Source: Planctomycetota bacterium | GTDB lineage: Bacteria > Planctomycetota > UBA1135 > UBA2386 | DNA length: 64,000 bases | Assembly: GCA_947444055.1 (NCBI GenBank) | Contig: CANEYR010000005.1 | Location: 20,697-84,696, forward strand | Direction of reading: 5' to 3' | Part shown: piece by piece, positions 1-64,000 of the stretch | How the letters are laid out: each line of letters opens with the position of its first letter | How positions within the stretch are numbered: position 1 is the first letter of the stretch | Notes under the pieces: generated by a model | The model's database searches: none | Told to the model about the DNA's origin: nothing | The model's input: only the letters and a program-made list of their open reading frames with translations | Made by a program: the position numbers and the translations under genes

Positions 1-111
1 GACTTGGCTGCCGGCTGGCCCATCGAAGAACACGGCGGCACGTTCGCCGGCGCGGCGCAAGAGTCCGGGGAAGTGGCGGCGGAGGGCGGTGACGTCGAGC
101 GGTGCGGTCAT
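1..111 (-). CDS. Cysteine desulfurase-like / class V aminotransferase, 5' part only (runs off window start)
   Basis: Manual translation from ATG at 111: MTAPLDVTALRRHFPGLLRRAGERAAVFFDGPAGSQV. 'R..FP.L...FDGP.G.QV' is the typical N-terminus of this family. Not in the ORF track. Confidence 0.75.
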   Translation of the reverse strand, partial: MTAPLDVTALRRHFPGLLRRAGERAAVFFDGPAGSQV

Positions 112-168
112 GGGGGTGAGGGTAATTGTGGGACGAATGCGTTCGCTACTACGCTGCATCCCTAACCC

Positions 169-1551
169 ATGAGGCCTATGCGTTCCTTGCTACTCGCCAC
201 CTTGGTTCTCGCTGCGGAAGGGGTTCCTGCCCAGGCTACTTGGTCGTTGCTGTATGCGACCAACCCGCCGCCCCGACGATTCCAGCAAACTTTCGCCGTG
301 CACGAAGCCACGGGGAACTGTGTCTCTCTCTTTGGCCAGGATGCATTGACTGGCGCGGTCATGACGCAGGGCTGGAAGTTGCAGGGAACTGCCTGGTCTG
401 TGCTCGCTGGGCCGTTACCGCCTTGGCGGCGACTCCCGATGATGGCATACGACGCATTGAATCAGCGCCTGGTGCTGTTCGGCGGCGTCAGCGCCGGCGG
501 CGCGTTACTCGATGACACGTGGCTCTGGAACGGCACGGTGTGGACGAGCGCGAGCCCCGCGGTGCGGCCGTCGCCGCGTCGGGATGGCGCCATGGCCTTT
601 GACCGCGGACGAGGCCTCATGGTGCTTTTCGGTGGAGTGGACGGCTCCGAGACGCCGCTCGACGACACCTGGGAGTGGAATGGCAGCACATGGCAGCTGC
701 GTGCTCTTGCCGTTCGCCCTCCTGCCCGCTTTGGTTCTTCGTTGGCTTTTGATCCAGTGAACGGCGGCGTGTTGCTGTTTGGCGGGATCGGCCCGGGGGC
801 CCCGCCAGCGACGATCTACGCCGACACATGGTCGTTCCTCGGCACCAGCTGGCTGCAGCGGCAGCCTGCAACACCGCCGGCGTTTCGTGACCATGCAGGA
901 ATGGCGAGCGATCTGTATCGACAGCGCGTTGTGTTGGTAGGCGGATCGTCAACGGACCCGTTCGCCTGGGAATGGAATGGTACGCAGTGGTCGGTGACGT
1001 ACCAGCCGACGCCGGCCCCGCGCATGTGGTTTGGCATGAGTCACGATCCGGGTGCGCGGCGTCTCGTGGTATACGGCGGGACAGTGTGGCTGGCTGGCTA
1101 TTGGTACAGTCTTGACGACACTTGGATCTATCGGACCCCATTGCCCGCCGATGTCGTGCCGTTCGGCAACGGCTGTGTGGGGACGGCGGGAACGCCAATG
1201 CTCGCTGCGGTTCCGTTCGCTTGGCCGTGGCTTGGCGACACCATGCGCAACGTTGTGCAAGCGATCCCGACTGGCGAACCTGGGGCGATTTTCGTATCGA
1301 GTTTCGGGAGCACACCGCCGGTGTCGCTCGGATCGTTTGGAATGCCAGGTTGCGACCTGTTGGTGCCGATGGATGTGGCCGAGTTCCGCGTCGCGGCTGC
1401 CAGTCGCGCGGAGTGGGCGCTTGCGATCCCCAACTCACTAGCGCTTGCTGGGGTCGCATTCCGTCAGCAAGCATTCGTCTTCGACGCGGCTGCCAACAGC
1501 GGTGGTCTGACCGCGAGCAATGCCGTGACGGTGACGCTCGGCATTCGCTGA
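169..1551 (+). CDS. Secreted Kelch-like beta-propeller protein with shared C-terminal domain
   Basis: Signal peptide (ends ...VPAQ); repeated 'LFGG...DTW.WNG..W' Kelch-like motifs; C-terminal domain 'FGNGC...GMPGC...IPNSLALAGVAFRQQA...SNAVTVTLG'. Confidence 0.85.
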   Translation: MRPMRSLLLATLVLAAEGVPAQATWSLLYATNPPPRRFQQTFAVHEATGNCVSLFGQDALTGAVMTQGWKLQGTAWSVLAGPLPPWRRLPMMAYDALNQRLVLFGGVSAGGALLDDTWLWNGTVWTSASPAVRPSPRRDGAMAFDRGRGLMVLFGGVDGSETPLDDTWEWNGSTWQLRALAVRPPARFGSSLAFDPVNGGVLLFGGIGPGAPPATIYADTWSFLGTSWLQRQPATPPAFRDHAGMASDLYRQRVVLVGGSSTDPFAWEWNGTQWSVTYQPTPAPRMWFGMSHDPGARRLVVYGGTVWLAGYWYSLDDTWIYRTPLPADVVPFGNGCVGTAGTPMLAAVPFAWPWLGDTMRNVVQAIPTGEPGAIFVSSFGSTPPVSLGSFGMPGCDLLVPMDVAEFRVAAASRAEWALAIPNSLALAGVAFRQQAFVFDAAANSGGLTASNAVTVTLGIR

Positions 1552-1588
1552 TGGTCGGCGGCTCTTGCGTGCATCTGCGCAAGTGTGC

Positions 1589-2722
1589 CTATGACCACGG
1601 TGGTTGCCGACGACGGAACGGCGCCACCAACTGTCGCCAGAACCCGCGCGGCCCTTTGGCGCCCGCCGCCAGTCCGTAGTGCTCTGGCCAGGCCAGCGGC
1701 GGCAAATGGAACGTGCCGAACAAGCGGTCGAGCCACGGCAGGTGCACTGCGAAGTTGACGTCGATCGGCGCCTTGGCGTGATGCCAGTGATGAAAGCGTG
1801 GCGTCACCAGCCAGCCCTCGAGCCAGCGCAGTCGCCAGGCAACATTGGCGTGCACGAAGGTCGCCTGCGCCGCGATGAACACCAGGTACAGGCCGATCAC
1901 GTGCAGGTGAAAGCCGAGGGCGGCGATGGCCAGAAAGACGAGGGCGCGCGTCAGCAGCGCATCGACGACGTGCAGACGCGAACCCGCCAACCAGTCCATG
2001 GCCTCGGCGGAATGATGGATGGCGTGGAAGCGCCACAAAAACGGCACCTGGTGGCAGGCGCGATGCACCCAGTACTGCGCGACATCGGCGACCACGACGA
2101 TCGCGGCAAACTGCACGACGAACCTCAGCGCCGCGACGTTCGCGCCGAATGACGCCGTCACGCCGGACACCGCGTTGCCAGGCGCCAGTACCAGGAACGT
2201 CGTCAGCTGCACGAGCAGCGCGCTGCTCGCAAACCACGCGAGATCCGTCCACCATTCGGCGCGGAACGTCGGTTGGTCGCGGTGTGGCCACAGCCGTTCC
2301 AGCGGCAAGAACACCGCCGGGTAGAGCAGCAGGTTGAGGGTGAAGACATCGACCGCCAACAGCGACGTGGTGGTGCCGGGGGTGCTGAGGTCCGCCGCGA
2401 ACAACAACAGGGTGCCACCGAGTGCCGCACTGCCGAGGGCCACGACACCGAGCGTCTTCTTGCGCCGCAACCACAGCGACAACGTGGCCAGCGCCGTCGC
2501 GACGGCCAGGGCGGCGACGACCCACGTGCGCAGATTCGCCGGGTAGTGGTCGCGCAACGCGGGCGTCGTCAAAGCCTGCGGCCACACGAGGCACGCGGCC
2601 GCAGCTAACCCTGCGAGACCCACGATGGCGCCGATGGTGCCGCTCAGCCAGCCGCTGCCCAAACGCTGCGGCTCCTGGGTCAGCAGCAAGTGCGAGGTTG
2701 TTCGCTCGCGGTCACTCGACAT
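1589..2722 (-). CDS. Sterol desaturase / fatty acid hydroxylase family membrane protein
   Basis: His boxes HRACH, HAIHH, HAN, HHWHH; several transmembrane segments. Confidence 0.9.
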   Translation of the reverse strand: MSSDRERTTSHLLLTQEPQRLGSGWLSGTIGAIVGLAGLAAAACLVWPQALTTPALRDHYPANLRTWVVAALAVATALATLSLWLRRKKTLGVVALGSAALGGTLLLFAADLSTPGTTTSLLAVDVFTLNLLLYPAVFLPLERLWPHRDQPTFRAEWWTDLAWFASSALLVQLTTFLVLAPGNAVSGVTASFGANVAALRFVVQFAAIVVVADVAQYWVHRACHQVPFLWRFHAIHHSAEAMDWLAGSRLHVVDALLTRALVFLAIAALGFHLHVIGLYLVFIAAQATFVHANVAWRLRWLEGWLVTPRFHHWHHAKAPIDVNFAVHLPWLDRLFGTFHLPPLAWPEHYGLAAGAKGPRGFWRQLVAPFRRRQPPWS

Positions 2723-2928
2723 GGCGGGCAGGGTATTCGCCCGATGCCTTGGCGAACACCTCGGCCGCGGCTAGGCAGACAAGCCCCGCAGGCCAAGGCG
2801 GCGCCGGTCGAGGGCTCTCAGGATGAAGCGGAGGTGGTGACCACGGTGGCCGTTGGCGCCACAGGCCGCTACTCTGCTTCGCCCGCAAACTTGCCAACGA
2901 GGAGCGCGCCGCCCGGCGCCGCGACACC

Positions 2929-5031
2929 ATGGGACTGTTCGATTTTTTGAAGAAGAAGCCGGTCGACGGCGCCGCCGCTGATCCGAAGCCCACTCCAGCC
3001 CCGGCGTCGGCGGCAGTACCGGTCAGTGCAGCGAGTCCAGCCCCTGCTGCCGCACCGCCAGCGACGCCAACGACACCAGCGACGCCAGCCGCCGGGGCCC
3101 CGGCGGCAGCGACTGCGGCGAATGCCAATGCAGCGCCCACCACTGGCCCGGCCAAACCAGAGTTGCCAGCGTTTGTCGAGGCGATGGACGCCTTCGGCCG
3201 CCGCGTGCGCATTCCTCGCGAGGAGTACCGTTCGCGAGTGTTGCCCGACTTGCTGAAGACGCATGGCAGCAACGCCGACCAACTCGTAGGTGTCATCCTG
3301 CAAGCGCTGCGCGATGGGCTCGCTGCCGATGTGATGCCAGCCGCCATGCGGTTGACGGTCGTCGACAAGGACATCGAACGCGCGCTGTCGATTCTCGCGG
3401 TCGTGCAACGCGATGCGGGCGAACTCGATTCTGCCGAAGGCACGTTGAAGGAACTGCAGCAGAAGCGGCCCGCGTCGCCCGCCGCCAAGGTTGGGCTCGG
3501 CATGCTCGCGGCGCAGCGTGGTGATGTGGAGAAGGGCGAGGCCCTGATGTGGCAGGCGCTGCAAATGGACAGCAACCACGCCGATGCCGTGCATGGCTAC
3601 TTGCAGCTGCGCCATCGCGCCGTTGGCGATCCCGGGTATCGCGCCGAGGTCGAGAAGGTCGCGGCCTTGCCGGGAGCGTGGCGCGGGCCGTTGTGGTTGG
3701 CGCGCCACATGGTGCAAACGGGCGAGGCAGAAGAAGCGACCGCGATCTATCGCGAAGTGTTGGGGCGGGCTGCGAACGAACAGGACGCGTTGGTGATGGC
3801 GAGCGCCGATCTCGTGCAGCAGCACCGGCCTGAGTTGGTGGCGGAACTGATCGTGCCGCGCTTTGTCGCGGGCCGTCACCACCCGCACGTCGGCATCGCC
3901 TTGCTGCACCACTTCGTGCAGACCCAGGATCACGCGGCGGGCGCCGCCTTGCTGCACCAGATGTACCTGCACTACGGCCACATGGTCGGTGGCGAATTGC
4001 AGCCGTTCACCGGTGAGTTCGATCGCTTGCGGTTGGCGACGTTGCCGCCGCCAGCACCGTTGCCCAGCAATTCGCGCATCGGGCTCTACCGCTTGGATCG
4101 CCCGATCTGGTTCGCGGGCCTCGAAGACCCGACCTGGTTGCTGCCACCCAAGACCGCGGGTGCGAAGTCGGTGTTGTTCATGGCGCTCGCCGTCGATGGC
4201 CAGCCGAGTCTGCCGCCAGGACGCGAAGATGAACTCGGTCGTCTGACGCGCAGCCTGCCGTTGTTCCTCGCGGAGCACGCTTGGTTGTCGACCCCGCATC
4301 GCGGCACCGCGGTGTTGCCGATGGCGGAGCAAGGTGGGTGGGCGATCATGGGGCGGCCGTGGCCCGAAGAGCAGTTGGTGCAACAAGTGCCGGCTGGCGA
4401 CCGCAAGGACACACTGCTCGTCACCGGCGTGCTGCGGGTCGATGGCGAGACGCGCCGCATCGACTTGTGGGTGTTCGATTGTGGCACCATGCAGCGCGTT
4501 GGCCACGCCGCGGCGGAAGGCACGATGGCAGATCTGGGCCGCATGTTGTTGCAGTTGATGGCCGAACTGTGGCCATCGCTGGGTGGGCCGGCTGGCCACA
4601 AGCCGCCGGTTGGCGACGAGGCGTTCTGGCATCGCTACAGCGATGGGCTCGGCCAGCATGCAGCGTTGGTCGTCACGCAAGCGGGCGGCATGGCGAAGGA
4701 ACGGCTCTACGGTGAGCGCTACATCACGCAGTGGTTGCAGACTGTGGCGCTGCAAGAGACGCGCTGGCAACCGGGCTTTTGGCTGCTGGCGTCAGCGATG
4801 GGTGTGCTGCACCAACTCGGGTCGCCGGTGCCAAAAGAGCACGCGCGCATTCTGGCCGAGGTGTTCCGGCAATCGCCGCCGAACAGTGCGTTCGCGCGGT
4901 TGGCGGTGCGGCCGTTGCGCGCCTGTGGGCTCGATGCCGTTTGGCAGGCGCGTCGCGGTGAGATCCTCGCCGCGGCCGGCAGTGATCCGGCTTACACCGC
5001 CTGGTTGCAGCGGGCTGAAGCCGCGAAGTAG
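2929..5031 (+). CDS. TPR-containing protein of unknown function
   Basis: RBS-like gaggag upstream; N-terminal MGLFDFLKKK, Pro/Ala linker, TPR-like helices ('LGMLAAQRGDVEKGEALMWQALQMDSNHADA'). Confidence 0.75.
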   Translation: MGLFDFLKKKPVDGAAADPKPTPAPASAAVPVSAASPAPAAAPPATPTTPATPAAGAPAAATAANANAAPTTGPAKPELPAFVEAMDAFGRRVRIPREEYRSRVLPDLLKTHGSNADQLVGVILQALRDGLAADVMPAAMRLTVVDKDIERALSILAVVQRDAGELDSAEGTLKELQQKRPASPAAKVGLGMLAAQRGDVEKGEALMWQALQMDSNHADAVHGYLQLRHRAVGDPGYRAEVEKVAALPGAWRGPLWLARHMVQTGEAEEATAIYREVLGRAANEQDALVMASADLVQQHRPELVAELIVPRFVAGRHHPHVGIALLHHFVQTQDHAAGAALLHQMYLHYGHMVGGELQPFTGEFDRLRLATLPPPAPLPSNSRIGLYRLDRPIWFAGLEDPTWLLPPKTAGAKSVLFMALAVDGQPSLPPGREDELGRLTRSLPLFLAEHAWLSTPHRGTAVLPMAEQGGWAIMGRPWPEEQLVQQVPAGDRKDTLLVTGVLRVDGETRRIDLWVFDCGTMQRVGHAAAEGTMADLGRMLLQLMAELWPSLGGPAGHKPPVGDEAFWHRYSDGLGQHAALVVTQAGGMAKERLYGERYITQWLQTVALQETRWQPGFWLLASAMGVLHQLGSPVPKEHARILAEVFRQSPPNSAFARLAVRPLRACGLDAVWQARRGEILAAAGSDPAYTAWLQRAEAAK

Positions 5032-5055
5032 GGCGCCACAGCAGGCGCCACAGCA
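5032..5055. repeat. 12-bp tandem duplication (GGCGCCACAGCA)x2
   Basis: Exact duplication directly after the TAG of the TPR gene, between convergent genes. Confidence 0.8.
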
Positions 5056-5059
5056 GTGC

Positions 5060-6637
5060 TCAGAGTGGCGGCAAGCCACCGCACATCGCTGCCAGCAGCG
5101 TGACCAGCGGCCGCCCGCTCGGCCGCCCGTGCTGCCAATCGCCGCCTTCGACGCCGCTGCCACCGATGTCGATGTGTGTGAACGGCATCGGCAGCGCGCT
5201 GTCGTTGCCGTGTTTGTCGAGACCACTTGCCAAGCACAAGAACGCCATCGGGAACTGGTGCCCGCGCGCGGTGCCTGAGCTCGGCAGGTTGTTGCACGAC
5301 AGCGTGTCGTCGGCCTGGCTGCGCGGTTGCACGAAGTCGAAGTCTTCGCGGCGCAGGCGCGAGCATTCGAACGGATCGCCAACGGCGTCGCCGACCTGCA
5401 TCAGCGTGGTCGCGGTCGCCGTCGCGCGCGCCGGACCATTGTCGAGCGCGATGTTGTAAGGACCGACGGCTCGCCCGGCGTGACCGGTCAACGTCGCCAC
5501 CGACAACACATGCGGCGCATCGGCGCGCGCCGCATCGACGCGCAAGTGACTGAGCAAGTCAGCGAGCACGAGACGACCTTCGGCATCGGTGTTGCCGATG
5601 CGTACGCGACAGCCGGCGTGGCTGGTGATGATCTCGTCGCTGACGAAGGCATCGCTGCCGATGCTGTTGCGTACGACGCCGAGCTCGGCGATCAGATGCA
5701 CACCGCGCAGCCCGAGCTTGGATGCGGTCAAGAACAGTCCGGCGATGGCGGCGGCACCACCCTTGTCGCGGCTCATGCCAGCCATGTGGCCATCGGTCTT
5801 GAGATCGGCGCCACCGGTGTCGTAGGTCAGGCCCTTGCCGGCGAACAACAACGTGCGCGTAATCGCGCCCTTCGGTTTGTACTCGAGCCGAACGACGCAC
5901 GGTCGGTGCCGCGCGACGCCGAGCGAGGCGCGCGCCACCGCCATCAGCAGCGGGTACTCCAAGCGCAGCGTCTTCTCGTTCTTCTGGATCGCGACCTTCA
6001 CCTTGCTGCCGCGAAACGCTTGCTGAACGAACGCCGCGAACAAGGGGGGCGCCATGCGTTCTGGGTTGGTGCCGCTGAGATCGCGCGCGAGGCGCAGGCC
6101 GCTGGCGGTGGCTTCGACCCACTTCGCGGCGGCGTCCGAAAAGGTGCCGCCGAGCACGGCGACGGCGATCTTCTGCACGGGTTCGACTTTGGCCTCGCCC
6201 AACGCTTCGCGCGCTTCGAGTGGTTGCCACAGACCACTGACGGCGCCAAGTGCCGCGGTGGTGGCGGCGTGTTGGAAGGGCGCGCTCATCGGTGGCGTTT
6301 GCACCAGCAGCAGGATCGCTGTGGCGCCGGCATCGCGCGCGCGGCGTACGCCCGCACTCGCGGCCTCGGCGTAGCGGCGCACGTCATCGTGGTCGCGGGT
6401 CAGGGGACCGGTGGGGGCGACGACGAGGCGGCCGCCCGCGAGGTGTTCGGCGGCGACCAGATTGACGGCGCTGCCACACTTCGCATCGGCCTTGGCGAGC
6501 GCGCGCAAGGGCGCTTGCAGCAGCTCGAGATGGCCGGCGGCGCCGGTTGGGGTGTGGGCAACAAGCACGACGGCGTCGAAGCCGGAGCCTTTGGCGGCCG
6601 CCTTGTCGATGGCGGGCACAGCGAGAATGCGAATCAT
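5060..6637 (-). CDS. Leucyl aminopeptidase (peptidase M17)
   Basis: GKGLTYDTGG, MSRDKGG, NTDAEGRL and ATLTG motifs; probable start MIRILAV at 6637, since the longer ORF overlaps the divergent Rpn gene. Confidence 0.92.
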   Translation of the reverse strand: MIRILAVPAIDKAAAKGSGFDAVVLVAHTPTGAAGHLELLQAPLRALAKADAKCGSAVNLVAAEHLAGGRLVVAPTGPLTRDHDDVRRYAEAASAGVRRARDAGATAILLLVQTPPMSAPFQHAATTAALGAVSGLWQPLEAREALGEAKVEPVQKIAVAVLGGTFSDAAAKWVEATASGLRLARDLSGTNPERMAPPLFAAFVQQAFRGSKVKVAIQKNEKTLRLEYPLLMAVARASLGVARHRPCVVRLEYKPKGAITRTLLFAGKGLTYDTGGADLKTDGHMAGMSRDKGGAAAIAGLFLTASKLGLRGVHLIAELGVVRNSIGSDAFVSDEIITSHAGCRVRIGNTDAEGRLVLADLLSHLRVDAARADAPHVLSVATLTGHAGRAVGPYNIALDNGPARATATATTLMQVGDAVGDPFECSRLRREDFDFVQPRSQADDTLSCNNLPSSGTARGHQFPMAFLCLASGLDKHGNDSALPMPFTHIDIGGSGVEGGDWQHGRPSGRPLVTLLAAMCGGLPPL

Positions 6638-6764
6638 CGCCGCATCGTGCTGGCTGGTTGTGCGCGCTGCAACAGCGGTGAAGGTGCGGTGCGGTGCGGT
6701 GGACGCGGAAGATTTCGCGGTGAAGTGCCACCGATCGCCGCTGCCGCGACCCATTGCACTTTGC

Positions 6765-7796
6765 ATGGTCCTGATCCGTTCCCACGATGCGTTGTTCCGG
6801 TTCGTCTTCGGCGAGCCGGAGCAGCTTGCTGAGCTGTTGCGCAGCCATTTGCCGCCCGCGATCGCTTTGGCGATCGACTGGAGCACCCTGCGTCGCATCG
6901 ATGGCAGCTTCGTCGACAGCGCGTTGCAGGAGCGGCAGACCGATCTGTTGTTTGAAGCCTGGATGGGCAGCGTGCGCATCCTGATTTACGTCGTGGTCGA
7001 TCACAAGTCGGCGGACGATCGGTTCACGTCGCTGCAGATGGCGCGCTACGTCGTGCGTGTGCTCGACCAGTGGCTCATGGCGCATCCGGAAGCCAAGCTG
7101 TTGCCGTTCGTCTTGCCTTTCGTCGTGCACCATGGGGAGCGGCCGTGGAGCGCCCCGCGCACCTTGCGCGACCTGTTCGACTTTGCAGGATGCAGCCAGC
7201 AGGTCGCGAGCTTCTTGGCGCCCTTGCAGTTGGACCTACGGTTCCATCTCGATGACTTGGCGGGCTCCACGGAAGCCGACTTGGACGATCGCCGACTCTC
7301 CGCCGTCAGCGACCTGACGCTGCGGTTCCTGCAGTTCTTGCGGCGGCGTTCGCCCGAGGACGCTGCCAACGACATCGTGCGCTGGCAGCATCTGGTGGTG
7401 AAGTTGCTAGAGCATGGGCGCGGGCAAGATGTCATGCTGGCGCTATTCTCGTGGTTCTTGGCCGGAGCCCCGGCCAGCCACGAAACCCTGCGCACTGTCA
7501 TGGCCCAAATTTACGAGGAGAACCTACCGATGCGAAGTGCACTCGATCTGTTGCTCGACATGGGGCATGAGCGTGGGCTGCAGGCTGGTGTGCAGCAGGG
7601 CGTGCAACAAGGCGTGCAACAAGGCATGTTGACCGCCCTGCGCGGTCTGCTGCACGAGCAACTGCGCGGTCGTTTTGGCCCGTTGCCGCTGCCCGTGAGT
7701 CAGCACCTAGACGCTTGCGACGTCCCTCTCCTGCAGCGTTATGGGCAACGCGTGCTGTCGGCGCAGAGCCTCGACCAAGTCTTCGCGGCGGACTGA
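6765..7796 (+). CDS. Rpn family (YhgA-like, PD-(D/E)XK) recombination-promoting nuclease / putative transposase
   Basis: 'HDALFRFVF', 'SFVD..L.ERQTDLLF', 'YVVVDHKS', 'LPFVVHHGERPW' and C-terminal GxxQ repeats followed by 'RFGPLP'. Confidence 0.9.
   Translation: MVLIRSHDALFRFVFGEPEQLAELLRSHLPPAIALAIDWSTLRRIDGSFVDSALQERQTDLLFEAWMGSVRILIYVVVDHKSADDRFTSLQMARYVVRVLDQWLMAHPEAKLLPFVLPFVVHHGERPWSAPRTLRDLFDFAGCSQQVASFLAPLQLDLRFHLDDLAGSTEADLDDRRLSAVSDLTLRFLQFLRRRSPEDAANDIVRWQHLVVKLLEHGRGQDVMLALFSWFLAGAPASHETLRTVMAQIYEENLPMRSALDLLLDMGHERGLQAGVQQGVQQGVQQGMLTALRGLLHEQLRGRFGPLPLPVSQHLDACDVPLLQRYGQRVLSAQSLDQVFAAD
7530..7796 (+). CDS. Putative intragenic small Rpn product (Rpn-S-like antitoxin, 88 aa)
   Basis: In-frame ATG at 7530 preceded by GAGGAG (7515-7520); encodes MRSALDLLLDMGHERG(GVQQ)n...; matches the known internal-start architecture of Rpn genes. 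Confidence 0.6.
   Translation: MRSALDLLLDMGHERGLQAGVQQGVQQGVQQGMLTALRGLLHEQLRGRFGPLPLPVSQHLDACDVPLLQRYGQRVLSAQSLDQVFAAD
7587..7625 (+). repeat. 12-bp coding tandem repeat (GVQQ)x3 in Rpn C-terminus
   Basis: ggtgtgcagcag ggcgtgcaacaa ggcgtgcaacaa ggc. Confidence 0.85.
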
Positions 7797-7895
7797 CCGC
7801 ACGGGATCGCGCCGGCGAGTTTTCGCGCGGTGGCGTTCCTTCGCTGTGACCTTGGTCCGTAGCATGCCGCCTCGATCCAAAGACGAATCAGGCCC

Positions 7896-10124
7896 ATGCG
7901 TTTGCCCAACCCACTGCTGTTCTCCTCGCTCGCCGCGTTCCTGAGTTTCTTGCCCGCGGCCTACGCCCAGGGCGTCGAGCGACTCACCTACGAGCAGACC
8001 AAGAAGACGATCTTGTGGCAGGGGCCGGTGCCTAAGGCGGTCTGGGCGGTTGATGGTCGGCACCTGGAGATCGACGACACCAAGCCGGTGTGGTTCGATC
8101 CGGCGACGGGTCAAACGAAGGCGAAGCCAATCGACGAGGGCCCGGCGGCCGCCGCCCCAGCGCCGGCGATGCGCAAGGTCGTCGTGGTGCGCGATGGCGA
8201 TTTGTGGCTCGACGAACAACCGGTCGGCGGCGGTCGTGGCGGCGCGCGTCGGCGTGCACCGACGGCAGGGCCGGCGGCGGCGCCTGTGCGTGGCGTGCAA
8301 CTGACCACGGATGGCGCCGCCGCTGGTCGGAAGGAAGAAGCGCACCTGAGTCCAAACGGCAGTGCGGCGTCCTTTGTGCGCGGCAACAACTTGTTCGTCG
8401 TCGATGTCGCAAGCAAGGCGGTGTGGCCCGTCACCAAAGACGGCGGCCCAGAGCTGTTCCATGGCCTGCACGACTGGGTCTATCAAGAGGAGCTGTACGG
8501 CCGCGGCGACTTCCAGGCGCACTGGTGGAATGCGAACGGCTCGATGTGCGCGTTCCTCTCGCTTGACGAGTCGGCAGTGCGCGAGTTCACCATCGTCAAC
8601 CACGTGCCGGAGGGCTTCCTCGACCGCGAACGCAGCGTCGTCAGCGAAGTCACCAACTACCCAAAAGCCGGCGATCCGAATCCGTTCGCGCGCTTGTCGA
8701 TCGCGCATCGCGATGGCCAGAAGATCGTCGCCGTCGACTTGTCGACCTTCCCGAAGGATGCGCTGGTCGTGCGCGTCGAATGGACGCAGGATGGCAAGAC
8801 GCTGCTCGCCACCATCCAGGATCGCATCCAGACGTGGGCCGAGTTGTGTGCCATCGAGCCGACGACGGGGGCGCTGACGAAGTGGATTCGCGAAGAGTCG
8901 CCGACGTGGGTCAATCGTCCCGAGTCGCCGCGGTGGCTCGAAGACGGCACGTTCTTGTGGCTGTCCGAGCGCACCGGCTACGCCCACGCCTACCACTACG
9001 AGAAGGGCGGCAAGCTGCTGGCGGCGATCACCAGTGGCGAATGGCAGGTGCGCCGTATCGACCGCGTCGACGAGGTGAAGCAGCAACTGTGGTTTGAGGG
9101 CACGAAGGACGGTGCTACGGGTCGGCATCTCTATCGCATCGGGTTCGACGGCAAGGACCTGGTGTCGTTGACGCCCGGCGTCGGCACCCACGAGTACGAA
9201 CTGTCGCGCGATGCTGCGTTCGTGCTCGATCGCTGGTCGGCGATGGACCAGCCGACGAAGGTGCGCGTGCTCGATGGCAACAGCGGTGCCGTGGTGCGCG
9301 AAGTCGGCCAGGCGACGAAGGGCGAGGGCGCTAAGACCTACGCGTTCTCGGAACGGCAGCGGCTCTCGATCAAGGCGCGCGATGGCTACGAACTCGATGC
9401 CTGCGTGCAGTTGCCGAGCGGCTGGCAGGAAGGGCAGCGTTACCCCGTGTTCTTGCCGACTTACTCAGGTCCTGATGCGCCGACGGTGCGCGATAGCTGG
9501 AGCCACTCGACTTACCACCAGTTCTTGACGCAGCAGGGCTTCGTCATTCTGCAAGTGAACGTGCGCTCGGCCAGCGGCCGCGGCCAGGTGCACACCGGCA
9601 CCTGCTACAAGCAACTCGGCACCCAGGAGCTGAAGGATCTGGAAGACGCCGTCGACCACGTCGTCGCCAAGTTTGGTGGCGATGCCGCGCGCGTGGCGAT
9701 CAGTGGCTGGAGCTACGGCGGGTTCATGTCGGCATACGCGCTGACGCACAGCAACAAGTTCGCCCTCGGTCTCGCCGGTGCCGGTGTGCACGACTGGCGG
9801 CTCTACGACACCATCTACACCGAGCGCTACATGCAGACGCCGCAGCAGAATCCGACTGGCTACGACGGCACCTCGGTGGTCAAGGCGGCCAAGAACCTGC
9901 GCGGCCACTTGGTGCTGATCCACGGCAGCATGGACGACAATGTGCACTTGCAGAACACCATGCAGCTGCTGTGGGAACTGCAGTCAGCGGGCAAGCAGAA
10001 CGTCGAGCTGATGGTCTACCCGCGCTCGCGGCACGGGCTGCACCCAGCGGTCAATGGCCACAGCCACGAGCTGCAGTGGCTGCGGCTGAAGAAGTTGTTG
10101 GAGCCGGTGAACAAGGCTGGCTGA
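7896..10124 (+). CDS. S9B dipeptidyl peptidase IV family protein, secreted
   Basis: Signal peptide; DWVYQEE, GWSYGG nucleophile, 'HGSMDDNVH' and 'YPRSRH' catalytic motifs. Confidence 0.95.
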   Translation: MRLPNPLLFSSLAAFLSFLPAAYAQGVERLTYEQTKKTILWQGPVPKAVWAVDGRHLEIDDTKPVWFDPATGQTKAKPIDEGPAAAAPAPAMRKVVVVRDGDLWLDEQPVGGGRGGARRRAPTAGPAAAPVRGVQLTTDGAAAGRKEEAHLSPNGSAASFVRGNNLFVVDVASKAVWPVTKDGGPELFHGLHDWVYQEELYGRGDFQAHWWNANGSMCAFLSLDESAVREFTIVNHVPEGFLDRERSVVSEVTNYPKAGDPNPFARLSIAHRDGQKIVAVDLSTFPKDALVVRVEWTQDGKTLLATIQDRIQTWAELCAIEPTTGALTKWIREESPTWVNRPESPRWLEDGTFLWLSERTGYAHAYHYEKGGKLLAAITSGEWQVRRIDRVDEVKQQLWFEGTKDGATGRHLYRIGFDGKDLVSLTPGVGTHEYELSRDAAFVLDRWSAMDQPTKVRVLDGNSGAVVREVGQATKGEGAKTYAFSERQRLSIKARDGYELDACVQLPSGWQEGQRYPVFLPTYSGPDAPTVRDSWSHSTYHQFLTQQGFVILQVNVRSASGRGQVHTGTCYKQLGTQELKDLEDAVDHVVAKFGGDAARVAISGWSYGGFMSAYALTHSNKFALGLAGAGVHDWRLYDTIYTERYMQTPQQNPTGYDGTSVVKAAKNLRGHLVLIHGSMDDNVHLQNTMQLLWELQSAGKQNVELMVYPRSRHGLHPAVNGHSHELQWLRLKKLLEPVNKAG

Positions 10125-10226
10125 TCGTCGATGCCATGGCGCCCTGGCGGCGGCCGTGACTTCTTGAGCGAGAGTGTCTCCCACGTTGTGGCGGCGGGAC
10201 TTGTTCGGTAACTTGCTTGCCCCCGA

Positions 10227-10715
10227 ATGTTCGTCCCGACTGAGCTCATGGCGGCCACTGTGCCCGCGGCCAACCAACCCTACGGCAGCTGGGTCAGCGT
10301 CGCCGTCGTCGGCTTGTTGGCCTTCGCGGTGGTCGGCGGGGCGCTGCTCGTGGTGCGCATCATCACGCGCGTGTTCGATCGCATTCACGACAGCCAGAAG
10401 CGCTTGTCGACCTACGAATGTGGGGAAGAGCCGGTCGGGTCGGCGTGGTTTCGTTTCAACAACCGCTTCACCACGGTCGCCTTGGCGTTCTTGGTGTTCG
10501 ACGTCGAGCTCGCCTTGTTGTGGCCCGTGTTGCCGCGCTGCCTGCATTGGCTTGGCCAAGGCCAGGGCACCTTGGTGTTCTTCGAGGTCAGCGCCTTCGT
10601 CGGCACCTTGGCGCTCGGCCTGTTCTGGGTCGCGGCGAAGGGCGGCTTTGCTTGGGACCGAACGGTGGAACCGATCGAGGGCGAGGCCGAAATGGCCCCG
10701 CGCGAACCGTCATGA
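10227..10715 (+). CDS. nuoA: NADH-quinone oxidoreductase subunit A
   Basis: YECGEEP and FLVFDVE motifs, 3 TM; true start may be ATG 10248. Confidence 0.92.
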   Translation: MFVPTELMAATVPAANQPYGSWVSVAVVGLLAFAVVGGALLVVRIITRVFDRIHDSQKRLSTYECGEEPVGSAWFRFNNRFTTVALAFLVFDVELALLWPVLPRCLHWLGQGQGTLVFFEVSAFVGTLALGLFWVAAKGGFAWDRTVEPIEGEAEMAPREPS

Positions 10716-11302
10716 ACGACCACACGCAGGAACGTCCGGGCAACCGCCTCGACGAGCAGGTGCACTTCGCCGCCGTCGACGAGTTTTTGGCCTGGGGCAA
10801 GGAGAACTCGCTGTTCTACCTGCTGTTCGCGACGGCCTGCTGCGGCATCGAACTGATGCAGGCAGGAGGGCCGCGCTACGACGTCGATCGCCTCGGCATG
10901 ATCCCGCGCGCGACGCCGCGCCAAGCCGACCTGATGATCGTCGCCGGCACCATCACCCACAAAATGGCGGGCCGGGTGCGCACGCTGTGGGAGCAGATGA
11001 CGGAACCGCGCTGGGTCGTCAGCATGGGATCGTGCGCCAACAGCGGTGGCCCGTTCAGCAAGTGGAGCTACTCGGTGTTGAACGGCGTCGACAAGTACGT
11101 GCCGGTCGACGTCTACATCCCCGGTTGCCCACCGCGCCCCGAAGCCTTGATCGATGGCGTGATGGCGTTGCGCGAGCGCGTTCGCAAGTACCGGACTCTG
11201 GGTGTGCGGGAGACAACGCCGCACATCGTCGCGGGTCACGAGGCGCCATTCGGCGGCGGCGGTTGTGCTGTGCCGCCGGTCGTGGAGAAGGCGAAGGAAT
11301 GA
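10712..11302 (+). CDS. nuoB: NADH-quinone oxidoreductase subunit B
   Basis: TACCGIE, PRQAD, MGSCA, PGCPP (N2 cluster ligands); ATGA overlap with nuoA stop. Confidence 0.95.
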   Translation: MNDHTQERPGNRLDEQVHFAAVDEFLAWGKENSLFYLLFATACCGIELMQAGGPRYDVDRLGMIPRATPRQADLMIVAGTITHKMAGRVRTLWEQMTEPRWVVSMGSCANSGGPFSKWSYSVLNGVDKYVPVDVYIPGCPPRPEALIDGVMALRERVRKYRTLGVRETTPHIVAGHEAPFGGGGCAVPPVVEKAKE

Positions 11303-11907
11303 GCGCGCTCGCTCCGGCGGGGATTGCGGCGAAGGTCACGACGGCGTTCGCTGACGTGCAAGCCAAGACAACCGACAACGGGCAGCCGTTCTTGTTGGTG
11401 CCGGCGGCGGCGTTGCCGGCAGTCGCTCGCTTCGTGCGCGATGACGCGACGCTGCGCTTCGATGCGGTGATGGACCTGACCGGCTACGACGCCTTGAAGT
11501 ATCCGAGCACGCCGAGTAGCGATGCGATCGTGGTCGTCTACCTGCTGTTCAGCTACCAGCATCGCCACAAGCTGACTTTGAAGGTGCTGGCACCACGCAG
11601 TGAGTGTGCGGTGCCGACGATGAGTGGCATTTGGCCGGCGGCTATCTACTTCGAACGCGAAGTGTGGGACCTGCTCGGTGTGCACTTTTCCGGCCATCCG
11701 TCGCTGCGGCGCATCATGTGCCCCGAAGACTGGGTCGGGCACGCGCTGCGCAAGGACTACCGCTATCCGGACGACTACCACGGCGTGCTGCATCTGCGCG
11801 ATGGGCAGCACTTCGAGAGTTCGCCGCCGCGCGGTGCCGTGCCGGTAGCCGTGCCGCCAGTGGCCGCTCCACCCGGAGCCGTGCCCCCCGCTGGAGGTGC
11901 GGCATGA
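11299..11907 (+). CDS. nuoC: NADH-quinone oxidoreductase subunit C
   Basis: 'EREVWDLLGVHFSGHPSLRRI' and 'GHALRKDY'; ATGA overlap with nuoB stop. Confidence 0.93.
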   Translation: MSALAPAGIAAKVTTAFADVQAKTTDNGQPFLLVPAAALPAVARFVRDDATLRFDAVMDLTGYDALKYPSTPSSDAIVVVYLLFSYQHRHKLTLKVLAPRSECAVPTMSGIWPAAIYFEREVWDLLGVHFSGHPSLRRIMCPEDWVGHALRKDYRYPDDYHGVLHLRDGQHFESSPPRGAVPVAVPPVAAPPGAVPPAGGAA

Positions 11908-13091
11908 CGATCGAAGCGATGACGCCCAACGGCGAGCGCATGACGCTCAACATGGGGCCGCACCATCCAGCGACCCATGGTGTCTTGCGCATCGTCGTCG
12001 AGAGCGATGGCGAGGTCGTCGCCACCTGCACGCCCGACCACGGCTACCTGCATCGTTCCATCGAGAAGATCGGCGAGTGCATCGATTGGCCGCTGTTCGT
12101 GCCCTACACCGATCGCGTCGACTACGTCTGCGCGATGAACGCCAACCTCGCCTACTGCCTCGCCGTCGAGCAGTTGTTGGCGACGGACGCGGCGAGTGCC
12201 GTGAAGGTGCCGCTGCGCGGCGAGTGCATCCGGGTCTTGGTCGCCGAACTCAACCGCATCAGCAGCCACCTGGTCGCGGTCGGCGCGATGGCGATGGACG
12301 TCGGCGCTTACACGCCGTTCTTGCACGCGATCGCGCAACGCGAACTGGTCAACGACATCTTCGAGAAGCTGTGCGGCCAGCGGCTGACCTACAACTACGT
12401 CACCATCGGCGGCGTCGCCTTCGACCTGTATGCGCAGGCGAGCGAGGAAATCACGCGCTTCCTCGACCAGTTCGAACGCGAGATGGTGCGCTTCAACAAG
12501 CTGATCACCACCAGCACGATCTTTCGCGATCGCTGCGCGTCGGTGGCTCCCGTCAGTGCCGCCGAAGCGATCGCGTGGGGCTTGGTCGGGCCGAACCTGC
12601 GCGGCAGTGGCGTCGATTGGGATCTGCGGCGCGACGAGAGCTACGGCCTCTATGGCCAGCTCGCCGTGCGCGTGCCTGTGGGCCAGTGTTTTGCCGGCCG
12701 CCATGGCAAGGTCGGCGATTGCTTTGACCGCTACGTGGTCCGCTTGCTCGAGATCCAAGAGTCCGTGCGCTTGTGCCGCGAGACCCTGAAGCTGCTGCCG
12801 CCACCGGCGGTGAAGGCCAACGATCCGACCGGTGGCTACCAAGCGGACGTCAGCCGGCAGCTGAAGAAACCGCCGAAGGGCGAAGTGCATTGCCGCACCG
12901 AAGCGCCGCGCGGTGAGATGGGCTACTTCCTCGTCAGCGATGGCACCAAGGTGCCGTACCGAGTGCGCTGCCGCACCGGTTCGTTCTCAGCAGCAGGCAT
13001 CTTCCACAAGGTGATGCGCGGCATCTTCCTGGCCGACGTCGTCACCGTGATCGGCAGCTTCGACATTGTGGTGCCGGAGATCGATCGATGA
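11904..13091 (+). CDS. nuoD: NADH-quinone oxidoreductase subunit D
   Basis: NMGPHHPATHGVLR, GYLHRSIEK, RVDY, EAPRGE, C-terminal EIDR; no NiFe CxxC motifs. Confidence 0.95.
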   Translation: MTIEAMTPNGERMTLNMGPHHPATHGVLRIVVESDGEVVATCTPDHGYLHRSIEKIGECIDWPLFVPYTDRVDYVCAMNANLAYCLAVEQLLATDAASAVKVPLRGECIRVLVAELNRISSHLVAVGAMAMDVGAYTPFLHAIAQRELVNDIFEKLCGQRLTYNYVTIGGVAFDLYAQASEEITRFLDQFEREMVRFNKLITTSTIFRDRCASVAPVSAAEAIAWGLVGPNLRGSGVDWDLRRDESYGLYGQLAVRVPVGQCFAGRHGKVGDCFDRYVVRLLEIQESVRLCRETLKLLPPPAVKANDPTGGYQADVSRQLKKPPKGEVHCRTEAPRGEMGYFLVSDGTKVPYRVRCRTGSFSAAGIFHKVMRGIFLADVVTVIGSFDIVVPEIDR

Positions 13092-14494
13092 ACGGGCTCG
13101 GCTACGGCGTCGATGGTCTCTCGCACTGGTTCGTGGGCATCGGCATGCCGGCCTGGCTCGCCGTCACGATGGCGGTGCTGTTGCTGTGGATTGCACCGAT
13201 GCTCGTGGTGGTGTTCCCGATCGCCGCCCTCGGGCAGATCTTCGAACGCAAAATCGCCGCGGCCATACAGCGACGCGTTGGCCCCAACACCGTCGGCCTC
13301 GATGGCCCCCTGCGGTTCGCCTTTCGCGCGATCCTGTGTTTCCTGCCGCGCGCGCGCCAGGACCGCGTGTTCGCTGCGTTCTGCAAACTGCCCGTCGTGC
13401 GCACGATCTTGAAGGTCTCGCAGCGGCTGGGTCTTGGCCAATTGGTCGCCGACGGCGTCAAGATGCTCGGCAAGGAAGACATCGTGCCAAGCGGTGCCGA
13501 TGGGTTGGTGTTCCGCATGGCGCCGTACTTGGCCTTGGTCGGCGCCTTCGTGCCGTTCTGCGTCGTGCCGTTCACGCAGCACATGGTGATGCTGGAGACT
13601 TCCGTTGGCGCGCTGTTCGCGATCGCGGTGTCCGGCATCGTCGTCGTCGCGCTGAAGATGGCTGGCTGGGGCTCTGGCAACAAATGGTCGCTGCTCGGTG
13701 GCATGCGCGCCGTCGCCCAGCTCGTCAGCTACGAAGTGCCAGTTGGTCTCGCGGTCGCGGGCGTCGTGCTGTGGTGCGGGTCGATGGACTTGCACGTGAT
13801 CGTTGGACAGCAGTACCAGCCGGGCGTGTTCTCGATGGTCGGCTGGAACCTGCTGCAGAGTCCGTTCCTGTTGCTGCTCGCCGTGGTCTTCTTCATCGCC
13901 GGGCTCGCCGAGTGCCAGCGGTCGCCGTTCGACATGGCGGAGGCGGAGAGCGAACTGGTGTCGGGCTTCAACACCGAGTACTCGGGGCTGCGGTGGGGCA
14001 TGTTCGCGATGGCGGAGTACACCGAGATGCTGCTGATCGGGGCGCTGTTCGCGACGCTGTTTCTCGGCGGCTACCAGAGTCCGTTGTGCGAAGAGTGGAT
14101 CGTCGGCCTGCCGGTGCTGCTGGAGACCTTCGTGCATCTCGCGCTGTTCGTCGGCAAGGTCGCGGTGACGTTCCTCGTGATGATGTGGATTCGTTGGACG
14201 CTGCCGCGCTTTCGCGTCGACCAGGTGATGCGGTTGTCGTGGCTCAAGCTGGTGCCGATCTGCCTGGTCTGCCTGCTCGGGCTCGCAGTGACGATGGTGA
14301 GTTCTGGCGGCACGGTGCTCGGGGCGCCGTTTGGCCGCTTGCCAGCCAGTCCGCATGCGGACCTTGGTCTGATCGGTCGTCTGGTTGCTTGGGCGATTCC
14401 GGTGGCGGTCGTGTTGGGCCTGGTGCGCGCTTCCCGCAAGAAGCACGGCCAACTGCATCCAGCTCTGCGGCAACTAACAGGAGGCGGCTCGTGA
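13088..14494 (+). CDS. nuoH: NADH-quinone oxidoreductase subunit H (with insertion and C-terminal extension)
   Basis: ERKI..IQRRVGPN, ADGVK, SYEVP, RSPFDMAEAESELVSGFNTEYSG, LPRFRVDQ. Confidence 0.95.
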   Translation: MNGLGYGVDGLSHWFVGIGMPAWLAVTMAVLLLWIAPMLVVVFPIAALGQIFERKIAAAIQRRVGPNTVGLDGPLRFAFRAILCFLPRARQDRVFAAFCKLPVVRTILKVSQRLGLGQLVADGVKMLGKEDIVPSGADGLVFRMAPYLALVGAFVPFCVVPFTQHMVMLETSVGALFAIAVSGIVVVALKMAGWGSGNKWSLLGGMRAVAQLVSYEVPVGLAVAGVVLWCGSMDLHVIVGQQYQPGVFSMVGWNLLQSPFLLLLAVVFFIAGLAECQRSPFDMAEAESELVSGFNTEYSGLRWGMFAMAEYTEMLLIGALFATLFLGGYQSPLCEEWIVGLPVLLETFVHLALFVGKVAVTFLVMMWIRWTLPRFRVDQVMRLSWLKLVPICLVCLLGLAVTMVSSGGTVLGAPFGRLPASPHADLGLIGRLVAWAIPVAVVLGLVRASRKKHGQLHPALRQLTGGGS

Positions 14495-15294
14495 TCCTCG
14501 CGTGGGTGAATGATGTCTACGAAGGCATTGGCTCGTTCTTGACCGGCATGCGAACCACCGGGCGCTTTCTCGTCGAGAACCTGCGCAATGAAGGTGGTGC
14601 CGCGGCCCTGACGCGTCAGTACCCGGAGCAGCCAGCCGAAGTGGTTGGCGATCGTCAGCGTGGTCACCTCGTCAACGACGCCAAGCGCTGCATCATTTGC
14701 CACGCTTGCGACGCGGTGTGCCCCGTCGACTGCTTCCGCATGGCGGGCGAACGCGATGGCGACAACAAGATTCGCGCCTCGCTGTTCGACATCGACCTTA
14801 GCAAGTGCATCTATTGTGGCCTGTGCGTGCGCGCCTGCCCGACGGACTCGCTGTCGATGACGGCGACGTTCGAACTGGACCCGCGACACCTTGGCCAGCG
14901 GTTTTTGTTCCGTCGCAATTCGTCGCAACTGCAACAGCACCTCGATGCGCCCGACATGGATCGGCTGCATCGGTTGGCAGCGGCGCCGCGCGAGCAGTTG
15001 TCCGCCGACGATCGCACGTGGCTCGAGGCCCACATCGATGCGGAAGGGCCGCACCTGATCGGCATCTACGGTCTTGGCTACTTCACGCCGGAGCAGAAGC
15101 AAGTCGCCGACGCCGAACGCGAAGCGAAGAAGAAGGCGAAGGATGCGGCGGCCGCCGCTGCCAAGGCCAAGGCCGCCAGCGCCGCCGCTGCGGCTGCTGC
15201 CGCTGCCGCTGCCGCTGCTGCTGCCGCTGCTGCCGTCCCGGCAGCGAGCCCGCTCGAACCGCAGCGAACCCCACCGGACGGAGCCAGTCCGTGA
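14491..15294 (+). CDS. nuoI: NADH-quinone oxidoreductase subunit I with long C-terminal extension
   Basis: Two CxxCxxCxxxCP motifs (CIICHACDAVCP, CIYCGLCVRACP); GTG start after ggagg, overlapping nuoH stop. Confidence 0.9.
   Translation: MILAWVNDVYEGIGSFLTGMRTTGRFLVENLRNEGGAAALTRQYPEQPAEVVGDRQRGHLVNDAKRCIICHACDAVCPVDCFRMAGERDGDNKIRASLFDIDLSKCIYCGLCVRACPTDSLSMTATFELDPRHLGQRFLFRRNSSQLQQHLDAPDMDRLHRLAAAPREQLSADDRTWLEAHIDAEGPHLIGIYGLGYFTPEQKQVADAEREAKKKAKDAAAAAAKAKAASAAAAAAAAAAAAAAAAAAVPAASPLEPQRTPPDGASP
15181..15234 (+). repeat. GCN trinucleotide tract encoding 18 consecutive Ala in NuoI tail
   Basis: gcc gcc gct gcg gct gct gcc ... gct gcc, directly visible. Confidence 0.85.
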
Positions 15295-15839
15295 TCGAAT
15301 CGCTGCTGTTCTGGCTGTGCTGTGCGATGGTTTTAGTTGGTGCACTGGGGGCAGCCCTGGTGCGCAATGTGTTCCACGCCGCCTTGCTGCTCGGGCTGTG
15401 CCTGCTCGGGGTCGCCGGTCTCTACCTGTTCCTCGAACAACCGTGGCTCGCCTGCGTGCAGGTGATCGTCTACATCGGCGGCGTGCTGGTGCTGATCCTG
15501 TTCGCCACCTTGTTCAGCGCCGATGCGATGGGCACCGAGCAGCGGCGCCGGGTCACGACGCTGGTCATCGGCAGCGGTGCGGGTGCGCTCGCCCTCGTGC
15601 TCGCTTGGCGCATGGCCACGGTTGGCATGCAGAACGGGGTCGGCTTGCAGCCAACTCGCAGTGAACCCGGCATGGTGCCGGACGCGATGGCCGGCAGCAC
15701 CAACACCGTCGGCGACCTGTTGGTTGGCGATTGGTTCGTGCCGTTCTTGGCCGCGGGTCTGTTGCTGACCGTCGCCTTGGTCGGCGCCGTCATCACGGTG
15801 CAGCGCTTTCGTGTGCGTGCGGAGGCGGAGCGTGCTTGA
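15291..15839 (+). CDS. nuoJ: NADH-quinone oxidoreductase subunit J
   Basis: 'QVIVYIGGVLVLILF' and 'PF....LLLTVALVGAV'; GTGA overlap with nuoI stop. Confidence 0.9.
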   Translation: MIESLLFWLCCAMVLVGALGAALVRNVFHAALLLGLCLLGVAGLYLFLEQPWLACVQVIVYIGGVLVLILFATLFSADAMGTEQRRRVTTLVIGSGAGALALVLAWRMATVGMQNGVGLQPTRSEPGMVPDAMAGSTNTVGDLLVGDWFVPFLAAGLLLTVALVGAVITVQRFRVRAEAERA

Positions 15840-16158
15840 GTTCTCGCCAGACCGTCTCGATGCCTACTTGGCCATCTCGACGGTGTTGTTCGCCGCGGGC
15901 GTGCTGGCCGCGACCACGCGTCGCAACGCCATCGGCTTGCTGATCGGCCTCGAGCTGTTGTTGAACGCCGCGGCGCTGCAGTTTGCGGCGTATGGCCGCT
16001 TTCGCGCCTCGGCTACCGATCCGCAGGGGCAGACGGCCGCGGTGTTCGTGATCGTCGTCGCCGCGGCGGAGGCGGCGTTGGCGTTGGCCATGTTGTTCGC
16101 GGTCTACAAGACGACGCGCGATGTCGATCTCGAAAAGACGCGGGAGCTGCGTTCGTGA
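15832..16158 (+). CDS. nuoK: NADH-quinone oxidoreductase subunit K
   Basis: RRN..LLIGLELLLNA, GQ...FVIVVAAAEAA; GTG start after ggagg. Confidence 0.92.
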   Translation: MLEFSPDRLDAYLAISTVLFAAGVLAATTRRNAIGLLIGLELLLNAAALQFAAYGRFRASATDPQGQTAAVFVIVVAAAEAALALAMLFAVYKTTRDVDLEKTRELRS

Positions 16159-18191
16159 GCACGGGTGCGTTGTCGGTCGTGGTGTGGTTGTTGCCGCTCG
16201 TCACGGCCGTCGTGGTTGGCTGCCTGCGCAGCGCCAAGCTCGCTCATTACGCCGCGGCCGCGGCGATGGCGGTGGCGGCGGTGCTGGCGGCGAGCATGGC
16301 GGTGACCGTCGTCGGCGGCGGAGTGGCCGTGCAGGGCCCGCACGCGCTGTGGCTCGACCTCGGCTCGTTCACGTTGGGCGTCGGCACCTTGATCGATCCG
16401 ATGTCGGCGGTGATGGCGACCATTGTCTGCGTGCTGGCGGCGGTGGTGCTCGTCTTCAACGCCTGGTACATGCACGACGACCCACTCGCCGCGCGTTTCC
16501 CGTGGCAGTTCTGCGGCTTCGTCGCGGCCATGCTCGGGGTCGTGCTCAGCGACAACCTGTTCCTGACCTTTTGTTGTTGGGAACTGGTCGGCCTTGGCAG
16601 CTACCTGTTGATTGGCTTTTGGTTCGACAAGCCGGCGGCGAGTGACGATCCCGACTACCAGAGCAACAAGGGCCGAGGTGCGCGCGGCGTGTTGGAACAC
16701 CAGCTCAGCCCCGCGCACGCGCAGCTGAAAGCGTTTGTGATGAACCGCGTCGGCGACGCGGGCTTCTTGCTTGGCATCGGCGCCTTGTTGGTGGCGTCGT
16801 TGTTGGCGGGGCGCAGCGGTGACGTGCTCGCCTTCTCGCAACTGGCGACGTTGGCCAGTGCCGAGCCCGTCGGCACGGCCACGTTCCTTGGTTTGTCGGC
16901 GAGCAGTCTGCTGGGGCTCGGCGCGCTCGGCATCTTCGCGGGCGCCATCGGCAAGAGTGCGCAGTTCCCTTTGCACACCTGGCTGCCCGACGCGATGCAG
17001 GGGCCAACGACCGCTTCCTCGATCATTCACGCGGCGACGATGGTGGCGGCCGGCGTGTTCTTGGTGGCGCGCTGTTACCCGCTGTTCTCCCCGGATGCGC
17101 TGCTGGTCGTCGGCTGGACGGGTGGCATCACGTGCCTGCTCGCGGCCTCGATTGCCTGCGTTCAGTGGGACCTGAAGGCCGTGCTCGCCTACTCGACCGT
17201 CAGCCAACTCGGGTTGATGTTCGTTGGGCTGGCGGCGGGCGCTGCCCACGGTGGCCGCGACGCTGGCCTGGCCCACCTGTTCACGCACGCGTTTGCGAAG
17301 TGCCTGCTGTTCTTGTGTGCCGGGGCGGTCATCCACGCCGTGCACGGTTGCCAAGATCTGCATCGCTTGGGCGGGCTGAGGAAGCGCATGCCGATCACGG
17401 CGTGGGCCAGTCTGCTGGCGGTGTTGGCCCTCGGCGGCTTCCCGCTGCTGAGCGGATTCTTCAGCAAGGACGCGGTGCTGGCGGCGTCGCTGTCGGCAGC
17501 ACTCGCCGACGGCGGTGCTGCCTATGGACCGTTCGTGTTGGCCAGTGTCGGCAGCTTGCTGACGGCGGCCTACATGCTGCGTTGGTGGCTGTCGATCTTC
17601 GCAGGGCGAGAACGCGATGCCGAGCTCGTGCACCATGCGCACGATCCGAGCCCCGCCGCGGCGATCGCGATGTGCGTGCTGCTGCCGTTCACCTTGGCGT
17701 TGCCGTGGACGATCGGCGATTGGCTGCATGTGCAGCACGGCGAGACGCACGGCCCGGCGATGGTGTTGGCGCTGTCGCTGCTGGCGATCGGCGGCGTCTT
17801 CGCAGGCTGGGTGTTCTGGTGGGCGCCATCGAAGGGCCACGACGTTGCCGGTGCTTTGGCCACAAACCTGCGGCGCTTGCACGTGGCCTGCAGTGAGCTG
17901 TGGGGCATCGACCGCTTGTGGGATCGCGTGTTCACGCGCGGCCTTGGGCAAACGCTCGCCAAGGCCACCGCCAGGCTCGACCTCGGCAGTGCCGAGCGGC
18001 TCGCTGCGCTGCAGGATGTCGCCAACGCGCCGGATGAAGTGTCACTCGATGGCTTGGTCGACGATGCCGCGCGCGGAGCTTGGCGGCTCGGGCGCGCTGG
18101 CTCGTGGTTTCACGGCGGTGGGCTCACCGTCTACGTCACCGCGGCGTTCGTGCTCGCGACCGTGGCCGCATTGGTGGGGGCGTTGCAATGA
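16155..18191 (+). CDS. nuoL: NADH-quinone oxidoreductase subunit L
   Basis: WELVGLGSYLLIGFW, GKSAQFPLHTWLPDAM.GPT, HLFTHAFAK, GFFSKD. Confidence 0.95.
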   Translation: MSTGALSVVVWLLPLVTAVVVGCLRSAKLAHYAAAAAMAVAAVLAASMAVTVVGGGVAVQGPHALWLDLGSFTLGVGTLIDPMSAVMATIVCVLAAVVLVFNAWYMHDDPLAARFPWQFCGFVAAMLGVVLSDNLFLTFCCWELVGLGSYLLIGFWFDKPAASDDPDYQSNKGRGARGVLEHQLSPAHAQLKAFVMNRVGDAGFLLGIGALLVASLLAGRSGDVLAFSQLATLASAEPVGTATFLGLSASSLLGLGALGIFAGAIGKSAQFPLHTWLPDAMQGPTTASSIIHAATMVAAGVFLVARCYPLFSPDALLVVGWTGGITCLLAASIACVQWDLKAVLAYSTVSQLGLMFVGLAAGAAHGGRDAGLAHLFTHAFAKCLLFLCAGAVIHAVHGCQDLHRLGGLRKRMPITAWASLLAVLALGGFPLLSGFFSKDAVLAASLSAALADGGAAYGPFVLASVGSLLTAAYMLRWWLSIFAGRERDAELVHHAHDPSPAAAIAMCVLLPFTLALPWTIGDWLHVQHGETHGPAMVLALSLLAIGGVFAGWVFWWAPSKGHDVAGALATNLRRLHVACSELWGIDRLWDRVFTRGLGQTLAKATARLDLGSAERLAALQDVANAPDEVSLDGLVDDAARGAWRLGRAGSWFHGGGLTVYVTAAFVLATVAALVGALQ

Positions 18192-19816
18192 TCGGCCCGC
18201 TGCTGTGGTGCCTGGTAGCACCGCTGCTGTTGGCGGCGGTGTGCCTGCTGCTGCGCTCGGCTGTGTGGCCACGCTGGTTGGCGTTGGCCGGCAGCCTGTT
18301 GACGCTGGCGATCGGTGGCTACGCGCTGCTCGACTTTGCGCAGCACCCGGGCGCTGACTTCCGTCTCCAGCAATCGTTGGCGTGGAGCCCGGACTTCGGC
18401 GCCAACCTCGCGGTCGGCGTTGACGGCATGGGGGCAGCGATGCTGTTCTTGTCGGGCCTCGTCACCGCGATGGCGACGATCGTCGCGTGGCGGCACGAAC
18501 GCAGCCCCGGCACCTACCACGCCCTGGTGCTGCTGTTGCTGGCGGCGATGAACGGCGTGTTCGTGGCGCTCGATCTGTTGGTCTTCTACGTGTCGTGGGA
18601 AGCCGTGCTGCTGCCGATGCTGCCGTTGGTCGGCGTGTTCGGCGGTCCGCAGCGACGCTACGCCGCGCTCAAGTTCTTCGCCTACACGTTGGCTGGCAGC
18701 GTCACCATGCTGGCGATGTTGCTCGCCCTGTGGAGTGTGACGCCGGCGGCAGGGCGCAGCGTGCTGGTGCCCGCCAGCACGATCGCGGCCTACAGCATCG
18801 ACGGCGGCGCCACCTTGCATGGCCTGCCGGTGCTGCGCACGGCCGACAGCCCGATTGCCACCGTGCACGTGCCGCGCGGCTTCGACCTGCGCCACCTCGC
18901 CCTGCAAGCGAACGCCTGGGCCGACGCGCGCTTCCTCGGTTGGTCGCTGGCGGCGTTCGGCTTCTTGGCGGTCTTGCTAGCGTGCCTGGTGAAGGTGCCG
19001 GCGGTGCCGCTGCACACGTGGCTGCCGCATGCCCACGTGCAGGCGCCAACTGCGGTGTCGGTGCTGTTGGCCGGGGTGTTGCTCAAGCTCGGCGTCTACG
19101 GCCTCTACCGCGTCGCCTGGCCGCTGTTCCCGAGCCAGGCGATCGAATGGGCGCCGACGCTCGGCGTGATCGCCCTCGTCGGCATCTTGTGGGGTGCGTA
19201 CGCGGCGCTGGGGCAGCGCGACCTCAAGCGGCTGGTCGCCTATTCGTCGGTCTCGCACATGGGCTTCTGCCTGCTCGGACTCGCCAGCATGACCGCCGTC
19301 GGCGCCATCGGCGGCTTGGTGCAAGCGGTGACGCACGGCTTGTCGTCGTCGCTGCTCTTCGTGTTGGTCGGCGTGGTCTACGACCGCGCGCACCATCGCG
19401 ACGTCGCCGGCTTTGGTGGTCTGATGCGACCGATGCCGCGGTTCGCGTGGCTGTTGCTGGTGGCGGCGCTCGCTGGTGCAGGCTTGCCGGGGCTCGCGGG
19501 CTTCGTCGGCGAACTGCTCGCCTTGCTCGGCGCCTTCACCGCCAAAGGCTCGTTCCCGTGGCTCGCTGCGATCGCCACGCTGTCGGTGGTGTTGTCGGCG
19601 GCCTACATGCTGTGGACGGTGAAGCGCGTCGCCTTCGGACCGCTGCGCCATGCCGAGCACGCGACGTTCCCCGACTGCGATCGCCGCGAACTTGCGGCCA
19701 TGCTGCCGCTCGTGGTGTTGTTGGTGGTGCTCGGCTGTTGGCCTGCACCGCTGGTCAATGCGCTGCGGCCCGCGTGTGAAGCGCTGCTGATGCATGTGCA
19801 AGGAGCGTTGCGATGA
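18188..19816 (+). CDS. nuoM: NADH-quinone oxidoreductase subunit M
   Basis: FYVSWE, KVP.VPLHTWLP.AHVQAPT, LLKLG, AYSSVSHMG, GFVGE. Confidence 0.95.
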   Translation: MIGPLLWCLVAPLLLAAVCLLLRSAVWPRWLALAGSLLTLAIGGYALLDFAQHPGADFRLQQSLAWSPDFGANLAVGVDGMGAAMLFLSGLVTAMATIVAWRHERSPGTYHALVLLLLAAMNGVFVALDLLVFYVSWEAVLLPMLPLVGVFGGPQRRYAALKFFAYTLAGSVTMLAMLLALWSVTPAAGRSVLVPASTIAAYSIDGGATLHGLPVLRTADSPIATVHVPRGFDLRHLALQANAWADARFLGWSLAAFGFLAVLLACLVKVPAVPLHTWLPHAHVQAPTAVSVLLAGVLLKLGVYGLYRVAWPLFPSQAIEWAPTLGVIALVGILWGAYAALGQRDLKRLVAYSSVSHMGFCLLGLASMTAVGAIGGLVQAVTHGLSSSLLFVLVGVVYDRAHHRDVAGFGGLMRPMPRFAWLLLVAALAGAGLPGLAGFVGELLALLGAFTAKGSFPWLAAIATLSVVLSAAYMLWTVKRVAFGPLRHAEHATFPDCDRRELAAMLPLVVLLVVLGCWPAPLVNALRPACEALLMHVQGALR

Positions 19817-21270
19817 GCCTCGCTGCCGCGACCACGGACTTCTCGCTCTTGCGCCCAGAAGCAGCACTCGCTGCCGGTCTGTGCGCCATTCTCGCTGCCG
19901 ATCTGTTGCCTGGCAGCCGCACGCGCAACATCACGCCTTGGCTTGGCCTGCTCGCCTGCGCACTTGCTTTCACGTTCAGCCTCGCTGCACCGACCGGGAA
20001 CGTCGGCTCGATGCTGGCGATCGACGGTCTCACCAACCTGGCGCGCTGCCTCATCCTGGCCTGCACCGCCGCTGTGTTGCTCGCTGGGGCGGGGGAACGG
20101 CGAGCGCGCACCGACCAGGGCGCTTGGTCGGTGTCGGTGCTCGCGATCGGCCTTGGCGCTCTGCTCACCGCCGCCGCCGCCAACTTCGTGCCGCTGTGGC
20201 TCGGGCTCGAACTGATCGGTCTCGCCAGCTACACGCTCGTGGCCTTCCGGGGCGGCCATCGGCTGGCCGCTGAAGCGGGCATGAAGTTCGTGCTGTTCGG
20301 CGGCGCGGCTAGCGGCCTGATGCTGTTCGGCATCAGCCACATCTTTGGCATTACCGGTCATCTCGACTTCGTCGGCATCGGGGCGGCGGTCGCCACGGGC
20401 ATGCCGGTGCCGGTTGTCGTCGCCCTCGCCTTCGCCAGCATCGGCATCGCCTACAAGCTGACGCTGGTGCCGTTCCACTTCTATTCCCCGGACGTCTACC
20501 AAGGGGCACCGGCGCTCAGTGTCGCGGTGGTGTCGACCGTGCCGAAGATCGCGGCCGTCGCCGCCCTCGTGCGCGGCCTGCAGTTGGCTGTGCCGACGTC
20601 CTTCGTGGCGACCTCTGCCGTGGCGACTGCGCTGGCGACGGCGAGCGCCATCAGCGTGCTCACAGCCGCGTTCCTCGCCGTGGCCCAACGCGATGCCAAA
20701 CGCATCCTCGCCTTCAGCGGCATTGGCCATGGCGCCATCGTCTTGCTCGCGATCGCGTGCTTGCCTGGCGACGACGCGACCGCGGCGGCGGGTTACTACC
20801 TGCTGACCTACGCGCCGGCCAACCTCGGGGCGTGGCTGTGCTTGTCGATCCTCGAACGCGATCACGCTTCGTGCGAACTCACGGCCCTAGCGGGAGCTGG
20901 CAGTCGTCGCCCGGTGGTGACGGCGCTGTTGTGCGTCTTCTTGTTCAGCCTAGCTGGGGTGCCGCCGCTGGCCGGTTTCCTCGGCAAATGGGGTGTGCTG
21001 CAGCAGGCGTTCGCGCATGGCTTGGCGGCGGACGGCACGACCGCCCTGGTGGTCGCCGCGTTGATCACGGTGTTGGCGACCGCCGTCGCCGCGTGGTCGT
21101 ACTTGCTGATTGTGCGCGCCGTCTTGCTGGCGGACGCGCCGCCGACGAACGGCAAGCCGCTGCTCGCGGTGGCGCGGCCGTCCGTCGTCGTGCTCGCCGT
21201 CTGCACAGCCGCGGTGCTGTGGTTGGGACTGTGGCTCGCTGGGCTGCCAGCGATCGCGCGCGCGCTCTGA
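19813..21270 (+). CDS. nuoN: NADH-quinone oxidoreductase subunit N
   Basis: LELIGLASY, EAGMKF, PFHFYSPDVYQGAP, SLAGVPPLAGFLGK. Confidence 0.95.
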   Translation: MSLAAATTDFSLLRPEAALAAGLCAILAADLLPGSRTRNITPWLGLLACALAFTFSLAAPTGNVGSMLAIDGLTNLARCLILACTAAVLLAGAGERRARTDQGAWSVSVLAIGLGALLTAAAANFVPLWLGLELIGLASYTLVAFRGGHRLAAEAGMKFVLFGGAASGLMLFGISHIFGITGHLDFVGIGAAVATGMPVPVVVALAFASIGIAYKLTLVPFHFYSPDVYQGAPALSVAVVSTVPKIAAVAALVRGLQLAVPTSFVATSAVATALATASAISVLTAAFLAVAQRDAKRILAFSGIGHGAIVLLAIACLPGDDATAAAGYYLLTYAPANLGAWLCLSILERDHASCELTALAGAGSRRPVVTALLCVFLFSLAGVPPLAGFLGKWGVLQQAFAHGLAADGTTALVVAALITVLATAVAAWSYLLIVRAVLLADAPPTNGKPLLAVARPSVVVLAVCTAAVLWLGLWLAGLPAIARAL

Positions 21271-21285
21271 CGCCGCCCGCGAACG

Positions 21286-21525
21286 TCAGCTCTCGGGTCC
21301 TTCGTAACAGCGGCGGCCGGGCTGGCAGTCCTTCGGGTGCACGATCTCATCGTCGGGCCCGACACAGTTGCAGGTGCGCGCGCACCAGTAGTAGCCATCG
21401 CCGGGCCACTGGCGATTGTCGTAGACGCGTTCGCCCAGCGAATGCGTCAGCAGATGCTTCATCAGCATCGAGGGGCACAGGTTCTTGGGCACCAGATCGG
21501 CGTGCGTCGTGATCTTCTCGTTCAT
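21286..21525 (-). CDS. Small Cys-rich protein (79 aa), last gene of the molybdoenzyme operon
   Basis: ATG at 21525 with RBS gaggt, 5 nt after the FAD-subunit stop; MNEKITTHADLVPKNLCPSMLMK...YYWCARTCNCVGPDDEIVHPKDCQPGRRCYEGPES. Confidence 0.75.
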   Translation of the reverse strand: MNEKITTHADLVPKNLCPSMLMKHLLTHSLGERVYDNRQWPGDGYYWCARTCNCVGPDDEIVHPKDCQPGRRCYEGPES

Positions 21526-21530
21526 GGCAG

Positions 21531-22514
21531 TTACCTCACAGCCTCGTCCAGTGCCTGCCGCACGATCGCCTTGCCGATCGTCAGCTTGTAATCGTTGTGC
21601 GCGAGCGGTGAGGCGCCCGCGTAGGCCATCTCCGCGACCTTGGCGAACAGTGCCGCCGACGGCTTCTGACCAACCAACAGGGCGCTGGCCTTTTCGCGCG
21701 GCAGCGGCACCGGGGCGACGGCACCGAGCACCAGGTTGGCCGCCGTGATGACGCCGCCCGCGAGCACGAGGCGCACCGCACACGCCGTCGTCGCCCAGTC
21801 GAACGTCAGTTTCTCGCGGCTCTCGCAGTAGGCCGAGCGCGTGCCAGCGGGCTGCGCAGGAACGTGGATCGCGGTGACGATTTCACCGGCTTCCAGCGTG
21901 TGCTCGGGGTTCTGTGCGCGCGGATCGGCGGGGAACAGTTCGCTGAACTTGCGCCGCCGCACTTTGTCGCCAAGTCGCGTCGAGTACTCAGCGTCGAGAG
22001 CGAGCAGCGGCGGGGCGAGGTTGCTCGGATGCACGCGCACGCAGTCCGACCAGCCGAGCACGCTGTGGTAGCGGTTCTCGCCGGTCATCGCCAAACACGT
22101 GGGGCCGCGGCCGCCGTGCAGGCAATGGAACGCTTCGCTGCGCACATACCAGCAGCGGGTGAACTGCAGGATGTTGCCGGCGACGGTGGCGCGGTTGCGC
22201 ACTTGCGGGGTCGCCGTCATGCCGGTCGCGAGGCGCAGGCCATCGAAGGCCGGTGCGGCGAGCGCTTGGTGTTGTTCGAGCTGCGTCAGCGTGGTCAACG
22301 CTCCGATGCGCAGTTCGCCGTTGGCTTCGACCGCGACGCCGGCCAGCTCGTCCTTCAACGGCAGCAGGTTGACGATCTGCTCGGGCGTCTGCAGCCGTTC
22401 CTTCATGCGATCGATCAGGTCGATGCCAGCTCCCTTCAGCAGAGTGTTCGGCTTCTGGCTGGCTTCGCACGCTTCTGCGAGCGACTGCGGCACGACGTAG
22501 GTGAATGGCTTCAT
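21531..22514 (-). CDS. Xanthine dehydrogenase family FAD-binding subunit (PaoB/YagS-like)
   Basis: GAGIDL, ATPQVRNRATVAGN; Cys-containing insert (RCWY...C...C...CVRVHPS) as in PaoB. Confidence 0.9.
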   Translation of the reverse strand: MKPFTYVVPQSLAEACEASQKPNTLLKGAGIDLIDRMKERLQTPEQIVNLLPLKDELAGVAVEANGELRIGALTTLTQLEQHQALAAPAFDGLRLATGMTATPQVRNRATVAGNILQFTRCWYVRSEAFHCLHGGRGPTCLAMTGENRYHSVLGWSDCVRVHPSNLAPPLLALDAEYSTRLGDKVRRRKFSELFPADPRAQNPEHTLEAGEIVTAIHVPAQPAGTRSAYCESREKLTFDWATTACAVRLVLAGGVITAANLVLGAVAPVPLPREKASALLVGQKPSAALFAKVAEMAYAGASPLAHNDYKLTIGKAIVRQALDEAVR

Positions 22515-22518
22515 CGGA

Positions 22519-24828
22519 TCATCCCTTCCTGGCGGCTAGTGCGCGGTGAACCTTGTCTGGCGTCATGGGCAAATGGCGAACGGGCGCGCCGAGCGCGTGG
22601 AACACGGCATTGGCGATGGCGGCTGCCGACGCAACCGATGGCGGCTCGCCGAGTCCTGCGGCGCCGACGCTGTCGTGGCCGTTCGCGATCGAATGCAGGT
22701 GGCACTCGAGCTGCGGCAGATCCTGACTGCCGGTGATCTTGTAGCGCAGGAAGTCGCCGTTCAGCATGCGCCCGCTGCGCTTGTCCATGATGCGTTGCTC
22801 ATGCAGCGCGTAGCTGACGCCTTGGATCATGGCGCCGAGCACTTGGCTCTCGGCGAGCTTCTTCGCGATGACGAGGCCGCAGTCTTGGATGCCGAACATG
22901 CGCGTCACTTGCACGAGCCCGGTCCAGGTGTCGATCTTGACCTCGGCCATTTGCACGCCGCATTGGCTGCCGTGGAACGGCTTGCCGTCGTAGTTGGCGA
23001 AGCGCTGGCCGCGCACGTCGATGGGGTTTGGGCCGATCAGCTTGCAGGCTTGCTCCCACGCCAACTGGCCTTGGCCAGCACCGATCTTGCCGCCCTTGCA
23101 GACGACGTCGGCGGTGGGCACGCCGAGGTGCTTGGCGACGAGTTCCACCAACTGCTGTTTCGCCAAGAGCGCGGCGTGGCGAACGGCTGGCGCAATGCTC
23201 GGTGTCAGGGTGCTGCCACCGGAAGCTGGCCCCGACGGGTCGCTGGTGTGGCCGGTCGTCGCCTTCACGAGCCGCGGTTCGATGCCGAGTTCTTCGGCGG
23301 TGAGCATCGCCATCACGGTCTTGGTGCCAACCCCGATGTCCTGGGCGCCACTGCGCGACTCGACGGTGCCGTCTTGGTGGATGCGGCAGGTGATGCCGTG
23401 TGGGGGTCGACCGGGGTTGCCGAGTTGGCCCCAGCGGGCACTGCTAAGGCCCACGCCCATGACGAAGCGAGCACCGGGCTCGTTCTGGCGGGCGCGCCCG
23501 GCGGCCCAACCAAACTTGTGCGCCGCGAACCGCCACTGGTCTTGGCGAATCATCTCGCGGTCGTTCTGCAGACGGAATTCGAGCGGGTCGATGCCCGCCT
23601 TGGCCGCCAGTTCATCGAGGAACAGCTCGGCGCCAAACCAACCCTGTGGGTGGCCCGGGGCGCGCATCGGCCGCGGCGGGTCGGTGTCGGCGGCCAGGTC
23701 CTTGTGGTCGCGCCGCACTTTGGCGTCCGCGGTGTAGTAGTTGGGAACGGCGACGCTGCCGCCGTTGCCGGAAAAGCCGCAGTGACCAAAGCTGCGCCAA
23801 TCCCAGGCGATGATCTTGCCCTTGGCGTCGACGCCGGCCCGCGCCTGCATCAACGCCCCCGGCCGATTGCCGGTGGTGGTGTGCTCTTCGAAGCGATCGA
23901 GCATCAGCTTGACCGGCGCCTTGGCCGCGTGCGCCAGCAGGCACACCGCCAGCCCTTCGACGCCCGCCGTCAACTTGCTGCCGAAACCACCGCCGACGAA
24001 CTCGGCGTGTAGCGTCACCGAGCCAGCGTCGATGCCCTTGCCCTGCAGTGCGCGTGCGAGTTCGCCGCGGCAGCCGAAGGTCGCCTGCGTCGACAGCCAG
24101 ATGTCCAGGTCGTTGCCGGTCCATTTGGCGACCCCGCCGTGGGTCTCCAGCGAGCTGTGGGTCTGCACTTCGACGCGGTAGGTCGCGTTGTGCGTCACCG
24201 CCGCCTCGGCGAGGGCGGTGGTGATCTCGGCGTTCTCGGGCCAATCGTCCTCGACCTCGCCGGTGGCCGAAAGCGCGGGCGCGTTGTCGGCGACCACATA
24301 GTCGACGTTGTGTTCTTCGACTTCGAGCTGGGCGCGGATCTTCTCGATCGCATCGCGCACGAGGTTGAGGTTTTGACCAGCCACTGCGGCGAGGCCGTCG
24401 CCAACGAAGCGCACCTTGGCGCCGAGGTCCTTCAAGGCGATGACGGCGGCGATGCCGGGCATGCTCTTCGCCTCTTCGAGTTCGAGGCCGGTCAGCTTGC
24501 CCTTCGCCACCTTGCTGCGCAGCACCATCGCGTGCAGCAGGCCTGGGAACGTCATGTCGTACGAATACTTGGCGCGGCCAGTGGCCTTGGCCAGGCCGTC
24601 GACGCGGTCGACATCGGTGCCGACCGTCGTGAACTTGGTGTTGGCGTCCCACGGCGGCGCGTCGCCTGCCGTCGGCTGGACCGTGCGCGTCTCAAAGCGG
24701 TCGGCCAGCCCCGGCACGGCCTGGCCGCCCGGTGCATTCGCGTCGCCCGGTGCGAGGTGGTCACCCAGTGACCTGTAACCCATCTTGATCTCGACCCCGT
24801 CGAGAGCCGGCTTGTGCTCGTGGCTCAC
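22519..24828 (-). CDS. Xanthine dehydrogenase family molybdopterin-binding subunit (PaoC/YagR-like)
   Basis: RVDGLAKATG, VGGGFGSK, MRAPG, QDIGVG, SGGS, GLGEP; GTG start overlapping upstream stop with ggagg RBS. Confidence 0.92.
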   Translation of the reverse strand: MSHEHKPALDGVEIKMGYRSLGDHLAPGDANAPGGQAVPGLADRFETRTVQPTAGDAPPWDANTKFTTVGTDVDRVDGLAKATGRAKYSYDMTFPGLLHAMVLRSKVAKGKLTGLELEEAKSMPGIAAVIALKDLGAKVRFVGDGLAAVAGQNLNLVRDAIEKIRAQLEVEEHNVDYVVADNAPALSATGEVEDDWPENAEITTALAEAAVTHNATYRVEVQTHSSLETHGGVAKWTGNDLDIWLSTQATFGCRGELARALQGKGIDAGSVTLHAEFVGGGFGSKLTAGVEGLAVCLLAHAAKAPVKLMLDRFEEHTTTGNRPGALMQARAGVDAKGKIIAWDWRSFGHCGFSGNGGSVAVPNYYTADAKVRRDHKDLAADTDPPRPMRAPGHPQGWFGAELFLDELAAKAGIDPLEFRLQNDREMIRQDQWRFAAHKFGWAAGRARQNEPGARFVMGVGLSSARWGQLGNPGRPPHGITCRIHQDGTVESRSGAQDIGVGTKTVMAMLTAEELGIEPRLVKATTGHTSDPSGPASGGSTLTPSIAPAVRHAALLAKQQLVELVAKHLGVPTADVVCKGGKIGAGQGQLAWEQACKLIGPNPIDVRGQRFANYDGKPFHGSQCGVQMAEVKIDTWTGLVQVTRMFGIQDCGLVIAKKLAESQVLGAMIQGVSYALHEQRIMDKRSGRMLNGDFLRYKITGSQDLPQLECHLHSIANGHDSVGAAGLGEPPSVASAAAIANAVFHALGAPVRHLPMTPDKVHRALAARKG

Positions 24829-25430
24829 TTGCCACCTCCTACCGCTGTGCGTTGGATCGCTTCCATCACGCGGCCGTAGGTGCCGCAGCGGCACAGGTTG
24901 CCGGACAGGTCATGGCGCATCTGGGCGTCCGTCGGTTTGCCGCGCTTTTGCAAGCACGCCAACGAGCTCATCACCATGCCCGGGGTGCAGAAGCCGCATT
25001 GCATGGCGTCGCAATGCACAAAGTTCTGCACCAGCGGGTGCACCTTGTCGCCGTCGCTGAGGCTCTCGACGGTCTGCAGTTCGTGGCCGACGGCGTCCAT
25101 TGCCAGGGTCAGGCACGAGGTGATCGTCTCGCCATCGAGCAGCATGGTGCAGCCACCGCAAGCGCCGCGGTCGCAGATCTTCTTGGCGCCGGTGAGGTCG
25201 AGGCCGTCGCGCACGGCATCGAGCAGCGTCGTGCGCGTCTCGACCTTGACCTTGCGTTCTTTGCCGTTGACGAGCAGCACAATCTCGTGCTCGCCGGGGC
25301 CGAAGCTGGCAGGTTTGCTGGGGGCTGTCGCGTGAGCTGCCGCGGTGATGCCGGTCGTGGCGATGCCGGCGACGGCCGAGCCCTTCAGAAACGAACGGCG
25401 ACTGACGCCGCGATCGGGTGGGACGGTCAT
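24825..25430 (-). CDS. 2x[2Fe-2S] subunit with Tat signal peptide (PaoA/YagT-like)
   Basis: SRRSFLK twin-arginine motif; CDRGACGGC, QCGFCTPG, GNLCRCG. Confidence 0.93.
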   Translation of the reverse strand: MTVPPDRGVSRRSFLKGSAVAGIATTGITAAAHATAPSKPASFGPGEHEIVLLVNGKERKVKVETRTTLLDAVRDGLDLTGAKKICDRGACGGCTMLLDGETITSCLTLAMDAVGHELQTVESLSDGDKVHPLVQNFVHCDAMQCGFCTPGMVMSSLACLQKRGKPTDAQMRHDLSGNLCRCGTYGRVMEAIQRTAVGGGK

Positions 25431-25566
25431 GAGCCTCTGGGCGACGGAGAGAAGAAGGCGCGCAGTCTAGCCAGCGCGCAGTCATCTCGTCCCACAAGCA
25501 AACGGCGCTGCGACAGGATTTCGACGAGTGCATTCCTGCTGCGCGCCGCGCCCCTATCTTGCGTTG

Positions 25567-27609
25567 GTGAAACGCTACGCCGTCAAGGGGCTCCTGCTCG
25601 TCTGCGTTCTCGCCACCGTGCCGGCGCTGCGCGCGCAAGAACCGCTGGCCGGATCGCGACCGAACATTCTGTTCGTCTTCAGCGACGACCACGCCTGCCA
25701 CGCCATCAGCGCCTACGGCTCGCGCCTCAACCAGACGCCGGCCATCGATCGCATCGCGGTGGGTGGCGTGCTGTTCCGTTCCAACTTCTGTGGCAACGCC
25801 CTGTGCGGTCCCTCGCGCGCGACGATCCTCACCGGGTTGCATAGCCATGCGAACGGCTTCTGCCGCAACGGCAATGTCTTCGACAGCAGTCAGGCGACGT
25901 TCCCAAAGCTGCTGCAGCAGGTCGGCTACCAGACCGCACTCGTTGGCAAGTGGCATCTGGAGAGCGAGCCGGTGGGCTTCGACCACTGGATGGTGTTCCC
26001 TGATCAGGGGCAGTACTACAACCCCGAGTTCTTGACCAAGCAGGGCCGCGTGCAGAAGGCAGGCCACGCCACGGACCTGACGACCGCGCTCGCCATCGAA
26101 TGGTTGGAACAGCGCGACCCGAACAAGCCGTTCGTATTGATGTGCCAGCACAAGGCGCCGCATCGCAACTGGCTGCCGGCTGAACCCGACCTCGGCTTGT
26201 TTCGTGATCGCGATCTGCCGGAGCCGGCCACGCTGTTTGACGACTACCGCGGCCGCATCGCCGCGCGCGCGTCGACCGAGATGGAGATCGCGCGGCACCT
26301 GACGCTGCACTACGACCTGATGGTGCCGCCGACCGCTGCCGAAGCGGGCCAACTCGGCGAGCTCGATCGCGCGTGGTCGCAGCAGCGAGCGCGCATGACC
26401 GCAGCGCAACGAACGGCGTGGGATGCGGCGTTCGCGGCCGAAGATGACGCGTTCCGGCGCGAGAACCCGCAGGGCAAGGAACGCGTGCGGTGGATGTACC
26501 AGCGCTACATCAAGAACTACCTGCGTTGCGTCGCGGGCGTCGACCGCAGTGTCGGTGCCTTGCTGGCGTGGTTGGATGCGCACCCTGAAGTGAAGGCCAA
26601 CACGCTGGTCGTGTATGCGAGCGATCAGGGCTTCTTCCTCGGCGACCACGGCTACTACGACAAGCGCTGGATGGACGACGAGTGCCTGCGCATGCCGCTC
26701 GTGATGCAGTGGCCGGGGCACATCGCGGGTGGGCGCGAGATAGCGCAGTTGACGCAGAACATCGACTTCGCGCCGACCTTCCTCGAACTCGCCGGGGTGC
26801 CGCTACCGGCGACGATGCACGGCAAGAGCTTGGTGCCGCTGCTGGAAGGTCGCGACGTCGCTTGGCGCGACGCGGTCTACTACCACTACTACGAGTCGCA
26901 GGCGACGCACCGGGTGCCAGCGATGTACGGGGTGCGCACCGATCGCTACAAACTGGTGCACTACTACGAGCCGCAGTGGCATGCGTACGAGCTGTTCGAC
27001 CTGCAGAAGGACCCCGACGAACTACGTTCCGTCGCGGACGATGCCGCTTACAAGGACGTGCGCGCGCAGCTGACGAAGCGTTTGCAGGCGCTGCGGCAGG
27101 AGTACGGGGATGACACGGGCACGATCGATCCGGCCTTCTCGCTGACGGCGGGCATCACGCGCATGGTGGCGGCGGACGGTGGTGTGCGCGTGTGGGCCAA
27201 TGCCCAAGGCGGCTACATGCTGAAGCCGCTCACGGGCGAGGGCGCGACGACGTTCTCGACGAGCATGCGGTCGTTGGCGGCGCGGCCATTGCGCAATGGT
27301 TTCGTGGTGCTGGCAGCGGGCGACAATCGAGCGGAGTTTGTGCGTGCCGGCATCGAGTTTGGCGCCAAGAAGCTCGTCGTCAGCGGTCCCGCTGGCAGCA
27401 AGTCACGGCGTGACATCGCCATTGAATGGGACGGCAAGGCGGCGATCGAACTCGTCGTCACTGTCAACCTCGCGGCGCATACGCTGGTGGCGACGGCGCA
27501 GGGCCAGCGGGTTGAGCTCGAACTGCCGACGACGTGGCAGAGCGTGACGGCGTGTGGCTTTGGCGCCAGCAACACGGAGACCTGGTTTCAGGATCTGGTG
27601 GTGCGCTGA
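25567..27609 (+). CDS. Secreted formylglycine-dependent (S1) sulfatase with extra C-terminal domain
   Basis: PNILFVFSDDH, CGPSRATILTG (CxPxR), GKWHL, SDQGFFLGDHG..DKR; start approximate (GTG 25567). Confidence 0.93.
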   Translation: MKRYAVKGLLLVCVLATVPALRAQEPLAGSRPNILFVFSDDHACHAISAYGSRLNQTPAIDRIAVGGVLFRSNFCGNALCGPSRATILTGLHSHANGFCRNGNVFDSSQATFPKLLQQVGYQTALVGKWHLESEPVGFDHWMVFPDQGQYYNPEFLTKQGRVQKAGHATDLTTALAIEWLEQRDPNKPFVLMCQHKAPHRNWLPAEPDLGLFRDRDLPEPATLFDDYRGRIAARASTEMEIARHLTLHYDLMVPPTAAEAGQLGELDRAWSQQRARMTAAQRTAWDAAFAAEDDAFRRENPQGKERVRWMYQRYIKNYLRCVAGVDRSVGALLAWLDAHPEVKANTLVVYASDQGFFLGDHGYYDKRWMDDECLRMPLVMQWPGHIAGGREIAQLTQNIDFAPTFLELAGVPLPATMHGKSLVPLLEGRDVAWRDAVYYHYYESQATHRVPAMYGVRTDRYKLVHYYEPQWHAYELFDLQKDPDELRSVADDAAYKDVRAQLTKRLQALRQEYGDDTGTIDPAFSLTAGITRMVAADGGVRVWANAQGGYMLKPLTGEGATTFSTSMRSLAARPLRNGFVVLAAGDNRAEFVRAGIEFGAKKLVVSGPAGSKSRRDIAIEWDGKAAIELVVTVNLAAHTLVATAQGQRVELELPTTWQSVTACGFGASNTETWFQDLVVR

Positions 27610-27613
27610 CCGT

Positions 27614-28696
27614 TCACGGCTCGTTGGCGTCGAGGCGCAGCGAGAACTCGAGCAGTTCGAGATCGGCACTCGCGGCCGTCACAGTGGCGTGCTGCAACGC
27701 TGGCAGCACACACGTGTCGCCACGGCCCAACGCTTCGCCGTTCACGGTCAGCGTGCCGGTCTGTGGCAGCCACAAGCGCAGCGACGCGGCGGTGGCGATG
27801 CGACTGGGTGCGGTCGATGCATCGCGGCGCAGCACGCGCACGCCAACTCGCCCGTTGGTCGCGTCGGCGATGCCGCAGTCGCGTTCGACCAAGCCAGCGT
27901 CCGCGGCGGCGCGGGTTGGGCTGGCGCTGGCAACGTGATGATGGCAGCGCTGGCCCGAGAACGTTCGGTCGGCGTGGCGTGTGCTCGTCGGCAACGTCAT
28001 CTCGTGGTCGACGCAGGTGACGTGTTCGGCCGGCGACGCGACTTCGATCACTTCGAAGCCGTCGCTGCATTCGAGCACCCGATGGCGAAGCTGCGGCGGC
28101 TGCACGACGCAGTCGCCGACGTGCAGGACAAACGGCGGGCCCTGGTCTTGGTAGACCACGCGAACCCAGCCGGCGATCACGTAGAGCACCTGGGCCTGCA
28201 CATGGTGAAAGTGCACGTAGTCGGGAACCGGTCCGCCGCGCGCGACGCGAATGTGCGACACGATCACCGCGCCGCCAAGGCGGTCGGGCAGCAGGTCGCG
28301 ATAGGCCATGCCGGCGCGCCCGTCGTGAAAGCCGCCGAGGTCGTGCGCGCGCCAGATCCGGAAGGTTGGCGTGGTCTTCGTGATCGCTTGCGGGTGGAGA
28401 GGTCGACCGAGTTCGACGCAGGCGCCGTTCGGTGCCTGCAAGGTGCGCCGCTCGTCAGCAGGCAATCGCAGATGACCGCCACCATCGCGCTCGCTGCGTC
28501 GCAAGCACACGGTCAGTCCGAACGCCGACAGTTCGACCTGGCGAGGGGCGTCGGCCGGAAACACGCGGTCGAGGCGAAAACCCAGGGTCGCGAAGAACCG
28601 TTGGTTCGCGTCGAGGTCACGGCAAGCGAGCACGACGCCGGCGGGTAGTTCCTGTGGCACCGCGACAACGTAGTGGTTGCGGCTGGGTGCGCCCAC
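27614..28696 (-). CDS. VOC/glyoxalase-like plus cupin domain protein
   Basis: N-terminal 'DLDANQRFFATLGFRL'; cupin motifs 'VHFHH..AQVLYV..GWV' and 'GDCVVQPP..RHRVLE'. Confidence 0.75.
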   Translation of the reverse strand: MGAPSRNHYVVAVPQELPAGVVLACRDLDANQRFFATLGFRLDRVFPADAPRQVELSAFGLTVCLRRSERDGGGHLRLPADERRTLQAPNGACVELGRPLHPQAITKTTPTFRIWRAHDLGGFHDGRAGMAYRDLLPDRLGGAVIVSHIRVARGGPVPDYVHFHHVQAQVLYVIAGWVRVVYQDQGPPFVLHVGDCVVQPPQLRHRVLECSDGFEVIEVASPAEHVTCVDHEMTLPTSTRHADRTFSGQRCHHHVASASPTRAAADAGLVERDCGIADATNGRVGVRVLRRDASTAPSRIATAASLRLWLPQTGTLTVNGEALGRGDTCVLPALQHATVTAASADLELLEFSLRLDANEP

Positions 28697-28761
28697 TCGC
28701 CGCTGGCGCCGTCCGTGGGGCAGGCGCTTGCGCTTTCGCTAGCGGGCGGTAACCAAGCGCC

Positions 28762-30228
28762 TTGATGACTTCGAGTTCGGCCTCTTCCTTGCCCGCTGCC
28801 GTGCCAGTCGGCGAGCCGCGTGATGCTCTCGCTCCACCTCGCTGGGCGCTGTGGCAGTTGCTGGGCTTCCGCTACCTGCTGTGCCACTGCCTGCTCTATT
28901 CGCTGCCGCGGCCCTTCTCGTTGCTGCTCAACACGATTGGCGAGGGCTTTGGTTATCTGGCGATGGAGTTCGAATGGCAGTGGCTGCGCGAAGGGCCGTT
29001 CCGCTGGCCAACGGACGCGGCGACCCAGTTGGCGAAGGTCGAGTCGTGGTGGGGCGAGCTGACGATGTGGTTCAGCGACCACAAGCTGACGCCGGTCGAA
29101 GTGATCATCCAGCCATCCGGCAGTGGCGACACCGCGCACGACTTCGTCAAGCTCGCTTGCATCGTGGCCATCTCGCTGTTGGTGACGACGCTGTGGTCGC
29201 TGCTCCCCCTTAGCCGTCGCGGCTACCCGCGCCTTGGTCGCTGGCTGCACTTGTTCGCGCGCTGGGACCTGGCGTTCTGGATGCTGACCTACGGGGTGGT
29301 GAAGTTCTACTCCGGCCAATTCGGCGAGGTCGGCCTCACGAGTATGACGCAGGAGATCGGTGACAAGTCGCCGATGGGCATGGTGTGGTTGTTCATGGCG
29401 GCGTCGAAGCCCTACGAGTTGTTTGGTGGGGCATGCGAAGTGCTCGGCGGGCTCTTGCTGTTTCACCGACGCACGGCGCTGCTCGGTTGCTTCGTCGCGA
29501 TTGCCGTGATGACGAACGTCTGCGCGCTGAACTGGCTCTACGACGTGCCGGTCAAACTGTTCTCGACGCACCTGTGGCTCTACGCCGTGTTCTTGCTGGC
29601 TCCCTACGGCTCGCGGCTGTGGGCATTGTTCGGCAGCAACCGACCGTCGAGCCCCGTCGACCTCGCCGTCGTCAAACGCCCATGGCTGGTGTGGACGTTG
29701 GCGGTGTTTGGCTGGAGCTGGGCAGTGTGCGCACTGGTGCAGTCGCACTTCCAGAACATGAAGGCCATGGCCAACCGCGAGGAAATGCAAGGGGTGAGGC
29801 CCGAGCTCTACGGCCTCTGGAACGTCGAGAAGATGCTGCTCGAAGGCGTCGAGGTGCCGCTGGCGGACGCAATGCTCTGGAAGTCTCTCTCGATCGATCG
29901 CGGTGGCCGCGCGGTCGCGCGCGAGACGACGGGTCGCCAGCACACGTTCACGCACAAGGAGGACGTCGCCGCTGGCGTCTTGAGCATGAAGGTGGGTGCG
30001 GGCAAGGCGGAGGACTGGACGTTCACGCGTGGCACCAAGCGGGTGAAGGTCGCGCATCCCGAGCCGCGCACGATGAAGGACTACCGCAAGCAAGTCAGCG
30101 CCGAGCGGCGCACGCTGGTGTTGAAGGGCAAGTGGGGCGACCGCCAAATCGAGCTGCACACCGTCGAGCGGGTGTTCGTGTTGGAGCGCGGTTTCCACTG
30201 GGTGCAAGAACTGCCGTTCCATCGCTGA
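28762..30228 (+). CDS. DoxX-like multi-pass membrane protein
   Basis: 'SGSGDT', 'YG..KF...QF', 'SPMG.VW.FMA.S..YELFGG..EVLGG.LL' and 'NWLYDVPVKLFS'. Confidence 0.75.
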   Translation: MMTSSSASSLPAAVPVGEPRDALAPPRWALWQLLGFRYLLCHCLLYSLPRPFSLLLNTIGEGFGYLAMEFEWQWLREGPFRWPTDAATQLAKVESWWGELTMWFSDHKLTPVEVIIQPSGSGDTAHDFVKLACIVAISLLVTTLWSLLPLSRRGYPRLGRWLHLFARWDLAFWMLTYGVVKFYSGQFGEVGLTSMTQEIGDKSPMGMVWLFMAASKPYELFGGACEVLGGLLLFHRRTALLGCFVAIAVMTNVCALNWLYDVPVKLFSTHLWLYAVFLLAPYGSRLWALFGSNRPSSPVDLAVVKRPWLVWTLAVFGWSWAVCALVQSHFQNMKAMANREEMQGVRPELYGLWNVEKMLLEGVEVPLADAMLWKSLSIDRGGRAVARETTGRQHTFTHKEDVAAGVLSMKVGAGKAEDWTFTRGTKRVKVAHPEPRTMKDYRKQVSAERRTLVLKGKWGDRQIELHTVERVFVLERGFHWVQELPFHR

Positions 30229-30764
30229 TGGCCATGGACATCACACAAGTGCTGGCGGCACCACTGCAAGACGCGAACGGCAAGGCGACGACGCTGCGCC
30301 AACAACTCGGCGAGCGGGCGACAGTGATCGTGTTCTTGCGCCACTTCGGTTGACTGTTTTGCCGCGAGCGTGCGTCGCAGTTGCGAACGCGGGAGCAGGA
30401 GTTGTTGGCGGCCGGCGCGCGCGTGCTCTTCGTCGGCACCGGGCTGCCGGCGATGGCGGCGGACTTCGCGCGCACACACGCTGGCCAGCACGCGGTGTTC
30501 AGTGATGCGCAGCGCCAAGCCTTCGGCGCGGCAGGTCTGCGGCGTTCGTGGTGGGCGTTCCTGCATTGGCGGTTTGTCGCCAACCTGTGGCGCGCGCTTT
30601 GCTGCGGCTTCCGTCAGGGTCGCATCGAAGGGGATGCGCTGCAGCAGGGCGGGGTGTTGGTGGTCGACGCGCGTGGGCAGGCGCTGCTGGCGATGGCCGA
30701 CGCGGCGATGGGGGATCGGCTGGATCTTGGCGCGATCGTTACGGCGGCGAGGCCGTCGGGCTGA
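30228..30764 (+). CDS. Selenocysteine-containing peroxiredoxin-like (AhpC/TSA-2, SelU/SelL-like) protein, 178 aa, UxxC
   Basis: The frame continues across TGA 30351-30353, giving FLRHFG-U-LFCRE in the position of the family CxxC; downstream 'GDALQQGGVLVVD' motif; ATG overlaps the previous stop. Confidence 0.85.
30354..30398 (+). promoter_or_regulatory. Putative bacterial SECIS hairpin
   Basis: CUGUUU/GAGCAG lower stem, CCGCG/CGCGG, apical UCGC-AGUU-GCGA with G in the loop, which begins 25 nt after UGA. Confidence 0.6.
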
Positions 30765-30967
30765 TCGCGGACCACGATCAGGACCCTGCTCTCTCCCCAG
30801 GCCGGCGACCATCGAAAGCATGCCGCAGCGGGTGGAATGCCATTTGCACACAGCCACGCCTGACTCGTTTCGCCGGTGAATGCTTCGGACGTCCTGCTGT
30901 GGACGGACTCGCCGATGTGTTCGTTCGCACAATTTGCCACAGCTGTCCCGCCACACCGAGAACACCC

Positions 30968-32257
30968 ATGCCTCGAACCATGTCCCACGACCTCGCAGCG
31001 CCGTACCAGCGCATCACCCTCATCCTTGGCGCGCTCGCGATCGGTGGTCTCGTAGCGAGCGAGCTGACAGCCCAAGGCTTGCCGGAGCCCGGGGCATCAG
31101 GCATCGAACACGTCATCGTCGTCACGATGGAGAACCGCTCGTTCGATCACTTCCTCGGGTGGCTGCCGCAGGCGGACGGCAGGCAAGAGGACATCACATA
31201 CCTGGACCAGCTTGGCCTGCCGCGCACGACGTTCCGGCTCGCCCCCGACTTCCAAGGTTGCTCGCATCCGGATCCAGACCACAGCTATCTGGGCGGTCGC
31301 GTCGAGTTCAACAATGGCGCCTGTGACGGCTGGCTGCGCGCCGGCGCCAACGACGAGTTCGCGATCGGCTTCTACAAACGGAATGACCTGAGGTTCTTCA
31401 GCGAGGTCACGCGCCACTGGACCACGTGCGACCGCTACTTCTGCTCGATCATGGCCGAGACGTGGCCGAACAAGATCTACCAGTACGCGGCCCAGACCGA
31501 CCGGCTCACCAACGCCTTCGAGCTGTGCACGCTGCCGACGATCCTGGATCGACTGGCCGCCGCGAACCTCGAGGCGCGCTACTACTTCAGCGACGTGCCG
31601 TTCGTCGCCTTGTGGGGCTTTCAGTACCTGCCGATCTCGCGGCCGTTTTCGGCCTTCCTGGCCGACGCGGCCGCTGGCACGCTGCCGAAGGTCTCCTTCA
31701 TCGACCCGCGCTTCCTCGATGCCGCGAGCGGCACATCGGCGGACGATCACCCGCACGCCGACGTCCGCAATGGGCAGGCGTTCATGCAAAGGATCTACCA
31801 GGCCGTGACGACGAGCCCCAATTGGCCGCACACGGTGTTGGTCTTCACTTACGACGAGTGGGGTGGGTTCTTCGATCACGTGCCGCCGCCGGTGCGGGCG
31901 ATCCCGCTCGGCGACCAACTGGCCGGCAGCGATGGCCGGCTCGGCTTCCGCGTCCCCTGCATCGTCGTCTCCCCGTTCGCCACCGCGCGCGTCTCAAGTA
32001 TCGAGCTGGAGCACTGCTCCGTGCTGCGCATGATCGAGTGGCGATGGAACCTGCAGCCGCTGACCGTGCGTGATGCGACCGCGAACAACCTCGCCGAAGT
32101 GCTCGACTTCTCGGTGAACCGGCTACAGCCTCGGCAGATCAACGTGCCGCAGGGCCCGTTTGGCGCGCCCTGCCCGGGCATTCCCGGCGGCGGCGACAAG
32201 TGGGCCTTCCTGCGCCTTCTGGCGATCTCGTTCGGCTGGCCCAACTGGCCGAACTGA
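30968..32257 (+). CDS. Phosphoesterase family (phospholipase C / acid phosphatase) protein
   Basis: IEHVIVVTMENRSFDH, TWPN, DDHP, TYDEWGGFFDHV, GFRVP..VVSP; start 30968 or 30980. Confidence 0.9.
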   Translation: MPRTMSHDLAAPYQRITLILGALAIGGLVASELTAQGLPEPGASGIEHVIVVTMENRSFDHFLGWLPQADGRQEDITYLDQLGLPRTTFRLAPDFQGCSHPDPDHSYLGGRVEFNNGACDGWLRAGANDEFAIGFYKRNDLRFFSEVTRHWTTCDRYFCSIMAETWPNKIYQYAAQTDRLTNAFELCTLPTILDRLAAANLEARYYFSDVPFVALWGFQYLPISRPFSAFLADAAAGTLPKVSFIDPRFLDAASGTSADDHPHADVRNGQAFMQRIYQAVTTSPNWPHTVLVFTYDEWGGFFDHVPPPVRAIPLGDQLAGSDGRLGFRVPCIVVSPFATARVSSIELEHCSVLRMIEWRWNLQPLTVRDATANNLAEVLDFSVNRLQPRQINVPQGPFGAPCPGIPGGGDKWAFLRLLAISFGWPNWPN

Positions 32258-32387
32258 CCCAGCTCCCAGAGGCTGGCCTCGGCAGTGCCGCGGGCAGCAA
32301 CGGATCGCCCGACAACGAGGCCACCGACTGCCGAGGGACGTCGACGGCGGTGCGCTTCGAGCACGAACCAACCGACGAGAGTGAGTT

Positions 32388-35300
32388 TCATGCCGACGTC
32401 TCCTTCTGGTGTAGCGACGAACGCGCGGCGCGCAGTTGCGTCAACGCCGCGGGCAAAGCGTATTGCTCGCCAGAATCGCCGGCAAGAAAGCGGCCGCCGC
32501 GTACATCGCCGCGCAACTCCATTCCTCGCAGGGCACGCAGCAACAGCCGCCAAGGCACCGGGAACTTGTCGTGCAGCAGACGGGAATGGCTGACGACGCC
32601 GAGTCGGTGCAGCAAGGCGCGCGCACACAACTCGATCGCCGCTTCACTCGCGCGCGTCTCTGCAGGCGGCAGCGGCAACAGGCTCCAGCGGCCGACGGCA
32701 TACAGCGGGAACGCGCGCCGGCTGGGCGGAATCGCCAATTGCCGCATCGCCGCGAATGAGTCGCAGGTCGCGAGCCCGAGCCCGACCAGTTCGCCGAGGC
32801 CCTCTTCCACTTGGCTCGGCAACAACCGGCTCTGCGCCTGCAGATCCGTGGGGAACAAGGCGCCGCGCTGCGTCAACAAGTCGAACAACGTACGCCCTGC
32901 GGCGCCGAGATCGGTCGCGACCGCGCGTTCGAGCGGCAGCTCGAGCCATGCCGACAGCTCCGCGCGCGGCAACACGCTGATGCCACAGCGGCCCAATGGC
33001 CCGCGCCATGGTCCCCAAAGTCGCAGCCACACGAACTCGCCAGCGAGCGTGCACTGATCGAGCCATTCGCGGTGGTAGCGGTCGAGGTGGCGCGGCAGCA
33101 CGTCGTCCTCCCATTCACTGCTCGGCAAACTGGCACCCGCCAACTGTTGCAGGGTCTCGGCGAGCCCGCGCGGGCCCGAGCGCGCCGTGTGCGCATTGGC
33201 GTGTTGCCAGGCGGGAAGGAACTGTTCGTAGTCAGCTTGGCTGACCGGCTGCACCGCGGCGCGCAGGCGCTCGAGCATGTTGGCGCGGCAGCGCGCCAGC
33301 AGCCGACGGTGGGCCCACAGCGCGCGGCCGCCGCAGCTGGCTCGCATCGCGATGCCTTCCGCTTGCAACCGGCGCAGTGTCTCGTCGTCGTCCGGCGCCA
33401 ACGAATCGCACCACAGCGGGAACACCGCCTCGAGTCGCCCGCGCCATGCAGCGACCAGTTCGCGGCTGCTCTCCGCGGCAAACCAGCGATCGCCGTCGGC
33501 GATGGCGCGCCCGTCGGCGGCCAGTTCATCGAGCCACGGTTGCCACGCGGGTGTGACTTCGGCGACGGCGAGCCAACCCATCCAGCCCAGCGCTTCGTGC
33601 AGTTCGGCGGCCGAACGCGGGTCGGGCCAACACTGCTCTTGCACGAGGCGCACCGCCAAGGCGTCGAGTTCGCTGTCGCCGTGGTCGCTGCCGCGGTGGC
33701 GGGCACCACGCTGGGCCGTGGTCACGGCCTGCGTGCGTCGTTCTTCTAGCGGCGCGTCATCGAGAAACGCGTAGGGCATCGCATGCAGAATGCTGTCGGC
33801 GAACGGCGACGGGCTGGCGGCGTCGACTTCGCGCAGCGCGATGTCGCCTTCGCGGATGCGCGTCAACAACGCCAGCAAGCCATCGATGTCCATCGCTTCA
33901 TGCAGCGCGTCATGCACGGTCTGCGCCACGATCGGGTGTTCGAGCGGCACCTCGATGGGGCCCGGCGGCAAGGTCTCGGGACACGCTTGGGCGGCGGGGA
34001 AGGCGGCGGCGAGGGCGTCGTCGGCGCGAAAGCGCAGCAGGGGTGCTGGCACCTTCTTGCCGGAACGAAAGCGTTCGACCAGCAGCGAGCGCGCGACGTT
34101 CCATCGCCATCGCGCTTGGAACATCGGCGCTGGCAGCATCGCCTGGATGAGCACGTCCTGCGCGGTGTTGGGGTGCAGGTAGCTCCAGACGTCGGCGAGC
34201 TCGAAGCTGTGCATCGGGCCGAGCGAGATGAGCAGCGCTTCTTCGTTGGCCGCGGCCTGCAGTTCATAGCCAAAGCCGACGCAGAAGCGCTTGCGCAGGG
34301 CCAGCCCAAAGGCGCGATTGACGCGGCTGCCGAACGGACTGTGCAGCACGAGCTGTTGGCCGCCGGTTTCGTCGAAGAAGCGTTCGAGCACGAGTTGCTC
34401 GTGGCTGGGCATGGCGCCGAGCGCGGTGAGCCCGCTCTGCAAGTAGCTCGCGAGTTGCTCGGCGTCGGCTGGCAGGAGGCCGCACTCGGCGACCAGCCAC
34501 GTGGGGTCGATGCCGCGTGTGCGCACGGTCGACACCGCCCGGCACAGTTCCTGCGAACGCGAGGGCCCTTCCGCAACCCAGAACGGCAAGCTCGGTGGCA
34601 CGCCGAGTGCATCGGCGACGCGCAACTGGCCCGAGGCGATGCGGCGAATCTGCCAACTGGCGGTGCCGAGTTGGAAGACGTCGCCGACCGAACTCTCGAT
34701 CGCGAAGTCCTCGTGCACGGTGCCGATCAACGAGTCGTCGTGGTCCTGCACGACTTGCCAATCGGCGACATCGGGAATGGCGCCGCCACACAGGATCGCG
34801 GTGAGTCGCGCGCGCCGCGTGGCGCGCACCGTGTGGTGGATGCTGTCGCGGTGCAACAAGGCGGCGCGGCCACCGGCATGCATCGCCAACACCTGATCGA
34901 AGCGTTCGCGCGGCAGTTCGCGGTACGGCCAGGCGGTGCGCACGCGCGCGAACAGGTCGTCTTCGTCGAAGGTGGTATCGCAGCACCACGCGACGACTTG
35001 TTGCGCCAGGATGTCGAGCGCGTTGCTCGGCTGCACGGTGCGGTCGAGTTCGCCCTGGCGCAGCGCGAACATCAGGGCGGTGCTGGTGACCAGTTCATCG
35101 CGCGTCAGCGGAAACAGCCGACCCTTGGGCGTCTTCGCCAGCGAGTGGCCAGCGCGGCCGACCCGCTGCAAGAAGGCGGCGATCGACGACGTCGGGCCGA
35201 TCTGGATCACCAAGTCGACATCGCCGATGTCGATGCCGAGTTCGAGCGAACTGGTGGCGACGAGTGCCTTCAGTTGGCCGTGCTTCAGTTGCTGTTCGGC

Positions 35301-36218
35301 GGCGAGTCGCCGTGCTTTCGACAACGAGCCGTGGTGGCTGGTCACCAGATCCTTGCCGACGACTTCGGCCAGACGCGCCGCCACCCGTTCGGCCATCTTG
35401 CGCGTGTTGGCGAACACCAACGTCGTGCGATGCTGCGCGATCAGGTGCTGCATGCGGGCGAAGACTTCCGCCCAGATCTCGCCGGAACAAATCGTGTCGA
35501 GCGGGGCGCCGGGCAGTTCGAGGGCGACATCGAGTTCGCGGCGATGGCCGATGTCGACGACGGCGCATGGGCGGCCGGCGCCAACCAGCAGGCCGGCGGT
35601 GGCTTCGATCGGGCGCTGGGTCGCCGACAAGCCGATGCGTTGCAGGGCGCCACCATGTTGCTGCACGAGGTGCTCCAGCCGTTCGCTGGTGAGTGCGAAG
35701 TGGCTGCCGCGCTTGCTCGCCGCCAACGCATGGATCTCGTCGACGATCAGCGTGCGCGCGCTCTGCAGCATGGCGCGACCGCGTTGGGTCGTCAGCAGGA
35801 TGGCGAGCGACTCCGGCGTCGTGACGAGAATGTGCGGCGGCGTCTTCACCATGGCCGCGCGTTCGGCCGCTGGCGTGTCACCGGAGCGCACCGACACCCG
35901 CACGGTCGGCAGCGTCGCATCGCGTTCGCGCAGTTCGGCGAGCGGTTGCTGCAGGTTCTTCTGCACGTCGTTGGCCAGCGCGCGCAGCGGCGACACGTAG
36001 ACCACTTGCAGGGTGGCAGGCAGGGCGTCGCCTTGCCGCAGCAAACCATCGAGCGCGTGCAGGAACGCCGCGAGGGTCTTGCCCGAACCCGTGGGGGCGG
36101 CGATCAGTACGTGTTCGCCGGCCGCGATGTGGGGCCAGCCAGCGCGCTGTGGTGCGGAAGGCTCACCGAGGCGATCGGCAAACCAGCTGGCGATGGTTGG
36201 GTGGAAGGCCGCGAGCAC
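32388..36218 (-). CDS. lhr: Lhr-family ATP-dependent helicase
   Basis: APTGSGKT, TTPESL, DEIH, GLSAT, SLELGIDIG, QRVGRAGH, plus the Lhr C-terminal region ('RGGRF..G..GEQYA'). Confidence 0.92.
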   Translation of the reverse strand: MLAAFHPTIASWFADRLGEPSAPQRAGWPHIAAGEHVLIAAPTGSGKTLAAFLHALDGLLRQGDALPATLQVVYVSPLRALANDVQKNLQQPLAELRERDATLPTVRVSVRSGDTPAAERAAMVKTPPHILVTTPESLAILLTTQRGRAMLQSARTLIVDEIHALAASKRGSHFALTSERLEHLVQQHGGALQRIGLSATQRPIEATAGLLVGAGRPCAVVDIGHRRELDVALELPGAPLDTICSGEIWAEVFARMQHLIAQHRTTLVFANTRKMAERVAARLAEVVGKDLVTSHHGSLSKARRLAAEQQLKHGQLKALVATSSLELGIDIGDVDLVIQIGPTSSIAAFLQRVGRAGHSLAKTPKGRLFPLTRDELVTSTALMFALRQGELDRTVQPSNALDILAQQVVAWCCDTTFDEDDLFARVRTAWPYRELPRERFDQVLAMHAGGRAALLHRDSIHHTVRATRRARLTAILCGGAIPDVADWQVVQDHDDSLIGTVHEDFAIESSVGDVFQLGTASWQIRRIASGQLRVADALGVPPSLPFWVAEGPSRSQELCRAVSTVRTRGIDPTWLVAECGLLPADAEQLASYLQSGLTALGAMPSHEQLVLERFFDETGGQQLVLHSPFGSRVNRAFGLALRKRFCVGFGYELQAAANEEALLISLGPMHSFELADVWSYLHPNTAQDVLIQAMLPAPMFQARWRWNVARSLLVERFRSGKKVPAPLLRFRADDALAAAFPAAQACPETLPPGPIEVPLEHPIVAQTVHDALHEAMDIDGLLALLTRIREGDIALREVDAASPSPFADSILHAMPYAFLDDAPLEERRTQAVTTAQRGARHRGSDHGDSELDALAVRLVQEQCWPDPRSAAELHEALGWMGWLAVAEVTPAWQPWLDELAADGRAIADGDRWFAAESSRELVAAWRGRLEAVFPLWCDSLAPDDDETLRRLQAEGIAMRASCGGRALWAHRRLLARCRANMLERLRAAVQPVSQADYEQFLPAWQHANAHTARSGPRGLAETLQQLAGASLPSSEWEDDVLPRHLDRYHREWLDQCTLAGEFVWLRLWGPWRGPLGRCGISVLPRAELSAWLELPLERAVATDLGAAGRTLFDLLTQRGALFPTDLQAQSRLLPSQVEEGLGELVGLGLATCDSFAAMRQLAIPPSRRAFPLYAVGRWSLLPLPPAETRASEAAIELCARALLHRLGVVSHSRLLHDKFPVPWRLLLRALRGMELRGDVRGGRFLAGDSGEQYALPAALTQLRAARSSLHQKETSA

Positions 36219-36235
36219 CTCGGCACCATAGCGAG

Positions 36236-36589
36236 TTAGACCTTCTTGGCCTTACCGACGTAGTGACGCAGGGCGGCCTTGGTCACGGGCGTGATCTCGG
36301 TGAAGTAGATGGCGATGTCCCACTGCTTCTTCTGGCCCTTGCCCAGCGGCTCGCAGCGCACCACCGCGCCCTTCACTTGGTGGCGCTCGGTGGCGCCCGG
36401 CAGTGCGAAGTCGAGGCCGACCAACGTCATCTCGGGAATCGCGTGGTTGGAGGCGCAGGCCATGCCGATCTCGGAGATGTCGCGCAGCAGCGCCGGCTCG
36501 GCGTCGGGCTTGGTCGACAGTTTGACCGGGAAGGCAGCGAACGCGCGGGTGGCGCGACGACGATCAGATTGTGGTGTCGGCGAAGTCAC
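36236..36589 (-). CDS. Stand-alone PilZ domain protein (c-di-GMP receptor)
   Basis: RRRATR (RxxxR) and DISEIG (DxSxxG); GTG start inferred. Confidence 0.85.
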   Translation of the reverse strand: MTSPTPQSDRRRATRAFAAFPVKLSTKPDAEPALLRDISEIGMACASNHAIPEMTLVGLDFALPGATERHQVKGAVVRCEPLGKGQKKQWDIAIYFTEITPVTKAALRHYVGKAKKV

Positions 36590-36700
36590 GCCGACGGACG
36601 TTAGCGATCTGCGCCTCCGACTTCTAGGATGGGACTGGCAGGCACGTCCCGTACTGGGACGCGCCCGATACCCGACCAACGACGCAACGAGAGTTTCCCC

Positions 36701-37201
36701 GTGGCCAACTTCAACAAAGTCATCCTCCTCGGCAATCTGACCCGCGACATCGAACTGCGGCATACCCAGGGCGGCCAGGCGCTCGCCAAGTTCGGCATGG
36801 CCATCAACCGCAAGTATTCGGTGAACGGCGAGGCCAAGGAGTCGACTTGCTTCGTCGACATCACGGCCTGGGGTCGGCAGGCAGAGGTGTTGAGCCAGTA
36901 CCTGAAGAAAGGCAGCCAACTGTTTGTCGAAGGGCGCCTCGACTTCCAGACCTGGGAGAGCCCCGAGGGCGGCAAACGCAGCAAGCTCGAAGTGGTGTTG
37001 GAGAACTTCCAGTTCGTCGGCGGCAAGGCTGGCGGCGCCGGTGGTGGCGGGGGCGCGCCGGGCGCTGAGGAAGGCGGCGGCGGCGAACGTCGCGCTGGTG
37101 GTGGTGCTGCTGGTGGCGGTGGCGGCGGCGCCCGTCGCCCGGCCCAAGAGGGTGGGGCTGGCGGCGGTGGCGAAGTCGACTACGGCGACATCCCGTTCTG
37201 A
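36701..37201 (+). CDS. ssb: Single-stranded DNA-binding protein
   Basis: NKVILLGNLTRD, KGSQLFVEGRL, Gly-rich linker, C-terminal DIPF. Confidence 0.97.
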   Translation: MANFNKVILLGNLTRDIELRHTQGGQALAKFGMAINRKYSVNGEAKESTCFVDITAWGRQAEVLSQYLKKGSQLFVEGRLDFQTWESPEGGKRSKLEVVLENFQFVGGKAGGAGGGGGAPGAEEGGGGERRAGGGAAGGGGGGARRPAQEGGAGGGGEVDYGDIPF

Positions 37202-37462
37202 AACGGTGGCCTAGCCGCATCGAGCCCGTTGGCTGCTTGACGCATCGTGTGAGGATGCGATGAAAGATTGGCGCCAACGGGCCAGCTTCCAATGGCACGG
37301 CATGTTGGCTAGTCCCTTGCCAGAAGACATTTAGCGGTCGGATCCATCCGCTTCCCGAAACTGGAGTCCGAGCAACCGGCGCCCGCGAGCCTTGCGTATG
37401 GGTGTTTACTGCATACGGTGTTCATCCTCGCCCGGCTCTCACCACCCCGCCGGTTCCACCAC

Positions 37463-38896
37463 ATGCTCTCGTTTCGCACCATGCGCCGCTTGATTGCGGC
37501 TGCGACCTTTGTGTCGTTTGCTTCGGCACAGAGTCCACCTCCTGGGTTCACCTACCAGACACTGGTGGATGGCCCGTTGAACAGTGCAACCGCGATGGCC
37601 TTTGCGCCGGACGGGCGCCTGTTCATCACCGAACGCACCACCGGCAACATTCGCGTGTTCGCGAACGGGGCCCTGCAAGCGGCCCCGTGGGCCACGATTG
37701 CGGTGGCGGGTGGCGGCACCTGGGCGGAGCAAGGTTTGCTCGGCATTGCGATCGACCCGGCGTTCCTCACCAATCGGTTCGTCTACGTCTTCTACACCGC
37801 CCCGTCCGGCACTGAGAACCGCATCGCCCGGCTGCAAGAGAACGGCGGCGTCGGCAGCAACCTGACGGTGCTCAGTCCCGCCAACGCGCTGCAGTCGCAG
37901 CTCTACCACAACGCCGGCCCGATGGTGTTTGGCTACGACGGCACCCTGTTTGTCGGGACCGGCGATGCGCTCGGCGGCTCCAACGCGCAAAACATGCAGA
38001 CTTGGCTCGGCAAGATCCTGCGGTTCAACGTGCCCAACTTGACCGTGCCGAGCAACAACCCGTTCCCCGGCAGCGCCATCTATTCACTCGGCCATCGCAA
38101 CCAGTTTGGTCTGACCATCCATCCGGTCACCGGCAAGCTTTACCAGACCGAGAACGGTGGTGCGCTGATGGACGAACTCAACCTGATCCAAGCGGGCGGC
38201 AACTACGGGTGGCCAAACTACGAAGGCCTTGAGAACCCGCCGAACCCGTCCTTCATCGACCCGCTGGCGAGTTACCAGCCGACGACGGCGCCGACCGGCA
38301 CCTGCTTCTATCGCGGCGATCACTACCCGCTGGCCTACAAGCACGCGTGGTTCTTCACCGACTACAACATGAACCGGCTGCGCATGCTGACGCTGAACGC
38401 GGCGGGCACCACGGTGACGAGCCAGATCGTGTTCGACACCTTGCCGGGTTCTGGCTACGGCCTGGTGTCGGGACCTGACGGCAACCTGTGGTACCTGACC
38501 AACGACCAGGGCGGCTTTGGCGCCGACGAACTCGGGCGCTACGTGCATGCCAATGAGCCGATGCCGTCGGCGCAGATCTCGTCGGTGTCGAACAAGTCGC
38601 TTGGCGCCTCGATCACCGTGTGTGTGCACGCGCCAAACGGCACGATCGCGGTGCCCTGGCTGTCGACGTCGCAGTTTGCATCGCCGTTGCCGACGCCGTT
38701 CGGCAACTTGTGGGTGCAGGGCGACGCGATGTTGTCGGCCGTGGTCGTGACCCAAGACCAACGCAACTACCTCGGCTTGACGCTGCCCAATGCGCCGACC
38801 TTCCTCGGCTCGTCGATCTACCTGCAGGCCGTCGTGGTCGATGCCATGAGCACGCTGCGGTTGACGAACCCTTCGCAGTTGGTGATTCGCGGCTGA
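37463..38896 (+). CDS. Secreted PQQ-dependent sugar dehydrogenase-like (GSDH) beta-propeller with shared C-terminal domain
   Basis: MAFAPDGRLF, EQGLLGIA.DP.F, HNAG, GKILR, SLGHRN, DELN...GGNYGWP; start 37463 or 37481. Confidence 0.88.
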   Translation: MLSFRTMRRLIAAATFVSFASAQSPPPGFTYQTLVDGPLNSATAMAFAPDGRLFITERTTGNIRVFANGALQAAPWATIAVAGGGTWAEQGLLGIAIDPAFLTNRFVYVFYTAPSGTENRIARLQENGGVGSNLTVLSPANALQSQLYHNAGPMVFGYDGTLFVGTGDALGGSNAQNMQTWLGKILRFNVPNLTVPSNNPFPGSAIYSLGHRNQFGLTIHPVTGKLYQTENGGALMDELNLIQAGGNYGWPNYEGLENPPNPSFIDPLASYQPTTAPTGTCFYRGDHYPLAYKHAWFFTDYNMNRLRMLTLNAAGTTVTSQIVFDTLPGSGYGLVSGPDGNLWYLTNDQGGFGADELGRYVHANEPMPSAQISSVSNKSLGASITVCVHAPNGTIAVPWLSTSQFASPLPTPFGNLWVQGDAMLSAVVVTQDQRNYLGLTLPNAPTFLGSSIYLQAVVVDAMSTLRLTNPSQLVIRG

Positions 38897-38922
38897 TCAG
38901 AGCCTGATCAGAGCCTGATCAG
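38893..38922. repeat. 11-bp tandem repeat (CTGATCAGAGC)x2.7 with palindromic core CTGATCAG
   Basis: Overlaps the GSDH stop codon; about 60 bp from the 3' end of the Y1 transposase. Confidence 0.85.
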
Positions 38923-38981
38923 CGGCGGGTCAGTTGCTCTGGGTTAGGGGCGGCCCACGAATAACTTGGTGGCTTGGACCA

Positions 38982-39689
38982 TCAGCCCGCCATCGGCACC
39001 TCGTGCACGGAGAGCAGCCCGTGCCGGCGCCAGCCGATGGTGAGCATCCAGGTGTGGGCCAAGGCGACAGGTCGCACGATCGCCTCGATGCCGCGCACGA
39101 CGATGGTCTCGCGGAACCCATCGAACCAGGGGGCTGAGGTGTAGGTGTCGATGGCCTGGGGGACCGCGACTTCGCGCCCTTCGGCCGCGTGCTTCTTGCC
39201 GTTGCCCAGCACGTAGCGCAGCGCGTTGCGGACCTCGCGTGGCGTCTTCAGGATGCGGTCGTGGTAGCGGTCGGCGAACACGGTGCCCGCCCGCCGCCAA
39301 AGCCTGTTCAAGGCTTTGGCGATGCGGATCGCGAGGCCCTGTAGACCCCGCGTCAGCGCCGTTCGGTCGCGCGCCTCCACCAGGAAGTGCAGGTGGTCGT
39401 TCAGCACGGCGTAGTGGGTAAGGCGGAAGCCGTGTCGGTCGCAGCCGGCAGCGAAGGCCGTGCGCAGGGTGGTGTACTCGCGTTTGCTGCGCAAACGCGG
39501 CAACCCCCGCAGCAACTTCATCGTCACGTGCGCGGGGAACCGCGCGGCCAGCAGCGCGCGTGGCCCGTGACCGACCAAGGCCTTCTCGCCTTTGGGTTTT
39601 CTGCCAGCACCGGCACGGCGACCGCCGTTCTGTCGAAACGGCAACACGCCTTGCTGCTTCTTCTTCGGTTGGTGAACACGGGCGGCCAT
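38982..39689 (-). mobile_element. Y1 (HUH) tyrosine transposase, RAYT / IS200-like TnpA
   Basis: PAHVT, NDHLHFLVEA (HUH), VFADRYH, ALRYVLGN (catalytic Tyr); N-terminal GGRRAGAGRK. Confidence 0.88.
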
Positions 39690-39702
39690 TGTGATTGCGC
39701 AG

Positions 39703-39731
39703 ATATTAGAAGGAAGGCCAAGCGACGTCAA
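39703..39731 (-). promoter_or_regulatory. Sigma70-type promoter of the transposase
   Basis: Minus strand TTGACG-17 bp-TAATAT, ending 13 nt before the ATG at 39689. Confidence 0.7.
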
Positions 39732-39965
39732 GCATTGTTCGTCGCCTGTTCGCCACCTTGCCGACACGGCCGTGCCGCATCCACGTGGCTTGGCGCCTAC
39801 ATCTCACCGGCGAGCGGGGCCCCCGACATCCCTGGCAACCTCCAGACATGCCATGTGCAGGACGGCGCCGCCGATGGCATCCATGAGAACCTCCCCACGC
39901 ACCAACCGACAGCCGTCCTGTTGTTGTTCAGCTGCTTCCCTGCCAAGCGATTCTTGGGCGGGCCC

Positions 39966-41684
39966 TTAGTTGCTTTGGGCCTTCGGGCTCTGGCCCTTGC
40001 CGCCCGCTCCCTTCTGCTGCGCCTTCTGGTAACTGTCCTTCAGCGACACCGTGCGGTTCATCACGGGGGCTCCAGCCGTGCTGTCCTTGCTGTCGCAGCA
40101 GAAGTAGCCGATGCGTTCGAACTGGAAGCGCTCGCCGCCCTTCGCTTCGCGCAGGCTCGGCTCCAGCATGCCGCGCACGATCCGTCGGCTGTTGGGGTTA
40201 ACCAGTTGCAAGAAGTCGCCGCCGTCGGCGCTAGCCGGGTCGGTCGTCGTGAACAGGTGGTCGAAGAGCCGCACTTCGGCATTCACGGCGTGCTGCGCAC
40301 TGACCCAGTGGATCGTCGCCTTCACCTTGCGGCCATCTGGTGAGTTGCCACCTTTGGACGCCGGGTCGTAGGTGCAGCGGATCGCCGTCACTTGACCACT
40401 GGCGTCCTTGTCGACGCCGGTGCAGGTCACGAAGTAACCAAACCGCAGGCGCACTTCGCGGCCGGGGGCGAGCCGGAAGAAGTCCTTCGGCGGCGCTTCC
40501 ATGAAGTCGTCGCGCTCGATCAGCAGCGTGCCCGAGAACGGCACCTCGCGCGTGCCCGCCGTCGCGTCCTCCGGGTTGTTCTGCGCCAGGACCCACTCGA
40601 CTTGATCGCCCGGCCAGTTCTCGATCACGAGCTTGATCGGGTCGAGCACCGCCATGCGGCGCAGCGCGTTCTTGTTGAGCCAGTCGCGCACGTGGAAATC
40701 GAGCAAGCCGATCTCGTGCGTGCTGTTGAACTTCGCCACGCCGACGTGCTTGCAGAACGCGACCAGGGCTTCCGGCGGATAACCACGCCGACGCAGGCCG
40801 CGCAGCGTCGGCAGGCGCGGATCGTCCCAGCCATCGACGTGTTTGCCTTCGACTAGCTGCAGCAGCTTGCGTTTGCTGGTCAGCATGTACTCGACGTTGA
40901 GGCGCGCGAACTCGATCTGCTGCGGCTTGAAGATGCCGAGCGAATCACAGAACCAGTCGTAGAGCGGGCGGTGGTGTTCGAACTCGAGCGTGCACAGCGA
41001 GTGGGTGATGCCTTCGATCGAGTCGCACTGGCCGTGGGCCCAGTCGTACATCGGGTAGATGCACCAGCGATCGCCGGTGCGCTGGTGGTGCAGGTGCCGG
41101 ATGCGGTACATCACCGGGTCGCGCAGGTTCAAGTTGGCGTGCGCCATGTCGATCTTGGCGCGCAGCACCTTGGCGCCGTCGGCGAACTTGCCCGCCTTCA
41201 TGTCGCGCAGCAGTTGCAGGTTCTCTGGCACCGAACGTGTGCGGCACGGGCTGTTCGTGCCCGGCGTCGTCACTGTGCCGCGGGCCCTGGCGATCGCTTC
41301 GGCGTCCTGGTCGTCGACGTAGGCGAGTCCCTTCTCAACCAAGCGCTCGGCCCACGCATAGATCTGGTCGAAGTAGTCCGCCGCATACAGCATCGCGTCC
41401 CACTGGAAGCCGAGCCAGCGCACGTCCTCCATGATGGCGTCGACGTACTCCTGGTCTTCGGCCTCTGGGTTGGTGTCGTCCATCCGCAGGTTGCAGCGGC
41501 CGCCAAACTCCTTGGCGATCGAGAACCCGAGCGTGATCGCCTTGGCGTGGCCAAGGTGCAGGTAGCCATTGGGCTCCGGCGGGAAGCGCGTGATGACCTG
41601 TTGCACTAAGCCGCTCTGCAGGTCCGCGCGAATGCGATCGCGGATGAAGTCGGAGGCGGGAGCGGACTCGGGGGCGTTGGTCAT
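39966..41684 (-). CDS. glnS: Glutamine--tRNA ligase
   Basis: TRFPPEPNGYLHLGHAK, MDDTNP, YPMYDWAH, LTSKRKL, WDDPR, QFERIGYF; start MTNAPE. Confidence 0.97.
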   Translation of the reverse strand: MTNAPESAPASDFIRDRIRADLQSGLVQQVITRFPPEPNGYLHLGHAKAITLGFSIAKEFGGRCNLRMDDTNPEAEDQEYVDAIMEDVRWLGFQWDAMLYAADYFDQIYAWAERLVEKGLAYVDDQDAEAIARARGTVTTPGTNSPCRTRSVPENLQLLRDMKAGKFADGAKVLRAKIDMAHANLNLRDPVMYRIRHLHHQRTGDRWCIYPMYDWAHGQCDSIEGITHSLCTLEFEHHRPLYDWFCDSLGIFKPQQIEFARLNVEYMLTSKRKLLQLVEGKHVDGWDDPRLPTLRGLRRRGYPPEALVAFCKHVGVAKFNSTHEIGLLDFHVRDWLNKNALRRMAVLDPIKLVIENWPGDQVEWVLAQNNPEDATAGTREVPFSGTLLIERDDFMEAPPKDFFRLAPGREVRLRFGYFVTCTGVDKDASGQVTAIRCTYDPASKGGNSPDGRKVKATIHWVSAQHAVNAEVRLFDHLFTTTDPASADGGDFLQLVNPNSRRIVRGMLEPSLREAKGGERFQFERIGYFCCDSKDSTAGAPVMNRTVSLKDSYQKAQQKGAGGKGQSPKAQSN

Positions 41685-41775
41685 CGTGGGAACTGGGGAA
41701 GCGGGCGCAGACGATCGCGGAGGGCGCCGTCGATTGCAATGCAACGACGTAGGCGGCGACGCAACCGGCATTGCT

Positions 41776-43374
41776 ATGCTCGCCGGTTCGATGACGGCTG
41801 CTCCGCCCGTTCCTCCGTCCAGTCCAGTTCGCGATCTGTTGGCGTTCTTGCCGCGGCAGGATCGGCACAAGCCGAAGTGCACGCCGGTGCGGCCGTCGAA
41901 GGTCTCGCGCAAACGTGCCTACGTGCTGATTGGTGTGCATGTGCTGATCGGCTTGCACATCTGGCACTGGCTGGCGACGGGTTCGTCGTTGACGCCGGTG
42001 GAGCCGTCGGAGGCCAAGCAAACGCTCGAGGAAGGCCGCATCAACGCGGGCTTCGTGCTCTTCCTTTGCCTCATTGCCAGCACGCTGGTGTTCGGGCGGT
42101 TCTTTTGCGGCTGGGCCTGCCACGTCGTGGCGCTGCAAGACCTCGCGGCGTGGGCGCTCGGCAAGCTCGGTCTCAAACCGCGGCCACTGCGCTCGCGTCT
42201 GCTCGTGTTCGCCCCGTTCGTCGTCGCCATCCACATGTTTGTGTGGCCATCCATCCGCCATTGGTTTGGCCAGCCGCCGTTGCCAGCTTCGAACTGGGAA
42301 TGGCACATGACCACCAACGAGCTGTGGGCCAGCTTTCCGGGGCCGCTGATGGGGGTTCTCACCTTCGTCGTCGTCGGGTTTCTGATCGTGTGGTGGCTTG
42401 GTGCGAAGGGCTTCTGCACGCATGGCTGCCCGTACGGGGCGTTCTTCGCACTCGCCGATCGCCTGGCACCCGTTCGCATCAAGGTCACCGACGCCTGCGA
42501 CGCGTGTGGGCATTGCACTAGCGTGTGCACGAGCAACGTGCGTGTGCACGAAGAAGTCGCCAAGCACGGTCAGATCGTCGACCCCGGTTGCATGAAGTGC
42601 CTCGACTGCGTGTCGGTGTGTCCGAAGCAGGCGCTCTATGTCGGGTTCGCCCTGCCCAAGCCCTTCGCGGTGAGCCAGCAGCGCATCCAGGCGCGCTCGG
42701 ATTTCACGTGGCTGGAAGAACTCGTGGTCGCCGTGCTCGCGTTCGTAGCGGCCGAGCTGACGTTCCGTGGCGCTTGGTTTGGTGAAGGCGTGCCGCTGCT
42801 GATGGCGGTCGGACTCGGTGTCATCACCGCGGTGTTGGCCCTGTTGTGGTGGCGGCTGCTGCGGCGGCGCGAGGTGACGTTCCAACACACGCCGCTGCGG
42901 CGGAACGGCAAGCTCACGGGAGCGGGGCTTGGCGCGTTCGTCGTGCTCAGTGCATGGCTGTTGTTCACGGCGCAGACGTTCGTGGCGCAACGCTACAAAG
43001 CATCCACGATCGCCCAGGTGTTGGCGGCGCGCGGCGACGCGTCGCCAAGCCAGTTGGCGGCGGCGCTGGCTAGTGCGGACCGTGCGCACGCATGGGATGC
43101 GATGGATGATCCGATGGTGGGGGAGATGCGCGGGCTGTTGCTGCGGCGAACGGGGCGGCACGCCGAAGCCGAGGCCTCGTTGTTGTCGAGTTGGCAGGCG
43201 CAAGGTCACCTGCAGCTGGTCGAATCGAGTTTGTGTTTGGCCAGCTACTGCATGGACCGGGCGCGGCAGAATTTTGATCTCGCCGAGACGCTGGTGCGCA
43301 GCGTGTTGCGGCACCACCCGCAGAACGTGCCGGCGACGCAAATGCTCGAAGCCTTGCAGTCGCGGAAGAAGTGA
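41776..43374 (+). CDS. Membrane 4Fe-4S binding protein (NapH/FixG-like) with helical C-terminus
   Basis: GRFFCGWACH, FCTHGCPYG, CDACGHCTSVC, CMKCLDCVSVCP; multiple TM; TPR-like tail; start approximate. Confidence 0.82.
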   Translation: MLAGSMTAAPPVPPSSPVRDLLAFLPRQDRHKPKCTPVRPSKVSRKRAYVLIGVHVLIGLHIWHWLATGSSLTPVEPSEAKQTLEEGRINAGFVLFLCLIASTLVFGRFFCGWACHVVALQDLAAWALGKLGLKPRPLRSRLLVFAPFVVAIHMFVWPSIRHWFGQPPLPASNWEWHMTTNELWASFPGPLMGVLTFVVVGFLIVWWLGAKGFCTHGCPYGAFFALADRLAPVRIKVTDACDACGHCTSVCTSNVRVHEEVAKHGQIVDPGCMKCLDCVSVCPKQALYVGFALPKPFAVSQQRIQARSDFTWLEELVVAVLAFVAAELTFRGAWFGEGVPLLMAVGLGVITAVLALLWWRLLRRREVTFQHTPLRRNGKLTGAGLGAFVVLSAWLLFTAQTFVAQRYKASTIAQVLAARGDASPSQLAAALASADRAHAWDAMDDPMVGEMRGLLLRRTGRHAEAEASLLSSWQAQGHLQLVESSLCLASYCMDRARQNFDLAETLVRSVLRHHPQNVPATQMLEALQSRKK

Positions 43375-43426
43375 ACGCGGCGCTGCCGTTGGCCGCCGGC
43401 CTTGCCAGTGCTCGCCGTTGCCCCGC

Positions 43427-43455
43427 TTGACCGCTCCGCGAACGCTGGCTAGAAG
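43427..43455 (+). promoter_or_regulatory. Possible sigma70 promoter of the met operon leader
   Basis: TTGACC-17 bp-TAGAAG, 10 nt upstream of the riboswitch; imperfect -10. Confidence 0.45.
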
Positions 43456-43465
43456 TTCTCCCACA

Positions 43466-43605
43466 ACTCATCCAGACCAGCCGAGGGACGGGCCCGACGA
43501 CGCTGGGGCAACCACGCCACGATCGACCAAGATCGCCGAGCGCAGGTGCCAACTCCCGCGGCTAGCCCTTCGTGCTCGTGTGAGCAAGGAGGCCGAAAGA
43601 TGAGT
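43466..43605 (+). ncRNA. SAM-I riboswitch (S-box)
   Basis: P1 ACTCATC/GATGAGT; ATCCAGA, GAGGGACGGGCCCGACGA (P2 kink-turn), GGCAACC, GGTGCCAACTCC, GAAAGATGAG; lies upstream of methionine genes. Confidence 0.92.
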
Positions 43606-43679
43606 CTGCAAGCGACGCTTGGCGTCGTGCAGACCCAGCTAGCAGCAGGAGGCTGGAACGGGCCCGAAGTAGCCGTTCC

Positions 43680-44777
43680 GTGACCCACAAGATTGTTCCT
43701 GCGTCCCTTCCCGCCGCTTCACCAAGACTTGCTGTGTCTGCCAGCGACAACTTCCGTTCGTCCGGCCAGTCCCCGGGCTCAGCCCAGCCCCGACCCAACC
43801 TGCACCTGATCGGCCCTGGCCAGGTCGGTCGCGCGTTCCTGCAGCAACTCGACGGCCTGTCGCTCACCGTCGTCGCCGTCAGCGATTCCACCGCCACCGT
43901 GTTCGATCGCGCCGGCCTGTCGCTCGTCAGCTTGCTGGCGCACAAGGCGGCCGGCGGTGCGTTGGCCACACTGCCGCGGGCCGAGACCATTCCCACCGAA
44001 CTCGCCATCCGCATCGTCGGCGCCAACGTCGTCGTCGACGCGACGCCGAGCGGTGAGGCCGGCACCGCGGCCGCTGTGCAACGCGCCCGCACCGCGCTGC
44101 AGAACGGCGCGTTCCTCGCCTTGAGTGGCAAGAACGCGTTGGCGGCGGCGGCTCCCGAATGGCTGCTCGGCGCCTACCGCGGTCGAGTCGGGCTGCACGC
44201 GGTGTTGGGCGGCACCGGCCAGGCGCTCGCCCGCGAACTGCTCGAACTGCGCGAACACTGCCGCAGCGTCGCGCTGGTCGGCAACGTCACCACGACGGTG
44301 TTGATCACGGCGATCGAACGCGGTGCGTCGCTCGAGCAAGGCATTGCCGAGGCGCAGGCGCGTGGCCTGCTCGAACCCGACCCCACGCTCGACCTCGATG
44401 GCAGCGATGCCGCGACCAAGCTGCGTTGTGTGTGGGGTGCGGTGTTTGGCGAGAGCTGGGCCAAGCCACCCACGAGTGCGCAGGTCCAGCGCCAAGACAT
44501 TCGTTCGCTCGATGTGCAGGTCGTTCGCGAACGGGCAGGACGTTGCGCGACGACGAGGCTCGTCGCGCGGGCCGAACGCGGCGGCAACTGGCGCGTGTCG
44601 TACGAAGAATTGCCACTCGGCTCGCCGCTGGCCGCACCGCCAGATCGCGTCGTCTATGGCTATGAGCTGCCTGCAGGCCTGCGCGTGCACACCGGCCTCG
44701 CCGTTGGCTACGCCGCCACGGCGGCCGCGCTGCTCGCCGACGTCAAGGCCGCGATTGGCACGGCGGTGATCTCGTGA
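43680..44777 (+). CDS. hom: Homoserine dehydrogenase
   Basis: IGPGQVG Rossmann motif, VVDATP, EPDPTLDLDGSDAATKL; start uncertain. Confidence 0.85.
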   Translation: MTHKIVPASLPAASPRLAVSASDNFRSSGQSPGSAQPRPNLHLIGPGQVGRAFLQQLDGLSLTVVAVSDSTATVFDRAGLSLVSLLAHKAAGGALATLPRAETIPTELAIRIVGANVVVDATPSGEAGTAAAVQRARTALQNGAFLALSGKNALAAAAPEWLLGAYRGRVGLHAVLGGTGQALARELLELREHCRSVALVGNVTTTVLITAIERGASLEQGIAEAQARGLLEPDPTLDLDGSDAATKLRCVWGAVFGESWAKPPTSAQVQRQDIRSLDVQVVRERAGRCATTRLVARAERGGNWRVSYEELPLGSPLAAPPDRVVYGYELPAGLRVHTGLAVGYAATAAALLADVKAAIGTAVIS

Positions 44778-45766
44778 GCTGCGCCATCACGTTGCCGCGC
44801 GGTGTCGAGCTGTGCCACTTGCCGAAGCACTTCGAACTCGAGCACGGCGGCGCACTCGAAGGCGCGGCCTTGGCGTTCGAACGCCAAGGGCCGCCCACAG
44901 CTCCGACCCTCGTTGTGCTCGGCGGCATCACCGCCGGTCGCCACGTCAGCGCGCACAGCACCGTGGGCGAGGGAGGCTGGTGGCAAGGCCTAGTTGGGGC
45001 GCAGCTCGCGATCGATCCGCAGCGGTACCAAGTGCTGTCGTTCGATTGGCTCGGTGGCCATGGCAGTTCGACCGCACCGGCGATCGGCGAAGCGTTCCCG
45101 TTCGTAGCCGCTCGCGACCAAGCCCGCGCCCTCTGGCATCTGTGTGACGCCCTGCGCATCGAGCGGGTGCACGCGCTCGTCGGCAGCAGCTACGGCGGCA
45201 TGGTGGCGTTGCACGCCGCCGCGCTCGCACCGCACCGTGTGCAGCGGTTGGTCGCGATCGCCGCCGCCCACCGCAGTCACCCGCAGGCCAGTGCGTGGCG
45301 CGCCGTGCAGCGCGGCATCGTCGAACTCGGCCAGCGCTCAGGCCAGGTCGCGGCGGCGTTGGCGTTGGCGCGCAGCTTGGCGCTCACCACGTACCGCACG
45401 CCCGGCGAACTGCTCGAACGTTTCGATGGTCCGCCCTCGATTGTCGGCAACCAACTGCGCGCCTCGGTGCAAGACTGGCTCGACGCGCGCGGGGCGGCCT
45501 TTGCCCAGCAGTGGAACGCGGAGCAGTTCTTGTGCTTGAACCGCTCGATCGATGCTCACCGCATCGAGCCTTTGACCGTCACCGTACCGACGTGGTTGTT
45601 GGCGTTTACCGGCGACCAATTGGTGCCGCCAGCTGACGTGCGCGAACTGGCGCTAGCCTTGCCCGAGCTGCGCGCGCATCGCGACTTGCGATCACGCTAC
45701 GGCCACGACGCGTTCCTCAAAGAAGTGCCGCTCGTCGCGGCCTTCCTGCGGGAGGTGCTGTCGTGA
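44774..45766 (+). CDS. metX: Homoserine O-acyl(succinyl)transferase, alpha/beta hydrolase fold
   Basis: GGITAGRH, GWW..LVG, GSSYGGMV, ALTTYR, GHDAFL. Confidence 0.88.
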   Translation: MSCAITLPRGVELCHLPKHFELEHGGALEGAALAFERQGPPTAPTLVVLGGITAGRHVSAHSTVGEGGWWQGLVGAQLAIDPQRYQVLSFDWLGGHGSSTAPAIGEAFPFVAARDQARALWHLCDALRIERVHALVGSSYGGMVALHAAALAPHRVQRLVAIAAAHRSHPQASAWRAVQRGIVELGQRSGQVAAALALARSLALTTYRTPGELLERFDGPPSIVGNQLRASVQDWLDARGAAFAQQWNAEQFLCLNRSIDAHRIEPLTVTVPTWLLAFTGDQLVPPADVRELALALPELRAHRDLRSRYGHDAFLKEVPLVAAFLREVLS

Positions 45767-46941
45767 GCTTCTCTCCAGAAACCTTGGCCGTGCGCGCGGG
45801 CATCGCCACCGATCCGACGCATGGCGCCGTGGCGCCGCCGTTGGTGTTGTCGGCGAACTTCGCGTTCGCTGGCTTCAACCAAAAGCGCACCTACGACTAC
45901 ACGCGCAGCGGCAACCCGACGCGCGACGAGTTGGCGGCGGCGTTGGCCGAATGGGAAGGCGGTGCTGGTGCGGTCATCACCGCGACCGGCATGGCGGCGA
46001 TCACGTTGGTGCTGCACCTGCTGCAGCCCGGCGATCGTGTGGTGTTGCCGCACGACGGTTATGGCGGCACCTGGCGTTTGGCGAACGCGTTGGCGCAGAA
46101 GGGGCACTTCGAAGTGCTGTTCGTCAACCAACGCGATCCGGTGGCTCTGGCTTTGGCGTTGGCGACGCGCCCGAAGTTGGTCTGGGCGGAGTCCCCGAGC
46201 AACCCGCTGCTGCGGCTCGTCGACTTGCGTGCCTTGGCGTCGGCTTGTCACGGCGTCGGGGCGCTCTTCGTCGTCGACAACACGTTCTTGTCGCCCGCTC
46301 TGCAGAATCCGCTTGCGCTCGGTGCCGACCTCGTCGTTCACTCGACGACGAAGTATGTGAACGGGCACAGCGATGTCGTCGGTGGGGCGGTGATTGCGAA
46401 GGACAAGGCGCTGCATGAGCAGTTGGCGTGGTGGGCTAATGCGCTGGGCATCACCGGGGCGCCATTTGACAGTTGGTTGACGTTGCGCGGGTTGCGCACG
46501 TTGGCGGTGCGCATGCGGCAGCACGAAGCGAATGCGCATCACCTGGCGGAGTTGTTGGCGGCGCATCCGGCGGTGGCGGCGGTGCACTACCCGGGGTTGG
46601 TGACGCACCCTGATCATGGGTTGGCGATTGTCCAGCAGCGGGGCTTTGGCGGCATGGTGTCGTTCGAGCTAGCGGATGCGGCGGCGGTGCCGGTGTTCTT
46701 GGCGGAGCTGTCGTGTTTCACCTTGGCGGAGTCGCTGGGGGGTGTGGAGAGTTTGGTGGCGCACCCGGCGACGATGACGCATGCGTCGATGACTGAGGAA
46801 GTGCGATCGCGTGCTGGCATTGGGCCTGGGCTGTTGCGGTTGTCGGTGGGCATTGAGGCGGTGGAGGATTTGGCGGCGGATTTGTTGGCGGCGTTGCAGC
46901 GGGTGCAGCGGGGGCGGGCGGTTGGGGTGGGGGTGCGGTGA
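45763..46941 (+). CDS. metB: Cystathionine gamma-synthase
   Basis: YDYTRSGNPTR, ESPSNP, VDNTF, HSTTKY.NGHSD, AESLGGVESL, RLSVGIE. Confidence 0.93.
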   Translation: MSFSPETLAVRAGIATDPTHGAVAPPLVLSANFAFAGFNQKRTYDYTRSGNPTRDELAAALAEWEGGAGAVITATGMAAITLVLHLLQPGDRVVLPHDGYGGTWRLANALAQKGHFEVLFVNQRDPVALALALATRPKLVWAESPSNPLLRLVDLRALASACHGVGALFVVDNTFLSPALQNPLALGADLVVHSTTKYVNGHSDVVGGAVIAKDKALHEQLAWWANALGITGAPFDSWLTLRGLRTLAVRMRQHEANAHHLAELLAAHPAVAAVHYPGLVTHPDHGLAIVQQRGFGGMVSFELADAAAVPVFLAELSCFTLAESLGGVESLVAHPATMTHASMTEEVRSRAGIGPGLLRLSVGIEAVEDLAADLLAALQRVQRGRAVGVGVR

Positions 46942-47181
46942 CAGTGCGCATCGACCGCATGACCGCCAACCTCGGTGGCTCGCCTTCGGTTGGAACCGGC
47001 GCCTTGCGGCTCGATGCCAACGCCGGCAACACGCTTCCTGTGAAGGCCGCCGACGCCGCCGAAGCGGTCGTCGGTGGCTGAGGCGGGAACGGCGGCAGTT
47101 GGAGGGGCTCTCAGTTGTCGCTAGGCTTTGCCGCGCCAGGGCTGCGTTCTTGGCGTTCAGCCTCCGCCAATCGAGCCCCTG

Positions 47182-47994
47182 ATGATCCATCCGACCGCCG
47201 CCGTGCATCCTGAAGTCGTCGTGCCGCCCAGCGTGCACATTGGCGCCTTCGCCATCGTCGAAGCGGGCGTCACCCTCGGGGAAGGCTGCGTCATCGGCGA
47301 CCACGCCATCGTGCGCAGCGGCAGCGAACTCGGCGCCGGCGTCATGGTCGACAGCTTCGTAGTCGTCGGCGGCCAGCCGCAGATGCGTGGTTCGGCGCCG
47401 GCGGCGGTGGGCCGAGTTCGCATCGGCGCGCGGTCGGTGCTGCGCGAAGGCGTCACCGTTAATCGCCCGACACAGCAAAACGGCATCACCGTGGTCGGCG
47501 AAGACTGCATGCTGATGGCGAACAGCCACGTCGGCCACGACAGCCAGGTCGGCAACCAGGTCACGCTCGCCAACAACGTCATGCTGGCGGGCCACGTGCA
47601 CATCGGCGACGGCTCGTTCCTTGGTGGTGGAGCCGGCGTGCACCAGTTTGTCCGTATCGGTTGCGGGGTGATGATCGGCGGCAACGCGTCGATCTCGTAC
47701 GACGTGCCGCCCTATGCGATCGCCGCCGAACGCAACCAGATCTGCGGTCTCAACGTGGTTGGACTGCGGCGCAGCAAGATGGCGTCGTCCGCGATCGCTG
47801 ACCTCAAGCAGTGTTACCACGCGATCTACGCCGGGCCTGGCGACCTGCGGGCGCGGGCCGAGCGGGTGCTGGCGGAGGCGCAGTTCGGCAGTGAGCCAGC
47901 CGGTCGGCGCTTCCTTGAGTTCTTCGTCGGCGGCAAGCGCGGGTTTGCGCGCACACGCCAACGTGGTGGCGACGAAGCGAGCGAAGGCGAGTAG
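47182..47994 (+). CDS. lpxA: UDP-N-acetylglucosamine acyltransferase
   Basis: IHPTA.V, hexapeptide repeats, REGVTVNR, HVGHD, LAGHV, VHQFVRIG, GLNVVGLRR. Confidence 0.92.
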   Translation: MIHPTAAVHPEVVVPPSVHIGAFAIVEAGVTLGEGCVIGDHAIVRSGSELGAGVMVDSFVVVGGQPQMRGSAPAAVGRVRIGARSVLREGVTVNRPTQQNGITVVGEDCMLMANSHVGHDSQVGNQVTLANNVMLAGHVHIGDGSFLGGGAGVHQFVRIGCGVMIGGNASISYDVPPYAIAAERNQICGLNVVGLRRSKMASSAIADLKQCYHAIYAGPGDLRARAERVLAEAQFGSEPAGRRFLEFFVGGKRGFARTRQRGGDEASEGE

Positions 47995-48003
47995 AGCGGT
48001 CGG

Positions 48004-49734
48004 CTAGCTGGCTGTCGCCGTCGGTCCGTGGTGTCGACGGGTGCAGCCGACCACCGCCCCGATGCCAACACACGCCACCGCCCCAATCAGGTTGTACCAA
48101 AGGAAGGCGATGTGCATCGTGAAGTGCACGGCGAACGTCGCGCCAAGACCACCGAGCAGGCCAGCCGTCGCCGCCGCACCGTGGGCGCCCTTCACGAACA
48201 GAGCGAGCAAGAAGACGCCGAGGATGCTGCCGTAGAAGAAGGAACCGATCTCGTTGACCTTCTCGAGCAGCGGCCCGTCGCCGAGGGTGACCGCGAAGCC
48301 GGTAGCCGCCAGGCCCCAAAACCACATCACGATGCGGCTGATGCGCACCGAGCGCACGCCGTCCTCGCTCGGCGACAACCAGCGTCGGTAGAAGTCGATC
48401 ATCGTGGCCGACGTCAGCGAGCTGAGGGCGCCGGCCGCACTGCTGATCGCCGCGGCGAAGATGGCGGCGATCATCAGGCCGAGGATGGGCTTGGGCAGTT
48501 CGCGGAACAGGTAGTCGGTGAAGATGTAGTTGCTGTCCTTCTGCCGTTCGGGATCGGGTTGCGCCAACTTGCGCGCGGTGGCTCGAGCCTTGGTGGCGGC
48601 GATCGTCGCGGCCTGCAGGTTGGCGATGGCGGTGGTGTCGCCGCCAGCCACTTGCAGCATCGCGGCGCGCCGATCGGTGCTGGCCTGCTCATGGGCGATC
48701 TGTGCGGCATCGAACTGCACGCGGGCGTCGCCTTGCAGCGCCGTCGCGCGCACTTGGTGGTCGGGATCAAACAGCAGCGGCTCTTTGCCGAGGCTGTGGT
48801 GCACGAACAGCAGGCCACCGAGCAGCAGCACCAACAGTTGCAGCGGGATCTTGGTGAAGGCCGACATCAGCAGCGCGCGGCGGGAGGCGTCCACGGACTT
48901 GCTGGTGAGCAGGCTCTGCACCTGCACCTGGTCGCAACCGAAGTAGCTAAGGAACAGGAAGAGCTGGCCGAACAGGCCGGTCCACAAGTTGTACTTGTCG
49001 GACCAGAACGAAGTCGCTTGCTCGGCGACGTTGCGCGCGGGGGTCAGCGTCCACGCTGGGTTCGTCACTTCGACCGCGTTCAACTTGCCGGTGGCGCCGA
49101 GGTCCGCGAACACACCGCCGAAGCCGATCTGCGCCACCGTGTCCCACAGCAAGAGGGCGAGGCAGGCGACGATGCCAATGACGATGATCACCATCTGCTT
49201 GACGTCGGTCCACACCACGCCGCCGACGCCGCCAACCACCGTGTAGGCCGTGGTGACGACGCCCGTGACGATCACCATCGGCGTGATCGAGATGCCCGTC
49301 ATCGCCGAGAACACGACGGCCGGGGCGTAGAGCACGACCGCGAACGCGAGGCAGCGCGAAACCAGGAACGTCAGGCTGGTCAGCGTGCGGGTGACCGGAC
49401 CAAAGCGCCGTTCCAAGTACTCATAGGCAGTGAGGATCGGGTGCTGCCGGTACATAGGCACGAACCAGATGCACAAGATCACCATCGCGAACGGCAGTGC
49501 GAAGTAGACCTGCACCCATTCGAGGCCGCCCTCGTAGCCCATGCCGACGCCGCCGATCAGAGTGATCGCCGACAACTGCGTCGCCATGACCGACAGGCCG
49601 GCTGCCCACCACGGAATGCTGCGGCCGGCCGCGAAGAAGCCTTCCATCGTCTTGGCACCCGCGGTGCGGCGCACGCCGTCCCAGATGGTGTAGGCGGTGA
49701 CCAACAGGAAGACCGCCCAGGCGACGAGGGTCAT
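48004..49734 (-). CDS. Sodium:solute symporter (SSS family)
   Basis: FFAAGRSIPWW..GLSVMATQLS, AYEYLERRFG, GG..VVWTD..Q, YFGCDQ, AAIFAAA.SS; start MTLVAW. Confidence 0.92.
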   Translation of the reverse strand: MTLVAWAVFLLVTAYTIWDGVRRTAGAKTMEGFFAAGRSIPWWAAGLSVMATQLSAITLIGGVGMGYEGGLEWVQVYFALPFAMVILCIWFVPMYRQHPILTAYEYLERRFGPVTRTLTSLTFLVSRCLAFAVVLYAPAVVFSAMTGISITPMVIVTGVVTTAYTVVGGVGGVVWTDVKQMVIIVIGIVACLALLLWDTVAQIGFGGVFADLGATGKLNAVEVTNPAWTLTPARNVAEQATSFWSDKYNLWTGLFGQLFLFLSYFGCDQVQVQSLLTSKSVDASRRALLMSAFTKIPLQLLVLLLGGLLFVHHSLGKEPLLFDPDHQVRATALQGDARVQFDAAQIAHEQASTDRRAAMLQVAGGDTTAIANLQAATIAATKARATARKLAQPDPERQKDSNYIFTDYLFRELPKPILGLMIAAIFAAAISSAAGALSSLTSATMIDFYRRWLSPSEDGVRSVRISRIVMWFWGLAATGFAVTLGDGPLLEKVNEIGSFFYGSILGVFLLALFVKGAHGAAATAGLLGGLGATFAVHFTMHIAFLWYNLIGAVACVGIGAVVGCTRRHHGPTATAS

Positions 49735-49895
49735 CGCGCGCTCCCGAGTGGGGTGTTGCAGGTCGCCGTGAGCACCCACAGGCAGGCGATGACCAGTACC
49801 GCCAGGACCAGCGTCAACGTGTAGGTGCGCGCCCAACTACCGAAGGGCGGCGGCGGGTCAACCGGAGTGTTGGTGGAGACGTCGACCATGCCCAT
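49731..49895 (-). CDS. Small single-TM protein upstream of the SSS symporter
   Basis: 'PPPFGSWARTYTLTLVLAVLVIACLWVLT'; ATGA overlap with symporter start. Confidence 0.65.
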   Translation of the reverse strand: MGMVDVSTNTPVDPPPPFGSWARTYTLTLVLAVLVIACLWVLTATCNTPLGSAR

Positions 49896-49985
49896 AGCGA
49901 ACCGTTCGCGTGCACTGCGGTCCACTGCGAGGCGGTTTCCTGCGTGTGGTAGTCGCTGTCTCGTTGCCTATGCTGGCCGCGCGCG

Positions 49986-52165
49986 ATGACTGATCCGATC
50001 TACGAAAATCTGAACGAAGAGCAAGCGGCGGCCGTGGCCCACGGGGCGGGGCCGCTGATGGTGTTGGCCGGCGCTGGTTCGGGCAAGACGCGCGTGGTCA
50101 CGCGCCGCATCGCGCGGTTGCTGCGCGACGGGGTGCGGCCAAACCAGATCCTGGCGATGACGTTCACCAACAAGGCCGCTGGGGAAATGGCGCATCGCGT
50201 CGAACAACTCGGCGGCGGCTACGTACGGGTCGCGACCTTCCATTCGGCGTGCGCGCGCTTCCTGCGGGCCGATGGCAATCGCCTGGGTTTCTCGCCCGAC
50301 TTCTCGATCTACGACACGCACGATCGCGATGCCGTCATCAAGGAACTGCTGGAGGACATCGGGGTTGGCAGCGCCAAGGTCAAGCCATCGCAGGTCGGAC
50401 AGTGGATCAGCAAGTTGAAGAACGCCGCGATGAAGCCAGGCGACATGGGCGGCGGCGATGACATCTCGCGGCTGGTTGAGCGCTTGTGGACGCCGTACCA
50501 CGAACGTATGCACAAGCAGGGGGCGATGGATTTCGACGACCTGCTCGGCAACTTCCTGCAGATCCTGCGCGAGTTCCCCGACGTCGCCGAGCGCTACCAG
50601 GCGCGTTATCCGTGGTTGTTGGTCGACGAGTTTCAGGACACCAACCGCGTGCAGTTCGATCTGGTGAAGTTGCTGTGCCCTGCCCCGGGCAACCTGTGCG
50701 TCGTCGGCGATCCGGATCAGTCGATCTATAGCTTTCGTGGCGCCGAGGTGCGCAACATCCTCGAGTTCGACCGCGAGTACCCGACGACTACGACCGTGCG
50801 GCTGGAGCAAAACTACCGCAGCTCCGCGAACATTCTGCGCGCGGCGGAGACGGTGATCGCCAACAACACCTTGCGCAAGGACAAGCGCCTGCGCACGACC
50901 GCGGCGCCGGGGGCGCCGCTGTTGCGGTTGAAGGCGGGCACGGCCAGCGAAGAAGCGGTGACGATCATCGATGCCATCCAAGCCCTCGGCGAAGAAGGCG
51001 TGGCGTTCGATCAGGTGGCGATCTTCTATCGCGCGCACTGGCTGTCGCGCGGGCTCGAACAGGCGCTGAAGGACAAGGGCATTCCGTACGAGATCGTCGG
51101 TGGGCTGACGTTCTTCGAACGGCGTGAGATCAAGGACTTGCTCGCCTACCTGCGCGTGCTGGTCAATCCGCTCGACGACGTCAGCATGGCGCGCGTCGCC
51201 AACGTGCCGGCGCGAGGGCTGGGCAAAGCCGGACTCGAAAAGCTGCGGCACATCGCGCAGCACGAAGGCATGTCGCTGCGCGAAGCGATCGGTGAGACGT
51301 CGCTGCATGGTGAGTTCGGGCCGAAAGCGAGGAAGGGGCTGGCGGAGCTGGCGCACACGCTCGAGCGCGCCAAGTTGGCGGCAGCTAGTGGGGCGCACGC
51401 GGCGTTGAAGGTGATTCTCACTGGCACCAACTACCTGCAGCACGCGACGAGTTTTGGCGATGCCGAGGACAGCACGCGCGAAGAGAACATCGCGGAGCTG
51501 GTCAGCGATACCGTGCAATACGACAAGGCGCCGCCGGGGCCGGTCGAGGACGACGAGCCGGTGACCGGGCTCTCTGGCTACCTGCAGCACGTGGCGTTGC
51601 TGACGTCGGCCGACACCAAGGGCGACGGGCCAGCGGTGCGCATGATGACGGTGCATGCCGCCAAGGGGCTCGAGTTCGACCACGTGTTCGTCGTCGGGCT
51701 CGAAGAGGGCACGTTCCCGAGCATGCGCGTCACCGACGACCCGGCAGGCCTCGAAGAAGAGCGGCGGTTGATGTACGTGGCGCTGACCAGAGCAAGGCGC
51801 ACGTTGTTCTTGAGTTCGGTGCGCGAGCGCATGATCAACGGCGAGACGCAGACGCTGCGCCCGTCGCGCTTCTTGAAGGAGCTGCCGACCGAAGGGGTCG
51901 AGACCTATGCGCCGTCGTGGCGTCGCTACGAAGCCGACGACGATGGCGCTCGCAGTTCGGGCTGGAGCGTGACGCCTGATCCGGAAGCGCTGGCCGCCCT
52001 GCGACCGGGTGCGCGCGTGCGCCACGACATGTACGGCAACGGGGCGGTGCGCCGATTGGCTGGGCGCGGCGTCCATGCGCGGGCCGTGGTGCGGTTCGAG
52101 GACGGCGTTGAGCGTGAGTTCGTGCTCGAGTACGCGGGCTTGAAGTTGCTCGAGGACCTGGAGTT

Positions 52166-52169
<4 letters not shown>
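49986..52169 (+). CDS. pcrA: UvrD/PcrA ATP-dependent DNA helicase
   Basis: AGAGSGKT, TFTNKAA, VDEFQDTN, GDPDQSIY, EQNYRS, HAAKGLEF, EEERRLMYVALTRA; C-terminal Tudor-like domain. Confidence 0.96.
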
Positions 52170-53071
<902 letters not shown>

Positions 53072-53077
<6 letters not shown>

Positions 53078-53131
53078 GTCCCGACTGGCTGGGCCCCGAC
53101 GAGCTGGGCCCCGATTGGCCGAGTCCGATTG
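53072..53131. repeat. Degenerate ~15-bp tandem repeat x4
   Basis: gactgagtcccgact / ggctgggccccgacg / agctgggccccgatt / ggccgagtccgattg. Confidence 0.7.
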
Positions 53132-53195
53132 GGCGTGACGCGCGGCGGCCTATTTTCTGAACCGATGGCGGGACGCTACGTTCCGCGCCACTCGC

Positions 53196-55352
53196 ATGCC
53201 GACCTCGTCTCCCCAACCGATCTCTCTCATCTTGGCCGCAGCCGTCGCGGCGAGTTGGTGCCCGTCGATCTGCCGCGCGCAGGGCACTGCCCAGGATCCG
53301 GCCGCCGTGCCGCAGAACCCTGCCACCAAGGTCGTCGTCACGGCCTCGCGCACCGAACAGGATGCGTTCGACGCCCCGCGCTCGATCGACGTGGTGTCGA
53401 GCGACGACTTGGCGCGCGGCCAATTCCGCTCGCTGCCGCAGGCGATGCGGCAGTTGCCGAGCTTGATGATCCAAGAAACGGCGCCCGGTCAAGGCTCGCC
53501 GTTCTTGCGTGGCTTCACGGGCTACAACAACCTGCTGCTGATCGACGGCATCCGCCTCAACAATTCGACCTTCCGTTCGGGGCCCAACCAGTACTGGTCG
53601 ACGATCGATCCGCTGTCGCTCGATCGCATCGAAGTGCTGCGCGGCCCGGCCTCGGCCCTCTACGGCAGTGACGCCGTTGGTGGCACCGTGCAGGTGTTCA
53701 CGAAGAGCGCCGATCGGTTCGCCAGCCAAGGCGTCGCCTATGGCGGGGCGCTGCTCGGCCGCTATGGCTCGGCCGAAGACTCGCCGACCGTGCGCGGCGA
53801 ACTGCAGGTCAGTCTGACGCGGGACGATGGCCTGCGCACTGGGGTGCTGCTGGGCGGCGACGCGCGCGAGCTTGGCGACATCGAGGGCGGGCGCGCCACC
53901 GGCTTGCAGCCAAACACCCAGCACAGTGAGACTGCGATCGACTTGAAGATCGAACATTGGCTGGCGACAGACACCAAGCTGGTCTTCCTGCACCAGGAGA
54001 TGGCGCAGAACAACGTGCCGCGTACGCATGCGACGATTTTCGGGGAGAGCTATGCCGGCACGACGGTGGGCACCGACCTGCAGCGCGACCTCGACCAGAA
54101 TCGACGGCTCACTTACCTGCAACTGCACAAGACCGGGATGCTCGGGCCGGTGCAGGCGATGCACCTGTCGCTGTCGTGGCAGACCCAGCGCGAACTCGAG
54201 GACCGCATCACCAGCGCCAACTCCGAACGTTGGCAAGCATTCGAAGTCGGCACCGTCGGCGCCTTCGCGCAGTTCGAAAGCGACGCGGGCAGCCTTGGTC
54301 GTTTGACCTACGGCCTCGACTATTACCACGACAACGTGAACTCCTGGTTCCGTCGTTCGGGCACGCCGCAGGCGAGCGATCCGATCCAAGGCCAGGTCGC
54401 CAATGACGCCAGCTACGACTTGTTGGGTGTGTTCGTGCAGGATGAGCTGCCGATCTCCGACGGCCTGCAGGCGCAGTTTGGTCTGCGTTACACATGGGCC
54501 GAGGCCGATGCCGACAGCGTGCGCGATCCGTCGAACGCCAAGATTGCGCTGGGCGACAGTTGGGATGCGCTGACGGCGAACGTGCATCTGCGCGCCACCG
54601 TCGCCGCTGGCTGGAACGTATTTGGTGGAGTCAGCCAGGGCTTCCGCGCGCCGTCGTTGAGCGACCTGTCGAGTTTCGAAGTCGCCCGCAGTGGCGAGCA
54701 GGAAGTGCCAACGCCGGGTTTGCAAGAGGAGCAGTATCTCGGCTACGAGGTCGGCACCAAGGTGCGCCGGGAGTCACTGAGTGGGCAGTTGGCGTGGTAC
54801 TACACGGACATCGAGGACCAGATCCTGCGCTTCCCGACCGGGGCGACCAACGCGTCAGGGCAGCCGATCGTCACCAAGGCGAACGTCGGCGAAGGCTATG
54901 TGCAGGGCATCGAACTGCAGTACGGCTGGGACCTGCTGACGCGCACGACGCTGTTTGGCGTCAACAGCTGGCAGTACGGGCGCATTTCGAACTTCAACAA
55001 CAACGGCACGGTGCGCGGCGAGGAGTTCGTCTCGCGATTGATGCCGTTCACGACCATCGTCGGGCTGCGGTGGGAGGACATCGCGGGCCGCTGCCATGCC
55101 GTCACTGAGGTCGTGCGGGCCGAGGACGCGGACAAGACGTCGGCTGGTGACAATCGCGACACCCAACGCATTCCGCCGGGCGGCACGCCTGGCTACACGA
55201 CCTGGAATCTGCGCTGCGGCTGGCAGCTCGATGACCGCACCGATCTCGAGCTGGCCTGCGAGAACATCACGGACGTCGACTACCGCGTGCACGGTTCGGG
55301 CAGCAATGGGCTTGGCCGCAACTTCGTGATCGGCATGCGCGTGGTGTTCTAG
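53196..55352 (+). CDS. TonB-dependent outer-membrane receptor
   Basis: TonB box-like VVVTASR, plug motifs 'LIDGIRLN' and 'RIEVLRGPASALYGSDAVGG', 'GFRAP', 'ENITD..Y', terminal Phe. Confidence 0.93.
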   Translation: MPTSSPQPISLILAAAVAASWCPSICRAQGTAQDPAAVPQNPATKVVVTASRTEQDAFDAPRSIDVVSSDDLARGQFRSLPQAMRQLPSLMIQETAPGQGSPFLRGFTGYNNLLLIDGIRLNNSTFRSGPNQYWSTIDPLSLDRIEVLRGPASALYGSDAVGGTVQVFTKSADRFASQGVAYGGALLGRYGSAEDSPTVRGELQVSLTRDDGLRTGVLLGGDARELGDIEGGRATGLQPNTQHSETAIDLKIEHWLATDTKLVFLHQEMAQNNVPRTHATIFGESYAGTTVGTDLQRDLDQNRRLTYLQLHKTGMLGPVQAMHLSLSWQTQRELEDRITSANSERWQAFEVGTVGAFAQFESDAGSLGRLTYGLDYYHDNVNSWFRRSGTPQASDPIQGQVANDASYDLLGVFVQDELPISDGLQAQFGLRYTWAEADADSVRDPSNAKIALGDSWDALTANVHLRATVAAGWNVFGGVSQGFRAPSLSDLSSFEVARSGEQEVPTPGLQEEQYLGYEVGTKVRRESLSGQLAWYYTDIEDQILRFPTGATNASGQPIVTKANVGEGYVQGIELQYGWDLLTRTTLFGVNSWQYGRISNFNNNGTVRGEEFVSRLMPFTTIVGLRWEDIAGRCHAVTEVVRAEDADKTSAGDNRDTQRIPPGGTPGYTTWNLRCGWQLDDRTDLELACENITDVDYRVHGSGSNGLGRNFVIGMRVVF

Positions 55353-55475
55353 AAGCAGCACGCAAGCCAGTCCCGCAACGAGCCTTTGGCTCGGCCTGGC
55401 GTCTCAAGTTCGTGCCGCTGAAGACCGAAAAGTGGCCTGTGCCGGTGCCTTCTCATGGTGCCGTCCCGGGAGCGC

Positions 55476-56312
55476 ATGAAATCGGTCAACGAGATCAAAG
55501 AAGCCCTGTCGGCGCGTTCGCGAACCGCGACTCTTGATGAGTTGCGCGACGAAGGCCGCAAGCGCGTACGGCTGATTCGCGCCGAGCACGTCGCGGCGAT
55601 GATCTCGGAGGCCGTGCATTCGGCGATCGAGCAGTCGGGGCTGGTGGCTCCGGCGGAAGTCGAAAAGCTCGTCGACAAGAGTCGCCAAGAGTTCCGCGCG
55701 ATCCTGCGCGAGCGGGAACAGGAGCAACAGCGCGCGCACGACAACGAGCAGGCGCTGCAAGAACGCGAGCAGCAGCTCGCCGAGTTGAAGCAGAGTTTCG
55801 CGGACGTGGCGCAGTCGCTGGCTTCGACGCAAGCGATGTTGGCGCAGGCCAAGGCGGAGATGGAATCGGTGCGCAGCGACGCGGCAAAGGCCGTGGCGGC
55901 AGCGCAGGCCGTGCCGGCCCCGGTTGCGGCGCCAGCTCCCGCGCCAGCAGCCGCGGCGCCAAGCCACGACCTGCTGTTCTCGCTGGTTCAGGAGATGGCC
56001 AACATGAAGGCCAGCATGATGCACCAGCAGGCGACGGCCCAGGCGCTTGCACCGGCGGCATCGGTTCCCGACTTCTCCGCGGCGATCGAGAAACTGACGG
56101 GTTCGCTCAACGACCGGTTGGAAAAGCTGGGCAAGAAGATGGGCGTCAGTGCGGCGGTCACCAGTGATGCGCCCGTTGACTTCGGCAGCATGTTCAAGGA
56201 CTCGGACAAGGAGCTTGAGTCGAACATGAACAACATCGAGATCAAGCAGAAGACGGGTGGCGGCATCGCTGCGAACCTGGCGCGCTTGAAGAAACTCAAG
56301 GGCGGCGGCTAG
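55476..56312 (+). CDS. Coiled-coil protein upstream of the actin-like ATPase
   Basis: ATG after gggag RBS; long Glu/Gln/Ala heptad region, Pro/Ala linkers, basic C-terminal helix IAANLARLKKLKGGG. Confidence 0.8.
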   Translation: MKSVNEIKEALSARSRTATLDELRDEGRKRVRLIRAEHVAAMISEAVHSAIEQSGLVAPAEVEKLVDKSRQEFRAILREREQEQQRAHDNEQALQEREQQLAELKQSFADVAQSLASTQAMLAQAKAEMESVRSDAAKAVAAAQAVPAPVAAPAPAPAAAAPSHDLLFSLVQEMANMKASMMHQQATAQALAPAASVPDFSAAIEKLTGSLNDRLEKLGKKMGVSAAVTSDAPVDFGSMFKDSDKELESNMNNIEIKQKTGGGIAANLARLKKLKGGG

Positions 56313-56357
56313 CCGTTCTCACACCCAATCCACTCCACGGGAGCAAGACGAAGAGCC

Positions 56358-57398
56358 ATGACGCAGAACAAGATCGATTCTAAGGCGGACCAAGTTGCTG
56401 AGACGGCCGTTGCCCTGGGCAAGGGCCTCGACGTTGGTACTGCGAATCTCGCCGCCGCCGTGCAGAACGACGAAGGTGGCATCACGGTGACCGTGGAGCG
56501 CAACGCGTTCCTCGACATCCCGAGCGACGTCTACAGCAAGAACATGCTGACGAAGCTCAAGGTGCCTTATGTCGTGCACAACGGCAAGCTCGTCGTCATC
56601 GGCGAAGCTGCCTTTGAGCTCGCCAACGTGTTCGGTCGTGAGACGCGTCGCCCGATGTGCGATGGCCTCATCAGCCCGAACGAGCAGGACGCGCTGCCGA
56701 TGATGAAGATGATCATCCAGAAGATCCTGGGTGAGCCGCGGGTGCAGGGCGAGAACTGCTACTTCTGCGTGCCCGCGCCGTCGCTCGACGTCGACAACAA
56801 CGTCGTCTACCACCAAGGCCTGTTCGAGAGCCTGATCAACAAGCTCGGCTACAAGGCGCACGCAGTCAACGAAGCGCACGCGGTCGTGTTTGCAGAGTTG
56901 GCTGAGAATGACTTCACCGGCATCGGCCTGTCGTTCGGTGGTGGCATGGCGAATGCGTGCATCACCTACAAGTCGATCCCGTGCCTGTCGTTCTCGGTCG
57001 CGCGCGGCGGCGACTGGATCGACAAGAACGTCGCCAACGTGCTCGGCTGCCCGCGCAGCAAGGCGGCGCATATCAAGGAGCGCGGCATCGACATCCGCGA
57101 CCCGAAGAGCCGCGAGGAAGAGGCGGTCGCGATCTACTACCGGAGCCTGATCAGCTACGTGCTGGCGAACATCAAGGCGCGCTTTGAGTCCGGCCAGAAC
57201 ATGCCGAGCTTCCAGAACCCAATCGACATCGTCTGTGCCGGCGGCACGTCGATGGTCGGTGGCTTCATCGAGGTCTTCCGCGACGAGTTCGCGAAGATCG
57301 ACTTCCCGCTGCCCGTCGGGCGCATCTTCCGCAGTGAAGAAGCCCTGACCGCAGTCGCCAAAGGCTGCCTCGTCGCCGCCGCCATCGGCGAAAGCTGA
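56358..57398 (+). CDS. Actin-fold ATPase (volactin-like, divergent from MreB/FtsA)
   Basis: Phosphate-1 GLDVGTA, connect-1 VNEAHAV, phosphate-2 GLSFGGG, GGDWID, adenosine VCAGGTS, connect-2 VAKGCL. Confidence 0.88.
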   Translation: MTQNKIDSKADQVAETAVALGKGLDVGTANLAAAVQNDEGGITVTVERNAFLDIPSDVYSKNMLTKLKVPYVVHNGKLVVIGEAAFELANVFGRETRRPMCDGLISPNEQDALPMMKMIIQKILGEPRVQGENCYFCVPAPSLDVDNNVVYHQGLFESLINKLGYKAHAVNEAHAVVFAELAENDFTGIGLSFGGGMANACITYKSIPCLSFSVARGGDWIDKNVANVLGCPRSKAAHIKERGIDIRDPKSREEEAVAIYYRSLISYVLANIKARFESGQNMPSFQNPIDIVCAGGTSMVGGFIEVFRDEFAKIDFPLPVGRIFRSEEALTAVAKGCLVAAAIGES

Positions 57399-57417
57399 GC
57401 GAGCGAGGCTGACGGCG

Positions 57418-57434
57418 CGGGGTTGCGAGCCCCG
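57418..57434. terminator. GC-rich hairpin between convergent actin and amidase genes
   Basis: CGGGGTT-GCG-AGCCCCG; no U-tract. Confidence 0.45.
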
Positions 57435-57437
57435 GGT

Positions 57438-60413
57438 CTACAGCGCGAGCGTCATGCGCACCCAGTTCGTCAGTTCGCGTTCGGCGGTGCCGCTCGCGTC
57501 GAGTGTGAAGCCGGCGAAGTACAGCGGCCAGCCGGCTAGGAACGGCAGATACGGCACGAACAAGGTCGGGCTCGCCGTTCCCGTCGCACTCAAGGTGCCG
57601 TTGAACGACACGAAGAACGGGCTCGCCGGGTCGAGGCTCGCCTCCAGCAGGAAGCCAAAGTTCAACGGCAGCAGGCCGCCAAGTGGCAGCGTGACGCCTG
57701 GCGAGAAGCCCTCGCTGCAACACACCATGTAGGGTCGGCCGGCTTCGCTCGGCATGGCCAACAGCATTGGGGTTGCTTGCCCAAGGGTGGCGATGGCGGG
57801 GCCACGCAACGGTTGGCTGTCGAGCAAGAACGACAGGCTCTGCTGCATGAGCTGGGCGCGCGCGGCCGCGCTGGTGATGGTCTCGATCGGCAGGCCGAAG
57901 GTGACGACGCGGGCGCCGGTAGCCGGGTCGTGCCGTTGCACGCCCGCACCAAGGCCATTGCTGTAGCGCAGGCACAGCGTGCTGTTGGCGTTGGTCGGCA
58001 CCAACACATCGGCGTAGTTGACGTCGTAGGTGCCGAAGGTGCCGTTGTCGAAACTGCTGGCAGGCAGGCCTGCACTGATGGTTGCCGCCAAGCCCGCTTG
58101 CAGCGCGTAGACCCCGGCATCGTCGGCGACGTAGGTCGCGCCGAGCACGTTGCGATAGAACGCGCGATCGCCCGCGGAACCCTGCGCGTCGAGGTCCCAG
58201 CCGACTTCGGCGCCACTGACGAGCAGGCTGCCGCCCGCGTTCAAGTAACCCGTCACCAAGGCTTGCTCGATGCCGCCGAACGACTCATCGACGGTGCTCT
58301 CTTCCCCGAGCGACCACACGACGGCTTGGTAGTTGGGCAGCTGCACGCGCAGCAACTGCACGGCTTCGTTGCTGGCGGCGTCGAAGCCGAGCGACACGTT
58401 GGCAAAGCTCCGCAGCCCGTCGCCGAACAGCCGCAGGTAGTCGCGGGTGTTCTCGGGCCCCTTGACGTTGCGATCGAGGCGATCGAAACCCTGCACCAGC
58501 AGCACCTGTGCTTCGCCGAGATGGTCCGTGCCCGCCGTCATCACTTCACTCGCGAACGAGCGGCCAGTCGCATTCCATGCTCGCACGCGGAACGACTTGG
58601 TGGTGTGGTGGGGCAAGGGCCCCGTCGACCACTGGTTGGTCGTGACCGACGCCACCTGCACGAAGCCCTTGCCGTCGTTCGCTTGTTCGATCGTGTAACT
58701 GCTGGCCGCCGCCACCAGATCCCAGGCGACGCGCAAGCCGCGAGCGCCGTCTTGCACGACGCGCAGCGCAGTCGGCGGTTCGGGCGGGAACGGCGCGGTC
58801 GGCGCGAAGTAGCGCAGCACCCCGCGGGCATAGGCGCGCGCGGCCAGGTAGCGAAACTCGGGTTCGTGCAGCGAAGTGTGGTCGAGTGAACCTGGCGTGT
58901 CGTGGAAGGCGAGTTCGACCAGGATGCCAGGCATCGTCGACAGCAGGCGCACTTCACCAAAGTTCGCACCCTGCTGGCCGCGGTCGACCCAGGCTGGGTT
59001 CCAGAACGTTTGCAGGTCGCTGACGAGTTGCGTGTGCACGGCTTGGCTCAACGCCGACGATCCCGCCGTCGCCCCGCCGCTGTAGATGAACGTGTCGGTG
59101 CCGGCCCCGCCGCCAGCGTTGGTATGCAGCGAGACAAAGGCATCCGCCGTGCGCCATTCGGCGAATCGTGGCCGGGCGGTGACGTCGTCGTCGTTGTCCT
59201 GGCCGCCCGGCGTGTTGTCCCACACGCTGCTCGGCGCGCCGGCATATTGCGCCCAGTAGCGCGCACATTCTTTCCATCGCAGTTGGTTGCTGGTGGTGCC
59301 GCCGCGCACCAAGGAACCGAGGCCACCACCGAGGCGAACGGTGTCGGCGATGCACACGCCCGCATTGCTCGACAGGTTGCTCAAGGTGATGCGCGCGCCC
59401 TGGGCTTGGCCAAACCAGAAGTTGCCGATGTGCGCCCAGGTGAGGTTGTCGAGGGTTTGGTCGACGACCGCGGTGCTGATGCCGCCCGTGTGTTCGATGC
59501 GATAGGTCGCGGCGGTGGTGCGGTTGGCACTGGCGCGAAAGCTGAGGAACACCGGGTAGAGGCCGTCCTTCGTCACCGGGATCGTCCAGGTCGCGGTCGC
59601 CGTCTCGTTGGCGGCGTTGCTGCTGACATAGCGATAGCCGAGGCCGTTGTAGCCAGACGATGCCGACGTGGTCCAGCTGCCGGTCTCGGTGTAACCAGGC
59701 GCGCCGTTGTCATTGTCGACGAGGCCATCGACGTGCACTTCACCGTGCTCGCGCGCCATGACGACGTCCGCGCCCAGGTTGTGCAGGAACGGAATCAGGT
59801 ACTGGTTGCAGATCTCGGCGGTGTGGATGTCCTCGGTGAGTCCGTCGATGACGCCGCGCTGCGTCGTCCAACCCAGCGTGCTGTGCCAGTAGTAGCCGTG
59901 GCCTGGAGAGACCGCGATGCGCTTGCCGCTGAGCGCGCCAAAGGGCAGGGTGAGTCCGGCCATCGTCGTCGGCTTGTTCGCCGGTGTTGCGATGGGGCCC
60001 TGTTCGCCGAGGGCCGTGCGCAGGTCCTGTTCGGTGCCGTCTGGGAAGCGAATGGCGATCTGCACGGAGGTGACGCCTGGGGCCCGCAACGTCGTCTTGT
60101 CGATCTGCTCGATCGCGTGTTCGCGCGAGCAACCCAGCGCCACGGTCAGCAGCGTCGGATCGAAGACGAGGCGAACGGTGGCGCCGTTGAGTTGGCACGC
60201 GAGCAGCTGCGTGCCGGGCGGCACATGGCTGGTGTAACCAGCGTTGCTTTCGCTTGGCGTCGGGCCAGCACACAGATGCTGGATGGCAGCGGCCACGTTG
60301 CTGTGCAGCGGCGGCACCGCGGCGAGGTTGTGCTGGCGGCAGAACAGCACTTCTTGCGCGTGGGTCGTCGCGGCAGCGATGGCGATGGTGAGTAGAAGGC
60401 GAGCACTGCGCAT
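57438..60413 (-). CDS. Secreted multidomain N-acetylmuramoyl-L-alanine amidase (Amidase_3) with GerMN-like, carbohydrate-binding-like, FN3 and shared C-terminal domains
   Basis: Zn/catalytic motifs SPGHG, TEDI, VSLHTNA, LVELAFHD; insert 'VDNDN...YTETGSW..S'; FN3 'PPTALRV...VAW..V..ASSY...FRVRAWN'. Confidence 0.85.
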   Translation of the reverse strand: MRSARLLLTIAIAAATTHAQEVLFCRQHNLAAVPPLHSNVAAAIQHLCAGPTPSESNAGYTSHVPPGTQLLACQLNGATVRLVFDPTLLTVALGCSREHAIEQIDKTTLRAPGVTSVQIAIRFPDGTEQDLRTALGEQGPIATPANKPTTMAGLTLPFGALSGKRIAVSPGHGYYWHSTLGWTTQRGVIDGLTEDIHTAEICNQYLIPFLHNLGADVVMAREHGEVHVDGLVDNDNGAPGYTETGSWTTSASSGYNGLGYRYVSSNAANETATATWTIPVTKDGLYPVFLSFRASANRTTAATYRIEHTGGISTAVVDQTLDNLTWAHIGNFWFGQAQGARITLSNLSSNAGVCIADTVRLGGGLGSLVRGGTTSNQLRWKECARYWAQYAGAPSSVWDNTPGGQDNDDDVTARPRFAEWRTADAFVSLHTNAGGGAGTDTFIYSGGATAGSSALSQAVHTQLVSDLQTFWNPAWVDRGQQGANFGEVRLLSTMPGILVELAFHDTPGSLDHTSLHEPEFRYLAARAYARGVLRYFAPTAPFPPEPPTALRVVQDGARGLRVAWDLVAAASSYTIEQANDGKGFVQVASVTTNQWSTGPLPHHTTKSFRVRAWNATGRSFASEVMTAGTDHLGEAQVLLVQGFDRLDRNVKGPENTRDYLRLFGDGLRSFANVSLGFDAASNEAVQLLRVQLPNYQAVVWSLGEESTVDESFGGIEQALVTGYLNAGGSLLVSGAEVGWDLDAQGSAGDRAFYRNVLGATYVADDAGVYALQAGLAATISAGLPASSFDNGTFGTYDVNYADVLVPTNANSTLCLRYSNGLGAGVQRHDPATGARVVTFGLPIETITSAAARAQLMQQSLSFLLDSQPLRGPAIATLGQATPMLLAMPSEAGRPYMVCCSEGFSPGVTLPLGGLLPLNFGFLLEASLDPASPFFVSFNGTLSATGTASPTLFVPYLPFLAGWPLYFAGFTLDASGTAERELTNWVRMTLAL

Positions 60414-60604
60414 CGCGACAGGCTACGCGCTACCGCCCCGACAGCCGAGGGGTGGCCCAGGGCAACCCAAAGAGTGCGCACTGCACACGGCTGCCAAGGA
60501 CGGGGGGATACCTTCCCACTCGCGTCGATAGCAGCGCGGCGATGCCCTCGCGGCGCCCGTCGGTGCGTTATCGCGTCAGCAGCAGTAGCCTGTCGCTCCT
60601 GTCC

Positions 60605-61076
60605 ATGCTTCGCGGCCTATTGCATCTCGCGTTATTCCTCGCCGCGCTGTTTGCGACGGCGGCGGGCCTGCGGTCCCTCGATCCGATGCCGTTTTGGGGC
60701 TGGATGCGGTCTAAGGTTGCGCACGTCCACCAACATGGCGGTGACTGGCTGTCCGACCAGAACGTCGCGATGCACACCCTTGGCCAGTTTGTGTCGCGCT
60801 GCCAGACCGCTGTCATGAGCCGCCACTCGGTGCTTGAGCGGACCGAGCAGTTGCTGTTTGTGGGCTTGCACACGCTGGCAACTTCTGGTGAACGAGCTGC
60901 TGCGGATTGCCGCCAGGCAAGGCCGGGTCAGCTCAGTGAGTTCGGCCAAAAGTACGAGGTGCGTGGTAGTCTGCTCGGACCCTCAGGGCGTGCTGCAGCT
61001 GGCCTCCGTCTGGATCGTGCTGTCAGGCCAGTGCGAGCCGAGGTTCATCACAGCATTCCCGGATGATCGAACATGA
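60605..61076 (+). pseudogene. Chimeric relic: truncated membrane-anchored N-terminus plus frameshifted DUF6883-like fragment
   Basis: 'RWQLLVNELLRIA' (frame A), 'SEFGQKYEVRGSLLGPSGR' (frame B) and 'SVWIVLSGQCEPRFITAFP' (frame A) together resemble the DUF6883 C-terminal half; stop overlaps the next ATG. Confidence 0.6.
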
Positions 61077-61306
61077 GACACCAAGTGATGGACATCGTCG
61101 TTCTCGATCGCGACGTGCCAGAGCATGGTCTGCGAGCTGGCGACCTGGGCGCGGTGGTCGAGGTCTACGGTAGCGATGGGTTGGAGGTGGAGTTCGTGAC
61201 GGCCAGTGGCGCCACGGCGGCAGTGATCACGATCAAGGAAGGCGATATGCGCTCGGTCGCCGCGGGAGACCTGCTGTCCGTTCGGCGCCTTGGGCGTTCA
61301 GCCTGA
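61073..61306 (+). CDS. DUF4926-like small protein
   Basis: 'DIVVLDRDVPEHGLRAGDLGAVVEVY...LEVEFV..SG.T.AV' family pattern. Confidence 0.82.
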   Translation: MRHQVMDIVVLDRDVPEHGLRAGDLGAVVEVYGSDGLEVEFVTASGATAAVITIKEGDMRSVAAGDLLSVRRLGRSA

Positions 61307-61394
61307 CCTCGTCGGCCCGCAAGCACGAACGGCGCCGCCGCCGCCGCATCGCCATCGAGTTGTGCGAGTAAGGCGGCTCGGCTCGAATGCCTTG

Positions 61395-62186
61395 ATGCGC
61401 GTTTCGTTGCCGATGCTCTCGTTGCTGTTCGCTGCGTCATGCGCCACCGAGCCGACGGACGCCGCGCCGACCGTTCGCCTCACGCACTTGCGCGGCCCGC
61501 TGTGGATCGCTGAAGACACCTTCTTCGCACCCGAGAACTCGATGGTCTACGTCGGCGAACGCGACGTCACCGTGATCGGGGCAACGTGGACGCCACACAC
61601 CGCGCAGCTCTTGCACGAACGCATTGCTGAGATCACGCCATTGCCGGTGCGCCAGGTGCTGCTGACCAACTACCACCAAGACCGGTCTGGTGGCACGGCC
61701 TACTGGCGCCGCATCGGGGCTGCGGTGCTGGCGACGCGACGCACCGAGAAGTTGCTTGAGCTGCACTGGGATCGCCTGATCAGGGACATCCGCACCACGT
61801 TTCCCGACTACCCGGTACTGCCGCTCGTGCATGCCTCGCAGTCGATCGCCGAGGATACGCACCTGCAAGATGGTGGGATCCGCACGCTGTACCTCGGTCC
61901 GTCGCACACCGAGGACGGGCTGTTCGTGTACTTCCCCGCGCAGCGAGTGCTCTACGGCGGTTGCATCCTGAAGGAGCAGATCGGCAACCTCGATAGTGCC
62001 AACGTGAAGGAGTACCCGCGCACGCTGCGCCGCTTGGTTGCCCTTGGCTTGCCGTTCGATTGCATCGTCTCCGGCCACTGGACGCCGGTGCATGGTCCGG
62101 AGCTGATCGACACGTACCTGCAGCTGCTAGCCAGCCGGGAAGATGCGACCGGTGCCGAGAGCGGCCGCAGCACGCCCGCGCGGTAG
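61395..62186 (+). CDS. Subclass B2 metallo-beta-lactamase (CphA/Sfh-I-like), probable lipoprotein
   Basis: ENSMVY, IGATWTP.TA, TNYHQDRSGG (NxHxD), GPSHTEDG, YGGCILKE.IGNL, SGH..PVHGPELID; lipobox-like FAASC. Confidence 0.88.
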   Translation: MRVSLPMLSLLFAASCATEPTDAAPTVRLTHLRGPLWIAEDTFFAPENSMVYVGERDVTVIGATWTPHTAQLLHERIAEITPLPVRQVLLTNYHQDRSGGTAYWRRIGAAVLATRRTEKLLELHWDRLIRDIRTTFPDYPVLPLVHASQSIAEDTHLQDGGIRTLYLGPSHTEDGLFVYFPAQRVLYGGCILKEQIGNLDSANVKEYPRTLRRLVALGLPFDCIVSGHWTPVHGPELIDTYLQLLASREDATGAESGRSTPAR

Positions 62187-62291
62187 CACTCATACGAACC
62201 GTGACAGAGTGACGACACATTCGCCGCCTGCCACGCGCAGGGATCTGGCAGACTGCGATCCTTCCGCGGCGTTCACCGCCGAATCCCACCT

Positions 62292-64000
62292 ATGCGCTCA
62301 CCTCTCTCTGCGGCTGTCGCCGTGCTCTTCCTGCTCCCTGTGCTGTCGGCGCAAGGCGCGCTCAGCGCTCCTTGCTTCGTCAGCAGCTTCGGCACCAACC
62401 TTGCCCTCACCGACGACTCTGTGAGCCAGGGCGTGCCCCTCGGCTTCGCGTTCCCTCGCCCCGGTGGCGGCAGCGTCACGGCGATCAGCATCAGCAGCAA
62501 CGGCTTCGTTTGGCTTGGCATCAACGGCGACTCCGGGTGTTGCATCGGTGACCCGAACAAGTTGCTGACGCAGATGTCGCGCGTGGCGCCGATGTGGATG
62601 GACCTCAATCCAAGCGTCGGCGGCGCCGTGTGGTTCAACTCGCTGCCGGCCAGCGGCTCGACGCCAGCGAGCGCGATCGTGACCTGGGACAGCGTGCCCG
62701 AGTTTCCAAGCCAAGGCGCGTTGACGTTCCAACTGCAGCTCTTCGCCGACGGCTCGGTGTTGATGTTCTTCGACGCCAACGCGACGAACAGCAACCACAC
62801 GGTGTTGACCGGCATCAGTGAAGGCACCAACGCCATTGCCAACTTCGTCGACATCTCGAGCACAGCTGGCGCCCCGCACGATAGTGGCACCAACCCCACG
62901 GTCTTCGAGCACCAGTCGTTCGGCTTCGATCTGGCCGCCAGCGCCTACACCTTCGTGCCGAATGGCCAAGGCGGTTACCTCGTGACGCAGAAGGCGGGCT
63001 GCACGTTCGCCGGTTCGGTGCCGTTTGGCCGCGGCTGCCCAAAACCAGTGACGGTCTACGAACTGTTCACCGCGACCAACCAGCTTGACCTCTCGAACAC
63101 CGCGATCGAGTTCACGCCTACGGGGGCTGGCGCCTACGTAGCCATCCAACAGCCGGGTTTCTTCAGCGGCTACACCAATGTGCAGGTGTTCGCCGACGAC
63201 GATTCGCACGGACCGTTCAACCTGCCATTCACGTTCCCCTACCCCGGCGGCAGCACGAACGCGATCGACATCAGCAGCAACGGGTTCGTCTGGCTGCAAG
63301 CCGGCAACCCCAACTCGCGCTGCTGCAACGGCGATTCGTTCCAGTTCGTGAGCGACCCCGCCAGCATCGCGGTGTTATGGCAGGATCTCTATCCGCCGGG
63401 TGTGGCGCTTGGTGATGGCGTGTTCTTCGATGTGGTGGGGACGACGGAAGCACACATCACGTGGGTCAACGTGCCCGAGTTCTTCAACGTCGGTAGCAAT
63501 ACGTGCCAGATCACTCTGCGCAGCAACGGCAGCTTTCGGCTGTCCTGGGGCAATGTCGCGAACATCAGCCACGACGCGATCGTTGGCATCAGTGACGGCT
63601 TTGGCTCCTCGGTCCCTGGCTCGATCGACTTCAGCGCCGGTCCGTTCGTCACCGGCAACGGCGGCATCCCGCTGCGGTTGGGGGCGCAGGCTGGTTCGCG
63701 ACCTGGACTCGGCCAGACCTTCACGATGGAGGTTGACCAGATCACGGCCGGTTCGTTGGCTGGCTTCATGGTGTTCGGGGCCACGTCGTTCCCGAACGGC
63801 ATCGACCTGAGCGGCATCGGCATGGTTGGCTGCGAGCTCTACGTCTCGCTGGATTCCCTGCTGTCCTTCCCGCTCGTCGGCACGCCGACCCCATTTGCGA
63901 TCGCGGTGCCCGCGACCCCTGGCCTGATCGGCACCGTGTTCCACGCGCAGGCGGCAACCCTGACGCCAGGGGCGACGGCGCTGAACCTGCTGTCCTCGAA
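62292..64000 (+). CDS. Secreted protein with two nidogen (NIDO)-like repeats and shared C-terminal domain (runs off window end)
   Basis: Manual translation from ATG 62292: MRSPLSAAVAVLFLLPVLSAQ; duplicated 'F.FP.PGG...AI.ISSNGFVWL...CC.GD...W.DL.P' unit. Absent from the ORF track because no stop lies in the window. Confidence 0.8.
   Translation, partial: MRSPLSAAVAVLFLLPVLSAQGALSAPCFVSSFGTNLALTDDSVSQGVPLGFAFPRPGGGSVTAISISSNGFVWLGINGDSGCCIGDPNKLLTQMSRVAPMWMDLNPSVGGAVWFNSLPASGSTPASAIVTWDSVPEFPSQGALTFQLQLFADGSVLMFFDANATNSNHTVLTGISEGTNAIANFVDISSTAGAPHDSGTNPTVFEHQSFGFDLAASAYTFVPNGQGGYLVTQKAGCTFAGSVPFGRGCPKPVTVYELFTATNQLDLSNTAIEFTPTGAGAYVAIQQPGFFSGYTNVQVFADDDSHGPFNLPFTFPYPGGSTNAIDISSNGFVWLQAGNPNSRCCNGDSFQFVSDPASIAVLWQDLYPPGVALGDGVFFDVVGTTEAHITWVNVPEFFNVGSNTCQITLRSNGSFRLSWGNVANISHDAIVGISDGFGSSVPGSIDFSAGPFVTGNGGIPLRLGAQAGSRPGLGQTFTMEVDQITAGSLAGFMVFGATSFPNGIDLSGIGMVGCELYVSLDSLLSFPLVGTPTPFAIAVPATPGLIGTVFHAQAATLTPGATALNLLSS

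Follow-up and report, generated by a model that had tools for sequence, protein, structure and literature searches.

An uncatalogued C-terminal domain (CTD) of about 125 amino acids ends around 185 exported proteins of one Planctomycetota genome, and most likely it is a localisation tag that acts within the cell envelope. How proteins are placed in or beyond the unusual envelope of these bacteria is, to our knowledge, poorly understood. The domain was noticed in a 64,000-nucleotide stretch of the genome (hereafter the window), for which a sequence-only reading had proposed that four unrelated secreted proteins share a C-terminal sorting or anchoring module. The window holds 596 open reading frames (ORFs); the genome (G000) has 5.35 Mb, is 89.7% complete and yields 50,514 ORFs. 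The canonical CTD family is defined here by a hidden Markov model (HMM).

The four proteins are indeed as described: Pfam finds Kelch, GSDH, Amidase_3 together with Golvesin_C and, weakly, NIDO, and the translations reveal a signal peptide ending near A-Q in each (..PAQ, ..SAQ, ..HAQ and ..SAQ, respectively). The Kelch protein, on the plus strand, consists of a signal peptide ending in ..VPAQ (positions 169 to 234), a β-propeller cargo (235 to 1143; PF24681, PF13418 and PF13415) and a canonical CTD (1144 to 1548, stop codon 1549-1551). Also on the plus strand, the NIDO-like protein begins with a signal peptide ending in ..LSAQ (62292 to 62354) and continues with a repeat cargo (62355 to 63638) assigned by a weak PF06119 match and by clustering. 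With its CTD masked, this protein falls into a single-linkage group of 70 of the 160 CTD proteins examined. Its canonical CTD (63639 to 64000) is cut by the window end, and in the contig the ORF runs on for another 25 bases. The GSDH-like protein (plus strand) has a probable signal peptide (..FASA followed by Q; 37481 to 37528), whose start codon was picked by eye inside the ORF 37418-38896, a β-propeller cargo of the soluble PQQ-type sugar dehydrogenase kind (37529 to 38521; PF07995, E 4.3e-61) and a divergent CTD that lacks both cysteines of the family (38522 to 38893). The amidase is encoded on the minus strand, where its body with a signal peptide (..THAQ), Germane, Golvesin_C, Amidase_3 and further domains spans 57843 to 60413 and its C-terminal tail 57441 to 57842.

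Membership of the four tails was assessed with a non-circular HMM, seeded with 40 CTD copies from elsewhere in the genome and no window sequence, and scored against the 596 window ORFs with E-values scaled to the 50,514 ORFs of the genome. The Kelch tail matched at E 3.8e-30 (106 bits) and the NIDO-like tail at E 2.1e-20 (74.5 bits; residues 484-606 of its 607-residue ORF). For the GSDH tail the first model gave E 0.29 and 12.5 bits, against 13.1 bits for the top scorer among 1,000 shuffled tails; iteration from the same non-window seed brought it to 1.2e-5 and then 2e-6, both before its inclusion. The amidase tail yielded no match at E<=10 and still none through seven rounds of iteration, and when the 40 non-window copies were compared with orthologues of the amidase (n=22) by profile-profile alignment (hhalign), the probability was 7% (E 0.005, 33 columns). 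A profile-profile probability of 93% for this tail was rejected as circular, since the alignment had included the amidase tail itself. Because HMM, iteration and hhalign all fail, the amidase tail is not a demonstrable member; it belongs with the 'type B' tails, which form a family of their own with 8-9 C-terminal members in the genome, and it was modelled as Ig-like with moderate confidence (pLDDT 69). Judged by their sequences, the Kelch and NIDO-like tails are clear members of the CTD family, the GSDH tail is a divergent member without the cysteine pair, and the amidase tail can be called a distant cousin at most. The proposal of a common domain thus holds in large part. Two motifs pointed out at the same time, an 'LG-x-[TSA]' strand and, in two of the four, 'GM.GC.L', correspond to true conserved positions of the HMM (G23 and C62). 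At E<=0.1 the four tails had no match in either Pfam or NCBIfam.

Beyond the window, the link between domain, protein end and signal peptide that had been predicted from four cases holds genome-wide. An HMM search finds the CTD in 185 ORFs, always as a single copy, and in 169 of them it ends within 12 residues of the stop. A signal-peptide-like start lies in the first 100 residues of 122 of 168 CTD ORFs, against 851 of 2,674 control ORFs, and Q is the first polar residue past the hydrophobic core in 90 of 118 CTD proteins, against 483 of 1,572 controls; the A-Q ending is thus typical of the CTD-bearing proteins of this genome. Strict C-terminal placement survives in the sense that none of the 185 ORFs carries an internal copy, and fails for three ORFs with the domain at the N-terminus right after the signal peptide, one canonical and two divergent, the latter in Kelch proteins. 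Similarly, in a public library with 18,125 CTD-bearing cluster representatives, the domain is C-terminal in 148 of the best 150 and sits directly behind the signal peptide in the other two. The cargo is diverse, including Kelch, PKD, sulfatase, trypsin-like and unknown domains, and one protein consists of a signal peptide and a CTD with no other part. Copies inside one genome share a mean identity of only about 36%. Among Kelch orthologues (n=28) the CTD is 68% identical and the cargo 46%, which suggests that the CTD is under constraint, with the proviso that these orthologues were chosen by tail similarity. The metatranscriptome contributed one 151-base contig on the Kelch gene, at positions 1210-1360 within the CTD; the RNA runs X2 and X3 gave zero cover on this gene, which is not evidence of silence.

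The AlphaFold2 model of the Kelch CTD is an eight-strand β-sandwich (pLDDT 97.5). Foldseek found no PDB match to it at E<=0.001, and the best VIA-align match had a Z-score of 8.5, within the range that the tool calls common, so that the fold, as modelled, is a generic Ig-like β-sandwich. At the level of sequence there is no counterpart in Pfam, NCBIfam or PDB; homologous-protein searches with the CTD returned close orthologues or unnamed proteins only, and its clusters in a protein atlas are all labelled 'hypothetical protein' without a Pfam family. A full-text search on Planctomycetota secretion and sorting topics, whose coverage leaves out subscription journals, brought up no paper on the domain. 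HMM positions 5 and 62 covary: 101 of 121 copies have cysteine at both, 16 at neither and 4 at one. This pair points to a disulfide and hence to a domain that folds outside the cytoplasm. Conserved residues cluster in its last two strands (Y/F-x-Q ... S-N ... G-x-hydrophobic end), and the most conserved position of all is a glycine whose distance from the C-terminus is 0-2 residues in 127 of 138 copies; the tails end in a β-strand followed by G-x-x, often with L or F as the last residue, and without a hydrophobic helix.

Some of the fold matches might be read as signs of a carbohydrate-binding module, which would hold the proteins on a polymer such as a substrate or a polysaccharide made by the cell itself. 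The VIA-align listing includes CBM56 (Z 7.6) and the β-glucan-binding domain of GNBP3 (Z 7.3), and the cargo takes in, besides the sulfatase, a C-type lectin with Kelch repeats. These Z-scores, however, fall within the background that generic Ig-like folds give in that listing, no Pfam CBM matches the tails at E<=0.1, the aromatic content is ordinary (7.5%), and the cargo is mostly propellers whose activity is unknown, not glycoside hydrolases. We therefore regard binding of glycans or other ligands as improbable.

The composition of the domain is peculiar. Charged residues account for 5.5% of the CTD against 21.4% genome-wide and lysine for 0.3% against 2.6%, 122 of 168 copies having none; Asp stands at 2.7%. 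The uncharged surface, combined with the very high copy number, could in principle let tagged proteins knit into a surface coat by self-association, which we consider very improbable. Scarce charge and lysine would also protect the domain from trypsin-like peptidases, a class that the cargo itself includes. This, the generic fold and the partner searches described below, which found none, would agree with a passive role, in which the tail is an Ig-like cap or spacer that stabilises its protein after export, for instance against the cell's own peptidases, but does not address it. Spacer Ig domains are usually tandem or internal, in contrast to a domain that never occurs more than once or internally in 185 ORFs. 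The same tail on unrelated folds, enzymes included, the existence of a protein made of signal peptide and tail only, and the known anchors that related cargo bears in the same slot elsewhere also speak against a passive role, which is in our view unlikely.

The distribution of the domain is that of a lineage-specific trait. Matches in the public library are almost confined to some Planctomycetota families, and across about 100 genomes of the order, families f1, f7 and f8 have tens to hundreds of copies and most of f10 none. The CTD is scarce in family f9, where 19 of 21 genomes have just 1-3 such proteins each. The CTD proteins of two CTD-poor genomes (G097 and G026) are ordinary cargo and none is machinery-like; one combines an HExxH motif with FG-GAP-like repeats and two have D-x-D-G-D-type repeats, the repeats being named by eye. 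The features to be expected of a sorting or anchoring module are thus present: a single terminal copy, signal peptides, unrelated cargo, no match among Pfam, NCBIfam or PDB sequences, and restricted lineages.

The sequence-only reading had gone further and deduced a dedicated export system, for which we found no trace in the searches made. In such a scheme, the folded tail would be read by a dedicated outer-membrane translocon and then removed, as an independent analogue of the C-terminal domains of type IX secretion (T9SS CTDs). The strict terminal site, the single copy and the high copy number recall those domains; the near-terminal glycine and the frequent final L or F also count in its favour, and the disulfide implies that the tail folds ahead of any outer-membrane step. 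Nevertheless, TIGR04183, the model of T9SS CTD type A (presumably the Por_Secre_tail of Pfam, PF18962), has 0 matches in G000 and 0 in G169, a CTD-rich one-contig relative that is 94% complete, versus 109 in the Bacteroidota positive control G178. SprA (PF14349), the sole T9SS part searched, likewise has 0, 0 and 3 matches. The neighbourhoods of 160 CTD genes, out to three genes away, contain 642 non-CTD genes, and no family among these is clearly enriched; the best one (p 0.004 uncorrected, 4 of 5 members) owes its score to two operons that are paralogous. In one case only, three CTD genes form an operon headed by an outer-membrane-like gene. Screening for outer-membrane proteins by their terminal aromatic residue gave 70 candidates, of which 20 were examined in Pfam and comprised TonB-dependent receptors, porins, LptD, DUF481, DUF5916 and unknowns; none of the candidates recurs next to CTD genes.

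Phylogenetic profiling for a cognate translocon, suggested along with the export system, covered three candidate families in 151 genomes of the phylum, 26 of them CTD-positive, and none fitted the CTD distribution. The N-domain of a tail-extension subfamily occurs in 6 of the 151 with a pattern unlike that of the CTD. A protein adjoining a CTD gene on contig C119 is likewise present in 6, all CTD-positive, and absent from the 20 other CTD-positive genomes. The nearest fit, a large lipoprotein of 1,172 residues on contig C77, is found in 19 genomes, 16 of them CTD-positive, with 10 CTD-positive genomes lacking it; its family is further unfit in that it occurs in the CTD-free G119 and G032. Neither a recurrent neighbour nor a candidate machine has thus emerged. 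Together with the N-terminal copies and with genomes that would have to maintain a whole apparatus for 1-3 tagged proteins, this leaves a cleaved export signal somewhat unlikely.

Docking or anchoring appears more likely than a cleaved export signal, since the N-terminal copies, the protein made of signal peptide and CTD only, and the few CTD proteins kept in family f9 fit docking better than a strictly C-terminal translocation signal. We therefore favour, tentatively, a lineage-specific cell-envelope localisation tag that holds its cargo by docking. Tagged proteins would leave the cytoplasm by Sec, and signal peptidase I would cut between A and Q. The tail would then fold in the periplasm, stapled by its disulfide, and its conserved last two strands might dock onto a shared envelope component, keeping propellers, PKD proteins, sulfatase, trypsin-like peptidases and PQQ dehydrogenase on the cell surface or at the outer membrane. 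In its logic the tag would resemble a dockerin or the anchoring half of a T9SS CTD rather than a signal that is threaded and cleaved; the crossing of the outer membrane might be linked to docking or be independent of it. GSDH and amidase could both work in the periplasm, so the surface site of the cargo stays a prediction, and the low identity among copies of one genome is awkward for a single protein receptor. Counted against the localisation tag are also the negative partner search, the generic fold and the amidase tail, whose conservation falls below that of the body in each of the 21 orthologues compared.

With some 185 proteins per genome and the public representatives, all without a Pfam, NCBIfam or PDB entry, the CTD offers a handle on protein placement in Planctomycetota. 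It would predict which proteins of these uncultured bacteria from freshwater and soil reside at the surface or in the envelope, and it can be used as bait to pull down its partner. Its inclusion in domain libraries would also improve the annotation of thousands of 'hypothetical proteins'.

Several known tags invite comparison. PEP-CTERM (TIGR02595) likewise marks the C-terminus of proteins with a signal peptide, in environmental Gram-negative bacteria, but it is a motif of about 24 residues that includes a transmembrane helix and ends in a basic tail; NCBIfam finds no PEP-CTERM on the four tails, and the genome has 2 matches against its 185 CTDs. Dockerin type I (PF00404) resembles the CTD as a terminal module on unrelated exported proteins of Planctomycetota and Phycisphaerales. 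It is, however, a short, Asp-rich, calcium-binding module of duplicated loop-helix units rather than a β-sandwich, and PF00404 matches neither the four window proteins nor two further CTD tails. The two modules have expanded in different genomes of the phylum: among the 151, none of the 11 dockerin-rich genomes is CTD-positive, an outcome with a chance of about 1 in 8, in genomes that are related and not independent. We know of no cohesin-like receptor in Planctomycetota for either. Kelch homologues from Phycisphaerales metagenome-assembled genomes have dockerin-like repeats at their end (Dockerin_1 above the cut-off in one of four and near it in another), and one ends in a PEP-CTERM-like tail. 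Related Kelch proteins thus place known anchors in the same slot, which we count in favour of the localisation tag.

The closest parallel leads to the Bacteroidota. In two papers (PMC5837995, PMC10653852), a Q right after the signal peptide is described as a Bacteroidetes-specific rule, and the word Planctomycetes is absent from the 2018 paper; the Q directly behind the signal peptide in 90 of 118 CTD proteins resembles this rule as reported there (PMC5837995) and would thereby suit an export signal. The genome has no glutaminyl cyclase PF05096, and its M28 matches number ten, of which the eight scanned gave weak aminopeptidase-type NCBIfam matches and no cyclase-named family. The analogy drawn with the T9SS CTD does not extend to kinship at the level of family HMMs or profiles: hhalign of 44 CTDs with 20 T9SS CTDs of G178 gave a probability of 0.7% (E 0.081, 14 columns). 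No T9SS CTD chain is among the 50 best VIA-align rows, although the two domains may be alike in fold. The CTD is also longer, with about 125 residues in eight strands against the 72 positions of the T9SS CTD family model, and poorer in charged residues (5.5% against 20.9% in the 20 T9SS CTDs), and it differs in its covarying cysteine pair, its rare N-terminal placement and a genome without a SprA match. The shared traits are nonetheless many: both are terminal Ig-like β-sandwiches, one each on signal-peptide proteins with unrelated cargo, tens to hundreds per genome, conserved in the last strands and accompanied by Q after signal-peptide cleavage. It is conceivable, if rather doubtful, that some Planctomycetota families independently evolved a Bacteroidota-like scheme, in which a Q-exposing cut at the N-terminus goes with a folded Ig-like tag at the C-terminus, the tag being read by an outer-membrane export-and-attachment apparatus unrelated to T9SS. 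If true, this would be a new secretion or sorting system for up to about 4% of the proteome, and the pairing of A-Q cleavage sites with a C-terminal Ig-like tag in both phyla would be a notable convergence.

The four secreted proteins singled out by the sequence-only reading exist, and each starts with a signal peptide ending in A-Q: a Kelch propeller protein (169-1551, plus strand; signal peptide 169-234), a GSDH-type PQQ dehydrogenase (ORF 37418-38896, plus strand; 37481-37531), a 991-residue amidase (57438-60413, minus strand; 60354-60413) and a NIDO-like repeat protein (plus strand, from 62292 to 25 bases beyond the window end; 62292-62357). Pfam recognises the cargo domains of all four, and their last 125-135 residues match no Pfam or NCBIfam family at E<=0.1. 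A first HMM from the four tails matched 78 genome ORFs and then converged on 185. Because this model is circular for those four tails, a second HMM was built on 40 genomic copies from outside the window. It recovered the Kelch (E 3.8e-30) and NIDO-like (E 2.1e-20) tails, left the GSDH tail at E 0.29 (12.5 bits; the best of 1,000 shuffled tails reached 13.1 bits) and gave no match to the amidase tail at E<=10. Iteration from this non-window seed collected 183 domains; the GSDH tail rose to 1.2e-5 and then 2e-6, both prior to its inclusion, and the amidase tail was not reached. Judged by these profiles, the Kelch and NIDO-like tails are canonical copies of one C-terminal domain (CTD) and the GSDH tail is a divergent one, so that the single domain proposed for all four proteins holds for three of them and is not demonstrable for the amidase.

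The amidase tail is probably a distant cousin of the CTD. Profile-profile comparison of the two, with window sequences removed, gave 7% (E 0.005, 33 columns); a 93% match was discarded, as its alignment held the amidase tail itself. An HMM of the amidase tail and 21 orthologues retrieves a separate set of C-terminal tails in the source genome, which stop about 15-20 residues short of the stop codon. Among 14 listed of its 15 matches at E<=1, six ORFs fall outside this set; all are canonical CTD proteins matched at their C-terminal halves, against a base rate of 183 in 50,514 ORFs. The model of the tail, of moderate confidence (pLDDT 69), matched generic Ig-like sandwiches, and eight PDB chains are common to its matches and the CTD top 50. 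Likeness to the main CTD is at motif level only. We call this smaller Ig-like tail family type B; it comprises 8-9 proteins including the window amidase (tail 57441-57842, minus strand), with members on other contigs at C3:86177-88126, C11:59540-62488, C126:7391-9136, C203:854-2818, C235:62-2302, C81:2381-4732 and C32:6857-7903.

Each of the 185 ORFs carries exactly one CTD, ending no more than 12 residues from the stop in 169. In twelve matches the domain is followed by an extra 34-41 residues, with R-F-E-[HY]-Q as a frequent ending (C188:3114-4244, C131:74-1267, C137:3446-4714, C30:23047-24450 and eight others); several of these have about 340-360 mature residues and that ending, and several share an N-terminal domain without Pfam family, found in 6 of the 151 genomes sampled across the phylum. 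Three ORFs have the CTD at the N-terminus, directly after the signal peptide, one canonical and two divergent (Kelch proteins). One further match is a fragment, and one protein consists of signal peptide and CTD alone. The true count probably exceeds 185, because the NIDO-like cargo group includes 26 'non-CTD' proteins, many of whose tails resemble, by eye, a divergent CTD. Signal peptides are enriched among CTD proteins: by a crude heuristic, a signal-peptide-like start lies within the first 100 residues in 122 of 168 CTD ORFs vs 851 of 2,674 long control ORFs.

Cargo is diverse. Among 68 full-length public representatives, 31 carry Kelch, nine PKD, four DUF5122/Rax2 propellers, one GSDH and one RCC1, and 22 have no Pfam family. 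Twenty hand-picked proteins of the source genome, ten of them atypical, include one Kelch, two PKD, two trypsin-like (one sub-cut-off), one sulfatase and one DUF5122, with 13 lacking any Pfam family. Single-linkage clustering of 160 tail-masked CTD proteins puts 70 into one cargo group and leaves 52 as singletons. Two short contigs of one freshwater metatranscriptome run (171 and 151 bases), where DNA carry-over is possible, match the Kelch gene with full identity to the window; one falls within the tail.

AlphaFold2, run on 44 copies, predicts an eight-strand beta-sandwich (pLDDT 97.5, pTM 0.89). The model has no Foldseek match in the PDB at E<=0.001, nor the profile any among PDB sequences at E<=10. 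The best VIA-align match (Z 8.5) is to LILRB3-type Ig domains, in an arrangement that VIA-align itself rates common. CBM domains stand in the same list beside Ig and FN3, and a glycan-binding module is a reading we consider quite improbable. Conservation is highest at Y/F1, G2, G4, C5, G23, L54, C62, P88, G95, Q101, S117 and G125. The cysteines covary (n=121: both in 101, one alone in 4, neither in 16), which we read as a probable disulfide and, therefore, as folding outside the cytoplasm. In 127 of 138 copies the last glycine stands 0-2 residues from the end, and the final residue is most often L or F. The domain could also be a passive stabilising cap, which seems unlikely to us, or a self-association tag, which we rate as highly improbable. 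Charged residues (D+E+K+R) make up 5.5% of the CTD and lysine 0.3% (none in 122 of 168 copies); the values are 11.4% and 0.7% for the 300 residues upstream, and 21.4% and 2.6% for the genome average. This scarcity may protect CTD proteins against the encoded trypsin-like and M28 peptidases, the latter with ten matches in the genome.

Among 1.84 billion cluster representatives, the profile matched 18,125 at E<=0.001 and 10,244 at E<=1e-10. The CTD is present in 30 of 31 close relatives. Across the phylum, 26 of 151 sampled genomes have it, and so do 56 of 101 class-sample genomes, all listed under one order (families f1 12/12, f7 4/4, f2 3/3, f6 1/1, f8 1/1, f10 15/58, and f9 19/21 with 1-3 copies each). 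Outside Planctomycetota it occurs in 1 of 101 genomes for each of two phyla, sampled via loci labelled Archangium and Acidobacteriota. A further five genomes gave no match. Named records with the full Kelch-CTD protein read Planctomycetota, Planctomycetia, Phycisphaerales, 'Brocadiaceae' or 'uncultured bacterium'. A domain that sits at the protein end in single copy, accompanies signal peptides whatever the cargo and is restricted in lineage follows the pattern of a localisation tag.

Neighbour genes, outer-membrane candidates and the profiling of three candidate families over the 151 phylum genomes yielded no convincing partner. One lipoprotein-like protein of 1,172 residues, glycine-rich at its centre and without Pfam family (C77:19027-22542, minus strand; paralogue C17:39737-43135) has relatives in 19 of the 151 genomes, 16 of them with the CTD, which may simply reflect a common clade. 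Three consecutive CTD genes are immediately preceded, on the same strand, by the gene of a small outer-membrane-like lipoprotein without Pfam family and with one paralogue (C7:44857-51611, minus strand). A TonB-dependent receptor (C33:2910-5852, minus strand) carries CarboxypepD_reg at its N-terminus, a SusC-like architecture.

The suggested analogy to type IX secretion finds no support as homology: against 20 T9SS CTDs, hhalign gave a probability of 0.7%, and TIGR04183 and SprA have no match in the source genome or a one-contig CTD-rich relative, vs 109 and 3 in a Bacteroidota control. Twenty T9SS CTDs also average 20.9% charged residues vs 5.5% here. The A-Q signal-peptide ends resemble the Bacteroidetes Q-rule, called Bacteroidetes-specific by its describers in the abstract of PMC5837995, a paper from which the word Planctomycetes is absent. 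Under a stricter signal-peptide rule, the hydrophobic core is followed by Q as first polar residue in 90 of 118 CTD proteins vs 483 of 1,572 other signal-peptide-like ORFs; the A-Q ending is a genome-wide tendency. PEP-CTERM is marginal in the source genome (2 matches).

A cleaved export signal is possible but rather doubtful. We tentatively prefer a docking or anchoring tag, since the domain is tolerated at the N-terminus and also exists as a tail-only protein, one whole family retains just 1-3 tagged proteins per genome, and dockerins fill the same terminal slot elsewhere in the phylum. In Phycisphaerales MAGs, Kelch homologues have dockerin-like repeats at their ends (PF00404 above cut-off in one of four tested), and one has a PEP-CTERM-like tail that Pfam does not recognise. 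Eleven genomes, from about seven families, show Dockerin_1 expansion (18-39 or more matches) and lack the CTD; in genomes rich in the CTD, dockerin matches number 0-1. The exclusion is no more than consistent with anchoring, because zero overlap between the 11 genomes with at least ten dockerin matches and the 26 CTD-positive ones (n=151) would arise by chance about once in eight times, and related genomes are not independent.
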